A program made the translations under genes and the position numbers. Source: Rhodosorus marinus CCMP1338 (lineage: Eukaryota > Plantae > Rhodophyta). From it: a stretch of 64,000 nt of DNA. This document shows positions 1-64,000 of the stretch, piece by piece. The first letter of the stretch is position 1. Each line of letters opens with the position of its first letter. A model generated the notes under the pieces. That model ran no database searches. It saw nothing but the letters and a program-made list of their open reading frames with translations, and was not told where the DNA came from. The DNA is taken from NCBI GenBank assembly GCA_029953675.1, contig JAMWBK010000002.1:248001-312000 (forward strand). Reading direction: 5' to 3'.

Positions 1-286
1 GCTTAGTCAAGAAAGCACCTTTCTGCCAACGGCGAACTCGCCATTGTAAAGAGCGGGACTTGTGCGATTGATAGATCAGACTTTACTTTTCTCAAGCATG
101 TGACAGCGTATGAAGGACATCATAAATAATTTAGTATAGTTACGGTGAGACCAAACAGATTCTTCAATAAGCCGATGCTGCTCCTTGTTGGAAGCGCAAA
201 ATCAACATGGGCATGGACCTGCCTGGGTTCGCCATTCTCGAGATTTCCAATATCTCGCCCAGGAGTTCGTAGCGTGAAGGCTACTA

Positions 287-1177
287 CTACTCATTCTTTT
301 CCCACCAGTCCAGAACAATCTTGGAAACTATGCCTGGAAACGACGTTTCGGGATAATGTGTCTCTATGCCGGCGATCACCTTCTCGTCCATCAACGGCAT
401 CGAATTTTTCAAGTACTTCCTGTATGAATTCGGAATCTCTGGATCGCGTTCGGCCCAGACAATGAGGCCGTTCGCCTTGCTGAAGTATTTTGTTAGGTTT
501 CTTCGCCATTTCATTAGTAGCGGTGTAGGTGAAAGAAAAATGTAGTTAAAATTCTGCTTGTTTAGGTGCTCAGGGTAGTTCCTTAGGAAAATCATCAGCG
601 CTTCTACACCCCATCCTCGGGCGACGAAAACGATCTTCGTGTCCTCGTTGTCAAGCAACTTCATATCATCCAGAAGGAACTGTATCGCATCGCCACTAAC
701 GCTTGCCGGAATACTCTGGAGAAGACGATTGTTTTCACTCTCCCCAAATCCTGGCGCGTCTACTAGGCAAAAATTACCAATCTTCGACAACATTCCCATA
801 TTCGGTGACCAGTGCCCGGCGTTTTGGGTTTCTTTGTCCGATCCATGCAGGGCAATGACCTGAGTCTTAGTCTTGTTGCTTTTGGACAGCATCACATGAA
901 GCTTGCCATACCCCCACTCCATAATCTTCGAGTCCAGCTTTCCCACGTACACCGGAACATCAAGATCCTCAACCACGACTTGTCGAGGTTTCAATACGCC
1001 GCTGAAGAAAAGACCGCCAAAACCCACAAGCACGACGATCAATAAACATACCAACCACCCCCTCTTGTTCCATCCCCTGGAACCAGCCACCGAGCTTCCA
1101 TGTCCATCGTCTACATTCGAATATTCCCCACGCAACATCTTTAAAGCCATAACTAAACCACTTGATTCTTCAAACAC
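287..1177 (-). CDS. Membrane-anchored alpha/beta-hydrolase-fold protein (ABHD14-like), nucleophile missing; paralog 1
   Basis: Single 296-aa ORF. N-terminal hydrophobic helix WLVCLLIVVLVGFGGLFF, HG oxyanion motif (ALHGSD), VDAPGFGES, elbow VARGWG, acid motif WAERDPEIP, His motif ETHYPE. Confidence 0.8.
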   Translation of the reverse strand: MFEESSGLVMALKMLRGEYSNVDDGHGSSVAGSRGWNKRGWLVCLLIVVLVGFGGLFFSGVLKPRQVVVEDLDVPVYVGKLDSKIMEWGYGKLHVMLSKSNKTKTQVIALHGSDKETQNAGHWSPNMGMLSKIGNFCLVDAPGFGESENNRLLQSIPASVSGDAIQFLLDDMKLLDNEDTKIVFVARGWGVEALMIFLRNYPEHLNKQNFNYIFLSPTPLLMKWRRNLTKYFSKANGLIVWAERDPEIPNSYRKYLKNSMPLMDEKVIAGIETHYPETSFPGIVSKIVLDWWEKNE

Positions 1178-2116
1178 ACCTCATCCTTCCCCCGAGACCG
1201 CCTCGAACTCTTCCAAAACTCCTCAATCCTGTCAAATCCAATCCACCGATCCTTCTAACCTCATCAACCTCTCAGATTCTCCCTTCGTCAAAATCTCATC
1301 AATCATAACAACCTCCCTCTCAAACCCATTTTCCCCCCGCGCCCAAAGAAAACCTCATACTATGCTAGTCTGATCCTCTCTAAACCTCTTAAATCCTCCC
1401 AGAATCCACAAAAATCTCCATGGTCAAAATTTCACCTCTTCTTCCTCCCAACCCTTCTCCCTCTCCTCCTTCCTTCCTCTCGCCCCCTCCGCCCCAAGTT
1501 CAAACCCTTCCCACGGACCACATAATATATGCAAACCAAACGCGCGTTCCACATCCAACGGATTTTCATTAACTTTCAAAAACTTTACTTGGCCAAAAGT
1601 AAGGGACTGACACGTGGCCGATGATACAAAATGGAACATCGGACGAGAAAGAGTAGGTTTCTGTTATTTTTATATATTTCGTGGATATGTGTCTCTTGTT
1701 AGTAATAAGTACTAAGATACTAAGCACGATTGTTTGTGTCTACCCGCGTGAGGTTTGGATAGAGCGGACAGTCACTGAGATGTGATCGTGGCTTCTTTGA
1801 GCCCCCAGGAATAGCACTAGTAGATTTTTTGCGCTTTCATATGCCTATGGTAAACCCCCTGGTGAGGGCTATTGGATGTACCCCGTCGCGACAGGGCGAC
1901 TCGCTGTTTGGAGGTTTAAAGGCTTCGTTCGCGTACTGTTCAATCTGTTCTTGGAGCTCGCGTTGCGTTTGCATATTCACGATCTCCCTGGCACAGTTGG
2001 GCAGCTCTGTGCGTGAAACTCTACATTAATGGAGGCTCTGCCTTCCTACGCTTTCTTAGGCCTGTTGCACGGAGCATGGATGGAATCCCACAAAATTTAT
2101 TCATTCAGCGGTCCTC

Positions 2117-2938
2117 TCAAGAGTCAATGGACAACCATTGCAGGACCTGACTATCGAATTCCAATGGTCGATCCGTCTCAGGCATATGCGACTTAAGATT
2201 GGACATGACGTGCAACGACGCGTTTGAAAAAATGCCCTTCAGTACTGAGCTGTAGCCGGACGGTACCACTGGGTCTTTTCCAGCCCAGATGAGTAGGGTT
2301 TTCAAAGATTTTGCTGCTTCAGGAATTTTATCTGTCTTCATGAATGGCGCGATCAGTATTGCTCCGACTGTCTTCTCACGCAATGACTCCTCACGACGCA
2401 AAACGTCCATTACCACTTTGCTGCCCCAGCCACGCGCACAGAAGAGCAATCTCTGGTGAGGGCTTTCGGACAGGATTTCTCTTATAAGCTTCCTTATTGC
2501 AAAGCTCGGGACTAGAGGCCCCACGCCACGGTTATTGGATGTGGTTTCACCAAAACCTGGGAGGTCAACCAGGTATACGGATCCTATTCTTGCAAAGGTG
2601 CCGATATTCGGATTCCAGTGCTTTGCATTTTGCGTTTTGACATCCGCACCGTGTATAACTATCACTGAAACGTTGCTTTCAATCTGCTGGACGGCGTTAA
2701 CATGAAGCATACCGTACTCCCACCGCAAGGTCAGAGACTCAATCGCCCCGGTAAACTCAGGTCCATCCGTCCTCCCCGCCTCCAGCTCATCGATACCTGC
2801 TCCAATAATTCCATAATAAAAACAATAAAAACACACAGCTCCAAGCACTGCCGCTGTAAAAACGGCTGGAGGTGTCAGCGTGCTCTTCGCGCTCGTCTTA
2901 GAAGGCATCATCCCATGCAGGACACTAGAAGAACACAC
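2117..2938 (-). CDS. Membrane-anchored alpha/beta-hydrolase-fold protein (ABHD14-like), nucleophile missing; paralog 2
   Basis: 273-aa ORF, colinear with paralog 1: TM helix, VIHGAD, VDLPGFGET, CARGWG, WAGKDPVVP, KSHMPE. Confidence 0.8.
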   Translation of the reverse strand: MCSSSVLHGMMPSKTSAKSTLTPPAVFTAAVLGAVCFYCFYYGIIGAGIDELEAGRTDGPEFTGAIESLTLRWEYGMLHVNAVQQIESNVSVIVIHGADVKTQNAKHWNPNIGTFARIGSVYLVDLPGFGETTSNNRGVGPLVPSFAIRKLIREILSESPHQRLLFCARGWGSKVVMDVLRREESLREKTVGAILIAPFMKTDKIPEAAKSLKTLLIWAGKDPVVPSGYSSVLKGIFSNASLHVMSNLKSHMPETDRPLEFDSQVLQWLSIDS

Positions 2939-4116
2939 AGTTCAGCCTCAGAAAAACAACCGACTTCCTCAATCAACAGGATAGTTCTTCCGAAGACTCT
3001 TGGTAGTCCTATTTCAAACCCTGGAACTTCATCCTACTCATCTGCTTTAATGCTCAAAAGTAACTCCTGCAGCTGCGAAGCACAGCCCCATCAATCATTC
3101 CCGATCTTCAATTCCAACTGCTGACACAACCGAATCGATATTTGTGAATGTGAATTAAGAACACAGCACTCATATTCACAATTCACATTCATCAACAATA
3201 AATTCTACTGAATAAAAGAATACGTGGATTCTAGTTATGAATGTGATTCCTAATTATTCACATTTATGATAACATCGATCGCATGGAAAATATTGAATTT
3301 ACTTAATATCTCCCTTCTTATTTTTTGGTGAATGAGAATCGGTGCATACCTTTTGCGGAATACTCGTTGGTTGTGCGGTTCGGTAGACTTCTCTGAGCGA
3401 GGAAGCCGTTAATCTGTGAACTTTAGACAGTAGCTTGAGATCTTACCAAGCTATCGTTCCCAATAAATCTGAGCGCGACTCATTGTCTTGGAAATTCCGA
3501 TGGGGACCGTTTGTAGCGACTGTTCGGAAGGTAGTTGATCTAGTTCCGACGACTTTTGCTTCAGGTCCCGAGAATTTCCAAACGGACTAACGGAAGCCGA
3601 AATGCTTGGCAGATGAAATCGGTCGACGGTGCTTTTCGTCAACCGTCCAATTGAGCTGTCCAGTCTCATTCCCAGTCTCACTCTCAAAATCATACTTGCT
3701 TACCATGGTTTATCTTTTTAAGGTTTTCCCGAGGCTCGTGTCTCGGCCTGTTAGATTCTCTTGTATGGTTCGCCCAGATTCTCTCTCCATCCTTTACTGG
3801 ACTACGTTCTTGAAAGTTGGAATGATCAGCAGCTCCCTTGCCATGCAGACGCGCCAACACGGCCTATGGACCGATCAGAGCTGTTGATGGACCACTTCTG
3901 GTTCACAATCAAACCAAAGCGGGGCAAGCACTTCCCAAGTTGCGCATCTTGGCAAGACCGCTCACCCCAGTATGTGTGTTGCACAACACGTCCGGAGGAC
4001 TCAGAGCACCGCAAAACAAGCCCCCGTATCCTTCAAGCTGCTGGTTTGCTTCCTACAGTTCGCTACGGCGCTGATTTGCCAAGATGTCGAATACTGTTGA
4101 CGCCCGAGATGGCCAT

Positions 4117-7100
4117 CTAGTCGCTCATGAGCATGTCCACAGTTTCTTCACGCAACAGGATAGGGCATTTTGAGCTTTTGAATCCCGATCTGATGCTGTC
4201 GCTGGATCCCTGAACGGTATTGACATAGAGGGAAAGCAAAAGTCGTAAGTCCCGTGGACTTACGCTGGATCCGTTTAGTCATGCAGCTTCTTCAAGAACA
4301 GAACCCACCAGTCCACAAGTAACCACAGCTATTCCGTTCTCCGGTTCCAGGAGGCGTTCCAAGTGAGCGCGTTCGACTCGTTTCAAGTCCTCTATAGTCA
4401 CATCGTGTAGTAGTTTCTCGCGGCGAGCGAACTCCTCCTTTTTCCAGTAGATACGATTAGGCGAGTAAGCTTCTTCCAATGATCAAAATTATATGTGTTC
4501 TGCATCCTTACGTTCCCGGCAATAACACCCCGAGCTGCTCCCGCAAAAGCCAGGTCGCTGGCCATGGACGGGGTCATTCGATCTCCATGCATCTGATACA
4601 AAACGGCAGCTTTTGCTGCGTCCATTTCGAGCGAGGACGTCTCGGCCATGTCGTTCTCCAAGCTCTTCGTAAGTAGGGTCACGAAAACGTCCCATGCTTC
4701 GTTCGGAGAGGAGCTCTCAGATATGCTCACCACAAGTTGCTCATGTATGGGACTCAACCACAAGGAAGCTCCGTATGCGAGTCCTTCTCCCCTAATCCCG
4801 TTGTAAAGAGGACCTTCTGTTCTGCTCCACATTTCACACAAGACCTATTGCCAGAGCGAAACATGCTGCAGGGCTTAGCTCGGACGCATCGTAAAGTTTG
4901 CGCTTGAGAGGAACGCTGAGAGATGTCCCAATTGATAGCGAACCTCCAGAGCATAATAATCAGGATGGTCATGGTGCACCGGGCAGTCTACTTGAAGTCG
5001 GAAGTATCCGGACTGTACTCCAGCAATGGGAACAATGACATTGGTATCCACTTTGGACGCCGTCTTTACCTCCTGGTATTTTTTGGGACGCTGATGTCGA
5101 TAGTGAGTTGTATTCTCGGTGTCCGGGACCCGTCCAGCTGCTTCGCTCCATAGGCTCCTTGTCATTTCGATGATTGGCTTCGGCTCCCGACTTCCCACGT
5201 GGATGAAGGGAGTTGACGCCTTGAAAAGCTCTGTCCTAAGCTGCTCTAGCTTTTCGATAACGTCAGTTGGTTTCATCCTTTGTAATCGCTGCAGCACCTC
5301 ATGTTGTTGAATAACTGTTAGCATGGCCGCGTTCGAATCACTAGAACCAATAGCACGCTCATGGAGAAGGCGCTGTACGAGGGAAGTGTCGCATAGGGTT
5401 TCAGGTTAACGAAAGACGTGGCCTGTGCTGTTCCGAAGGAACAGCTACTCCGCAATGACAGCATGCCACTCACCGAAAATGCTCGACAGACGACTTCCCC
5501 TTCGCGTATGGACTCGGTAGCGTCCGAGTTCAGATTAGAGAGCATCGCGGAAACTCTCTCGCAAGACAAGGAACTCCTAAACACGCTCTGGAGAACCATC
5601 TCCATCGCCTGGGCTTCCCGTCCGCTCTCCGTGCTCACGTCAACCACGACGCAGGACGGAATTGCTCCCGCGCGAAACGTCCCCGCGTTCCTACCAACGC
5701 CAGCATAGCAATGAATGGTGGCCTCATTTAATCTCCTCACGAAGCTCTCATATCCTTCAACGGACCCATCCCCCTTTCAGAATTCGGCAATTGAAGAGAG
5801 GGCCATGAACACGATTCAAAGGGCAGGGAAGGACGAAAGTGGAATAAGTTGAGAAACGCTGATAAGATCGACCATGTACGAGTCTTGTTCATCGGACAGG
5901 GCAGTGTTAGATCGCAACTGTGCTTGAGCGAGGGTGAACAACTCACCCGGAGGACGTCCACAGAGAAAAGAAGTGAGCAGAAGAGCGGAAGGTGCTCTCG
6001 AAGCTCTTTGCTGATGTGCTTCGTGTCCACGACGATGGAGATACCCGAAAATGCAGAATCCACTTGTATCGTCTGTGAGTGATAGTCAATCCGGTTCACT
6101 GTGCACGGCAGTTTCGCGATTCGAGCGGCGTCTGGTAAACTCGGAAAAGTGACCGAGGTGAGGTCAATCGAACTTGGCTTTGGGTCCTCCGCCTTAGCTC
6201 CATTCATCGAGCTATGCCTCGCAGCGGCGGACTCTTCCCTTTGCCGCTGGAGCTGTGTGGAGAGATCTCTACTGGGTTTGCCCACGAAACTAGCTCGTGA
6301 TCGATTCTTGACAAGCCACTGCGAGACCACGCCCTTCCAGAACTCTTCGCCCTCGGCGAGCAGGGTGTCAAGAGCCTTAAATTCTTGCTGCAACCTCGTA
6401 CCGATCTCCAGTCCGTCTTCGTGAATCGCGTCCGGTATAAGCGCGTCGACAACATGGCTGTGGACGTTATTTTCGAGCTCCAGTAGAAGGCTGAACAGGG
6501 CAAAAAGCAACAGACAGTCGATCAGGTCAAACATCTCACAAGCACGAAGGCCCGGAGAGCGCCAGCCCGTCATGACTCCGCAAAAACTCTGCGAACAACG
6601 ATCTTACTTGCGCCGATATCGGAGTATTGTCTCCTTGATCGCCTCGACACCACCTGGGAAGCCGTTATTAACAACACTAGACAACTCCTGCATCACCAAC
6701 TCACTCATAATACCCGGTTCCAACAGGCCTCTGTCTTGAACAAACTCTTCGTGCTCTTCTTCCTCTTCCTCCAAGTCCATCTGGTCGGATCCATCTTCCT
6801 CGTGCTCTTCATCTCCCTCCTCCGCGAGACTCTCGCCGCCTTCGTCCTGCCGATGTCAAAAAAAGCAGTCGATCAATGGATCAGCATCGGGGGTGCAGAA
6901 CGGCTCACAGAGTGAAGACACCGAGCTGGCGCGTAGCCTAAAACCAAACTCACATTTGGAATGCCACCGAAACCGAGAATGAAGACGGTCGTGGGGAACA
7001 ACTCGATGCTGTAGTCGATACTGCTGCAGAACGGATTAACAACCTCAGTAAATCTTCGATTCAGAAGCGAGGCTTCGTTCTCTGTTAGAAACCGTAGGAT

Positions 7101-8443
7101 CATCTGTACAGGACGATAAATGAAGTTAAGGTCTCACTGCTCCGGTGTTCCCAAGGATGGAATAGATCGAATCCAATCCATTCCATACCTCCTCTTTTGA
7201 AGGTACTAACCTCGACCGCGAGTGTGTTGCGAACATCTGCGAGTTTGGGACCATGCCATGCGATAGTGAGGGAGCCGACCTGCTTGAACAGGAGAATTCC
7301 CGTCCAAATGAGAACTAGCAGGAATTGTTTTCCCTGATGGATTACACGAAAGACCTACGTCTTCATCCGCTGCCGGAAACAGTTTCCGTTGCTCTAGTGT
7401 CTCAGACAGTAGAATCTTTTCCACAGGGAGGCATCTTTGATCCAGTGAGATCTCCGGATGTGAACCTGTCATCTCTTCCTCCAGCGCCGGTTTCATTGCG
7501 CTAATGAAAGCTTGGAGGTCGAGGTCATCTCCTCCAACGAGGATCACGGTCATGTTCGATCTTCGGTAGTTGGCGGTGTGGAAGCGCTCCACTTCGTCCT
7601 TGGTGAGCTGGGCGATGCTTTCAGTCCTCCCTCCGCAATCGTAGGACAGAAACGATCCCCTGAATAGTGCTCGATGCCATGCTGAGGAGAGAATGTCACC
7701 CTCCGTATTTTCACGCCCTCGCATCTCCTGGAAGACAACTCCAGCCTCTTCTCCATCCCGACGGACGTGGTAAACCTCCTGTTGGAATTGTTCTTCGTCA
7801 AATTTCGGATTCAGAATATGGTCGAGATAAACAGGCAGTACTCGAAGGAGGCCTTCAGCTCCGGCAGTAGATATCGTATATGCAGTATGGTCCTAGAGAC
7901 ATTGGAACCGTTTGTAAGGCTCGCAGTTGACGTTTTATTTGTGGATAATGTGATAGAGCCTTTACCTCGCACGTCCAAGCGTTGGTGCCGTCGGAGTAGC
8001 TTCTCGTGGCCAGCATGTCCAAAAAACCCCTTCTCGGGTACTTTTGTGAACCCATGAAGATCAGATGTTCCAAACAGTGTGGATGCCCTCCATCTGAGAC
8101 CTACACTCCAAGTTGGATTCCTTAACCATCAGGGACTCTCTGCTGGGGTTTCACCTTTGTTGCTTGCGCTTTGGTCTCTTACCGGTGTCGTGGCAACGGC
8201 GACTGTAGCAGAGCATATCGGCCCCGGAGCTCTGAATAACACGACTTTTGCTCCAGACTCAAAATAGGAGACAGTAGACGATGGCACAGAACTCAAAGGC
8301 GCACGTCGAGCAGATTCTGCCCCAGGCCCCACCCCTCGCGCATCCGCAAGCGGCATCGAATCGACAATAGTGGCACTCCTCCTGCTCGATCTTCTGACGA
8401 ACCGTCTAATGCATCCTGCACTCACAACAAATCCAGTCAACAT
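4117..8443 (-). CDS. Multi-exon M16C (insulinase/presequence-protease-like) zinc metallopeptidase
   Basis: Spliced frame gives DEGHPHCLEHLIFMGSQKYP (inverted HxxEH zinc motif), GTNAWT, FHTANYRRSNM and C-half segments YNGIRGEGLAYGA and AYSPNRIYW. N-terminus MLTGFVVS is organelle-presequence-like. The 3' end is 4279 if unspliced or 4117 using GT(GGGT)..TTCAG. Confidence 0.85.
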
Positions 8444-8696
8444 CTCACCCTAGTCATGGTCAAGGGCTTTTAATCGATATCAAACGAAATGCCCTCCAGT
8501 CTTTGAACCTTCTCCAAATCTCATCCCCTTGCTCTTGATTGCCCAACTCAAACCCTGAAGCTCTGGCTCCAGTGTTTCAGGAATAATCTGTGGACCGACG
8601 GCGAACTGTCCCAAAAAGTCCCAAAAAGTCCCACAGAAAGGTGGGACAATATAGTTGTTATGAAGAGTATGCAGGTGGCTTTTTACCCGAAGTTGT

Positions 8697-9585
8697 CCAG
8701 CGAGCAAGAGGAAACTAAGCGGCTGTTAGTTGTGTGAAGGGATCAATGGAGCGTCTAGTTGGTATGAAAATTTTACAACAACTAGCTCTTCATTCTGTAG
8801 GTACCGGACAAAGCCACCCCTTCTCAATACCCAAAGAGGTCCAACAAGCCAGTCCCAAATCAAGCAACTAGCAGGCCGAGCAAAAGAGGGGCCTAGGCGG
8901 CGGTCAGTTGGGTGAAGCGGGCAATGGAGCGTCTAGATGTTATGGAAAGTTTACAACAACTGGCTTTTCATTCTGCATCGGACAAAGCCACCCCTTCTCA
9001 ATATACGAAGGGGTCCAACAGGCTAGCCCAAAATCAAGGAGGTAGTTTGCCGAGCAAGAGGAGACTGAGAGCAATGAAGCGTCTAGTTGTTATGGAAAGT
9101 TTACAACAACTGGCTTTTCATTCTGTAGGTACCGGACAAAGTCACCCTTCTCAATACCCAAAGAGGTCTAACAAGCTAGCCCTAAATCAGGGAGTGGTTT
9201 GCTGAGCAAGAGGAGACTAAGCGGCTGTCAGTTGGTGAAGCGAGCAATTGAGCGTCTAGTTGCTATGGAAATTTAACAACAACTGGCTTTTCGTTCTGTA
9301 GGTACCGGACTAAGCCACCCGTCTCAATACCCAAAGAGGTCCAACAAACTAGCTCCGAATCAAGCGGCAAGTTTGCCGAGCAAGAGGACTCTGAGCGGTT
9401 GTCAGTTCTGTGAAGCGAGCAATGGAGCGTCTAGTTGTTATGGAAAGTTTACAACGACTGGCTTTTCATTCTGTAGGTACCGGCAAAGCCCCCCACCCCA
9501 AGGAGGTCCAACAAGCTAGCTAATTTTACTGAGCATGAGCAGACTAAGCGGCTGTCAGTTGGTGAAGCGGTCGATTGCCAATGGG
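8697..9585. repeat. Degenerate tandem repeat, ~5.3 units of 152-176 bp
   Basis: Unit anchor (C/T)GAGCAAGAG-like at 8701, 8877, 9051, 9203, 9377, 9530. Shared cores GCGTCTAGTTGTTATGGAAAGTTTACAACAACTGGCTTTTCATTCTGTAGGTACCGG and TCTCAATACCCAAAGAGGTCCAACAAG. Confidence 0.95.
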
Positions 9586-9760
9586 GAGCGCCTCGGTCGA
9601 TAGGGCGTGGTGTGCAATGATTGCCGATGTAGGATGGTGAGAATTTACTTAAGAGCTTGGACAAGGAAGTTGAAGGAGGAGGTTGGGTTCTTTGGAAGAG
9701 GCTCACAAATTTTGTTTCTGTGTGGAAGTTGTGGGGTTACCTTTGAATGCCTTGATGAGG

Positions 9761-10726
9761 ATGGGATTTGTAGGTTGTATTGATGTTGTTCGGTTTGGGA
9801 GGGGTAGGGGATCGATTTGTCGATTGGAGAAAGGTGATGGGGAGCTGAATTTGGGGGACGACGAGCTCCGAGAGGAACGTGAGAGGCAGGCGAATGCTGA
9901 TTATCGACGGAAGCTTGAAGAGCGTCTGAGAGGGACGAGTTCGATAGGGGCAAGAGATTTGGAGGCGAGCGGGCAGGTGGATGCGCTCTCGGGGATTCCT
10001 GATGATCTGGATGAGCTGGATGATATTGCAATGAATCGCGGGCCCAATGATCAGGGAAAGGTGGCCATGTGGGGAGCGTGGTTGGATGAGAGTGTCGCTG
10101 GCAGAAAAGTTGGAAAGGCAACCCAGCAGGCAGAGGCTGAGGAGATTTTCAGAGTTGGGTTAGAGCTGTTTGAAAGGGGGCGCTACAAGGAAGCTACAAA
10201 GGAGCTGACGGCCGCCTGTTTGCTAGCTGGTGTGAACAGTCGAGAGGGTGGACAATACCAACTTTGGCTAGGCCAGGCATTGGATGCCGCCGGGGAGAAG
10301 AAGAAGGCCATAGCATGTCTTGAGGTAAGCGAACTTAGGAGAACCCCTTTTACGAGCTCAGGAAGCGATCCGTGCTCGCTCAAAGAGATGACGCGTTTCC
10401 GTTAGGCACTCAAATCCCACAGGGATTCGGACGTTCGAAAAGTAGCAGACGAGGTTTTGTTCATTATTACGGCACCACCGCTGAACCTCGGGAAGGAGCA
10501 CTTTGTGTCAATCGAGACAGGGAAGAACTATGAAGTCCTGCACAAAAACGGACGCAGAAGGTCAAGCATTCCGACGGCAGCGATACCCAAAGGTCCCGAG
10601 AAGTATTCTTTGGAATGGTTTCTTGAGAAGAAACCTGAAGCTGCTCCAGACGACAACTTGGACAAAGCAGCAGTAGCCGCAGTGGTCCTAGTCTCAGTCG
10701 GCCTCGTCATCGCCTCCAGACTATGA
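9761..10726 (+). CDS. TPR-containing, probably plastid-targeted, C-terminally anchored protein (2 exons; intron 10325-10405)
   Basis: MGFVG start resembles a red-algal transit peptide. TPR-like FRVGLELFERGRYKEA...QLWLGQALDAAGEKKKAIACLE. In-frame splice GTAAGC..TTAG. C-terminal TM AAVAAVVLVSVGLVIA. Confidence 0.75.
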
Positions 10727-11078
10727 TGCCACAGCAAAGGAACAACCAGAGTAGACAAAGTCCGCCAATGAACGTCCTCAGGGTCGTTCCTCTAGGAAGT
10801 AAGCGACTAGTATTTGTAACAGTATAAAAACGTGTAGCATTATATCATCAAATCTTTCATCCTACCTGGAGGAAAGCGACAGCTTCCGTCCGAGTACCTG
10901 CCGATCCATGATCAGGAACCAGTCTCTGTACCACCCCCAAACCTGAACACTCGGGATGGACGGGAACAATCTATGCTTTAGTGGGGTTATGCTAGTCTGA
11001 ATCCAAAATTTTATCAAGACTTTAGTTCGTCTGCTAGAGTTCGATATGAACTGTTCAAAGTCTCCAACCTCAAACGTA

Positions 11079-11163
11079 GGTGACCCGTTGAGAATCTTCT
11101 CTGGGACAATGTCTCATAGAGGGTGACCGCCTGAGAGTATTCTCTGGGACAATGTCTCATAGA
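11079..11163. repeat. Two-copy ~43-bp tandem duplication
   Basis: 24 identical nt TTCTCTGGGACAATGTCTCATAGA in both copies, with diverged 5' parts (GGTGACC...TGAGA). Confidence 0.85.
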
Positions 11164-11855
11164 CACCAGTTGGACACGAAAGAACGTTTTTTCTATATAA
11201 ATGAATTGGTCTGCGAGCGGGGGATGAATTTTACGCTACGCCCTCATATTTACGTCAAACTGTGAGCCGTGAGTCTATAAAATGTACGTTAAAAAGATTT
11301 TCACACGACAAACGGCTAAATATAACCGTGCTATAACAACTAAATAGAAAAGCATATATCGAAAAACTTCTATCGCAATCTTTTATTAAAAATACATTAA
11401 CAGTTATTCAATTATATAAAATAATTCATGTCTGAATCTTACCACTGATATTGTTGGCATGGTACAACAAAAGAATTGAATAGAAAAATAAATTATTCTT
11501 GAAATAACTGGCAGCGTTTTTATACCCACCCTATAGTATATCACAACAAAAAGAAAAGCTTCGGAAACAAATAAAATATGGTTGTTTATATTTAATATTA
11601 GTATTTTTATCGTTATATTTTGACATGCAGATATTATTTGTATTTATCCGGTCTAAATATTGACTACCTATAGTCTTTTTCTGAGACGTTTTTCTTAACT
11701 TGTCGGGATGGGTTTTGTGGCGAAGCCCCGGGGGGTGGGAAGCAGGTTCGGGGTCAGGTTTAGGGTGGATGCCCGTATCATCAGTCTGTCGCAGTTTTGA
11801 CTAGTTGATAAGAAAATATTTTAATAGTGAGGAACAAAGGACATTGGTAATAAGG

Positions 11856-12759
11856 ATGGACGGAAGTCGCCTTCTTGATAACGAGATCAGGAGGTTATTT
11901 CGAGTGAGGAAGACGCTGCATGAGATGCTTGTTGACCGCGGGTACATCGTTGTGTCCGACGTGAGTTGGTCAAAGACAACTCTTGTCGTTATTTTGTGGC
12001 TTTCGTGCCCATGCTGAACGGCTGTGTGAGTTTTTCGTATGCGCTCAGGATCTGAGAATGACCCTTGAGGAGTTCTCGCAAAGGTTTCATGATGCCGGAT
12101 TTGCTCGAGAGTCCCTGACGTTATTGAAACAGAAACGGGACGATCCAGCAGATCAAATCTACGTTTTCTTCAGCCAAGGGACAGAGGGACCTAAAGTTAG
12201 CGTCAAGTCGCTCAAGGAGTAAGCACATGTTGTTCCGGAATGCCCTCTCTAAGTGGGTATAAACCACCCCCCAACCTCCCACCAAGTTTTCGGATACTGA
12301 TAAGATCGTCCAACACGCTCCTCTTGTTTTTCTTAAGTACTATTGCGAGAATGGAAAGGGATGGCGTCCATCGAGCGATCATGATTATGAGCGAGGGGCT
12401 TACACCCTCGGCTGCGGACGCAATATCAAAGCTCGATCGATACCGAATCGAGCCTTTCCTCGAAAATGAACTCCTTGTAAATATTACCCGCCACGTTCTC
12501 GTTCCGAAGCATGAGATTCTTAGCAAGGCCGAGAAGAAAGCGTTGCTGAAACGATACAAGCTCAAAGAGTCACAGCTCCCCAGAGTGCAACAACGAGATC
12601 CCGTCTCACGATACTACGGTATGCGTAAACAGAATCTTTTACCTGGTGTTTGGAAACTTACTTTTGCTTCTTGCAGGACTCTCGCCTGGAGATGTTGTTC
12701 GAATCACTCGGCCTAGTGAAACGGCTGGTCGATATGTTACCTATAGACTCGTTGTGTAG
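11856..12759 (+). CDS. RPB5: RNA polymerase I/II/III common subunit RPB5 (4 exons)
   Basis: [72 protein letters not shown]. Introns 11961-12048, 12219-12337 and 12619-12676 are frame-consistent. Confidence 0.97.
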
Positions 12760-13076
12760 TGTAACTCCGATGCGAAAGATGTCCATGTGAACAGTTCATC
12801 GAACCTCCTAGCGTTACTTTCCGAGGCAGCTTTTGACCAGTCTTCGCTCTGCGTCGCGTCGGTCGAGAGCTTCTGATAAGACGGGGGTTTTTGCGTTTTG
12901 GGGTCTGGACGCTTGGGAAGAATTCGACCTTGCTTACGAAGCTTTAAGGTGACGAGCAAAAAAACTTTATACCCCCAAAATGTAAAAACTAGGCTTATCG
13001 GCTACCTCACTGTTGAGTGTTACTGTTGAATATTATAAAATCGTATGTGGTCTCTCTGTTTGTTGTTATGTCGATT

Positions 13077-13522
13077 CTACCGCCTGTGGAACAGCCTGAC
13101 GAATCCGCTGAAGATGTTCCGGCGCGGCCTGAATTCGATATCTTCGTCAGAAAAGTCCAAATATGGGTCTTTCACCATGGAAATCTGGGCCCGACGCATG
13201 CTGCCACCGATCAGCGATGTAGCAGGCTCAAACCCTGGACTGAACCTCGATTCTGTCCAACGACGTTCCGAGTTTGCATCATTCCGCCTGAATGGGTTCC
13301 AAACCAGTCCACGCTCCGGTTGGGAAGCCGGAAAATATTCTCGTACGTTCTCCCATGGATCGTTGAGAAAGCTATCTTCGTCGGTGTTGGTCCCGTTAGT
13401 CCACCTACTGTCCCCACTTCCGATCCTAAACGACACCATCACTCTAATCCAATCTAATCAAACACTCACACCTCGCCAATCTCCTCAAACAAACATGAAA
13501 GGAATTGACCACTGCTCAGCAT
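13077..13522 (-). CDS. Hypothetical ~133-aa protein (possible 2 exons)
   Basis: 121-codon open frame joins a short upstream exon (MLSSGQFLSCLFEEIGE) through a frame-consistent GTGAGT..TTTAG intron (13426-13469). The intron is only 44 nt and has no clear branch point. No recognised domain. Confidence 0.35.
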
Positions 13523-14027
13523 AAGATTTCAGACCGCATCTTCTCTTCTAGCAGTCAGCTTGCCTCTATCCACTGAGGGTGCCGCTCTACACTGTTCATC
13601 AAGTCGATCTCACGATTGGTCCTGGTTCATTTTAATGAAAAAACTCCCACGTTAAATTATCCAAATCAAGAACTATCCCACCTTAAAATACAGAATAATT
13701 AAAAATAAAACCAATAGTAGCTCTAAAATATGTCGTTCCTTCTAGGATCCTTCTCAGGGGGGATACTACCGTTGATGGTCTAGCCATACATCTAGATAAT
13801 GAAAATAAATATGACCTATTTTTGATTTGCTGATCGTTGATGTGGGGGGTAGATATTATCATTTGAAGTCCATTTAAATTCATTTTAGATCCAACTGAAT
13901 AACGGCGAGTTATATTGAAATATGGAAATAATTAGCTCAATTAAAATTTGAATTTAGCATACCACTTCTAAATTTTGCACGGTCACTTTGGGTTTTGTAT
14001 TATGCCAGTCAGTGCTTGGGAGTCTCC

Positions 14028-15071
14028 TTAGAGGGCAGCGTTTGGTATATACCTGACCCTTATGAGTATTTTTCCGTAAGCATGGCCCAATTGGAAAGCT
14101 TGGCAGGCTTTGGTGATTTCGCTCAGTTCGTACTGTCTCCACTCTGGCTGAATTCGCTTGGCCTGGAGCAGCGACATCGCGGCGCTCCCACTATCCCTCA
14201 GGGAGGAAGGAATTCCCTGCGCTAGATGGCCTCCCCAGTAGATTCCGTGGACGGTGAGATTCTTCACAAGTAGGATGTTTGCTGGGAGGCTGGGAACGGA
14301 ACCGCTTGCAAAACCGACAACACAGATCTGACCACCCCAGCGTGTACATTTCAAGGCTGCCTCGAGCGGTGCTCCGCCAACGTTGTCCAGTACAATGTCG
14401 AATTGAGCCTTCTTTGACGTCTCCCGTATCAATTTGGCGATGTTGCGAGGATCCTTGTCCGTCCGGCTGATCTCAACGACGCTTGAAGCTCCGAGGCGTC
14501 GCACAAAGTCGGCTTTGCTGTGATTAGTGGCAGTGCCCGTTACGTGAGCACCTATAGCCTTGCACAGTTGAACTGCCATCGAACCCACGCCGCCTGCAGC
14601 TCCTAGCACAAGGACTCTGCTCGTCGAGTTCATTCGTGCGCGCTGCATTAGAGCCATCCACGCGGTACCCATCGCTACGACTGAACTCGCAGCATCTTCC
14701 ATCGACACGCCATCGGGAACAGGGAACAGTGAGTCTGAAGGCACTTCTACCTTTTCTGCGACAGCACCATCTGACGTCACACCGCAAACGCGCTGGCCGA
14801 CAACCAGTCGTGATCCCTCCCCAACAGCTGCAACAACACCAGAAAACTCTGTCCCAAATATGAACGGAGGTTCCTTACGCTCTTGGTATTGACCCTTCAC
14901 TTGCAGCAAGTCCGCAAAGTTGAGAGAAACGACGTGCACAATCACGCGTACCCGACCGCCAGCCACATCTCCCTCTAGGGGTGGTAAGCTATCCTCAATC
15001 ACGATTGTACCTTCATCGCCAGGGTCTCCAAGTCGCTTTACAACAGCACCCCTCATGATCCAATTCATCAA
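14028..15071 (-). CDS. NADPH:quinone oxidoreductase-like, MDR/zeta-crystallin family
   Basis: SLNFADLLQVKGQYQ...PPFIFGTEFSGVV, Rossmann motif LVLGAAGGVG, DIVLDNVGG, VVGFASG, GKILI. No zinc-ligand cysteines. Confidence 0.92.
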   Translation of the reverse strand: MMNWIMRGAVVKRLGDPGDEGTIVIEDSLPPLEGDVAGGRVRVIVHVVSLNFADLLQVKGQYQERKEPPFIFGTEFSGVVAAVGEGSRLVVGQRVCGVTSDGAVAEKVEVPSDSLFPVPDGVSMEDAASSVVAMGTAWMALMQRARMNSTSRVLVLGAAGGVGSMAVQLCKAIGAHVTGTATNHSKADFVRRLGASSVVEISRTDKDPRNIAKLIRETSKKAQFDIVLDNVGGAPLEAALKCTRWGGQICVVGFASGSVPSLPANILLVKNLTVHGIYWGGHLAQGIPSSLRDSGSAAMSLLQAKRIQPEWRQYELSEITKACQAFQLGHAYGKILIRVRYIPNAAL

Positions 15072-16128
15072 CTCAGTTCCGCGGCTTCAGTGCGGTGGAG
15101 AGGTTGATCACCTTAGGCTTCGCAGTTCATTCGGTGCCGTGGCTTTCTTGTTCACCTCCCAATCCCACGTCAGTGTCATCAGGCAATGCTACCTCTCTCG
15201 CCGTCCCGATGAGAAGTCTTTCGATGTCAATAAATTCAGTTTCTGTCTACAGTGCTGAGTTACTGTTTCAGAAAAAGGCTATGAGCACTCGGGAGTTTGG
15301 GCATGGAAGCCGCCATCGCTAGCAGTCGAGCCCTTCAAGCGCGTGAACAGCTTATCAACCTGGAGGTGGGAAGGGACCGATCGCGGGCGAGCGTTTGGGC
15401 ATCCTATATTGCGCTTTCGCTCCATCTAAAGCAGCTTCACATGCCTCAGTTCGGGTGCATGAATCCGGGGCCACGTTATCTGGCTAAATCCCCGCTGCTG
15501 CGGGTTTATTTGATACGAACCCACGAGGTGACGCTCTACGACGGGAGCTTCCTCAGCGTGTCCAAAATGCTCAGATCATTATTAGAATGGAAAGGTTTAC
15601 ATCATGTTAAAGGGTTACTCGGCGTTGGCCTAAAACCCAGTTTTTTGGTCCAACCACCCTCCGAGAATACTAACGCGTACAAAGCCTGCTGTCGATGCAA
15701 AAAAACCCAACATCAATTACCTACATCGAACACAATTAAAACCGTTTCAATAATATCTTTTATATATTACTTTTTAACAAAATTACTTTATATTCAACGC
15801 TATAAACGATGTGTTTATAAGCACCCTCAAAGCGTCATCTACGATCCAATCTAAGTAAAAGATTGATATTCCATTTTATTTCGTAATTAATTTTATACAG
15901 TCTATTGGATATATGTTGACTGATTTATTGCATGACGCTTATAGGATCTTCACTTTTTCACTTTTTCCTAGTGGTGTCAGAAATGGGAACCTCAAAAAGG
16001 AGTTGCGGCGGGTGACAAACCGAAAAGGAATGGGTCGATGTGAAGATGGTTGATGTGGTCATGGTGTGCGTGTTTCTTTATTATTGCTTAAGAGACACAG
16101 GATTTTTTTAAAACTAGGATAAAAAAAA

Positions 16129-18753
16129 ATGGAAGTCGTGGAAGGAAATGAGAAGGCTTTGAATGACGTTGACGTTATGGAAGTTGAGAAAGGTGGGGTG
16201 AAGGGTAGGAAAGGTGAGGTTGCTGAGGATGGGGACGATGTTGATGATGAGGCGCTGGATTATGAGTTTGAGGAGATAAAAAATGGAGCGTATATGGTAG
16301 ATTTATCGCATTCTGATGTTCCGGTCGAGGATATGGACAAGCAGATTCTTGTAGAGCGAGCGTATGACGCCTATGTAAGAACCAGATTGAACCCCGTGCG
16401 AGTAGCGAATCGTGCTGAGCTCGTTGCGATGGAGGTAGAGGATGCATCTGAGCATTCAAAGGACGTTTTCTACGAGGTCATTGGATGGGATCTCGCGAAT
16501 CAGGTCCAGAAGACTCCAGATGACGTGGGTAGGATGGTGGGAAAGCGAAATGGTTTGTCCACTAGGGGACAGAAGAAAGTCTCCAATCAACTGCAGACAC
16601 AGCTAGATGAGCTACCGAAGACTTTGAAGAAATATCGTGGACGTCAAAAGCTGCATGTAGCGCCTGCTGGCGAGCCGGAGAAGGAAAACCGCCGGGTTCT
16701 ACACTTGTGGCTGGAACTGGAGGATGATTATGGGAAGCGACGTGTTTTGAGAGAGGAACTGGAGTGGGACATATCGTTGTCCGAGGATATTAATGCGCCG
16801 GATTGGTTTGCATGGTACATGTGTGAGGAGCTTGGACTTGGGGTGAAGAACGTCAACCGTGTGGCTGAACATATCCGAATGCAGCTGCAAAGGCTTAAGG
16901 AGACGCAGCAGGACGCTCACGGGAGGCTGGGTGTTGTAGAGGGCGCGATGAAGGCATACAAAGGCACTTTTCTGGAACAGAAGGACGCGTATTCCGTGGC
17001 GCGGGAGATGGTCTATGCTTCCCTCATGAACACGTTCGATTTAATCGCGAGCATGCCATTTCAACGGGGATTATTTACCAGCCCGTTTCCGGCACAGTCA
17101 ACCGCTGGCTCATTGACTGCCGCAGCCTCACCACAAAGATCGCCACAGTCGTCTCCCGGGTACCGCGCATCCCCTCACCCTTTTCTTCCTTCGCCGACTA
17201 ACCCGATCGTAACACCGAGAGATACATTCGTTGGGTTGCAGGGAATCTCGAGCACTCCGACTCCGACAGCAGCGGGAACACCCGTAGGAAACCATCCAAT
17301 CGGGAATCAAACCCCGAAAGCCGATTCGGATATTTTGAATGTCCCATCGGCTATGGTTCACGGACTGGCCAGTGACGGCCGAACATTCCGCGAAAGGTTT
17401 CCACCCGACGATAAGATGCTAGCTGAGGGTGCTATGCCGTTGGTTTGTTCCTTCCCGGGCTGTGGTAGGCGGTTCAAAGAGCCGGGAAAGGTCCAGAAAC
17501 ATGAAACCATTCACTACGATGATGCAGATCATCATGTGCTGGGAAGGCTGTCAATAATAGAGCAGATTGATGAGGACGACTTCGACGAGCGGGACCCGAG
17601 GAGAGATACGTTTTTACACGACACGGCACTCCCTCATAGGTGCCCCTACGTTGGATGCGTGAAAAGCTTTTATTTCAACTCTCAGCTCCAGCGTCACAAG
17701 GTGTACCACGAGAAAGAGGGCCATCTGTTGCGAGCAGATACCGATATCCCCGAAGATTGGGGTCACCTGCAGTATGGATTAGGGGCTCGGGGGTCGTACT
17801 CTACCCGGCGAAACAACCCGCTGCCTTCCGCGGCCAGCGAAAGGCTCGGTCTGGGCTTACGTGCTTCCCCAAAATCAAAGTTTTTACAGAAGAAGGAACG
17901 CCGAGAGCCCATGGTTCGCTTGCCAAAGCCTTCGAAACCTCCACCACCTGTTGTCAACGCTGTCGTTCACGGAGTGGATTTGAGTAGGTTTTTGATCTAC
18001 TGGTGGCTGAACATTCCCATGTTTGGCTGAAACTGACTCCTTTTTTGGATTGTTTCGCATGAACTTAATAGGAAGCTTCCGACTCCACGCGTACAAAAGG
18101 GAAGAGCTTATGGCCTTTCGCAATGGCAGGACGAAGCCAAGGCACAATCACGCCAAGGGCGGTGGTTGTATTCCATGCAAACTGAAGTCTTTTGGATTGG
18201 ACATTCCAAAGGTAGGAATAGCTTTAGTCTGGGATCACATGCGTGAGTAGCTTCGAGAGGTGGACTCGCGTGTGAAGAGCACCGATGCACGAGCAGGACC
18301 GTTGCTGACATTGTAGCCCTCTTGCTCTTTGTGCCTGCTTAGATGCGGGATGTGGTGAGGGTTTTCTTGAGAGAGATGCGAAAGATGAGGGGAGAGCCAC
18401 CAGAGGAAGAAGAGAAGACGATCGAAGAAATCAAGAAGAAGAAGGCGTGGGAAGGGAGTGTGGACGCTGGAACAACAGCTGCGTCCGAAGCACCCTCGGA
18501 CTCGCTTCTTCGATCTCCAGGTGCCGAAAGCTCACCACCTCCCGACGGTCTATCAATACCTGGAAGTTCTCCGGCGCCGTCGGGATCCCCATTCCCCGAC
18601 ATGTCTCCCCCACCCGACTCCTCACCTGCACCAGAGAGCTCCCAAGCTGCGGATGACCTCCCAACCCCTCTACCCTCCCCTATGGACGATCAGGAACTGA
18701 ACCCCGTACTTTCACAAGATGATAATTCACAGAAGCAACCAGAAATCATCTGA
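16129..18753 (+). CDS. SNF5/SMARCB1/Sfh1-domain protein fused to two C2H2 zinc fingers (3 exons; introns 17984-18071, 18212-18342)
   Basis: SNF5 repeat 1 (ELVAMEVE...EVIGWDLAN...TPDDVGR...SNQLQTQL) and repeat 2 (EELEWDIS...APDWFAWYMCEELGL...VAEHIRMQL). Zinc fingers CSFPGC...HETIH and CPYVGC...HKVYH. Both downstream splices keep frame. Confidence 0.82.
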
Positions 18754-19255
18754 AAACCTGCCGATCCAGAAGCCGATTCCCCCCTTGGACCACCGCGGTG
18801 AGCCAAAAAATCATCTATAACGGCTAAAAAAAATTCAAATTCTCGAATCTCGGTGACGAAATAAGGGGTCGTCAATTTGTTTGATCAAATCTTAAAGATT
18901 TTCTCCAGGGGGGGTTAAAATTCTCACATTAATATTTTGGGCTTATTTGAGTGGAATTATTTTGTGAACCCCCCTTAGAAGATGTTTTATTTTTTAGCTT
19001 GATTTGGGGAAATGCGTTACGGGGAGTGTAGTAGGGAAACGGCATTGACCTGAGACATTGGATGTAGCTGTTGATGAAATGGCTTAATGGATGGATAGAC
19101 TGAGCGGGTGGGACGACATAAGAGTTATGAAGGCTGTTGAAAGGGAAACAGATGATGTAAATAGCGTATCGAGCAGAGGTCTGGTGAATAGTCTTTTCGC
19201 TCCTGTTGCCTTCTTGATGGTTTAAGGAAGAAGTGTTTTCTTTGGAGTCAGTGAG

Positions 19256-21223
19256 ATGGAAGTGGTACGGGTTCAATCGGAGAAGAGGATGGTTGAAGAG
19301 CTGGAGGGGGTGAAGAGGGTTTTGAGGCTTGGGATTCGGCAAGATTGGGAGAAACGCGCTCAAGCAGTGAGGAAATGTGTCTCGCTGGCTGAGAATGCGG
19401 TAACGTCGAGTTCTGAGCTTCTGATGGGAGCGTTAATGCGCGGGCTCAAGTCGATTGTATATTTTCTGTGTGAGAACGTTACGGATACAAAAGCCGCAGT
19501 TGTGAAAGCGTCATGTGAGGCCATGATAGGACTGTCCGAATGTCTAGGAGCTACGTTTGGGCATACCTTGGCAGGACCGATTCTCTCTGCGCTTCAACGA
19601 ACGGCAACCAGCTCAAGCAATGTTTTATCGGAATATGCCACCGAAGCTATGAGGTCAATTTTGCACAACGCTCCCGTTCCGAGCACAGTCCTGGACGAAG
19701 TGTGCAAGTCCAGTGGCAGCAGCTCGACCTCGGCTTGTTTGGCTGCTGCTGAATGTGTAGCCGTAATTCTCGACAAGCAACCAAGACCTGCTCTCGACAC
19801 CTGCACCGGGGCAATCTCAAAGGCCATATTGGAAGGTACCAATCACAATGTGCTTGCCGTAGCTCAGAGGAGCCTGAACAACTTTTGCATCCTCGAGATG
19901 CTCTACCCGAAAGTTGCAGGTTCACTGCATGAGGAGCTTAGCGAAGAAGCCCAGAAGAAAGTGAAGTTTGCTCGGGAAGAATTTGATCTCGCCCCGCGGA
20001 AATGCAAAACCTGCGCTTACCTATCCCACAGAAGTTATCCAAAGTGGAAGAAGGTACGATCGCCGATGTCAACCGACACCGCGCAATCCGTGACGGACTC
20101 GAACACGAAGAATTCTGCCACTAGCATCGGCTCCTCGATGAGCAGACCAGTTCTTGAGGAAGACAGTCACAGCTCAATAGGATCCAAGCATTGGCCTGGA
20201 AGGGTAGACGAAGTGGAAGCCATCCTCAGCACCGCTATGCTCTCTGACGCAACATGGACATCGGACTCAATTAGACTAGCGGCGAGCTATCTGAATGATA
20301 CTCAAGTTGAGGTTTTGATCTCTGCGCTGAACGTGCTTGTGCAGCTCATCGAACTTGGTGAAGGCGCATGCAACACAATTGAAGTGGATCCGATGCTGAC
20401 TGCTAAAGTGTTTAGTAGGAAGAGAAGCTCACATGAGAAGGTGAGTATGGCGGTGAACTCGGTGGTTGAGACTATGAAGGAACGGATGGGGTTGGACAGG
20501 TATGCGAAACATCTGGTTGATGTGCTCGCACTGAGTGAGATCAGCGAGATGAACAACGCGAGGTCGAGGATGCTGTGTTCAGTCCTTGAGGTCGTACTCG
20601 CTGAAGTGAAGTCTGGTTCCTGGGGCCATCGTGGGCGTCCGTCTCTTGATGTCAATCTCGACACGCTTCTGTCCCTGACGGTCTCGTTATCGTGTGACCA
20701 AGACGTCATGGTGAGCGTTGCTGCGGGAAAATTGCTATTGGCGATGAGGCAGATCGCGCCGACGTTGCAGTATACTGAGGCGCTTTCGGAGTACGAGGTG
20801 CTCAGATCGGAGCAGCAGATGTGCGACTCGAGCAGGGCGAAAATACCGCTTCCGGATATTTCTACAATCGAAAAAGTTGCACAATCGGCACAACGTTTGA
20901 GCCGGGGTTCTAGCCGACGAGATGCTAGTTCGCTGAGCGTCAGCTTCAGTGACGATGTATCACCCCTCTCGAGGAGGGGATCGATCATATCACGAGAGCT
21001 TCTATTCGAAAACGAGAGTGCTCCCGTCTACTCGACAACGGCAAAAAACCACAAAAAACTCGGCAAGTCCAATCGAAAGCCGTTGAACAACAGCACCAAC
21101 TACTTTCTCATTCAACCAGAGAAACCCGCGCTGGAAGCCGTCCTGAACTCTGTTGGTGCCCCTTTTCGTGTAGAACAATTGGATGCCAGCGTGAAGGAGA
21201 ACTCGCTCTATCAGATCTTCTGA
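19256..21223 (+). CDS. CLASP-like TOG/HEAT-repeat microtubule-associated protein
   Basis: 655-aa ORF. QDWEKRAQAV and VTDTKAAVVKASCEAMIGLSECLG match the CLASP_N pattern (dW..R..al; D.Rs.vvkeaC). Ser-rich linker and a second HEAT-like block. Confidence 0.7.
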   Translation: MEVVRVQSEKRMVEELEGVKRVLRLGIRQDWEKRAQAVRKCVSLAENAVTSSSELLMGALMRGLKSIVYFLCENVTDTKAAVVKASCEAMIGLSECLGATFGHTLAGPILSALQRTATSSSNVLSEYATEAMRSILHNAPVPSTVLDEVCKSSGSSSTSACLAAAECVAVILDKQPRPALDTCTGAISKAILEGTNHNVLAVAQRSLNNFCILEMLYPKVAGSLHEELSEEAQKKVKFAREEFDLAPRKCKTCAYLSHRSYPKWKKVRSPMSTDTAQSVTDSNTKNSATSIGSSMSRPVLEEDSHSSIGSKHWPGRVDEVEAILSTAMLSDATWTSDSIRLAASYLNDTQVEVLISALNVLVQLIELGEGACNTIEVDPMLTAKVFSRKRSSHEKVSMAVNSVVETMKERMGLDRYAKHLVDVLALSEISEMNNARSRMLCSVLEVVLAEVKSGSWGHRGRPSLDVNLDTLLSLTVSLSCDQDVMVSVAAGKLLLAMRQIAPTLQYTEALSEYEVLRSEQQMCDSSRAKIPLPDISTIEKVAQSAQRLSRGSSRRDASSLSVSFSDDVSPLSRRGSIISRELLFENESAPVYSTTAKNHKKLGKSNRKPLNNSTNYFLIQPEKPALEAVLNSVGAPFRVEQLDASVKENSLYQIF

Positions 21224-21938
21224 GGTTTATAGCTTACCCTCCAGTTATTCGAGAGCAGCTCGATGACCAACAGGAAAACAGGTTGCGTAATTCAACGAGC
21301 ATGTAAAGGGAGATAAAGTATGTAATAGCAAAATCTATGAATGTGGTCGTGAAGGTTTGCGGAATTCCATGCAACGGACTCCATATCCCTTTTGAAGGTC
21401 CTTCGAAAACGGAGTCAGATGTTTCGCATAACCGCGAAGGGCAAGTCTCCACTCAAAGTCCAGGACACCCGAGGGAGGTGTCGTACTCTAAGGATGAGTA
21501 CGATAGCTGGATGTGTTCCGGTCTCGTGGGACCCACGCGTCGCCGTGTCACTCAGGTGCGCTTTGGTTGCGACGTTTGTGCTGGGTCGAAAATATGTAGT
21601 CTACACCACACGGTCAGTTGTATTCAGATCTGGGACGAGTTACACGAGAGGGGAAGCACCTTGTCCTTTCTGTGACCCCCAAGAGCTACAGCAAGCTGGG
21701 CAGGCAGACTCTGAAACGGTTCTTCGGTGGAGAAATAGACCACTTTGGATATCATGAGGGCAAAACCGTAGACCCTAGAGAGAGCGTTTAATACCAGATT
21801 CACAAACACACATACATACTATCTAACACAACGCCCATAGAATTCCGCGATGTTCCCCCATAACTCCCCCCCAGTCTCTTCCCCCGAAAAAGGGAGCGCT
21901 CGCTCAAAAGTGGTTTCCGTCACTCAGCATCCAAGAGC

Positions 21939-22607
21939 TCAGCCAGGAGAACATTCCGAATCATCCAATTCCTCTCCCAAGAGCAGCTGTGCGGGTTGAC
22001 ACGCAGCGTCATCCGGAGTACTCGCCGAGCAATTGAAAGTAATACCGCAGACGCGGTTGCCAATACTGCGCTTAGTACATTGTTGGTACTTTGGAAACCA
22101 GTAGAGCTCTTCCTCGAGAGTTGGTGGATGCTTCCCCTTGTGACCGATGACCAGGCAAAGTTGGGAATAAGAACAGCAATCAGGTACCATGAGTTCGCTG
22201 GGACAGAGCGTATGCATTTGATCTGGACATTTCACCCCTTCGGAACATCCTGTGTCCAGCTCATGAATCTGCCACCTGTCCCGTGGCCTCGGAGGGTAAC
22301 CATCGCAAGGCCAGAGACCGAGCTTCACCTTAGTTGGAAAGGCATCTTCAAGCAAAGGGTATACCCGAAACTCCAGGCAAGTCTCATCCTCAATTTGAAC
22401 CATTCTCGTCGACATCCGCCCGACAATGTCATTCGAACCACCCCACCGAAGATCGTAATCGTCCGTACCAAACTCTGGGAGAGCATAGTGCCTGTCCAAG
22501 TCATCCGCACAAGTCGCGTGCCCCGCCCAGGACCCAGCAACGAACAGAACAATTCCAGCTATGACTAACGACATCGCTCTATTGTGGATGCGAAACAGCA
22601 GCACCAT
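21939..22607 (-). CDS. Secreted cysteine-rich protein, unknown family
   Basis: 222-aa ORF with signal-like MSLVIAGIVLFVAGSWAGHA, then a Cys-rich mature region including a CC pair. Confidence 0.65.
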   Translation of the reverse strand: MVLLFRIHNRAMSLVIAGIVLFVAGSWAGHATCADDLDRHYALPEFGTDDYDLRWGGSNDIVGRMSTRMVQIEDETCLEFRVYPLLEDAFPTKVKLGLWPCDGYPPRPRDRWQIHELDTGCSEGVKCPDQMHTLCPSELMVPDCCSYSQLCLVIGHKGKHPPTLEEELYWFPKYQQCTKRSIGNRVCGITFNCSASTPDDAACQPAQLLLGEELDDSECSPG

Positions 22608-24084
22608 AACAAGAAACGAATAATGCAGCCACCACCACAGCGGACCTCAAAGCTCCTGTTTCATTTTAGAAATGGACAGCGCTGCTCAGAAGCTCTTCTC
22701 GTCCTCCTCGGAGTATCTGAAACCAAGCTGCTCAGTTTTCACTCTGTTCCCTCACAATCTAACTTTGTCATTCCTTATAAACCCTCCTGTTTACCAAGCT
22801 CTGCTCTTCAAAAGCACATTGACCAGGTATGCCCGACCTCCCATTCGTCACCAAAAAAACTACTTTTGCCCTCAACCCCAATTAAAATCGCTAGTCAAAC
22901 GGGTGAAAAAGTCTTGTCAGTCCGAGAGACAAAACCTGAACTAGGACCCCTGTTCACGAAGTGCACACTGCCAAAGCTGTGCCAACAGCTAATTCGTCGT
23001 TCACTTCCAACAACAACCGGCAAGGGAGCTTCAAGACTTAGTCCACGTTTTCCCAATAGAGAACGTCAATATGGGGTTTCGGACTCTGACCATTTCACGC
23101 CATGTTGAGATGGTGTCATTTCTATATCCAAAACCGGTCATTGATCTTCAGTCAATCACGTTCTTCTTGATATTTTTTTCTTTCATATCTTCACAGTCTT
23201 TTCTCTCCTAAAGAGAAGAGAGAGCTCCTAACTTCAAATAGGATGTTAAGTCGCTAAGACTGGCGATGAAAGCAGAGCACTTGGCCCTAGAGGAGTGTGT
23301 TCACCCCCAAGCGATAAGGACAAACCTCATCGTGCAGGAATCCAACTGTATCGAAAATTCAGTTGGTTAAGGAAAATATGAGTGGTTAATCAGAAAGCTT
23401 ATTTTTGGATGAATTTAGGTATGACAAGCTGTCTCTTTGGTTATGGTCATGATTACGGCTATTGGTTTTTTTAAATATTGAGATTTTTTGACTGTTTTTA
23501 TCTAGATTTGTTCTTGTTTTGTTTCAAGAAGTCTCAGATCTATGTCTTGTTCTATTTTGTGTATTTCGTTTTTTGGGGGGTTTGGATTTCTTGAGGAAAG
23601 CCTACCGTCTTGTTAAGCGGTTTGGGATGGGGTTGGCACGTACTACAAACAGGGCCAAAGGAATCAGTGGACACGGAGGCGCTCACCAACGCTGAGGCTT
23701 TGTGATCTGCACTGGCTTCATCGGTTTGTCCTCTTAGTTCTAGAGGTCTTCAGATTCTTAAATAGTGCCGTGGGGTGGTTGGTTGTGAGAGGGTTACAGT
23801 GGCTGTCGTGATGAGTTTCATCGAGAGTATGATTCTTTGGCTCTGAATTTCTGGCGCGGTAACGCTACCTTAGTTCTGGATACGAGGTCTTTGCGGATTT
23901 CCTAGCGTACCTCATTCGGGGACCACAGCCTCCGATCAAATCGATATGATAACAGGGCCTTGCTGTCAATCACCCATGTCTTCCTTGCATTCACCAATGG
24001 AACGACTTCCTAAAGTGTTAGAAGTAGTCTTTGTTTGGAATTGCATCGAGCTGATCCTCGTATGTGTTGAGTTGATGTGCTTCT

Positions 24085-24610
24085 TGGTTTAATTCTGAGT
24101 CAAACATGTTCAGGGTTTAGATCCTTTCGCACTTGCAAACCGTGCGCTGAGACCTATGCTGCGAGTTCAGATTCGCGGCAATAACCGGAAAACCGAGAAC
24201 GCTGCAGATGGTCTCATCGGCGCGGTTCGTGATTTAGAAACAAGCTGGACCCTGAACACGAACCATGGACTCTCTAGTTGAGCTTTTCAAACTTGTCGTT
24301 TGTAACTGTTCTCGCGGACCATCGTAAGCATTGGGTTGAGGTGCTTGTGGTTGAACCTTGAGTCTGTCGCGGTCACATTCCAGGTCAATCCTCACTCACA
24401 AACCGTGCGATGAAAACCAACTGTTTAGATTCAGAGTAGCAGCCGCCTGCAGAACTAACCGGAAACTTAATTGGTCTCATCGCGCGGTTCGTGATTTAGA
24501 AAGAACACGGACAATCGACTCTCCATTCCAGCTCAGCGTCTTCCATCAAAACATTATGGTCGTCACTGTCTACTGCCAACATTTTAAAAGCTCCAGATTG
24601 AGGATTTCAA
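24085..24610. repeat. Old ~260-bp tandem duplication, each copy with an internal imperfect inverted repeat (MITE-like)
   Basis: AAACCGTGCG at 24137 and 24400. GGTCTCATC(G)GCGCGGTTCGTGATTTAGAAA at 24210 and 24473. Flanks also align (TGGTT..TGAGTC; GAACACG..GACTCTC). Confidence 0.75.
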
Positions 24611-25518
24611 GGGCTCCTTACGTTGGCGTCCCCCATAAAACCGATTTCCAACTTGACGATGTCGCTCGATATGTATGTTTTACCGCCTCTTCCCGGTCCT
24701 TGGCACACCCCCGAACTCGCGCTTCACCACATCCTGCTACACTGCCTGTACAGAAGACTCACCAACAACATCCCGCGATTCAGCTCTTCAAGAATAACTT
24801 CCAAACAAAAAAAAAAGAAAAAGTGAGGGCCTGCCTGCAAGCGGAAAACTGAATGCATCGGCTCAACGCAGAACCCGCGAAAACCGGTAAGCTATAAAAG
24901 AAAGTCGACATAAAAGCATTTTGACAATGTCACACCTCCCACCTCCCCAACCCCCAAAGCCCCGCCCGCTACACTCTCCCACCCTTCCCTCCTCATCATG
25001 CCTCAAGTCAATCAAATTCCCACGGCAATCCTGAATTAACAGACTTTTTCGTTGACCAACTTTCGATGACGAACATGGCCAACACCATCGACTGGAACAT
25101 TCGCCTAGAGTGTGACCAAAAAGCCTTTCCAAACTACATTTTTCTTGGCCAAATTCTCAGCTCATGAAGGTTTGTTGAAAAAACTGGCTCGTACTTGCTA
25201 GGACCCTTGCCATAGGCGCAACAGCAGCTTGGCCCCAAAAATTCATGAACGAAATAAACCAAGTGGAGAACATTCGTCGCCCCCGACCAAAATTGCTCCT
25301 CAAAAAGTTCTAAACGAGCGATCCAAGGGAACATTGGCTTTCAATATATGGCCAATCTAACAGACCACTTGCTTGGCCAAAAATACCAGGTCAAATGTTC
25401 CAATGAATTTTGGCGAAGCTTGTAACTTGTTGATCGGTGGCAAAGCAAAGTCGTATGGTATCGATGGGTTGGAGGCGAGACGTAGATGCTTGACCCGATG
25501 GGCGTGAACGTCAGTCAG

Positions 25519-26973
25519 ATGGAGGATAAAGGAATAGCGATCCTTTACCGATCAGGATGGGACGGATGTTATCTCCACTACACCGATGATGATGGACAGA
25601 CGTGGACGGATCTACCTGGAGTACCATTCGAGAAGTGGTATGGCGGCTGCAGTATTCGCGCTTCACCAATTCACAAACGATCATCTAAAACCTCACGCCA
25701 TGCTTCTTGAATGTTTCAAACCAGTGACGAAGGGGAAGGATGGTATCGAGTTTTTCTTGAGTCCAAAGAGCGGATATCCTTTGCCGTCAACGACGGAGGT
25801 GGTAACTGGGACAACCCCAGAAAGCAGAAAAACTATGAGATCACTTCGACCGGCTCTTATGTATTGAAAGGTGGTAGAGTCTCGACTCTTACAACAGATG
25901 GTGTGAACTAAAGGCTCATCTATTCGAGCTCTCCGCAACCCCCGTTCTGAGCTGAGAAATCGCATCGTTCCCCCGCGCCCAACGTGTAATCTCAGGAATT
26001 AACCGAGTTCTGGTAGTCTCCGATCTCGACGGTACGATGATTGGAGATGATCATGGTACGAAGGACTTCTCGGAAATATGGTACAGAGAGCTATCCCTTC
26101 GTGAAGGTCAACTAGTGTACAACACCGGAAGATCGCTGAGCTCGTACGTTCAGGTTCAGAAGGAGAAAGGCCTTCCTCAGCCTACGGCCCTTATCACGGC
26201 CGTGGGGAGCGAGATTTACTGGATTTCTAACTCCAATGAGGTAGTTCTCGATGAAGAATGGGCTCAATCTTTGAGGAACAACGGTTGGAATCGCGAGACT
26301 GTTGTATCGGTACGCTTGCCCATTGGAAAAACAAACGGCGCAACGCAGCAGAGTTCGTGGTTTAACTAACTGCCAATCCCCGAATCAACCAATCTAGGCT
26401 TGTGATGATGTGGTGGCCTCTGACAAGGCTCATTACAGACCGGCTGACGAGCAGTTGGAGTTCAAGATTGTACTTGGAGTGAAGAAGTCGGATCTAGACG
26501 AGGTCCAGTCATCAATATCAAGCCGAATTGAAGCCGATGGTTGCAAAGCAAAACTTGTAGTTAGCGGGAGTGGCGAGTGGAGGTGAGCAGGCATACTCGC
26601 ATTGCTCTACCACAATATGTTCCCTCTTCATCAGCGTTTGGAAATTTGCCACTGACGACAAGCCTCCTCCTCTTCCAGGTTTCTGGACATCTTGAGCCCG
26701 ACGGCTGGGAAGTTGTCTGCGATGCAACGAGTGAGAGAGAAGCTCGGTTTCGGGCCAGAACAAACTGTAGCGTGCGGAGATTCTGGTAATGATATTGCGA
26801 TGATGGAGGGTAGCGAACGCGCGATTATCGTTGGTAACGCACAGGAGGAGCTCATGGATTGGTACAGGTCGAACAAAGACGGCAACGAGGATCGTATTTA
26901 TGTATCCGATAAGAGATGTGCACACGCAATTGTTCAAGGCTTGCGGAGCATGGGGTTTGTCGTAGACAATTAG
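25519..26973 (+). CDS. CBM25 starch-binding module fused to sucrose-phosphatase-like HAD-IIB phosphatase (5 exons)
   Basis: CBM25-like YRSGWDGCYLHY...WTDLPGVP...FAVNDGGGNWDN...NY. HAD motifs SDLDGT, NTGRS, ITAVGSEIY, EQLEFK, AGK, GDSGND. Introns ~25638-25724, 25901-25995, 26310-26397 and ~26583-26678 keep frame. Confidence 0.9.
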
Positions 26974-27271
26974 CGTCGAGATGGAAGCCGGAGCTCCTGA
27001 TGGTGGACCTCGTCCACCGGACACAAAAAAGCTCAAGTTGTGCACTTTAATGTACATCCATCACAACCCATCAACACGGGTCGTCAAGTAAAATCGGAAA
27101 TTACCAATATCCCTTGAGCAACTTGCAAGCCCGGACGTTACCAACGAAATTAGAGGAGCAGACCGGGAGCTGGAAAAGCTCCGATTACTTGCGCAAGTGA
27201 TTATTTGCAGTTGGGAGCCATTGCACAAGGCATCCTCACAGAAAAGTTAAACCGCGATTCCACTACCAAAA

Positions 27272-28946
27272 TCAAGAAAATGACTGAGTTAGGCCTATCT
27301 GCAACCCGTTCTTCTCTCTGTCACTTCCAGAAGATCGAACAACATGGCACCAGTTCAGTTCCAATCTGCCTATAGGCAGCGCGGCAGTAATGCCAACGCC
27401 CACGGACGCCCTTGTGCTTTCAAACCACGACGTCGGCTTCAAAACCTGCGCGACGACAACAACAGAACAGACCACAAAAAGGATTTTTCCAAACATTTCA
27501 ATTACGGTTCGGATCCAGAGGATTGCTGATGACTTCTTGAACGCCTGCCTACCTTAGGAGTCAACGACTCAAGGCTGTTCACGTCACCCACCATGCCCCA
27601 GACGTGGGCCTTTGCAAGGACCGTCCTTAGCAATCCACTCATACCGATAGGGATCGCAAGACCCATAAACATGGTAGTATAAAACTCTGCGCCCAGCGGA
27701 TCCCTTCCGTCATGTTCTCCAACTCCGCGACTTCGAAACCCTCTCATCGACGCTGGGCCCCCAACAATGAAACGATCAATGACATGTACAGGACCACCCC
27801 TAGGAAGCCTATTGATCATTCCCATCTTGGCACAGCTGTTAAAGACTAGGCCAGATTGACCAAGTGGGAGATGAACTGGAATTCGATAAAGAGATGGAGA
27901 CCCTCAGAGCTCCAGGGGACAACAGCTCCCGTAAGAGATCGAGGAGCACTTACGTTGGCCTTCGTATTCGTGAAGAAAGTGCCGAGCATCTCCGAAGAGT
28001 CCGGCGAGTTCCGCTTTGACTGAGGAGAACAATCCGAAGTTGGGGCTGAGTGGATTGTCTCTGAGGTCAATGACAGACGCCGCTGTAACCGCGCTCTTAA
28101 AGCTATGACCGCACTGCTCCCTTATCTTGGCTCCAGATGAGTTCGGTGCTTGTCCAACCTTTGATTGTATGAATGGAATGTCATCAGTGGACTGATCTGT
28201 TGTCCGGGAAGAGCGGGTGCTCTCAAAATTACTTACATTTCTCCATGAAGCTTCGTACGAAAGCGTAAGGAGCGGAAGCGATAGAATGACGTCTGCACCG
28301 TACTTGTCGACGGTGTAAGAGAGTTTTTCCTCGGTGGAGTAGAGACGGAATCCGAGACTCGACGCCAAATCGAACAAGAACGGCTTTGTGAATTCCAGTG
28401 CAAAGTAGTTCTTAGATCCGATGCTGGAGCTCGCGCTAGAGGTCATGGAGGTAGGACTAGCTCCGGCATTTGCACGCAGGGTTTCCAACCTCCCAAAGAC
28501 ATTTCTGATGTGGAAACTTCCGCCTACAGTCGTATCCTGGATGAGAAAGCAGTTGTTTTCATTGAGCTCGAAGTTATGATCTGCCAAAGGAGAACCGAGT
28601 GTCGGGCAGCCAATACCCCGAAGCTTCCTCCGCTTTCAGTTCCAACGGTTATGCTTGTTCTCTGCTTCTCTTCAACCGAGAAAATCACATCCGTCTTGCC
28701 CTTCTCCTCGGACTCCTCCAAGTATGCTTCGACGGACTCAAACGTGTCGGTCTGTTTAACTGCCTCAATAACTTCGCTTAGCTTCTCCAAGATCGATCCA
28801 AACGTATCTCCCTCGCCAGAAAGGCGTAGGATCCATTCCAGAAAGTCTGGCCTTGTCCTCTTTGAACCAAGGACTTGGACACCACCAATCTGAAGATCAG
28901 CTCCCAGGGCCTTCTCCAGCTGGCTCTCAGTGATCTCCTCTTCCAT
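27272..28946 (-). CDS. SAM50: Mitochondrial SAM50 / Omp85 beta-barrel assembly protein (multi-exon)
   Basis: POTRA-like VQVLGSKRTRPDFL, barrel start GSFHIRNVFGRLE, DRFIVGGPASMRGF (VRGF motif), C-terminal RASVGVG...GRLELN...LQIGLTQSFS*. Confidence 0.92.
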
Positions 28947-30038
28947 TTGTATCTCTCCAGTTCGTTACCGATCGAACAGCCAGACAAAAAAAAGAAAAAA
29001 GAAAAAAACCAAACAAGACTCGATCACCTCACCACTTCAATCATCACGATCAGGACGACTACTCTTAGGCTTATCCCGATAAAAGATCAGAGTCAATAGA
29101 GATCGTGACAATGGAATTTGTCGTTCCTGTGCACAAGTCGTGATCATTCAAGTTCTGCTGTTAAAAGTTCCACTCATGGATCATAGTTTCCACCCATCAT
29201 TCTAAAACCGATATCGACTTCTCCCGTATAGTACGCTTTCGTTTTCTTCACTAGCTGCTTTGCGGTACTGGATATTGGTGCTAAAAGGTGTAGACGATCT
29301 TCATAGAGTGATCGCTTGTTGTTGAAGATCGGAATATGAATAGACTGGATTTAGCAAACTAGGATTGTTCTACTTGAACTTCTTAAGCGAAACCCAAGGC
29401 CGCAATGCCTACCAAGTGTCAATCACCAGAAGACGATGCCGACGGTCAGAGGAGACCAGTTCATCAGTTTGATTATTTGTTGCGAAAGAGCGTCTTCTAT
29501 TGAATTGAATGGGTCAGCTGTAGCAAGCTAGGGTTTTTCCTTGAACGTCGAAAACGGACGATCCATCGTCCGGATCGGCACCGGCGTTCTACAAGCGGGA
29601 AGGGCTGTCAGAGAAGGCGGCTTCTCCAAGTGAACGATCGATTCTCCCATAAACACTGAGAGATCGCTAATCAACCTTGAGAGTCACTGTCTGAACTAAA
29701 TCAGAAGAGCAAAACCGTCAGAGAAGGGTAATCCTTCCCGTTGGTTGAGACCCAGCTAAGCCTCCCTCCCCTCTCTCTCTCTCTCTGTCTCTCACACGCT
29801 ATCAGCAAACCTCTCGTCACCTTTACATGCAGCGAGTGTTGAAGTGGTTCCCGACACTGATCATCAGACCTTCACATTCTTCTCAACAGCTTGTTCTCCT
29901 CTGGAGAAGATGAGATACTGACCTGAGAGCGGGTGACTGGATGGAGGTTTTAGGAGGATTTGGGTAGGCGCTCTTCTGGTTTAGTATTATGTCAATGTGG
30001 CTAGTTGATAAAGCACTGTGAGGTTTTGTTCTACCAAG

Positions 30039-31339
30039 ATGACGGAGTACCGGCCGTTTGAGGAAGCGAAAGGTGTATTTCGATCTTCACGACCTCCTCT
30101 TCGTCACAATCCGTTTTTGCTAAGCAAGTCTGGAGGGGATGCGAATGTAAGGAAGCGTCCGAGGGAAGGGGAACAGGTTGGAAATAAAAATTCTGGAGAT
30201 CAGCCGAATCGAGCCGCCCCAGCTCAGAAGTCGACGTCGATCTTGACTCTCTTCGATCACCCGCCTGTTCACTCGGACGTGGTGTATGTCCTGGTTGATT
30301 TGATCTTAAGACAGGACCCGAGCCGGTTGAAAGGAAAGAACTTGGTATGTATTCTCTTCTCCAAATGAACCTCAAGCGAACAGATAAGGCTAATCGCTGA
30401 CCCTCTTACTTCCTTGGACTTGTCCTGCCCCAGGAAATAGAGTCAAAGTTGGGAATAATCTATGACAAAAGCAGTGGAAGTCGAGTCGCTGACGATATTC
30501 CAGTATGTACGAACTCAGCTCTAAGATCAGCATATCATCAAGACATGCGATTCAGTTCGACGGTCAACCTCCAGAGTTTCAAAACTATAAACGAAATGCT
30601 GAACAAATGGGTGATAAAGAGCCCCAGACGCTCGGAGATCGACTGCAAACACGTCACGGACGTGGATACCTATTACGAGAACGGGGCGAGAGAAACTAAA
30701 CGGGTTAAGCCATCGGATGGCGTTGGAACAAGGTGAATCAACACGGTAGTATCTATCGCTCTCGCAACTCAAAGGAGTTGTCCATCGCAGCACGGAATAC
30801 TGATACCAACGCTTCGTGTTCATCTATGAAGGGTACTACGCAAGCAGCGGCTCGCCGATCTCAACGTAACCTGCCCGTTATCTCAATACGACCTGAGATA
30901 TTCGCTTTCTTCAGAAGAAGACCTCGCGAAATCGGGATCCAGTCGCGCTAGGTCAAGGAGGACGAAGAATCGACAGTCTTATCGGTTCTCAAATGTCGTT
31001 ATCGATATCACAGCGGTGAGTATATGGGGGACTGCGCCTAAAAACCGCCTTCACCCGCAAGTTTGCTGACCTGGGAGATCGTCATGGCGCCAGGTCGAAC
31101 TTGAGGAACCGTTGACTTCAGAGGGAGATAAGCTGGTTTCTGTGGGTGTTCCGCAGAATACGTTCGAAGTCGAGGTTGAGCTAATCTATCCCGATGGTTT
31201 CGACCTTCTTAGGGAATGTGAACACATCAAGGTCCGGAAAGAGCAGGGCGACTCTGTGCATACTTCATCATTGCACAAGCTCTTGCAAGAACTCGTCGAC
31301 ACCGTGAGGGGAATCCTTACAGCTACGGACAGGAGATGA
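30039..31339 (+). CDS. CET1: Cet1-type (triphosphate-tunnel metalloenzyme) mRNA 5'-triphosphatase, stand-alone (4 exons)
   Basis: After splicing (30345-30433, 30733-30831, 31016-31093): motif A EIESKLG, KQRLADLNVTCPLSQYDLRYSLSSE, RTKNRQSY...IDITAV, motif C FEVEVEL. Confidence 0.88.
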
Positions 31340-31596
31340 GAGAGATCACCGACTCATGCTCATATAACCCATTCGAACAACGAGAAACACCAAAGTTTTG
31401 AAGTCTAACAACAAGATCTACGAACCCACCAACTTTGCTCACCCCGGCAGTGTTGGTCACAAGCGGCTCAAGAATATACTATCGCACACGCTTCCTGCTT
31501 TCAGAGCCCGAGCACGAAGACGACAAAACAGGGCCAGAGGTTGATCGCTGTGGTTCCTTTTGTCAGACCTGCTTGTCGTCTTGGAATCGATAATGT

Positions 31597-32758
31597 CTAC
31601 TTAACGTCACAGATATTGAGCATGTAGACTTCAGCTGGAGTGTGGGTGTTTCTTACGCATTCCAGATTGTGCTCCTGAGATTCCGACCAAAGCATAAAGC
31701 AGGAAACCGCAGTACAGAGTCAGTAAGAAGATATCGGGCGGCTATAATGTGTGAGCAAGATTTGAAAGATCGAAGAACAGGGCGCTGGATTTTGATCGTC
31801 AAGGCAACTGTGCTATTCATCCATACGCCTTACTCCATTCATCTGGAGCTTTGGTTGGGGATAGAAGAGGTTCTAACCTGAATCGTTTTCAAAAACTTCT
31901 CAATGTCATCAACTCCGCGTCGTTGTGAAATAATCAGGACTTTTGTCTTCTTCTCAGCGAGTCTTGAGATGGTTTTCGCGATATCGGCCCACGCCCCTTC
32001 CTTGTAAGTTATGTCAGCTCCAAGAATCCAGTCCCAAGAGGTACTTTCCAAGGGTTTCATGTCCTCCTCCACACCCCAGCGAAGCTGGCGGAAGGAAACA
32101 TTCTTCAGGGCACCGTTTGCTCTTACGTTTTCTTTCGCCAACTCCAGCATTCCTGTTATTGATGCGCAGAAAACCAGACGAAGGGCACCGTGAGTACCAA
32201 AAAGCCAGCACTTGGTTCGCTAGCTGGGCGTCGCTTACTGGGGTCCCCATCGGTGCATGTAACCTTGGCTCCAAGCTTTTCTACAGCAATTGTTGTCAGA
32301 CCCGTTCCTGTGCCCAGCTCGAGGACATTGGATCTATTCAGAGCTGCCCTTGGAACTTTCGTGGATAGATATCTGGACATCTTTTCTCCGGCGGGCCATA
32401 CAACCACTCCGGTTGAAGTTTCGCTCGGATTACCCCAGAGCTGCTTGATAAGCACGGGCCTTTTTCCAATCAGCAGTACTCGCTCATCCATATATATAGA
32501 GTCAAAGTCATAGTCCTCGGAAAACACACTCTGCGGGTTTGAGACGACATACTGAGCTGTTTTCACTAAAACCGGCATCGGCGGTAAAGAATCCAGCCAT
32601 GGCACAAGACTGCCCGCGATCAACGCCGCACCAACCGTTGCGGCAGCAACCCCACGATTCAGGGGCACGGGATTCCTCACCGCGCAGGTCACCACTGCAC
32701 GACGATGACCGCAGGGGTTTGAACTGGTTACAGACAGAAAACAAAGCTCTTTATACAT
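31597..32758 (-). CDS. METTL21/Methyltransf_16-family SAM-dependent protein methyltransferase, possibly plastid-targeted (3 exons)
   Basis: TGVVVWPAG, VLELGTGTG, VTCTDGD, LRWG, ILGADITY. The last exon EHNLECV...DVK* is inferred from a branch point and acceptor. Confidence 0.85.
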
Positions 32759-35222
32759 TGTAGTTCATCCTTGTCAACTAACCTCTTGTTCTGTGGTCAG
32801 CTTGTCCTCCCTGCGTTCCTCAACAACCAGAACTAGTTCCCCTCCGTAAAAAACAGAATGTGATAAGTAAATCTCATTCCGACCAATGAGCATCTTTGCT
32901 ATCTTTGGAAGGTGGCGAGGAGATCACATCATATCTAGCGGTGCTTTTTTCTGACCGCCTAGTCCTTGCGAAGAAATGACTGACCTAGAAAGTAAGATCA
33001 GGGCCCAGAGTCTGAAGGAGTGGGTCAAAGCGCAACCGAAACTAGTCTTCTACACCGTTCCGGGGTCTCCCCATCCTCTCTCCCGGTGGCGGGACCGCTC
33101 AGAAGCTCTCAAGACATATTAAAGACTCAATATGGACACACAGCACTCTACAAGAGTTGAGCCCTTATGGTGGAGAATGCACAACGATCGCGGGATTATA
33201 CCCGGCTTGGTAACAACCAGCCTCCGCTAGCAAACTACAAAAAGTCTGCGGGCAAGATTCTTTGCCCTTGCAGACTGATGTTTGTCACACAACCCGTGCA
33301 ATTCGTCCTGGATGTCCGGAGGACTGGTTGGAGGGCTTAAACCTTGAAGAAGCATTCTACAACCAGGACATATTTCGTAGTGCTCTTCCATCTGTTTTTC
33401 AAAAGCTAAGGTAGACTCCACGGCTTCTTACAAACTTTCAGACAAGCTCGGTTTAATGCGTTCTTTTGCGAGGCTGAATCTTCTTGAGGAGTGTGGCCAT
33501 TATCTTCTCTCGTCTTGGTCGAGTATTTTCATCTGACCAGCTGAATCTTAAGTGCATGTGCCTCGACGCTCCGTTGTATCAATCAAAAACTAGGTTAAAA
33601 TTTTCATTGGGGGGTCTTTGATGTTGTTTGCTGGTTTACAGCCAATCATCCCAGGAAATTTTCGGCATTTATCAGGCAAATTCCAGACCGAGTATATTCC
33701 TTTGTCAACGGATCGGTGTACCTTGCTTATCGTAGAAACACGCGCTTCTGCAACGCTGCTATGCCCGACGGATGTGTATCTTCAATTCCCTCGGTCAAGT
33801 GTTGCTAGTGGCTAACAGCTGCCATGTCGTTTAGCTTGAAGATAGCCTGAAGCGGTCGTATTTTTGCATTCGACGAGGTTTTTTCTTCTACTACGACGCG
33901 TTTTGTTCCCTCTGACGAGCAGTGCGTAAAGAGTCGTCGCCAAAAAAAAAATGCCTTCTGGGATCCGCAAGGCGATGACTAGGTTAGCCGAGCTGAAGTC
34001 GCTCTATCTTGACCCGATATTTGGAGATCCGGGACTCGATCTTACCGCGCACGCAGCTAGTCCTTCAGCGGCATAAGCCGTTTAGAGCTAGTACTTGCCT
34101 CCTGCGTAGTTTCGGAACGTGAGACGCGTAGGTCGAAATACCCGCGGAAGGTTGAGGGGCTCACCATACGAAGGCAGCTCATTATGAAATCGAGATATCG
34201 GCATTGCTTCTCAATTGTCATAAGCTCCTGCTTGCGAAAGTGCTGTCTTCTGCTACCTCTACTGGATGCTGTCTCTGACTACAAAGCGAACACAGTCCAT
34301 TCCTCAAATCTAAGAACAGGAACGTGCTCCTCGCACATACTCTGAACCCCTCAATGGAAAACGATTAAATCAACAAATAGAGATAAAAAAAATTTCTTGA
34401 GCAATAGTCGGAAATAGTGCTTAAAAATCCCCCCGTGGAATTTGCCGGAAGCATATATCTTAAATCATTACGTATTTATGCTAAACATTCAGAAAAAGAC
34501 CTAGTCAGACCGCTAGGGAACAAAAAAGTCCAAAATATAGGATGCCCAACCTCAAAACAACGCAAGAAAAGGCGCGAACATAACTCTAAAGAAAAACAAA
34601 GCGTGTGACAAAATATTGACTGATATTCAGTCAAAATAGTGGACTGAGCTGGGGCGGTCAATCTCGGCCGAGGACAAAACGCAAGATTTGTGGTCAGTCA
34701 TTATAGATCTTATACTGACACCTGAAATACAATATATTTCTTATAATGATTGTTCTCATTTCAAAACTTCGTACATAGTACTAATACCTTCAATCCAGCA
34801 ACGTTTTCAATCCCGCAACCTTTGCACCCCCATATCTAGTATCACAATATACGTTAGACGGTTTTTGAAAGAATATTAGAGGATTCAGGATCGTAAAAAC
34901 CGAAAAGAAAGGGGGGAAGAGGGGGGGGCAGAGAGAAAGGTGCTAAAATACTGTTCTTTTGGGGATGAGGGCTTGTTGGGTTTGAGGAGGGGGAAGGAGG
35001 GGCATTTTGGTGAATGTCTTTTTTTTGGAAGGGTTGGAGAGGGAGGGTGGATGGATTCTAGTATTGCTTTTGGTTTGTTTGAGCTGTAGAAGGCTTCTGT
35101 ACAGACTGTTTTTCTCCTTTTTTTTATTTTACCAGGCAAGGGGCGGAAGAACGAAGCTTTGAAGGAGTGGGGAGTAGCCTTGGTTTTGAACTGTCTTGGT
35201 TAGTCGGCACATTGTTTCAAAG

Positions 35223-36118
35223 ATGACGGAGAAAGGGCGTATTGTTAAGATGGTGAGCCAGGATCAGGAGGAATTTGAGGTTGAGTATGGTGTTGCGACC
35301 ATGTCTACGTTAATTGCGAATGTTCTCCAAGGTGAGATGTGTGCGAAGAGCTTTCCAGTTGTGCAAGGGCTTACGTGCTAACTTTTTGTTTCGCTGGTTG
35401 GTGTTTTTTCAGACGTTAGCGAGGAGACGACAACCGTGCCCATTCCCAATGTCAACGCTCAAGTTCTCGCAAAGGTTTGTTCTTGTGCCTTTTCTGGGAA
35501 CGTGTCTTGTAGAATATCTAAAGCTTGGCGTCTATCTGCACCAGGTCATTGAGTACTGTCGATATCATTATGAAGCGAAGAGGATTGATCAGTCTGAAGA
35601 GGACATTGAGAGGTGGAACAAAGATTTCATGAAGGTTGACAACAAGACGCTGTTCAATATCCTAATAGTAGGTTGATCCTCCCTGTGCGTTCTCTATCCG
35701 GGAGACTGCTGGATAGCAAATCGAAACGGCCCCGTTTGTGCCAGATAATGTTTTGCTTATTCTCCGTTCCATCCGCTTTCTTGCAGGCTGCTAGTTTCCT
35801 GGACATTGCTGATCTACTTGACCTCGGGTGTAAGACGGTAGCGGGTATGATAAAGGACAAGAGTGTAGAACAGATTCGAGAGCTTTTCTGTATTGAGGGT
35901 GACTTCACCGAGGAACAGGAGGTACGTGTTCTATTAGTTTCGTGCGAGGACTTTGCCTCCACGCCTAGCGCGAGAGCTCAGCGATTTGCGTTTCCCGCGC
36001 AGTCAAAGCCAAGTTGGGCTCATTTTGCGTATCATCTCCATCTGGTTTCTAGGCAAAAATGCGGGAGGAGAATAACTGGGGCTCGGAGATGTCTCAGGAA
36101 AATAATGCCGCACAGTAG
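35223..36118 (+). CDS. SKP1: SKP1-family SCF adaptor (5 exons)
   Basis: [79 protein letters not shown]. Confidence 0.93.
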
Positions 36119-36716
36119 TCTGGCAAGGAACCTTTGAGGCCGTCCCCGTAGCCATCACCCAAAATCTGCAACTGCTTTTGGGGACAAGTGAAGAAAACCT
36201 AACCCATTTAAGAGTTGCTAAATATGTAAGTCTATTCTAAGCTGCCCAGCGAGCGCTCTTCGAGTAGAAAAACAGTAAAGAACCAAGCTCTGTAACCAAA
36301 CACACCAACAGCAGGTCTTCCCAGAGCCAAACCTGCCCATTCAAAATGTCATCAAACTCAAGGCTCTACAGGATAATAGCAAACAGAACCCGAAGAACAG
36401 CAGCTCGGAGAACGGCTCACCCTCCGTATTCATCGACAACTACTTCCAGCATCCAGTAAGGAACTCATACTCGTCGATCTTATCAGAGGACGAGTACTGC
36501 AGCCTCATTTGCTCTGTACCAACGTAACAATCCAAATGCTTGCCCAAAACCAATCCTCGACAGCAGTCCTGTACTTCCCCGACGTCAAGCGCAAGTATAT
36601 TAGCAAAGAAGAAGGACGTGTTGCCCATCTTGACATCAAAGAGTATCATCGGCCATGGATTTGGCCACTGAAACGTGTGGACGAAATTCTTCATTAGGCC
36701 TTGACGTCCAACTCCA

Positions 36717-36870
36717 GGCTGATGTAAATAACTCTTTTGACTTATGACTCCATACTGATGTACAACTACGGAGTGATATGTGAATCTTTGGACGCATGAC
36801 TCCGAGTGATGAATAACTCAGGAGTGACGTGTAACTCTTGACGCATGACGCCATATTGATGTTAAACTCT
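36717..36870. repeat. Three degenerate ~51-bp units upstream of the AN1 zinc-finger gene
   Basis: Recurring TGATG...AACTC and GAC(G/T)(C/T)ATGAC(T/G)CC blocks at about 36738, 36791 and 36840. Confidence 0.55.
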
Positions 36871-36977
36871 ATTGAGGATTTTTGGTACTTAAGGAGAATA
36901 TATAGAGCCTTGGAGCTTCGGGAGAGAGGTGCTGAGGAGGGGTTGGTAGTGGTACCTGGTGTGTTTCTTTATGAGGA

Positions 36978-38071
36978 ATGGAGTTTGACGATATTGGAGG
37001 CCGGTGTGAACAGCCATCGTGCCATGTTCATGATTATCTCGTTTATAAATGTGATTCGTGTAATAGATCGTTTTGTCATGAGCATCGGACTTATGAGTCT
37101 CATGAATGTAAAGTAGGATTGCATCTGAGGACGAAACAGCAGACTGTGGAATGTCCGGTGAGTACTGTAGACTCTTGCGAGTTTTTAGCATTGTTTTCAC
37201 ATGCTTCAGAAAGAAACAAGCTCGACCTGACATGTACGGGTGTTTCGCTCGTTCGTTGTTTCTACTCTGGGTAGTTCTGTTCAAGACCGTTCGTAGTGAA
37301 GACGCCGGAGGATATTGATCGAATCGTTTCGCAGCATATCGATAAAGGCTGTCCGAAAAGAAAACGCGAGTTCAAGAAGTGCTCCTTTTCCGAGTGTTCG
37401 GTGAGGGACCCAGTGGCTGTTGTGTGCAAGCAATGCAAGCTTAACTATTGCCTCGAGCACAGACTGGAGGTCGATCACAATTGTACGGTGCAGCCAAAAG
37501 TTGCTTCTCAGACAAAACCTAAGGAGAGCCGTGGCGAGCGAAGGGTGGACCCGCTTGGTCGTGGCAATATCGCCAAGGAGCAAAGGCTGTACTTTCGAGT
37601 CTACTTCCCAGGCACGTCCTTGCATTCGACTCATTTCCAATCGAAACGCATGGCTGTCTTGGCTGACAATCTTATGACACTGTCCTCTGAATCGCAGGCC
37701 AGTTTGACCGGAACGGCAAAAGCATGTTCTTCTCCAAGGCGGTGACTGTCGGGAAAATGATCGACGAGGTCTTCGAGTTAGGAAAGATACAAACTCCATT
37801 CGAAGCCGGCTCCCCACGTCCAGGCGTGTTCTGCGCAAGACGTAGCGGGTCAGTTAACCTACTTCCGTACATGAGCAAACTATCTGAACTCGTGGACCAG
37901 AGGATTCTTGCACAAAACGACACCATAGTGTTCGCCGATCCGAACACGAATCCACTCAGTTTGACGGTGTATGCTCCAGCCGCTGTTCCAGTCCAGCAAC
38001 AAAGAAAGGAAAGGAAACCGCCTACGTCAGGACAACAGAAGCAAAAGAGGCGACCATGCGTCATCATGTAA
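36978..38071 (+). CDS. AN1 zinc-finger protein (ZFAND1/2, Cuz1-like): AN1, C2HC, AN1, ubiquitin-like domain, CaaX box (3 exons)
   Basis: AN1 CEQPSC...CDSC...FCHEH...HEC. Middle ECPFC...HIDKGC. Second AN1 CSFSEC...CKQC...YCLEH...HNC. Ubl-like LYFRVYFP...SMFFSKAVTVGKMID. Ends CVIM*. Introns 37158-37274 and 37612-37697. Confidence 0.9.
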
Positions 38072-39094
38072 ATGCCAAGTATTTATGCACGTCCTCACGC
38101 GCAATAGGTTTTTTTGTCCCAACAGTGCCAAACTAATATTAAATGTACAGACTAACTTCTTTGGTGGAGCCTGAGCACTGGAGGGTACACAGCAGATTGG
38201 TTTTCTCCATGACGCGAGTGTGGTCAAAGGCTGGGATCTGTTCAACCAGCTCGAAGTCCGACTAGGCAAAAACCGCGTTCAAGGGTATTGAAGCCTTCAG
38301 CAGGTTCAAGTTCAAGTGCTCACTCCGCAACCAAAGATTTCAAGCAACAAGCGCACAGCTGCTGCAGTCGTCCTCAAGCTCCCTTACGGGATTTTTCAAA
38401 GTCGGTTCGGACCCTTCCTTGTTTCTGCCACACGCAGCGAACGAGAGCTCGAAGAAGAATCTAAAGATTGGCGATCCTTTTGAGGTCGTCAGGCAGGAAG
38501 GTAGTCCATGTCACCATTTCCTCCAGAAAGAATTTACGAGGTACGGCTGGTCATATTCTTCTAGTCAACAAGCTATGACGATCAAAAGGGGGAGGTGTAG
38601 TTTATCAGTCTAGTTGTTGTCATTAGCGGACTTTTGCTGTTTGACATGGTGTCAAACCTTTACGAATGAAGCGGATGAATTTGTTTGACAATGAGTTACT
38701 GCGAGATATAACGGATGCGGGTATTCGAAGCGGATGAGAAGGGTTAAGAACGAGTCTGTTGTAGAGATTGGACTTGAACTGAGGGTAGTTTTATGAAATA
38801 TTGTTCCCTGAATCTTCTACGGACTGGAAAGATTGGGGATGGAAAACTGCTGGACTGAGAATGGCCGTTTCTAGTCCCCTCAGGCTGTTAAGGCGGAGCG
38901 TTCTCCAGCTTTCACTTTTTGTTGTGCTTTTTGACATGTACCTCAATCCTAGTTCATCGACTGGAGCTTGGAATGTTACTTTGCTGTGAGTACCTCAGCG
39001 TTCCTTCCCGGGATTGCTTCTTTGCTCATACTAACGAACCATCAAATGCTTGTTGGTGTTTAGGATCTCGTCAACGGCATTATGCATCTGCGCC

Positions 39095-39987
39095 ATGGTT
39101 CCTAAAATAGCGCAGTCTTCTGGGGCGAACTGGACTCTTCTCGTATTCGGATCCGGCTTGTTCGTAGCTGCTTCAGCCACGATGCTTTCAAGATTTCAGC
39201 TTAATCCTTCCAGATTTGAAATGAACGCAAAATATCCTAATGGGCTTCCGCGAATCATCCCTGAAGTAGCAGACAAGCCCGCAGGTCAATGGGAGGGTTC
39301 TGCCGTTGCCGCAGCAATGTCAAGCGTAGAAAAAAAGCGACTCAGGACAATAGTATCAGATGAAAAGGAAGTTTCCCCTGTAGAACTCGGAGGCGAAGAT
39401 GATCCCGTACTCGCTGTAAGATCCCGAACGGGAGAGGACTGCCATTCGGCGTGCAGACGAAGCAATTTGATTTGCTACGAAGTACGCACCTTGGCCTTCC
39501 AAAGCATCACCTCCCAAGGGAAGAATGCCTCAAAAAAGATCTCGTCGTTCCAACCAGGGTGGTTTCTACGTTGTAAACGAATGCGAAACGGTGAAGTCTC
39601 TGATGCATTGCGAGAAGTGCCTGTCAAAGTACTATAGCGACCCCGCGGTGACCAGTCCCGCAATCCAGGACAACGCTCACGGGCTAGGCGGACACATCTG
39701 TTATGTCATCCCGTTGAAATTTGTCCGGGAGCCGGTTCCGGAGGGACTCGTAAGCCCGCGCTTTCATTTACCTATATTCCTCTTCTTGGGTTCCTAAAAA
39801 TTTCTAGATGCCAACTCTGTACAACCAAGAAAGCGAACAATCTAGCAGGCCACGGGCAAGAGTTTTGGCCGCTCTGCAGCCCCGTACATCCATTGACACT
39901 GCCCGTTTCTGTTCGCTCCAGGGTACTCGATGTGAAGCGAAGGGGTCCAGGCTTCAACGCCTCTGTCCATGTGCCAACGGAAGCTAG
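39095..39987 (+). CDS. Type II membrane protein with a stand-alone GnT-V/MGAT5 C-terminal-like Cys-rich module (3 coding exons)
   Basis: TM WTLLVFGSGLFVAASATML. After splicing (39482-39557, 39750-39807): GEDCHSACRRSNLICYEGGFYVVNEC...RCEAKGSRLQRLCPC. Confidence 0.7.
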
Positions 39988-40041
39988 CCATCCAGAAGAG
40001 CTCGTCAAGATCGATGTTTGATGAGGAACATTATACCCACT

Positions 40042-42068
40042 CTACCCTGGGTCTATTGTGACGGAGCTGTCTAGATCGCTTTGATCCGTTGGTTCACCCA
40101 TCTCGCTACTCTCGTCCGAGTTGCTTTCAGCAGGTGTTTCTTCCACAGGTGCTTCGGTTCGTCCAGCTGCGATTTCCGCGCCCCACCTAGCGGGCCGCTT
40201 CTCTGTTCGTGGTCCTTCCGCGGACAAAATGAACGATTCTGACTCCGTCTCTTCGTCTCCAACGTGTATTTCGCTCCGTCGTCTGCAGAATTGGATCAGG
40301 TGCACATAAAAAGAAAAATCTGGTCAAACCCAAGCGCTAGGAGAGGAAACAACTAGATCGATAAAGAGACTCCTCATCCACGGGCTTACGCTCTTCGCCT
40401 GGTGTCCCTCAGATCGAAAAAGAAGTAGAGAAGCAAATAGCCAGCGATGATCGCTCCAATAGGAACGGCGCCACTTCCTTTTCTCTCGGCCTGCGGTGGT
40501 AGCTTGATACCTCCTTTCACAAACTGCTTGGGGTATTCGCCTAGGATAGATTCATTTCATATACGTTCAGAAACTTTGCTCCATGAGTTGCTCAGTTTCG
40601 GACTGTGGACGAATAGACCGTAAGATGCGGGCCGCCTCCACCGTTTTCGACACTGATTACATCTCACCTGTTTGAATACCTTCCTCCATGAACCAAGTAT
40701 CCATTTCGAGAAACAAAATTTCTTCCTGCTCGCGCCATTCCTTGAGCTTCGGGTCGACCGCCTCGATGAGGTTATTCTCCCCTTCAACAGCATCCCAAGC
40801 AGAGTCATCAACTACCGTCTTGCATACTCGGTAGAGCTCGGGTAACCAAGGCTGACCATCTGGAAGCAGTTTTTGGCCTCTTCCATCCTGAGCGAAGAGT
40901 TGTCAATCGAAAAACGCAGGCTAATCAGCTTTCCGAAATGAAGTTTCTAGTCTCGATGGCTCTGAGATTCCTTTACCTGCCGGCAGAGTGGGGAAGACTC
41001 AGCCAGAGCGATCTCTGGAGCATTCATTAAGGTGTAGCTCAGGTCGTTTGGTCCTTCTCCCCCTGCGACAGAAACAGAGAGAGAGTGCGTTTAGAATCGT
41101 GAAATTGGTGGTCCGGAAACTGGGTAGGTTTCTTTCTCCTAGAACCTACTTCTCCTATTGTGAATAGTTTCTCCGTGTGGAACCGCATCGGCTATGGACT
41201 GCCATATAAAATCTCGTCTTCCACGGACAAAGGATTGATAATCGAGGTTGTCAGGAGGAAGAGCACAGGCGTGTGTGAATACTACGACCGCTTGGCGCCA
41301 GACGGCGTGTCCGAAATAGGTAGTGATAGCCCGGATGTGCATCTCGTCGGAACGATCACATCGGGTATCGTCAAGCCTGGTGACGTAAAGCATAATATTC
41401 ACAACGCCACCGCGGTTTTCGACAAGCTCGTAGACAGTGGGAAGGAGTCCATCGGTGGCGTCCTTGGGCAGCCCTGGGGTATCGATAAACTCCAGCAAGA
41501 CTCCGTTGAAGCGCCTTGCCACGACATTGATGCGTTCTCTACTTCTCTTCCCTCGCACCCATGGAAGCCTCAACCTGGGAAGGGGGAAGTTGCGAAATGT
41601 CCTGAACAGGGGTTCTAGAACTGGACTGAACATTATCAACGTCATCCTCCATCTTGGAAGTGGAGCACTTCCACCGGGCTTATCCGCAACGGCATGCTCT
41701 CCAACCAGCTCGTTCACCAGCGACGATTTTCCAGAACCTTCTTGACCCACGATAAGCACAGTCCCTCGATCCCGTCCACATTTCTTGAGGCTGTCAGTAA
41801 ACTCCTTCAAAGCGGCAGTAGTTTGTCGACTGAAAGATGCGGTCTGGAGGTTAAACTCGGCCACCGGCTCCAGATCATCGAGGTCCTCCGGTCGTAAACC
41901 AGTAATCGCGCGTCGTACATGCCCTGAAGCCCGCCTGATAAGCTGACCCAAGTCAATTCCTCCATCATCATCCCCGTCCTCTTCCAGTGGCTGCACTAGA
42001 TCACCGGCTTCAGATAGCGTTGATGAGAGTTCATCGGTCCCGTTCTCGCTCCCCGTACGATCGGCCAT
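40042..42068 (-). CDS. TOC34: Toc34/Toc159-family plastid outer-envelope import GTPase (5 exons)
   Basis: G1 GQEGSGKSS, G3 IDTPGL, LYVTRLDDTR, FGHAVWRQAVVVFTHA, spliced IALAESSPLC and LLPDGQPWLPEL, then TM AVPIGAIIAGYLLLYFFFDL and an acidic tail. Confidence 0.85.
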
Positions 42069-45000
42069 AGAAGACGATAGAAAACCTCATCGCCCATCCA
42101 CCATCCCCACAGCCAGTCACCTCCCTCACCGTCTCGAAAACCTAAAATCTTCCTATCCCATCCGAAACGTCTTTCAGGCCGCCTCCTTTTCTCCAAAATG
42201 TTTTCCAATTTTCAACTTGGAGGTACGAAAAACTTAGATCGCTCCTCAAGTCTCCTTCAGCAGTTTGGCTGTTGTTGAAAGCTCTGATGACGTCCTCACC
42301 GGTCGGAGGTGGCCAAGTTCTAGACACAGAGAGAGAGAGAGATAGAGCTGGCCTTTGGGTTGGGGGAAGGGGGGAGGGGACTGGGAAGTAGAAAGTGAGG
42401 AGAAATCTACTAGTTCTACTGATAGCTCTGTGGGTTCTCGTGGATTAGTTTCTTGGTTTGTCTATATTCTGCGCACAGACGTGAAGATGTTTGTGATATT
42501 TCTTCTTCAAGTTTAGAGGGTAGTGTCGCCTCTGATTTCCTGTTGGTAGGTTTTGCATGGCTGAGGTATCGCGTCTGATCGCGAGGGATAGGAGAGTGCC
42601 AGCTAGGTTGAGGGATTTTGTTGTACATTGACAGGAGCAGTGCTAATGAACGGGAGACTGATAGATGTACATCTGGGAGCTTTTCTCTGCGGGAGCGACG
42701 ACGACTCTTTGAACTGTGGAGGACACGGAGAAATCTCGCGCTGGACCCTTGCTACTTATGTCCGTGGACTCCTTCTTGCAGTTCTCCAACTTCGATTCTG
42801 CGGGAAAGAACACGTGCCGGTTTCGCTTTCCACTGGCTCTCTACGCTGGCTCCCAAAAAAAGAGATTGACAGCTTTCTTCCAAGGGATCCGGGCCTCGTT
42901 TCCCATCCGAAAGCTAGTTCCAGGGCCATTCAAGCTAGCTCCTAACCAGGCACCTTCCCAGATACTATCCAGAGGCTGAGCTTGGCCGTCGTATCACTTA
43001 AGCACCTGACCAAAAGCAACTTGTCGCCACATCAATATTCCCATTTTTCCTCTTCCAGAAGCATCGTAACGCTAGCAAACGAAAAACAAGCAAGAAACGG
43101 ATCCTGCTGCACTCAAAACCGTATTCCTCATCAAAGTCATTGGCAATCCAAATTTTTCCCAGTCAAGAAGCTCAGGAAAGAATTTGATCGGCAGGACGAT
43201 AGCAAGCAGCCTTAAAAAGGAAATTCACAGACCAGACCCAAAAGCGAGCTGTCAACACACGTTGTCTGTCTCACTTTCGCCCGAAACCAAAAAAAAAAGA
43301 GCTGTTTGCAAGAAAGGATTCTCCCTGACAACATCCAGGATTTCTTTCTCCAGAGAGTTATAGAGCCTTAAAAACAAAACAAAAGCCGGGCGTATCCACC
43401 CAATATGGTCGGGAGAGGTGTCAACATGGCAAGAAAATAGCATTCCACATCCAGTCTCTTCCGCTTCTCTCTCTCACACTCTCTTCCGACTTGAAGAGCG
43501 CTCTCCAAGCAACTCTATCAACGCCTTCCCAGTACTCACTAAATTCAACACAAAAACAAATATACTAAACCAATAAAACAATCAGGAACATCCGTTAGTA
43601 GACACCTATTCGCTATATCTTTGGGACATTGTACTTGAGCTTGACCCCTTTTAATCCGATTTCCGAAATGAAAAGTTTTTCCGTGTCCGTTCATCCACCC
43701 CCACAAAAAAACAAAATGCCCTTTTTAATTTTTGTTTTTCCTGAATAACGAGTACAATATTGAATCACCCTAGGGGTCTATATGCTCGAAGCCCGCTCCC
43801 AACCCCCGCACCCCCTCCCCCCAGTTCCCACCCGAACTCTTTCTATAGGTTTTAGTCTGATGAGTTTGTTTTTTAGCGAAAATTCTTTCACCGATCTCGG
43901 AGGGGAAACTCTTTTATTTAAGACATAAATTCTCAAACATAGAAGGATTTTTATTTATTTCTTGAATGGTCCCCTGACTTGTGAACAAGATTGAGTCCAG
44001 GATTGGTTAACTGATTGCTTATTTAACCAATTAAAATCCACCAAGTTGATCCAAATGTTCTTTTTCTAATTGTTTCTTGTAGGTATCTTCTAATTTTTCA
44101 CGTCAAAACCAAAACAGAACCAATGCAAAACGAAAAAAAAAAAGGCTTATTCCTTTTTTCTCCTTTAGGAAAAGGTTTTTTTTCTATCTCCTCCTTTCTT
44201 CCATCACCACCACCTCCCACACACCAAAAAAAATTTAAAAAACAATTTGCATGCCTCGAAGAAAAATATTTTACTAGAAATCTCGAACAGGTACTCTTTA
44301 GCCCACGGGCCGGGAACATTTGCCATTCTTGGCAACGGGACACTGCCCAACGCAAAAAAAAGGAAAAACACAACAGCCCATCCCCAACCCCCCCCCCCCT
44401 CCTAAACCGCGGCCATTCCTCCCCCTCACCCCGACCCCCTCTCCCTTTTGCTCTCCACTTCCCATCTTCTATTCCTGCCCCTGCACCGCTTGAGATGTGA
44501 ATCGACGTTCGACAAGGACAAATTAAACGTCATCTAAAATCAATCATTAAATAATGACTGATAATTAAATATTCTTATCTATACAATAATTGTATCCTAA
44601 AATCTAAGCGACGGGAACATAACTTTAAATGTGGAAAATAATTCCGTGAATGATATTTCCATCATATACTGATTTAGATTGATTAATAGATGACTCTTAA
44701 AATAAGAAATTCTTCGGAAGTAGTTTTCTTGTATGGAAAAGAAGGGGGGGGGGGGAGGGGACAAGGTATTGGTTGGTTTTTGGGACGGTGAGACTGCTTT
44801 TTTCTTTCAAAAAATAATAATATGATTTTGGTATAAAAAAAATTGTAGTTGATTTTGTATTGTTTTGGGATCAAAACGAACTGAGGTTTTTTGGAGAAAA
44901 AAAAAAGAGGAATGAAATGGGAAGGATTTTGGTTGGGTGGGTGACAGGAGGATTGGAGGTGAGAGACGAGGAGGAGGGGAAGTTGAGATGTTCATTGGGA

Positions 45001-45481
45001 GAGGACGGGAGGTTTGGGGGAGAAGGGGGAGGGGAGAGACTTTGTTTAAACTAGAGTGGGCGTTTTTTAGTTAGGAGAGGTTGGAGGGGAGATTAGTTTT
45101 TTGTTTGTTTTGTTCTGGGGTTTGGGAGGATAATGAGGGTCCTGGTTTGATAGTTTTTGTTTTGTTGTTTTTGAGTTTGGTTGGTGTCAAGGAGGCGAAG
45201 GAGTTTTTCTCTGAGGAAGACTTGAGCACGTTGGCTTGGTTTCAGTTCTCGCCGATTTCGTGTTCTGGTCTTGTTTTTGGGCGGGGAGGGATTTTGGCTT
45301 TTGGTGAACGCTCTGCTGCCTTTTTGGAGTGTGCGGCGAGATCGACTGGGCCGGTGGAAGGGAGGGGGGGGTGAGGAGGGAGTAGACGCGTTGGTTGGAC
45401 GGGTGCGTCCTGTATAGTAGGTTTTATTGAAGGGTTTGTATTGTGTGTAGAAGTATTTGATTTTCTTTAACTTTGGAAAGG

Positions 45482-47197
45482 ATGGCGGGCGTGGATGGAG
45501 ATGAGACAAAGGTTTCGTCAGGTAAGCACAAGTCGATGTTTTCGTTTCATTACCAGGGATCCCTGCTGACTCTAAGCTTTGTTGTCCTTTTACAGAGACA
45601 ACTTTCGAAATGCCAGTGAGTCCGACAATTGCGGAAGCAGTAGTTCGTCAAATGGAGTTTTATTTGGGAAGGGCCAACCTTCCGACAGACTACTTTTTGT
45701 CCCAGCACATGGACGGCGAATTCTGGGTTAGGATTGAAGTTCTTGCCGCCTTCCCTAAAATGATGAGATTTGGGTTGACCGCGGAACAGATAGGACAAGT
45801 CGTAGGGGAGAGGTCAAACCAGCTGGAGGTTGACTCAGAGCAGATGATTGTGAGGCCAAAGTACCTAGTTGAGGAGAAGCAAAAGTCGGTCCTCATTCTG
45901 CGAGATGTTCCAGAGACAACCACAGAAGATCAGGTTAAGGAGCTCTTGGCTAATGAGCAGTGCCCAGAACCACTCAACATAAGGCCGGACATCGCGAACG
46001 TTTGGTTTCTAGATTTCGACGGCACGGAGACTGCAAGGAACTGTCTTGAATCTCTCAAGGACAAGTCGTTGAATGGTATTGTTCTTGCTTGCTGCTGCAT
46101 TATGCTTTGGACTTTAGACTTTCCAAGAGTTCTAATTTCGGTCTATTTCCGCCGAACACCAGGGGCACCTGTCAAGGCTAGGGTGAAGAACGTGTCGAGC
46201 AAGGTGGCGGATGCGGGTCACTCTCCTGTGGCCGTTCAATACGTTCCCGAATATAGTGTACTCTCTCCTTACTTGGCGCCACTCACGCCTAATGGCTATC
46301 CAAGATATCCAGCAGGACCCCGGGGAAAGGGACGAAAGACTGCGAACGGGGCTACGAGAAGAGGGCGGAGACGAGGACAGTCAGAGCAGAAAGAGGATGT
46401 GCGGAGGGGGTCCCAGAAGCAGGAGAACCCCGCCCCAGCCGAATCCATGATGAAGTCGGGCGCGCACTTCCCCCCTCTGAACGTAGATGGAGAAAATACG
46501 CCAACCGTTAGCGGTATGTGCTAAGAGCATCTGGTTTCGCTGCTCGAGACTTGGTCGCTGATCGTCTTGTTTTGGTTTCGGAAATCTTCGTTTAACAGAG
46601 ATCCAAAGCGACAAGGAAGAATCTGCTTCCATTGAGGACAATGCAACTGCGTCCAGCAAGGATGAAAGCGTTGATGAGGAGCAGAAGAGCAAAGAGACTA
46701 GGAGCTCAGACGCGAAGTGCTCGGCCGCTGATTCAGTTTCGTCCGTACCCGCGGTGCAGGTGTCGTACGCTGCAATTGCTCGCACGGTTTATAAGCCCAA
46801 AGAGACAGCTGACGCTCATCGGGAGGTACCTCCCCGTCCCGTGGCTGAGCCCCGTGAGCTTGGAGTGAGCGAAACTAAGCAAAATCCCGAGGCTCTGAAA
46901 GCTGGCCTGGCTAAGGAAAAAGCTATACTGAGCGCAGCAGACAGATCGCCCAAGGTAGAATTCTCACCACGCAATCGTTCGCTGATGTGTTCTAGTTGAT
47001 TCGTATGGTCCTCAGTCTGCTCCCCTTGTCGTTTGCTTCCTGTATAGTCACAGAAGCCGATCGTTCCCGCCATGTCTGCCGCGGCCTCTGTATGGGAGAG
47101 CAAGCCAAGTGCTGTGCTTGAGGCTCCGTCTCGATGCGTTGAGACGACTGATGATACTCAGCTTGACTCGAGGCCGAGAATGATTCAAAGCAGCTAA
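45482..47197 (+). CDS. LARP4: La-related protein, LARP4-like (La motif + RRM; 5 exons)
   Basis: RQMEFYLGRANLPTDYFL (La motif), SVLILRDVPE...VWFLDF...GAPVKARVK (LARP4-type RRM), VSYAAIAR resembling the LARP4 SYAEV segment. Confidence 0.85.
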
Positions 47198-48304
47198 ATC
47201 CGCGATGATTATCACGTGGAGAGGGTGTGCGTATGGCAGATCTGTCGCAAGTGTTCTTGAGAACGTGTACTTTAAAGATTGCGACAGATGAGATTGCACT
47301 GTTTCATAGGAGCGAGATGATGGTTTAACGCAGTGGTGGTCATGCGTGAGGTGAGATGCGGAGTAACCTTGCTGAAGGTTGTAATAGAAAAGTCGTTGGA
47401 TGTACATTAGCAAATCTATCCAATGCGATGTGAACGGGTGGGAGCCGGAACGTCAGATAGTGCCTGTTTCTTTTGCCGGAGCTATGAGAAGGGCTTGCCT
47501 TTATATTTTTTGTTGCTTATTCTTTTTGTGTACCAAGAACCGGCGCCAGGGACTGACTTGGTTTGCACGGTTCACTTGTGCGAGCGAATTTGGTGAATTG
47601 GCTTAACGAAATGCCGAGCACCACTTAATGATCGAGAAAAATAACATGGCGTGATTGACTTCGCTTGAGGTTGCTGTTGTCTGCGTACGGCTATTGGCAA
47701 GACTCAGTTACAAAAAAAAACCAAAAATAAAGTAAAACTAACATGCGTAAGATGCCTGCTCTTCCAGCTTTGCTCAAACGACGGCTTCGGGGGTGGCAAG
47801 CATTCCGTTGTCGTAGTTTGGAGAGTGAACCTGTGCGAAGAGACCACGCGGTCTCGAAATTCTTAAAGAATGCTCAAGTAGCTGGGTCAGGCTAGCCTTT
47901 ATTAGGATTACCTTATGCTTGCTACCTGGGTAGCGCCAAATTAGCAGCCTAATCCAAGCGTTGGCGAGTGGTCTTGATGAAACCCAAGGCCAGTGTGTTC
48001 CACCCCGCTTCACATACTCCCTATCCTTACAGGTGCTCTATCCGCATGTTGAATCCTCAACAGTGCATGCCTTGTACAAATTGGTCGAGGTCGTTTTCAG
48101 ACCGTCACTTGTTCGTTTGTAGATCCCCTCTCCGCTAAAGCGGAGAGAACACGACCCCATGAGTTAGGAAGCTTCTCCTTAAGACCAACAGCTTGCTCCA
48201 GTCGTTGATGACTTGCCACCTCGTGCAGTGTTCCTGGAGTTTGGAATAAAAGTCTTCAGCGATCTGCATCTTCAAGAGTTGACCCACTTTCTAGTTTGGA
48301 GCAA

Positions 48305-49523
48305 CTAGCCACTTTCAGATGGAACCGGGCTGGACGGTTCAACCACCGGTTTTGATCGTAGATAAACCGCCAGCATTGCAACAAGCGGAGCCAGTGCGAC
48401 AATCGACACTGCTGACGGTACTCTCACGCCAAAGTCTTGGAAGTGCTTTGTGGCAAGAACAAAGCTCAGCGCCGGAGACTGGGTTAGACGTGCACATGCA
48501 GCAGTTTTGTTCAGATCTTCGAATGCTCAATCTCTCAGACTCCAATCGAGCTTCCAGCTGGCTTACCTTGAAAGCAGTCTCAATCGCTAGGGTTCTCGAT
48601 TCCTTTTCTCCCATTGAGAGGCTTTTGGGAAGAAGATATCCGAACAGCCCACCGCACAAATGTAGGATGACGACCGGTGCCAGTAGGAACAGAAAGTAAC
48701 TCTTGAGCGCCGCTGATGTCTTTGCTATCGATACGGTAACGAGGAAACAGGTCGCCAGGATTCCGGCGACGGGGAGCCCTGGTTCGATTCTCCTTGTCGC
48801 TTGAGGAAAAAAGGCGTTAAAGCCGACCCCGAGGAAGATGGGAAATAGAACGACCTGCACTGCCGATTTGGCTACGCCGATGACATCGATGGGGATGATC
48901 TGCCCGATCAGAACCTTTGAGAGCATCGGCAGCATGAAGATCGCTGAAAACGTGGTAAGCGTGGTCATGGCTACCGATAGAGCAGTATCCCCGCCAGCGA
49001 TGTATGTACACAAGTTTGATGCTTGGCCTCCGGATACAATGCCAAGCAGGATCAGGCCGACTTGAAATTCTCTGCTCAGAGTAAAGAGCTTCGTCAAGAT
49101 CAACGCCGTTGCTGGCACAAACATGTAACAGCCGATGAAGCAGATACAAAGCTCTCTCCATTTACTGGATGCGCGGCTCAGATCTGCGAACGATAATGTC
49201 AATCCCATCGAAAGCATCAATGCGCCCAGACCTAGGGTTAAATAGATGTCCTTAACGCCAACAAAAGCCGCTGGAAACACAACACCCAACGCAGAAGAAC
49301 CCAACGACCATAGCGGGAAGAGATTGGTGAACAACTGAAGAGGAGAAGGCCCAGAACTTTTCATAGAAATGCCATCATCCCCACGCGCATCTGCTCGCCT
49401 CAGAACGCTCAACCTCCTCGCCGAGATCGCGAACGCTGCAGACTTGTTCATCGGACTCTTCGCGGTTCCTGACGAGCGCGTCCAAACTCGGTGCGCCGAG
49501 GGCAGAAACAACAAGGACGCCAT
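48305..49523 (-). CDS. Plastid bile acid:sodium symporter (BASS) family metabolite transporter (2 exons)
   Basis: Transit-peptide-like N-terminus, MLSMGLTL, GGQASNLCTY..GDTALSVAMTT, RTLAIETAFK|SPALSFVLATKHF. Substrate cannot be assigned. Confidence 0.9.
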
Positions 49524-50134
49524 AATCGATGACCAAAACGACAACAAGACCAACCTGTCAAAAAACACTCATAAAGCTCGTCGTCCTTTGCCAACTACAG
49601 ATCCAGTTGCGAGCTTGTCTTCCCAGATATCCAAACCGCACGATCTCAAAGAAAACAAAGACTAACCAATAGGTCCAACTGGATTCTCAAGAACGGTTTC
49701 CGACAAAGCATACGCTACTCCCCATTTCCACCCCCAAAAACTCTTCGCAAATGTTAAAAGACGAGACGTCCGAGGGTCCCCCGCGAGTTCCATACTCTGT
49801 GGGCGATACCTACCTTTTGGGTTTCCCCATTAGTTTGCAGACAAGCTACATACACCTCGACAGGCTTTGGCCGTTTGGGTTTAGTTTGAGGCAAAGGGAT
49901 GATCAAAGTTTTCCCATTGGAAAAACTGAGCGCAGGAAAAACAATCATTTTCCATATCTCCCCTCAACTAGTTGCTATCCGTACCTTTTCAGTACCGAAG
50001 CAGCCGGATCAGACAAGTAATAGATAAGTAACCATAGCTTCAATCCTCACCCAGTCACCACAGTCGTCCCGTTCAGGCTCTCTTCACGTGCATTCGCCTT
50101 TTTGGAGCTCAGAGCTTCCGTGAGGGCGGGGGGC

Positions 50135-50333
50135 TGTATTCTTAGAACTTGCCCTGACAGCTGTGTAAGACACTCCCTACTTCAGTGTAAGATCCCTACT
50201 TTAGTGTAAGACGCTAGTGTGCTCGTATCCAACAGTTTCTGCTTTACTGTCAGGTACGTCTTAGTTTACAGTAACCAAGACTATATAAGACCTAGAATTA
50301 AGTAAGGACAAGTTGGTTAGAAGAGTTCCAACA
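50135..50333 (+). promoter_or_regulatory. Full LTR (199 bp, TGT...ACA) with TATA box
   Basis: TATATAA at ~50282, three GTGTAAGA units in U3, PBS-like TGGTCTCATAGC at 50335-50346 (10/12 match to the initiator-Met PBS TGGTATCAGAGC). The last 45 nt recur at 54592-54636. Confidence 0.8.
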
Positions 50334-50422
50334 GTGGTCTCATAGCTCAAAGGTTTAAGAGGATACGAACGGAGGGAGGGGCGATCTAGCGGAAGCAGGA
50401 GGACTCGAGTAGCCAACTTCAA

Positions 50423-51084
50423 ATGACTACGTTTACTATACCCCCGCCCGAGGCTTACGACGGCAAGCGGGATTTCGTCAGGATTCAGACGTTCGTGGCC
50501 TCACTGCGTGGCTACCTGAACTTCCATCACGTAGCAGACTCCGGCCGCCAGTCAGTCCAGTACGCGGGACTGTTTTTGAAGGCCCAGGCCCAGGTCTGGT
50601 ACCAGGGTCTTCGGCAGGCGACGGATGGCATCCCGGAGGCACTGGACTCTCTCGACGATTTCGAACAGGCCCTGCGAGGACAGTTCGAACCTCACGACCA
50701 TATCGAGCGAGCCCGGGCCAAACTGCGTAGCGCTCGACAACGCGGCCCTGATGTCACCCGTTATGTCGACTATCTCGATGAACTTTTCATGCAGTTGGGC
50801 GAGTTCATCAGCGACTCTGAAAAGCTTGAGCGTTTTAAGGCGGGCTTGACTGGTCGTGAGCGAGACTTCGTCTACTATGGTCGACCCAAGACCTATGAAG
50901 AAGCGAAAGCCATCGCATTAAGACTGGCGGGTGCCCACGAGATGCCGAAGGAAGCGACGAAGGGATCCTCGGATCCACCTAGAGCAAACCCCGCACAACG
51001 TCACCGCGTCGACCACACACTCGAAGCATGGGAGCGCCGCCAACCTGCTACCTGTGTCGAGAGATAGGACATATTAAACATGAC
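50423..51084 (+). pseudogene. gag: Retrotransposon gag, frameshifted before a truncated CCHC knuckle
   Basis: PEAYDG...A.VWY...F..ALRGQFEP...F..GL capsid pattern. CYLCREIGHIKHD at 51046-51084 lies in another frame and is cut before its last Cys. Confidence 0.85.
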
Positions 51085-51483
51085 GGTCTCCTCACCGACA
51101 GCCAACCCGTATGTCCGTGGCTCGTCGTACCTCGGTAAGTTGGCGGCTTTCGCAACGTCCTCTCTAATTGCCGTCACCGCACCGGTGTCGATGAGACATT
51201 CCACCGGTTCCGCCTATTGCAGTTAGGCTTGCATTACCCCGTTGCTGTAACCCAACGCTTGGGATGCTGGTCGTTGGACTCTCGGACGGCATCCCAAGCG
51301 TTGGGTTACAGCAACGGGGTAATGCAAGCCTAACTGCATAGGCGTGGTGGCGGCGGAACCGGTGGAATGTCTCATCGACACCGGTGTGGTGACGGCAATT
51401 AGATAGGACGTTGCGAAAGCCGCCAACCTACCGGGGTACGACGAGCCACGGACATACGGGTTGGCTGTCGGTGAGGAGACCGT
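51083..51483. repeat. Long inverted repeat (185-bp and 195-bp arms, 21-nt loop) spanning the protease start
   Basis: 51083-51267 is the reverse complement of 51289-51483, apart from 4 substitutions, a 1-nt indel and an 11-nt indel. Confidence 0.97.
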
Positions 51484-54400
51484 GATCAGCCCCGGAGTGA
51501 CGGAGACACTCCAGGGACGACAATTCATGACGAAGCTGCGAATATTCAAGCATCTAAGGCACGATGTGTACTTAGGTCTCGACTTCTTCAGGCAACATCG
51601 ATTAACTATCGATTGTAGCGCGGAGCCCCCACAGCTGGTACTGGGAGCGGACACCAGCATGCGTGGGATAACAAGTATGGAAACTGAGGAAGAAATAGGG
51701 GAGAGGTCTGGCGCGGTCATCCGGAAAGAGGAAGGCCTAGAGAAAGGCGGAAAGGACCAGGTTGCCGACCCAGGAAAGAGGTTTGGTGCGGTCATCCGGA
51801 AAGAGTTTCCCCAAGTTTTCCAAGATACATTGCCGTTGCCACCGAAGAACCGGCAACGATATGCACTCAAAATCGAATTGGAACCAGGGGCGAGTACACC
51901 AGCTCAACGCGCATATTCGATGTCACGGGTCGACCGAGAGCGGCTACAAGAAGAGCAAGGATTTATCTCACGGAGCAGAGGTCCGTATGCTGCACCTGTG
52001 TTGTACGTGGACAAAAAAGACGGTGGGCGACGCCTCTGCATCGACTATCGCCGGTTGAACCAGATCACCGTGCGAGAAAGAACGACCCCGCCTAGAGTGG
52101 AGGAGCTATTGGATACCCTGAGCAGCGCTCGGGTTTTCACAACGTTAGACCTTCGCTCGGGATATTGGCAGTTGCCAATTGAACAGGCATCACGCGAGAA
52201 GACGGCCTTTGTCACGTGCTTCGGACAATACCAATGGAATGTCATGCCGTTTGGGTTGAAGAATGCGCCCTCGGCATTCATCCGCTACTTGACGGACGTA
52301 TCGTATGATCTTCTCAACCAGTGCGTGGTGTTATACGTTGGCAACATTCTGGTATATTCCCCCGATGACATACAACACCAGGACGATGTTCGAAAGGTGC
52401 TACGACGCCTCGAGCAGCATCAGTTGATCGTCAAATACTCGAAGTGCGGTTTTGGACTACGCCAAGTTTGCTACCTAGGCCAAATCTTGGCGGGGGGCAC
52501 TCGACGTCCCGATCCGGAGAAGGTCAAAGCAATTCAGAAGTGGAGGACGCCAACGACGGTTAAGGAGCTACGGGCCTTCATGGGTTTCGCGAACTTCTTG
52601 CGCCCCTTTGTACCACACTTCGCCCAAGTGGCGGCGCCCCTCCACAGGCTAACGAAGAAGGACCAGAAGTGGGGTTGGCACACGGACGAACAACAAGCCT
52701 TTGATGGGTTAAAATCCGCCATATAAGCAACCACCATGCTGTACATGGTTGATCCGATCCTCCCCTTCATCGCAGACGGGCGCGAGCGACACCGGGGTGG
52801 GTGCAATCCTATTCCAGACCCGCCAGGATCAGGAGGTGCCCGTGGCGTATATGTCCCGATCGTTCAATAGTACCGAGAAACGCTACAGTACGTACGAGAA
52901 AGAACTCTACGCCATCGTCCTGGCCATCCGAGGTGGTCCGTGTATCTTGATGGGCAACAGTTCACTGTGCGTACGGACCATAACCCGCTACGCTTCCTGC
53001 AAACACAGACGACATTAACTCGTCAGCAGGCGCGGTACGTGAATATATTACTACCCAACTCCTTTGAGGTTCAATACGAACGCGGCAAGATAAACGTCGC
53101 GGATGCACTGAGTCGCGACGCACTACGAACCACCCGCGTCACGATGGAAGCCGATTGGACTCCCCCGAATACCAAGCCGATCCAGAATTCTGCACGCAAT
53201 TTCGAAGCCCGGACCAGTTTGAGGGTTTCCAACGAAAAAAGGGTCTATTATTCCTCCATGCACGACTTTGCGTACCCGAACGCCGTGTTAATCAGGTCAT
53301 CGATGGGCACCACCAGTCTCTAACGGCAGGCCATTTCGGCGTACAAGCTACTTACCGTGTGGTGCGACGACGCTATTACTGGCCTACCATGAGGAAAAAC
53401 TTTTTTTTTTTTGCACGCGCGTACAACAATGCGAGATATGCCCGTGAACAACCACTTCGGCGCAACCAGGGCGAGCTGCAACCGCTCGCAATTCCGAGGA
53501 ATCGCGCGGTCGACTGGACTATGGACTTCATAACAGGCTTTCCCAGTATCGCGGGTAATGACGCTATACTAGTTGTGGTCGATCGGCTCACGAAGTACGC
53601 CGTATTTATCCCGACGGCGAAAATGGTAACCGCGGAAGGAGTGGCAACACTTATCCTGCAACATATCGTCGCCTGGTTCGGATTGCCACAGAGTTTTGTC
53701 ACAGATCGCGATCCAGTCTTCACGGCAACTTTTTGGAGCCACCTAATGCAATTACTGGGCATTCAACAACTATTGTCCACGGCATACCATCCTGAAACGG
53801 ACGGTCAGACGGAGCGCGTGAATCAGACACTTCAAATCATGCTGAGATGCTGCTGTACAAATCGCACGTGGGTGCAGAGCCTCCCGCTACTTCAGCTGGC
53901 GTATAGCAATCATCCCTCAGCCAGCACGGGGTATTCACCATATTTCCTGTTAACAGGGGGGGCATCCGCGGCTCCACTTGGATGTCTCACTACCTACCAC
54001 GCAAATTGAGAACCTCCCCGATGCCGCTACTGCATTCTCCCAACGACAACAGCGAATTCTTGCAGATGCACGCAAATCACTGACCCTGGCACAAGAAATA
54101 TCTACGGCATCCGCTAATACCCACCGTCATGCGAAGGTGTTCCACGTCGGCGATTACGTTTATTTGTCAACGAAGAATCTCTCACTGGAGGGCCCAACCC
54201 GCTTCCAACCTCGATGGTTGGGCCCGTTTCCCGTGATCGAGAAACACTCTGACGTGGCATACACTCTGCAGTTACCGGATGAGATGCGCATACATTCGAC
54301 ATTTCACGTTTCCTTGCTAAAAGGTGCCCCTACGTGTCCTCCGAATTCTCCGATGCGGAGTATCCCTCTCCAATCGGATCTCTATTCAACGCTACCGATC

Positions 54401-54592
54401 CTGTCGGTGTTGGGGGTCCGCCATGCGGCTAACGGGATCCGACAGTTCCTATGTTATCGCGAAAAGGAATCCTGGACTGATGCGACTTGGATACCCGAGC
54501 CGGACTACCCGACCGATCTACAATCTCGACGACGCTTACGACACTACCTCAATTATCGCAAGGCGCTTGACGCGCTACCTTCAACTTCTTGA
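51289..54592 (+). pseudogene. pol: Retrotransposon pol (PR-RT-RH-IN-chromo), inactivated
   Basis: PR LIDTGV with an in-frame TAG, and VYLGLDFF. RT RLCIDYR, LDLRSGYWQ, MPFGLKNAP and YVGNILVYS (catalytic YVDD lost). RH GASDTGVG, YSTYEKEL. IN MDFITGFP, TDRD, HPETDGQTER. Chromo-like DATWIPE. Confidence 0.95.
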
Positions 54593-54636
54593 GACCTAGA
54601 ATTAAGTAAAGACAAGTTGGTTAGAAGAGTTCCAAC
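54592..54636 (+). repeat. 45-bp 3' LTR remnant
   Basis: AGACCTAGAATTAAGTAAAGACAAGTTGGTTAGAAGAGTTCCAAC matches 50288-50332 with one mismatch and abuts the pol stop codon. Confidence 0.95.
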
Positions 54637-55298
54637 CTGTACCATACCTAAACGACAGCTGTGAAGCGCAAATTGAGGATTCGCTTGAGACCTAGTTAGT
54701 CCAGTAAAGTCTCTTAAAAATTACGGTAGAGGTACATTGATCTGACTTGAGGGGTACACAAGGGGTTGATCCAATAGTAGGCGACTAGTAATCAATCAGT
54801 GACCACCAGATCCCACCATTTTTACTCCTCTCAAAGTGCTCACCCGACACACTCCTTTCGCGCTCTTGAACAATCTCTAGTCCACATTCTGTGTCAGCAT
54901 ATTCTACGACGGATAGTGACTTAGTCTTTCTATTTTGCCCATATTTCACCTGACCAGCCGTTGAGGGGTGTTCTAGCTGATTCTTGGCCTATATACAGTC
55001 TAGATTAGGGACATATCATTTTTTAGGACCGCTGGTTGTGTTCGTGAGATGGTTTTAGAGGAGAATGTATCTCGTTGCGGGGTTGTACTCTAGTATAGCA
55101 AATCTCATGATTCAGATAAATTGGGTAAAACCGGGGAGAAACACTCAAGACCGTCAGCTGAACGTTTCTGTCGGAATGAGGTCCAGCGAGACTGCCTGGT
55201 CGTTGGTCGATTCGAGTTCTGATCTCCTCCGTTTGAAGTGTGCCGCGCCGTCGGTGACAACCCACAACAGTCTCCAAAAATGTAATCTTTCATAGACT

Positions 55299-56486
55299 TT
55301 ACACGGCGCCTTGATCAATAAGTCGGGCAAGCTCAGTAGCGAAACGATGCATAGGAAAGCCCATGACGTTGAAGTAGCATCCCTCAACACCCTAGTTTTT
55401 CCGCAAATCCATGAGGAGGAGAGAGGATCTTTATTGATCACCCTGTATGCGCTAAGATTATCTCTGTCATATATGGAACAGGTGCTTACCTTAACAAGCG
55501 AGCCACCAATGCCTTGAATACCATATGCACCTGCTTTATCCATTGGTTCCCTCGTCCGAATATACCTGCACAGGTTGATCGATACAATTCCGATTGAGGG
55601 TTTTGACCAGCACTGATGCAAATCGAGTGAGATAGATCGAACGAAAATGCTTACTCCCAAATCAGGTTGTCATTCAACTCCGCGAAGCTGACACTATCAT
55701 TGTCATCCGCGAGCGAAAAACATCAGCGTCAGCGAGGGCTCAGTGGAAAACTTGCTCAGTTCGCTGTACTTACTTGGTCGCTTCATAGAATGAAGCTGTG
55801 CACGTTCTCGCGTCCTTGAGAAACAACGCCACGCTCGTCAAGACTGTGTGGTTCCTGTTGCTGTCGCTCAAAAGTGGGATCGCACTGATTATCAGTTCGT
55901 GGTCCGCGGGTTGGCTAAACTGCTGATCATTCTATACCTGAGCGACTTCAGCATGCTGAAAGCCTCGGCCTCGGATAGTGGCTTTTCCAGGATCTTGTTG
56001 TCAAGTATGACCTAAACCACGATGTAAAAACATGCAAATCACCGCGTAGCGGTAAGAACGATCCTAGACGGGTTGTTGCGGTCTTCTTTTTGAACAAACA
56101 GCTTACCACAGTGTCCGATCCAATCACAAGATCTGGAGGTGCATCTGATCCGATGAACCTCTTCGCGACTTCTTCAGCTTTACATCTGGCGTTCTCGAGT
56201 ACATATTCACTCGGATGGGAGAAGGTGGACTTGTCAAGATTCTCCTCGAAGCCTGATACAACGACTTCATGCTTGAGTCCTTTTCAGAGATTAGAAGTTG
56301 AGTTTCGTATCAGTCATCCCACGGTCGTCGTTGTCGTCGTCGTCCTAAAGGCAAGACGCATCGATCCAGATCGAAACAGGAAAATGAAAACCAACCTAGC
56401 AGATCCAGAATCTCACGTCGTCTTGGACTTTGGCTTGCCAGAACGATCCTCTTGGAGGATAGATATGGCAGATGTTGCACGATCAT
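55299..56486 (-). CDS. Maf-family nucleoside-triphosphate pyrophosphatase (YhdE/ASMTL-Maf type), multi-exon
   Basis: Spliced reading: RIVLASQSPRRREIL, LVIGSDTV, ILEKP, NHTVLTSV, EPMDKAGAYGIQG, YFNVMGFPM. Confidence 0.92.
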
Positions 56487-57672
56487 GAATCCTTACTTGT
56501 TCTCAACACCTCTCGCGATCCCTGTTCCGCTGCGTTCCTGATAGACAAGCTTTCCAAGCCCCGTCTTCCTCTTACAGAAACGGGGCAGCAAGGATTCAGC
56601 GAACACTTTTATGGGAGTCTTCGGCATCCGGGCCGATATTGCACCAAAGCTAAATCGCTTGATTGTTATCTAAGCTAGCCAGTGCTTGCGTAGCCTCCGA
56701 ACGTCCGTCGGTCATCCCCCACGAAAGTTTTAGATTCTGGTTGGCTAGCTAAGCCTTTTTCTGCGTTGGTTCGGTCATGCTAATGACAGTCGTTTAAAAC
56801 TGAAGAGTTATCGATCGTCTATTAAGAACTGGATAGCCAAGTAGCAGGCCAGCGTCAACTCCACCGTTGCCAACCCTATCGCTGAATCCTCGCACGACGA
56901 AATTCAGGTCGCAACTTTTTCAGCGTTTCGTGGGGCCGATATGACAGTTGAGAATGGGACAGCATAGTTGGTACGCATGTGTGAAGATCCACGAGAACAC
57001 TAACGGGGGGAAGAGGTGCACTCGCTGTACGTGGAGGCGGATGGCAAGAATGATGCCGAGGGCACGGACGGACGAAATTCTACCTACTAGACGTTCGTCT
57101 GAGTATTTTATTCGTGGGTGCTAGGCTTGCACTATTCTGTCAGTACACAGCCCTGAGCTTCGTGCTGTGGCGAACGGTTCGTTTGAACCTGGAAGGCAAA
57201 CATGGTGGTTTCGGAGCTGGTGACGTTCTGGTCGTCGGGAAATAGTGTGCGCGTAACAAATCCTTGGATTTAATCTCGCTGTTTTTGGCGTGAGGTTAAC
57301 TCAAACCAGCTTGCTTCCCTTCGACCTTTGCCGTGTTAGTACACGATGCTCCTGGTCTGTGCGGAGATTGTGCTTCTAGAAAGTACTCGGCTTTCCAAAC
57401 TTTCGGAGCTGATGTACTGTAAAGGCACCGGAAACGGCAAGACCGTCGAGAGGATTATAGATACGCATCCGCGACTCCGTTGCAGCCGGAGTAAAGTAGC
57501 TTGCGCGCCCCAGAGGCGTTCTTAAAACCGAGCTAGGGGCACCGAACATGATGACTGACGCAATACCCCTTCCCTTGTCCCCATTAATGCACAGCGAGGA
57601 CGGGTGAACTCGCGGGTACGGTTGGGATAGAGGGTAGTGCTGCTGGCGGAAATTCTGCAGCGACTAGATGGT

Positions 57673-59564
<1,892 letters not shown>

Positions 59565-60938
59565 CTAGGACAAACACCGAAACAGCTCAAAAGCTTGCGG
59601 ACCCAACGGACACGAACACTGTGTGCTTTCTCTCAATTTTCAGAACTTAAATTCTTCTAGATCTGAAAGCTCAGTCGAGCTTCTTCAATCCGCAAAACGA
59701 CAAAAAAAAAAAACTATTCCACGCACCCAAACACCTCCTCAACAAACACCTCCAAATACTCTTCACGGAACAGAAGCCCTTCGACCGTCCGCTTCGAAGA
59801 AAAACCCATCCATTCAGTCTTCAAAAAGAAGACAAGTCTTTAAGAATGTTCAGTCAACCCACTTGCTCACCAACAAGCCGGTCTAGACTCATCATTACAG
59901 CCAGTTCACAACTACCACAAACCGAAACGAACATTCAGCAGCCGGTCTCGACCGCCGTCCGAGCCACAGAGACAAAGTCAGTCGGGACACTGAAACAACA
60001 GGGACAATTGACTACAACTTGAGATGGTGAACTAGTTGTTCAAATCTATAATTGGCGTAAGGACTAATATCATCAGTTGTGTATCACCAGCAAAACCCAA
60101 CTTTTTACTAGTCCTCTGCCAACTCCAACCATTCACACCCAAATCGACTTGGGACAAAAGCCACAACAGAAAATTCCAACGCATATACAATGGGACACGA
60201 ATTTTCAAAGAAAATAAATCTGTAAATGCTATAGGGCAAAAGCTGTTTTTCAACACGGAGCTAAGCAAGAAAGTGGGAAAAGTGTTTGGTAACTTCGAGG
60301 AGCTTTTGTGACAGCATTTACCTTCACGGAATAGCAACGGACCAGCGTGGTTTCGTCTTTTCTGGGTGGGCGAAGCCCAAGCTGTTTTTCAACAAACGCG
60401 GAGAGGACTCATCTGATCAAGCGCTTACCAAACGCTAACTAGTGTTGTGCCAGGACGGCATCACATGGACTGACATCGCCCGTTGGCATTAGACAAAAAC
60501 TCTGGTCATCTAGTTCTTGCTTATCCAAAATCCAAGCAGCAGATCCCATTGTATCATTAGGAAAGCTAAGACAAGTAAAGTATCCCTGACCGTGTCACTT
60601 CACGATGAAATTTTAGTAGTCAATCACCTAATCCGTAGTGATTGATTTTTTGCGTTCGTTATTGTGCTCCAACGGGACATGTGTTTTGTTTTCTTTAAAT
60701 TTTCATGTCCCATTTATCTGTTTGAGTTTTTTTGTTTTTAAATAATAAAAACTGTCCCCTTTTTTGGGGACATTTTCTTTTTTTTGCTTAGCTCCCGAGG
60801 GTGAGGGTCGGTGGAAAGTGTACGGACAAGCACTGAGGGGTGGAGATAGATTGTGTTGGCATGGAGGAAGGCTGGATAGAGGAATGGTGGGCGGTAGGAA
60901 GTTTTTGGATGAGAGATTAGATGATGACTGGTTGTGAT

Positions 60939-63023
60939 ATGGAAGGTGAGAATCAGGAGGGGGTGATATTCCCAACGCTGCGTGAGAATGCGGATGGTAG
61001 TAGTGCGACTGAGGTGGAGTCGTTGTGCATGAACTGTCACAAGGATGGGGTAACCAAGATTTTGTTGACGAAGATTCCTTTTTTCAAGGAGGTATGGAGG
61101 AATTCTATTGGGTTTTGAAAGGCTTTCTTTTCGGTTTGTTTTGCTTGCGAGTGTAGCTGAAGCATCTGACCTTTTCGGTATTGTTCTGTTCTTTGGTACA
61201 ATCTCCAGGTAGTCATTATGGCTTTTGAGTGTGATCACTGCGGCTATCGAAGCAGTGACGTTCAACCCGGAGGTACCATATACACCCAGTGCCCGTCGTT
61301 TCCAAAAATCCATCCTGCTGTGAGAGAGTGGCAAGCGTTCGCTGCCGCTTATGTTTATGCATTCTTGTTGAACATCAATAGGTCAGATTGGACAGCTCGG
61401 GGTCGACATATTATGCAAAGTGTCCACGGAGAGCGACCTCCAACGCAGTGTGCTGCTTTCAGACTCAGCAGTGGTCAAGATTCCCGAGGTTGAGCTTGAA
61501 ATCCCCAGCTCAAAACGCGGCCGTCTCACTACTGTCGAAGGAATCATTAACGAGGTTATGGACAACCTGTCAGAAACAAATGAAGAGCTTAGGAAGGCTG
61601 ACCCTGAAGGCGCCACCAAAGTAGCAGCGTTCCTGGCCAGACTAGCTATGCTCAAATCATGCACAGAGGAGTTTGACATTGAAATCAGGGACCCGTCCGG
61701 AAACTCCGCCCTTGAGGGCCTTGAACCTGGAAAACAGGATCCTAAGATCCGAAGGAAGGAGTTCAAGAGAAGCGCTGTTGAGAATGCTCTTCTTGGACTT
61801 CAGCACCCTCCAGATGGTAAGATCATTGCGAGCTGCAGTCCGCAGAGAGTTTGAGAGCTGATCCCTACTGTTCGCAGATGTTGAAGACCAACCTAGGGAT
61901 GCAGAAGAACCTCACGAGGGCACGGCGGAGGGAGAAAAGGAAAACCGTACTGCAGAAACGGAAAAGGACAAGGGTACTGCTGAAGACGATGAAGTAGGAG
62001 AGGATGAAATAATGATTTTGAGGGAAATGTGCCCATCTTGCGGGGCGCCTGGAGAGAGCCGCATGAAGGTAACTATTTCCACTCAGCATTTCGGTCCATT
62101 CCTATGAAAGAACGCGATGCGTCTCGTGCTCAGCGACAGTTAAATGCGGCTGCTCGCAGATGCAAATGATCCCGTTCTTCAAGGAGGTCATCTTGATGGC
62201 TTTCGCGTGTGATAAATGCGGATATAGAAGCAACGAAGTGAAGCCAGGGGGCCAGATCGCGGATATGGGAAGGAAAACTGTACTCCAGTAAGCAAGCAAC
62301 CAGGACAAACCCTAAAGGAGAACCATCCGTACTCATTTATTTTTTCCGGATGTAACTCTACAGCGTCACGAACAAGGAAGACCTTTCTCGCGATATTTTG
62401 AAGTCCGACACGGCGATCATTGACATCCCGGAGGTACGCAAGCGGACACCGTTGTTTTCACATGCTTGTGGACACCACGGAGTAGAGTAAATCCTTTGTT
62501 TAGGTTCGCTGATAATCCTCTTCATGCACATCCAAAACCAGATTGAGCTAGTGCTCGAAGCAGGCACGCTTGGCAGTGTTTTCACCACGATCGAGGGAAT
62601 GATCCTCAAGGTCAAAGACAACATCAAACAGGCCAACCCATTCGCTCTCGGAGACAGTGCGGCAACTGATAGCAAGAGCAAGTTTCGTAATTTCTTCCAG
62701 TCCTTGGATAAGCTGCTTACAGGGGACGAGCGTTTCACCGTCATCCTCGATGACCCAGGTAAAACTCATCCACACCAGTGGTGCTGTTTCTCTTCATAAA
62801 CAGTCCAATGAGATTCACAGACTTCGCGAGGACTTCCTTCCCATCCTCTGTAACTGACATGCAACTACTCTTTTTCGCATGTGCCAAACCAGCCGGAAAC
62901 AGCTTCATTCAGAACCTTTATGCTCCCGACCCCGACCCCGAGATGGAAATCCAAGAATACGACCGCGATGAAGAACAAGACGAAGAGCTTGGAATCACAG
63001 ACCTTAAACTCTCACAGGCCTGA
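60939..63023 (+). CDS. ZPR1: Zinc finger protein ZPR1 (two ZnF-A/B modules, multi-exon)
   Basis: ESLCMNC...IPFFKE...FECDHCG, TTVEG, DPSGNS. Second module CPSC...IPFFKEV..MAFACDKCGYRSNEVKPG, FTTIEG, ILDDP|AGNSFIQN. Confidence 0.97.
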
Positions 63024-63207
63024 TGATTCATGAACAGTCTTTCTCGAGAAGTAGTTCTGCGATTAAGTTAGTATCCGTGCTCTTTTCCATGGGCCACTGT
63101 AAAATAGAGCAACTCAATGGATGGCCCCACGTGCTTCGCAAGCTAATGCGAGTCAGCATTGTTAAAGCGACTCCAATTCCGATTCTCTCCGCCTGCACCG
63201 AAAAAGA

Positions 63208-64000
63208 CTAAAGCACGGGGGGGGCCGACCTCCTCTCGCTTGTGGGTAAAGGGTTCTGGACTGTGTAATCTGGAGAAGCTCTCGGGACTGGTCTCCGTAC
63301 AGATCCAGAGATTGCTGAGATGATATCTCCCATATCCTGCCCCTGCCCCAGTGCTCTGCGGAACTCCAAGAACTCGCTTGCGTTGGAACCGCTGTCGGAA
63401 GACCGGTCGTTGGGCGAACTAGTAGCGCCATCAACCGAACGCTGGCTCTTAGAAACCTCTTTAAGAAGCTCTACCAACCTGGCTTCCCAAGTAGCGAACA
63501 CCTCCTTGGGGGGAGTCCGTGTCGTTGCGACCTCCTCTGCGAGCTTCTGCGCGCGCTGTACGACCCCCATTTCCGCACCGAGAGACAAAGCAAGTGTATT
63601 GAGGCGCTCAACCCTCTCCAATAGCTCGTCCACGGGTGACGGACCCAGGTCGGCTTCCTCCTACAAAAAAGATCTCACGTCGCGAGTCAGTAGAAGCTGC
63701 GCTACTGTGGACAGACGTACCTTCTGAGAACTAGAGAGACTCACCATTGCGGATGGAGCTTCGAATTGAAAGTCTAGCTTTCTACGCCCATCCTCACGCT
63801 TGCGGATATCGTCTTCTCGATCCAGCAAAGCCTTTTCACTCGACTCGACTTCCTTTTGCCTCGCATCCAGGTCAGCTATTCTGACCTCATACGAAGCTTC
63901 CTTCTCAGATATCAGCTTTTGCTTTTCAGCCAAGCTTTCTTCCATATGTTCGAGCTCAACCGCTCTCGCCTCGAGGTCCCGCTTCGCGATTGCTGCTTCG
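63208..64000 (-). CDS. 3' part of a coiled-coil protein (5' end outside the window)
   Basis: E/K/R-rich heptad-like frame open to the window edge, then a probable intron and a last exon DELLERVERL...APPVL*. Confidence 0.65.

Follow-up and report, generated by a model that had tools for sequence, protein, structure and literature searches.

Breakdown of starch is controlled by reversible phosphorylation, and the phosphatases known to act on starch or glycogen are, to our knowledge, dual-specificity enzymes only (SEX4, LSF2 and laforin). These proteins, found in plants (SEX4, LSF2) or in vertebrates, some protists and red algae (laforin), embody a common concept, that of a phosphatase which bears a starch- or glycogen-binding module and resides with the polyglucan. 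A second relevant system is sucrose-phosphate phosphatase (SPP, EC 3.1.3.24). The Synechocystis enzyme (Slr0953; PF05116, TIGR01485) is a HAD protein with four catalytic motifs and a C2B cap, and the dimeric SPPs of land plants combine the S6PP catalytic domain with a C-terminal dimerization domain, S6PP_C (PMC5113954). The third is the starch-binding module CBM25 of bacterial amylases. The CBM25 of Bacillus halodurans (BhCBM25) binds granular starch through a single site with a Kd of ~30 µM, and bacterial CBM25 modules usually occur in tandem with another CBM25 or a CBM26, which raises affinity ~50-fold (PMC3398936). Here we describe a red algal gene in which a CBM25 module is fused to an S6PP-type phosphatase.

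The gene lies in a 64,000-nucleotide stretch of Rhodosorus marinus nuclear DNA (the window), at positions 25486–26973 of the + strand. Inspection of ORFs in the window revealed no single reading frame covering this interval. Removal of four GT-AG introns of 87–96 nt leaves five exons with an uninterrupted coding sequence for 373 residues, and the spliced product is identical to KAJ8907294.1 of R. marinus, in line with the red algal origin surmised in an earlier sequence-only reading of this DNA. Exon 1 (25486–25637) begins at the first ATG and covers the N-terminal half of the CBM25, with H31 (25576–25578) and W40 (25603–25605). Intron 1 (25638–25724; 87 nt, GTATGG...CAG, phase 2) interrupts the module, the C-terminal half of which is encoded by exon 2 (25725–25900) along with W79-D-N (25807–25815) and the start of the linker. 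Intron 2 (25901–25995; 95 nt, GTGTGA...CAG, phase 1) falls within the linker that joins the CBM to the HAD domain. Exon 3 (25996–26309) carries the N-terminal part of the HAD core, with motif I (DLDGT) at 26022–26036, motif II (TGRS) at 26124–26135, and the hinge and entry to the cap (VGSEIY) at 26202–26219. After intron 3 (26310–26397; 88 nt, GTACGC...TAG, phase 0), exon 4 (26398–26582) encodes the C2B cap, including the conserved motif E232-Q-x-x-F-K237 (26449–26466). Intron 4 (26583–26678; 96 nt, GTGAGC...CAG, phase 2) is followed by the coding part of exon 5 (26679–26973), which contains motif III (K287, 26710–26712), motif IV (GDSGND, 26776–26793) and the stop codon TAG (26971–26973).

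A 1448-nt transcript contig of the sister strain Rhodosorus L001, whose protein is 93% identical to that of the window, matches the window as five aligned blocks, the ends of which coincide with the predicted exon borders to within 1–2 nt. Both domains are therefore encoded on one mRNA; the sequence-only reading had named separate cDNAs for the CBM and HAD parts as an outcome that would speak against it, and the L001 transcript covers both. Where the alignment of this transcript stops defines the extent of the 3′ UTR (26974–27266), which ends 6 nt short of the stop codon of a convergent Omp85-family gene. The other genes nearby in the window have unrelated housekeeping roles and offer no clue to function.

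An in-frame TAG (25483–25485) directly precedes the first ATG at 25486. Two other candidate starts lie downstream, at 25498, the equivalent of the sister-strain start, and at 25519 (MEDKG). The sequence-only reading had the protein begin at 25519, which is an internal Met. In the sister strain, an in-frame TAA is found two codons upstream of the start equivalent to 25498. No more than 15 residues lie ahead of the first CBM strand in the Rhodosorus protein, and the stops found in frame shortly before the start rule out a presequence. The earlier claim that a transit peptide is lacking thus holds, and the missing presequence supports the cytosolic location proposed with it; the floridean starch of red algae is also cytosolic.

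Residues 19–101 match the Pfam CBM_25 model with 39.0 bits (E = 1e-9), well above the gathering score of 27.3, and the closest solved CBM by sequence is BhCBM25 (2c3v; E = 3e-13 over 90 residues). H31, W40 and W79 align to H26, W34 and W74 of BhCBM25, which we take to be the ligand-contacting His/Trp/Trp platform that stacks on α-1,4-glucan, and the WDN motif is kept as well. All six red algal sequences and most of the green sequences conserve the platform residues. These data confirm the N-terminal CBM25, aromatic residues included, that had been recognized earlier. Compared with the CBM25 modules of bacterial amylases (BhCBM25 and that of the Paenibacillus β/α-amylase, 2laa), the window protein differs in having one module and in pairing it with a phosphatase rather than a glycoside hydrolase. 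Given the weak binding expected of a single CBM25, tethering to the granule may be transient.

Seven residues after the CBM, the S6PP domain (PF05116) spans residues 113–366 with 198.5 bits (E = 2e-58; gathering score 20.3). All four HAD motifs—D119-L-D121-G-T123, T153-G-R-S156, K287 and G309-D-S-G-N-D314—are found, and they are invariant across the family alignment, so the SPP-type HAD-IIB domain is as complete as the sequence-only reading had it. The subfamily model TIGR01484 (HAD-SF-IIB) scores 63.8 bits against a cut-off of 41.8. An AlphaFold model of the protein (mean pLDDT 91, pTM 0.84) places the cap at residues 182–281. Synechocystis SPP (1s2o) is both the closest solved phosphatase by sequence (E = 8e-29) and the top Foldseek match of the model (TM 0.89 on target), with the same fold, the four motifs and a C2B cap in common. 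Sequence identity to cyanobacterial SPPs is 31–40%, and neither they nor the window protein possess the S6PP_C of plants. The N-terminal CBM25, in contrast, is found in no cyanobacterial SPP among the matches. With land-plant SPPs the window protein shares the S6PP catalytic domain family; it differs from them in carrying the N-terminal CBM25 in place of S6PP_C and in ending at residue 373, 7 residues past the S6PP match.

The precomputed Pfam annotation omits CBM_25 in every family member. This omission could mean that the N-terminal region is no true domain, and it would fit an account in which the fusion is a gene-prediction artefact, made of two neighboring genes, or in which the protein is catalytically dead and purely glucan-binding or regulatory. 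The artefact is refuted by the L001 transcript, with its exon borders matching the genome. Moreover, the same architecture occurs in >100 proteins, including those of intron-less genes on picoeukaryote contigs; the catalytic residues are all intact; and between the two Rhodosorus strains purifying selection acts strongly on both modules, with dN/dS values of 0.07 (CBM) and 0.10 (HAD domain) at a dS of ~0.37. Taken as a whole, this account is highly improbable.

Given these features, we infer a cytosolic enzyme of two modules. The first (residues 16–105), a single CBM25, would anchor the protein to granules of floridean starch or to soluble α-glucan with modest affinity, in the 10-micromolar range. 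The second (residues 113–366), a HAD-IIB phosphatase of the S6PP family, would follow the standard HAD mechanism, in which D119 is the predicted nucleophile that forms the aspartyl-phosphate, D121 the acid/base, T153, K287 and N313 the residues that bind phosphate, and D310 and D314 those that bind Mg2+. The C2B cap would shut over the sugar, like the ‘sugar tongs’ of Synechocystis SPP. The cap residues E70, R91, E111, Q112 and K116 (Synechocystis numbering), candidate sugar contacts judged by their invariance among cyanobacterial SPPs, are retained. Their retention makes it most likely that the enzyme acts on a small sugar phosphate ending in a glucosyl unit: either sucrose-6F-phosphate or a look-alike, for example a phosphorylated maltooligosaccharide. 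We favor, at somewhat better than even odds (probability roughly 0.55), a sugar-phosphate phosphatase that is tethered to starch and takes part in its turnover on the granule or close by, as opposed to a free cytosolic enzyme of sucrose biosynthesis.

Could the protein nonetheless be a genuine SPP, which completes sucrose synthesis and is merely placed by its CBM close to its carbon source, starch, for instance in stress-induced conversion of starch to sucrose? The retained cap residues are consistent with this idea, as are an identity of 38–40% to cyanobacterial SPPs, about equal to that to green algal homologues, and a score of 186.9 bits for the SPP equivalog TIGR01485, above its trusted cut-off of 183.65. 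The margin to this cut-off is only 3 bits, however, and five positions invariant in cyanobacterial SPPs are altered (D61T, Q107R, S118V, P158S and G164L). Orthologues do bear the name in databases, by similarity, such as ‘putative sucrose-phosphatase 2’ in Porphyridium and ‘sucrose phosphatase’ in Raphidocelis. The sequence-only reading had listed prior characterization of the fusion as an ordinary SPP in algae among the outcomes that would speak against it; a literature search for CBM-SPP fusions in algae yielded no relevant paper, and no characterized protein was found among the green algal homologues. The biology of the hosts also weighs against sucrose: proteins of the window type occur in organisms not known to make it, in contrast to cyanobacterial SPPs. 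Published surveys detected neither sucrose-phosphate synthase (SPS) nor sucrose synthase in the red algal genomes examined or in several of the green ones, Chlamydomonas and relatives among them, and Chlamydomonas makes no sucrose (PMC3797821); volvocine algae nevertheless retain the CBM-S6PP gene. Stylonematophyceae store starch in the cytosol and accumulate digeneaside, sorbitol and floridoside, and sucrose is not among their reported solutes (PMC8523428). We consider a genuine SPP unlikely. Since the surveys detected no SPS in these red and green algal genomes, a role in sucrose synthesis is doubtful.

The sequence-only reading implied that the fusion is rare. At least four red algae of the Proteorhodophytina carry it, and it occurs widely in Chlorophyta; as judged by sequence, it is not unique to Rhodosorus but belongs to a family common to several red and many green algae. 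Homology searching with the CBM region alone, by a method that needs shared exact 5-mers, matched only a Rhodosorus fragment. The orthologues of Timspurckia, Porphyridium and Compsopogon have their CBM at the very N terminus; red algal members have 2–15 residues ahead of it, and in-frame stops lie upstream at three loci. Green algal ‘sucrose phosphatase-like domain-containing proteins’, such as those from Raphidocelis, Chlamydomonas incerta (HXX76_013681) and Bryopsis (BSKO_06399), are homologous over 95–98% of their length, CBM-like module included, at 36–40% identity to the window protein and with an equally short linker. Their CBM is more divergent, Pfam CBM_25 being detected at E ≤ 0.01 in only 8 of the 32 aligned members, a set that includes three red algal proteins. 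The cap differs as well: green members have Lys, Arg or Cys at E70 and Leu at R91, whereas the red algal clade keeps both residues. Some matches, ~400-residue single-exon genes on long contigs, were considered as possibly bacterial; this source was rejected, as the contig is compact eukaryotic, with spliceosomal, proteasomal and ribosomal genes.

Full-length homologues across Chlorophyta lie behind N-terminal extensions. Among 72 complete, Met-starting entries with a CBM from outside the red algae (a set that includes one mis-grouped Rhodosorus protein, P0126), the median number of residues before the CBM is 64. Where at least 25 residues precede the CBM, the first 60 residues are rich in Ala, Arg and Ser, with few acidic residues, so by length and composition the extensions are judged to be transit-peptide-like. 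With red algal members starting at the CBM, it follows that the predicted location tracks the compartment in which starch is stored. A paralogous green clade has two CBM48 modules added to the same enzyme, indicating that glucan-binding modules recur in this family of S6PP phosphatases. In a neighbor-joining tree of the S6PP domain, the red algal proteins fall outside the green clade, adjoining the cyanobacterial root. In 200 bootstraps, cyanobacterial monophyly was recovered in 100%, green monophyly in 47% and the Rhodosorus–Timspurckia pair in 31%. As only the first of these is supported, we do not put vertical descent ahead of an ancient transfer.

The association of the phosphatase with glucan-binding modules, obligatory across two paralogous clades, raises the question of whether the polymer itself is the substrate. 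The protein would then be a glucan phosphatase, a HAD-type analogue of SEX4, LSF2 and laforin, that strips the C6 or C3 phosphate esters set by glucan, water dikinases, and its CBM25 would bring the glucan chain to the catalytic site. The very short linker, the confidence of the two-domain model and a predicted location that tracks the starch compartment are all consistent with this proposal. Against it stands the cap, which is intact and SPP-like: capped C2B HAD enzymes enclose small substrates, and a cap is typically missing from HAD enzymes with macromolecular substrates. We therefore regard a polymer-directed enzyme as quite unlikely. Any resemblance to the described enzymes would in either case be one of concept, since theirs is a dual-specificity Cys-x5-Arg phosphatase with a CBM48 or CBM20 and the window protein is an Asp-based HAD phosphatase with a CBM25. 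A Pfam search returned no match to a DSP-family domain, with its Cys-x5-Arg loop, at E ≤ 1, in agreement with the earlier claim that the protein is unrelated to laforin and SEX4. A broader formulation, which we put forward tentatively as a minority possibility, is that CBM25/CBM48-S6PP proteins constitute a third class of phosphatases directed at starch. This class, of HAD type, would be ancestral to both algal groups, red and green, and independent of the dual-specificity enzymes; it would remove phosphate from phosphoglucan chain ends or from phospho-oligosaccharides set free as the granule is degraded. If so, ‘sucrose phosphatase’ would be a misannotation across hundreds of algal genomes.

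HAD-IIB enzymes also include mannosyl-3-phosphoglycerate phosphatases (MPGPs). The substrate might be the phosphorylated compound from which red algae make a compatible solute (floridoside phosphate, isofloridoside phosphate or mannosyl-3-phosphoglycerate), and the enzyme might couple starch breakdown to osmolyte production. The window protein does match TIGR01486, weakly, at 40 bits, and Stylonematophyceae make digeneaside and floridoside (PMC8523428). On the other hand, the scores for MPGP models lie far below their cut-offs, and PMC6642608 credits the synthesis of floridoside phosphate to TPS-like proteins. The osmolyte link, which the sequence-only reading had proposed, is further weakened because CBM-S6PP proteins occur in algae that differ widely in their compatible solutes: the family is shared with green algae, which use other solutes, and also with Porphyridium and Compsopogon, such that a lineage-specific osmolyte is unlikely. 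A solute-precursor phosphatase seems very unlikely on these grounds.

The CBM-S6PP family is conserved and under selection, its phosphatase fold is unrelated to that of the known starch phosphatases, and its predicted location shifts from the plastid in green algae to the cytosol in red algae, tracking starch. Collectively, these data point to an unrecognized step of algal starch metabolism. That the CBM is missing from precomputed annotation makes the architecture invisible to routine searches. A true SPP would instead imply that a pathway of the sucrose type, presumed missing from the whole phylum, exists in certain early-branching red algae. In both cases, automated annotation is spreading the name ‘sucrose phosphatase’ to proteins of organisms that apparently do not make sucrose.

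No open reading frame covers all of 25519–26973, the interval to which the sequence-only reading had assigned the gene; the coding sequence is divided between two frames. Joining five forward-strand exons (25486/25519–25637, 25725–25900, 25996–26309, 26398–26582 and, for the coding part of exon 5, 26679–26973) across four GT-AG introns of 87, 95, 88 and 96 nt yields an unbroken CDS. Translated from the first ATG (25486), the spliced product is identical to GenBank KAJ8907294.1 ('hypothetical protein NDN08_007409', Rhodosorus marinus, 373 aa; UniRef name 'sucrose-phosphate phosphatase'). This identifies the window as part of the nuclear genome of a stylonematophycean red alga, an origin previously given only as probable. 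A 1448-nt transcript contig from a sister Rhodosorus strain (L001) maps to the window as five blocks of 86–93% nucleotide identity, with ends that match the proposed exon borders within 1–2 nt, and its protein (P0001) is 93% identical to that of the window. The CBM and the phosphatase therefore lie on a single mRNA, which removes the concern that they might be separate transcripts. Given a transcript that carries both domains, it is hardly credible that the gene is a prediction artefact; that it encodes a dead enzyme is hardly credible either, with its catalytic residues intact and both domains under selection.

Pfam places CBM_25 at residues 19–101 (39 bits versus a gathering score of 27.3) and S6PP at residues 113–366 (198.5 bits). 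The nearest solved structures by sequence are Synechocystis sucrose-phosphate phosphatase (SPP; 1s2o, E = 8e-29) for the phosphatase part and the CBM25 of the Bacillus halodurans maltohexaose-forming amylase (BhCBM25; 2c3v, E = 3e-13) for the CBM. An AlphaFold model based on a family alignment of 32 sequences is confident (mean pLDDT 91, pTM 0.84) and comprises a β-sandwich (residues 16–105), a 7-residue linker and a Rossmann-like core with an α/β cap; its top Foldseek match is 1s2o (E = 8.5e-24, TM 0.89 on target). All four HAD motifs are intact, and the predicted active site matches that of a functional Mg2+-dependent HAD phosphatase. In the CBM, H31, W40 and W79 align with BhCBM25 H26, W34 and W74, which we take to be the ligand platform. 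A comparison of the two Rhodosorus strains (dS ∼0.37) gives dN/dS values of 0.07 (CBM) and 0.10 (phosphatase), indicating strong purifying selection on both domains.

The fusion, whose rarity was initially implied, turns out to define a family matched across chlorophytes and four red algal genera. In the first homology search, many chlorophyte proteins (including those of Bryopsis, Ostreobium, Trebouxia, Tetradesmus, Haematococcus, Dunaliella, Tetraselmis and volvocine algae) matched over 98% of the query at 34–40% identity. The red algal carriers all belong to early-branching mesophilic classes: besides Rhodosorus, they are Timspurckia oligopyrenoides (P0002, whose contig neighbour is an MMETSP1172 protein, taxid 708627), Compsopogon caeruleus (P0094/P0165) and Porphyridium purpureum, whose 'putative sucrose-phosphatase 2' was recovered when the red algal alignment was used as a search profile. 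No named match from Bangiophyceae, Florideophyceae or Cyanidiophyceae was among the 120 best of either search (with a word-index prefilter), which is suggestive of absence from these classes. No bacterial CBM–S6PP fusion was seen among the family matches. Single-exon matches of ∼400 aa on long contigs were considered as bacterial and rejected; they come from compact green picoeukaryotes.

Across the 32 aligned sequences, the N-terminal module is clearly homologous, with W25, W40 and F70 invariant and H31, W57, W79, D80, N87 and Y88 conserved in at least 90%. Pfam detects CBM_25 at E ≤ 0.01 in only 8/32 of these. The precomputed Pfam annotation of all listed members consists of S6PP and Hydrolase_3; CBM_25 is missing throughout, also from the Rhodosorus entry, although a direct scan gives that protein 39 bits. 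The architecture is therefore effectively unannotated. In a green paralogous clade that includes Mesostigma, two CBM48 modules precede the CBM25-like module and the phosphatase; the W74-equivalent of the CBM25-like module is often Glu in these paralogues (P0079, P0083, P0105, P0112 and P0120). Their cap motif reads S/T-E-x-P-H-R in place of E-Q-x-x-F/H-K, which points to a substrate different from that of the CBM25-only clade. Forms without a CBM are present in green algae, e.g. Ostreococcus. Other S6PP-like phosphatases carry C-terminal HMG boxes or, in one protein, an N-terminal protein kinase (P0070, P0077, P0087, P0184); the HMG-box fusions lack a CBM and are abundant in marine metagenomes.

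An in-frame TAG immediately precedes the first ATG of the window gene, L001 has an in-frame TAA two codons 5' of its start, and in the Timspurckia contig an in-frame stop is followed by a Met two residues ahead of the CBM. In Porphyridium and Compsopogon, too, the protein starts at the CBM. With at most 15 residues ahead of the first β-strand of the CBM, a plastid transit peptide (already judged missing in the sequence-only reading) and a signal peptide are excluded, and the Rhodosorus protein should be cytosolic. Floridean starch of Stylonematophyceae is likewise located in the cytosol (PMC8523428). Among 72 complete, Met-starting non-red-algal entries with a CBM, a set that includes one mis-grouped Rhodosorus protein (P0126), the median number of residues ahead of the CBM is 64, versus 2–15 in red algal proteins. 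Where this stretch is 25 residues or longer, the first 60 positions of the protein contain 13.5% Ala, 11% Ser, 10% Arg and 5.5% Asp+Glu. N-termini rich in Ala, Ser and Arg and poor in acidic residues are typical of chlorophyte transit peptides, and the length and composition of these extensions suggest that they are such peptides. Green algae store starch in the plastid and red algae in the cytosol; the predicted location of the CBM–S6PP proteins fits the starch compartment in each case.

Positions without variation among ten cyanobacterial SPPs were compared (Synechocystis numbering). Red algal proteins keep E70, D78, W81, W89, R91, E111, Q112 and K116 but have T for D61, R for Q107, V for S118, S for P158 and L for G164. 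To these changes the green CBM25 clade adds Lys/Arg/Cys at E70 and Leu at R91. The glucose-binding site in the Synechocystis cap sets specificity (PMC5113954), which suggests that the substrate of the window enzyme is small and carries a terminal glucosyl unit. Starch is the sole feature common to all carriers, and a glucan-binding module the sole constant accessory. The best reading, to which we assign a probability of about 0.55, is that this module tethers the phosphatase to starch, where it would act on a soluble glucosyl sugar phosphate arising at the granule; candidates are a sucrose-6-phosphate-like compound or a phosphorylated maltooligosaccharide. Action on the glucan polymer itself is unlikely, as C2B-capped HAD enzymes normally close around small substrates.

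The protein scores just above the trusted cut-off of the NCBIfam plant/cyanobacterial SPP equivalog (186.9 versus 183.65), as a true SPP would. However, a survey detected neither sucrose-phosphate synthase (SPS) nor sucrose synthase in the red algal genomes it covered or in several of the green ones, and Chlamydomonas has no SPS activity and accumulates no sucrose (PMC3797821), yet our homology search finds the gene kept in its relatives. The solutes of Stylonematophyceae are different ones: digeneaside, sorbitol and floridoside (PMC8523428). For these reasons a biosynthetic sucrose role is doubtful, and we regard a true SPP as a minor possibility; that the enzyme dephosphorylates an osmolyte precursor seems quite improbable.

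The Rhodosorus S6PP domain is about equally far from cyanobacterial SPPs (38–40% identity) and green homologues (38–45%). In a neighbour-joining tree of this domain, red algal sequences fall outside the green clade, with weak bootstrap except for cyanobacterial monophyly. That CBM, short linker and HAD follow one another in the same order speaks for the fusion having arisen once, before or around the red/green split; ancient transfer could also have produced the distribution.

A convergent multi-exon Omp85-family gene (Sam50/Toc75-like; 27272–28587, minus strand; three ORF pieces match PF01103) has its stop codon only 6 nt past the last aligned position (27266) of the phosphatase transcript, and the two 3' UTRs therefore abut or overlap. 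In the Timspurckia contig (L002, 1–2747), a convergent octopine-dehydrogenase-like gene lies 114 nt downstream of the orthologue, both in one assembled 'transcript', which again suggests that convergent transcripts overlap in compact red algal genomes. A Ty3/gypsy-type LTR retrotransposon body (50423–54592, plus) encodes gag/Ty3 capsid, reverse transcriptase, integrase (H2C2 and rve) and a Tf2-type SH3 tail in separate ORFs, so it may be frame-broken. Two clearly paralogous tandem ORFs (287–1177 and 2117–2938, minus) are predicted to have a single membrane anchor each and weakly resemble alpha/beta-hydrolases, with Hydrolase_4 scoring below threshold. An AIG1/Toc34-like GTPase ORF (41139–42068, minus) is possibly a plastid import receptor component. 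One long ORF (16129–18030, plus) joins a SNF5/INI1 domain to C-terminal C2H2 zinc fingers, a combination that is unusual in a SWI/SNF core subunit. Ordinary nuclear genes encode a bile-acid:sodium symporter family transporter (48339–49568, minus), a RIO kinase (57673–58452, minus), a zinc-type quinone oxidoreductase (14028–15071, minus) and a La-domain protein (45610–46524, plus); none of these four has a link to carbohydrate metabolism.

In the literature searched, we found no paper describing or assaying a CBM-bearing S6PP-type phosphatase. A plant SPP study took in five green algal ORFs as 'algal SPPs' without the plant C-terminal domain and left the CBM unmentioned (PMC5113954), and database names of family members are based solely on similarity. 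Taken singly, the fold of the enzyme, the CBM family and the concept of tethering a phosphatase through a CBM are known; the CBM25–S6PP combination is not, and neither are its distribution and the way it correlates with the starch compartment. A database search by architecture would overlook the family, and its interest would turn high if the substrate were phosphoglucan-derived.

Follow-up and report, generated by a model that had tools for sequence, protein, structure and literature searches.

Described hairpin loci and template-switched elements

Maize Mu killer is a locus for which siRNAs and heritable silencing in trans have been demonstrated (Slotkin, Freeling and Lisch 2005, cited in PMC9868043). 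According to the description in PMC9868043, it is a transposon copy that is partly deleted and in which its own sequence is duplicated in inverted orientation, and read-through would give a long hairpin RNA that is homologous to active members of the family. We find a similar arrangement in the nuclear DNA of the red alga Rhodosorus marinus CCMP1338, in a stretch of 64 kb that we call the window (a position on contig JAMWBK010000002.1 is the window position plus 248,000). The product of a window ORF at 19256-21223 is identical to a protein annotated on this contig in assembly GCA_029953675.1. A defective retrotransposon copy in the window carries an inverted duplication, and a homologous target, L002, is expressed. 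The two systems also differ: as PMC9868043 describes it, Mu killer derives from a DNA transposon and uses a flanking promoter, whereas the Rhodosorus element is an LTR retrotransposon whose promoter is presumed to be its own LTR.

The inverted-repeat loci of plant pararetroviruses have been proposed to act as heritable hairpin-RNA immunity, and rearranged hairpin loci in plants do yield siRNAs (PMC9868043). Like the Rhodosorus element, the pararetroviral loci come from reverse-transcribing agents, and they are rearranged, inverted, degenerate copies with micro-scale inversions. However, they have matching siRNA peaks, they lie in plants with well-characterised RNAi, and they are viral integrations without LTR-driven transcription (PMC9868043).

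Two further systems resemble the Rhodosorus copies in how they form. Complex LTR elements have been documented to arise when reverse transcription switches templates, and they then integrate normally (PMC1950507). A second Rhodosorus copy, at locus L013, is similar in that it appears to be a rearranged daughter made before integration, with a normal target-site duplication. In contrast to the described complex elements, which are direct-orientation fusions of two parents, the Rhodosorus copies are internal inverted duplications. The other system is the quasi-palindrome mutation, which in Ripley's model reportedly results from template switching during DNA replication; short template-switch events have been described in human and bacterial genomes. 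Here the likeness is that a single visit to the opposite strand, held in place by a short inverted repeat that was there beforehand, exchanges a sequence for the reverse complement of its neighbour and turns a weak palindrome into a long and perfect one. Quasi-palindrome events usually involve tens of bases, whereas the excursion in the window covers about 200 nt, probably with reverse transcriptase at work.

The element, its fold-back and a second copy

The inverted duplication in the window is genuine and fairly old, and it lies inside a dead Ty3/gypsy copy (Table 1). A repeat search and blastn agree with the first-pass annotation, which had placed the fold-back at 51083-51267 and 51289-51483 around a 21-nt loop. 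In our searches, the inverted arm starts at 51080 or 51086, and the sense arm ends at 51481 or 51486. Beside the loop, 50 bp pair perfectly (51218-51267 with 51289-51338), and the outer stem is perfect over 47-49 bp. (The annotation had given 50 and 49 bp.) The RNA of 51040-51530 has a predicted folding energy of −423 kcal/mol, and shuffled sequences reach −180 ± 7 kcal/mol (z = −34; 0 of 100 shuffles were as good). The whole 64-kb window holds no other inverted repeat of at least 40 nt. The loop is more than filler: it holds, reverse-complemented, the 21 nt that in the ancestral sequence separate the two halves of a conserved 7-bp palindrome, GGGATGC/GCATCCC.

Table 1. Parts of the element in the window, its alignment to transcript L002, and the locus of the second copy (window positions, except in the last row)
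Feature	Position	Strand	Basis or remark
Candidate 5' target-site duplication, TGTAT	50135-50139	+	Window LTR aligned to L013 LTR; tentative
5' LTR, 194 bp	50140-50333	+	blastn to both L013 LTRs and global alignment
Primer-binding site, TGGTCTCATAGC	50335-50346	+	Right after the LTR end; conserved in L002, L003, L013 and L017
Segment aligned to L002 1-752	50321-51071	sense	
gag ORF, Ty3 capsid type	50423-51067	+	ORF list; 94% identical to P0121
Truncated CCHC zinc knuckle, C-X2-C-X4-H-X4	51047-51085	+	Sequence; alignments to L002 and L013
Segment aligned to L002 848-1074	51295-51080	inverted	
Inverted arm	51086-51267	-	Antisense copy of protease start; ancestral DTGA and IRED kept
Loop, 21 nt	51268-51288	-	Compared with L002 855-875, L003 and L013
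Sense arm	51289-51481	+	Original protease start; colinear with L002 from position 876
Segment aligned to L002 876 onward	51289 onward	sense	
ORF: rest of protease, linker, reverse transcriptase	51461-52726	+	ORF list; PF00078-family matches
RNase H, integrase and C-terminal region	52749-54592	+	Four overlapping ORFs in different frames (ORF list)
3' LTR remnant, last ~48 bp only	54590-54637	+	L013; L019 has the intact order pol end, GGGAGGAA, LTR
L013 locus	JAMWBK010000004.1:1,654,385-1,675,495		

By the order of its predicted domains, gag(CCHC)-protease(DTG)-RT(YxDD)-RNase H-integrase(DDE), the host element is a member of Ty3/gypsy (Metaviridae). The gag ORF, which has no annotated gene in GCA_029953675.1, matches P0121, a Ty3-capsid/CCHC protein. 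The best match for reverse transcriptase is P0001, a Rhodosorus transcript (60%), and relatives of this region carry PF00078, PF17919 and PF17917 (RT and RNase H domains). For the core of integrase, the matches are to models of DDE transposases. The C-terminal ORF (53978-54592) is chromodomain-like by eye, and a search of NCBIfam with it gave zero matches; with this candidate chromodomain, the element looks like a chromovirus.

Every gene of the window copy is defective. In the alignment to L002, a 1-nt deletion between 50982 and 50983 throws the zinc knuckle out of the gag frame. The knuckle itself stops one codon short of its last Cys, where relatives read CYQCQEVGHYKRDC or CYKCQEVGHFKRDC; this bears out the first-pass reading that the inversion begins inside the knuckle and before that Cys. 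A stop codon interrupts the protease, and RNase H and integrase are spread over four frames. The annotation had also called the reverse transcriptase dead, and indeed the catalytic YVDD is mutated to YVGN (52334-52345; relatives have YIDD or YVDD). As its reading frames stand, the window copy cannot make Gag-Pol.

The ends of the element are clearest in L013, which has both LTRs, the primer-binding site, the polypurine tract and the target-site duplication; the window copy has the 5' LTR and the primer-binding site. The first link between the ends of the window element was a 45-bp direct repeat alone, and L013 resolved how far the LTR extends. (Two other readings of the ends, a 47-bp LTR and an RNA-like R...R retrocopy, were rejected in view of the 219-bp LTR and the intact order of pol end, polypurine tract and LTR in L013 and L019.) In the window 5' LTR, TATATAA (50282-50288) precedes the hairpin by about 800 nt, close to the ~750 bp first given for an LTR with a TATA box. 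The transcript start would be at about 50321, as the L002, L003 and L017 transcripts begin 13-16 nt before the primer-binding site. Four or five indels set the window 5' LTR apart from the 219-bp LTR of L013, and one of them is a 23-nt deletion in the stretch from the TATA box to the LTR end. The primer-binding site reads TGGTCTCATCGC in the relatives and TGGTCTCATAGC in the window copy, and the 64-kb window has no tRNA genes to compare it with.

At its other end, the window copy has lost the polypurine tract to a deletion that also took the first ~170 bp of the 3' LTR. The deletion ends on TCTTGAG, which in L013 is present at the end of pol and again inside the LTR. Because the window 5' LTR still has its U3, this deletion must have arisen after integration. 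The tentative partner of the 5' target-site duplication is TGTAC at 54638-54642, which matches TGTAT at 4 of 5 positions.

The L013 copy came to light through KAJ8905771.1, an R. marinus protein in the 90% cluster of the gag match, which our analysis identifies as a retrotransposon gag protein. The element (9693-11744 of the locus) is just 2.05 kb long. It has two LTRs of 219 bp with TG..CA ends that are 98% identical, a perfect 5-bp target-site duplication (TGAAC), a primer-binding site and the polypurine tract GGGAGGAA. Its gag is intact, and its protease is in the −1 frame. It also contains a fold-back, with arms at 11101-11280 and 11312-11491 (180 nt, 3 mismatches) and a 31-nt spacer, which folds as RNA at −424 kcal/mol. 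The spacer is downstream sequence in inverted orientation, which was entered via a 3-nt overlap (TTT). The inverted arm then connects, via an 8-nt overlap (CGCGCTAC), to the final 46 nt upstream of the 3' LTR, and about 3.3 kb is deleted. This fold-back sits elsewhere in the element than the one in the window and is an independent event. These two genomic copies of the family were compared, and their fold-backs are the only inverted repeats of at least 40 nt in ~91 kb of R. marinus DNA.

Junctions, age and origin of the fold-back

The ancestral order can be read from L002, a 1603-nt transcript contig from JGI sample 3300016967 whose gag is 92% identical and whose knuckle, gag end and protease start are intact. 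Compared to L002, the window copy has ~90 nt of the gag end swapped for the following ~227 nt, copied in inverted orientation. The ~90 nt that disappeared held the last Cys of the knuckle, the C-terminus of gag and the region of the gag stop. The joins read ATTAAACATGAC|GGTCTCCTCACC and CTCGGACGGCATCCC|AAGCGTTGG. Junction 1, at 51085/51086, has a 2-nt microhomology, AC (51084-51085). Junction 2 is the 7-nt palindrome GGGATGC/GCATCCC, which was present in the ancestral sequence with the 21-nt spacer; L002, L003, L013 and, at a greater distance, L017 have kept both the palindrome and its spacer. Thus, the sequence from one switch point to the other has given way to an inverted copy of its neighbour, and each switch point shows microhomology, as expected for a template switch. 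The palindrome would also be a stem of the putative gag-pol frameshift signal (GGAAAAC plus stems), for whose candidate pseudoknot the backing is conservation only: in a covariation test, 96% of cells pair and there are zero compensatory changes among four sequences.

The two arms have diverged. A global alignment of the window arms gives 4 substitutions in 181 aligned positions (2.2%), a 1-nt indel and an 11-nt indel. With L002, L003 and L013 as outgroups, the derived changes of the sense arm are three substitutions (Ala to Val in DTGA, Glu to stop, which is the TAG at 51404-51406, and Arg to Gly) and a 1-nt deletion, and those of the inverted arm are one substitution and an 11-nt deletion that GGCG flanks. 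The DTGA and IRED of the inverted arm are also found in the three relatives. The first-pass annotation had noticed this contrast (DTGA and IRED in one arm, DTGV and a stop in the other) and had concluded that the arms diverged after the event, as we find. In both copies, the divergence of the arms roughly equals that of the LTRs: 2.2% against 1 of 45 positions in the window copy, where the comparison covers a 45-bp core of the LTR remnant, and 1.7% against 2.3% in L013.

Could the fold-back be an artefact of sequencing or assembly, for instance from a chimeric nanopore read or from an error in polishing? The assembly was made with NextDenovo from ONT reads only and was polished three times by Pilon with 100-bp Illumina reads (PMC10250338). 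Residual errors within repeats are possible and could explain some of the differences between the arms. Nevertheless, we consider an artefact very improbable. The fold-back lies ~299 kb from the start of a contig of 3.48 Mb, the element sequence is colinear to either side of it, and its junctions fall at microhomology on a conserved palindrome. Because each arm has derived changes of its own, both have decayed since the event, which argues against a chimera of one molecule. Also, nanopore chimeras of template followed by complement join whole reads and do not make local insertions of 190 nt. Finally, L013 has a different fold-back, on another contig, in an element with a perfect target-site duplication.

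We propose that the fold-back is a by-product of microhomology-guided template switching, and we lean towards reverse transcription before integration as the setting, at somewhat better than even odds. A growing DNA strand of sense polarity would stop in the gag zinc knuckle and, by way of the 2-nt microhomology AC, switch to a template of like polarity ~400 nt further on. It would then copy backwards through the start of protease and through the 21-nt spacer, and it would return to its proper template via GGGATGC/GCATCCC, which the family carries just after the gag stop. As a result, ~200 nt of antisense sequence would take the place of the ~90 nt that held the knuckle's last Cys, the C-terminus of gag and the putative frameshift site. 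(A mirror-image version on a second minus strand would fit equally well.) We place the event in reverse transcription because the fold-back is about as old as the insertion in both copies, because independent events are found in both of the copies examined, because L013 keeps every cis element that is needed for integration, and because the turn in the window falls at a conserved structured site. Two simpler routes do not fit. Self-priming snap-back of the minus strand and simple fold-back repair of a broken end each predict a loop in sense orientation, but the loops are inverted in both copies. As the inverted loop excludes self-priming, the model needs a second template, which could be residual or co-packaged RNA or a second cDNA.

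Alternatively, the fold-back could have arisen in chromosomal DNA long after insertion, by template switching at a replication fork (of the quasi-palindrome or FoSTeS/MMBIR type) or by break repair. An excursion from the leading to the lagging template would give exactly this pattern, with two switches (at 2 nt and at 7 nt of microhomology) and a spacer that is inverted, and the window copy definitely underwent one deletion after integration, the one ending on the TCTTGAG repeat. This loss of the polypurine tract and U3 counts against an origin in reverse transcription, as it is a microhomology rearrangement that took place at the DNA level in the same copy. Also, the comparison of LTRs in the window copy spans 45 bp, and the number of genomic copies is two. 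We still regard a late chromosomal origin as the less likely one. The divergence of arms and LTRs agrees in both copies; both of the family copies examined have such events, as compared to none in ~85 kb of other DNA; and the far junction in L013 is 46 nt before the 3' LTR, so that the polypurine tract and all the cis elements for integration were spared. The variant with break repair has the further problem of the inverted loops if the repair was by simple fold-back. A template-switch accident fully explains the structure, with no need for a function, and the hairpin is most likely an accident of replication rather than a device.

The hairpin as a possible silencer

A separate question, which is compatible with any origin, is whether the window hairpin works as an RNA silencer, in that a transcript from the LTR is diced into small RNAs that silence the intact family in trans. 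If the 5' LTR fires, then the transcript would fold into a near-perfect dsRNA of ~190 bp, a possible substrate for Dicer that could act against the family. To our knowledge, small-RNA silencing of transposons is essentially uncharacterised in the red-algal lineage. The 5' LTR retains its TATATAA and the region in which three related transcripts start, and the predicted hairpin is very stable. A potential target is also available: L002, a family member with intact gag, is expressed in a Rhodosorus transcriptome (sample 3300016967, which may be from another strain). Over the length of an siRNA, 50 of 162 antisense-arm 21-mers (31%) are perfectly complementary to L002 and 75 of 162 match L013. 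L013 would be a second hairpin copy driven by an LTR. Argonaute and Dicer-like genes have been reported in mesophilic red algae, including Chondrus and Asparagopsis (PMC12026948).

Other observations point away from a silencer, and on balance we think that this function is unlikely. The first-pass annotation had called the locus Mu killer-like and also an allele, a term that is unsupported. Its structural part stands, as there is a fold-back in a dead Ty3/gypsy copy below a 5' LTR with a TATA box, but our search for a transcript across the junction yielded chance matches alone: the 19-mer specific to the fold-back (CTCTCGGACGGCATCCCAA) had nine matches in the JGI metagenome and transcriptome collection, and all of them were unrelated to the element. 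The transcripts L002, L003, L017 and L019 contain no inverted repeats of at least 25 nt, so there is no sign that a hairpin copy is expressed in that sample. The window LTR has several indels, and its spacing from TATA to start differs by 23 nt from the LTRs of L013 and L019; given the 23-nt deletion between TATA and start, we can only infer that the promoter functions. The 3' LTR is gone, and the decay of the arms looks neutral. Furthermore, the hairpin has no 21-mer in common with the sister families L003 and L017 (zero matches to either).

Our searches also did not tie an Argonaute to Rhodosorus. With the PIWI domain of Asparagopsis AGO3 and a Gracilariopsis AGO as queries, Argonautes of Florideophyceae (Gracilariopsis and Gracilaria) were matched, and none was labelled Rhodosorus among the names of the best 18 matches. 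None of the four Argonaute candidates that were looked up by sample came from 3300016967, and a literature search on Rhodosorus Argonaute found nothing. RNAi genes have been lost in one class of red algae, the Cyanidiophyceae (PMC9812998).

A more ambitious idea is that the family repeatedly spawns LTR-driven hairpins, seeded by the palindrome at the gag-pol frameshift signal, and that the host keeps them as heritable RNAi triggers, as a red-algal counterpart of Mu killer and of the pararetroviral hairpin immunity. This strikes us as quite improbable. We therefore describe the window fold-back as probably a template-switch product by mechanism and, by function, as a candidate source of hairpin RNA.

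If both hairpin copies turned out to be transcribed and diced, then they would be the first natural RNAi triggers derived from a transposon to be described in a red alga outside the seaweeds. There would also be a defined target family and a simple test, by presence or absence between strains. Even as accidents, both of the two copies examined have independent fold-backs with clean microhomology junctions. They would be a concrete case in which errors of reverse transcription create long perfect hairpins, with one turn exactly on a conserved gag-pol element. Long perfect hairpins are thought to be raw material for hairpin-RNA loci and microRNA-like loci.

The hairpin had also been said to sit ~600 bp from the start codon of a BASS gene. 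This distance holds for the 5' end of the element (50140), measured to the ATG at ~49523, but the hairpin itself is ~1.56 kb away.

Gag-pol boundary

The boundary between gag and pol carries a candidate −1 frameshift signal, in which the heptamer GGAAAAC is followed by the gag stop and then by a 12-bp stem, GGACTCCGGACG/CGTCCGAGAGTCC. The pol frame is −1 in two related transcript contigs (L003 and L017) and in L013, the locus that holds the second genomic copy of the element's family. A pseudoknot can form by pairing between the loop of this stem, GGGATGC, and the GCATCCC that lies downstream of it. The signal is conserved far above the flanking gag, and 96% of cells pair in the four sequences, among which there is no covariation in the stems. 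In the window, the 5′ half of the signal has been deleted and 51261-51295 is the remnant.

Features in the window, the second copy (L013) and related transcript contigs (L002, L003, L017, L019)
Feature	Position	Strand	Remarks
Candidate −1 frameshift signal, gag-pol boundary	L013 10720-10778; L003 823-881; L017 953-1011		
Start of transcript contigs and PBS (primer-binding site)	window 50320-50346; L002 1-26; L003 1-28; L017 1-28		
Second copy of the element's family	L013 9693-11744 (JAMWBK010000004.1:1,664,077-1,666,128)		2.05 kb
Non-autonomous relative, transcript	L019 1-2128		JGI sample 3300016967
BASS-family transporter gene, divergent from the element	window 48339-49568	−	ATG about 49523
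Maf-like ORF, pointing into the element's 3′ end	window 55154-55660	−	

A second copy and a repeated linker

Gag is intact in the second copy, which is bounded by 219-bp LTRs (98% identical to each other) and shows a perfect TGAAC duplication. Its 180-nt fold-back (arms 11101-11280 and 11312-11491) is its own and differs from that of the window; the fold-back in L013 joins the end of pol at an 8-nt microhomology. Its gag (L013 10001-11111) is in GenBank as KAJ8905771.1 (“hypothetical protein NDN08_002276”). The translation of this gene model is not colinear, so splicing presumably carries the model into the protease region.

The turn of the L013 fold-back falls within the GAVIRKE linker repeat region. 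In the window, the protease-RT linker contains a 34-nt direct repeat (51697-51730 and 51772-51805; 88% identical, 75 nt apart) that encodes two copies of the GAVIRKE motif. The L019 transcript comes from a non-autonomous relative. From the zinc knuckle it passes into an extended series of repeated units, similar to this motif, and then reaches the end of pol, the polypurine tract, and a complete LTR. As it continues for about 1 kb past the LTR, into flanking sequence with a 177-aa ORF, it is either a read-through of the LTR or a chimeric mRNA that contains one.

Element ends and surroundings

The PBS, TGGTCTCATCGC, lies 13-16 nt from the start of the transcript contigs of three related families (L002, L003, and L017). 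Either R-U5 is unusually short (about 12-14 nt) or the assembly systematically breaks off at the terminal repeat. At the other end of the window element (54573-54637), the polypurine tract and most of the 3′ LTR have been deleted. Since U3 is still there in the 5′ LTR, the deletion must have followed integration. It ends on TCTTGAG, and the pol ORF now terminates at a TGA formed at the junction.

The window element is flanked by the BASS-family transporter gene, whose ATG is 617 nt from the start of the LTR, and by the Maf-like ORF. Read-through from the latter, if any, would yield antisense transcripts of the element. Two tandem repeats unrelated to the element also lie in the window: an array in which a ~174-nt unit occurs about five times (8696-9577; copies 62-89% identical) and a separate 43-nt duplication (11079-11163).
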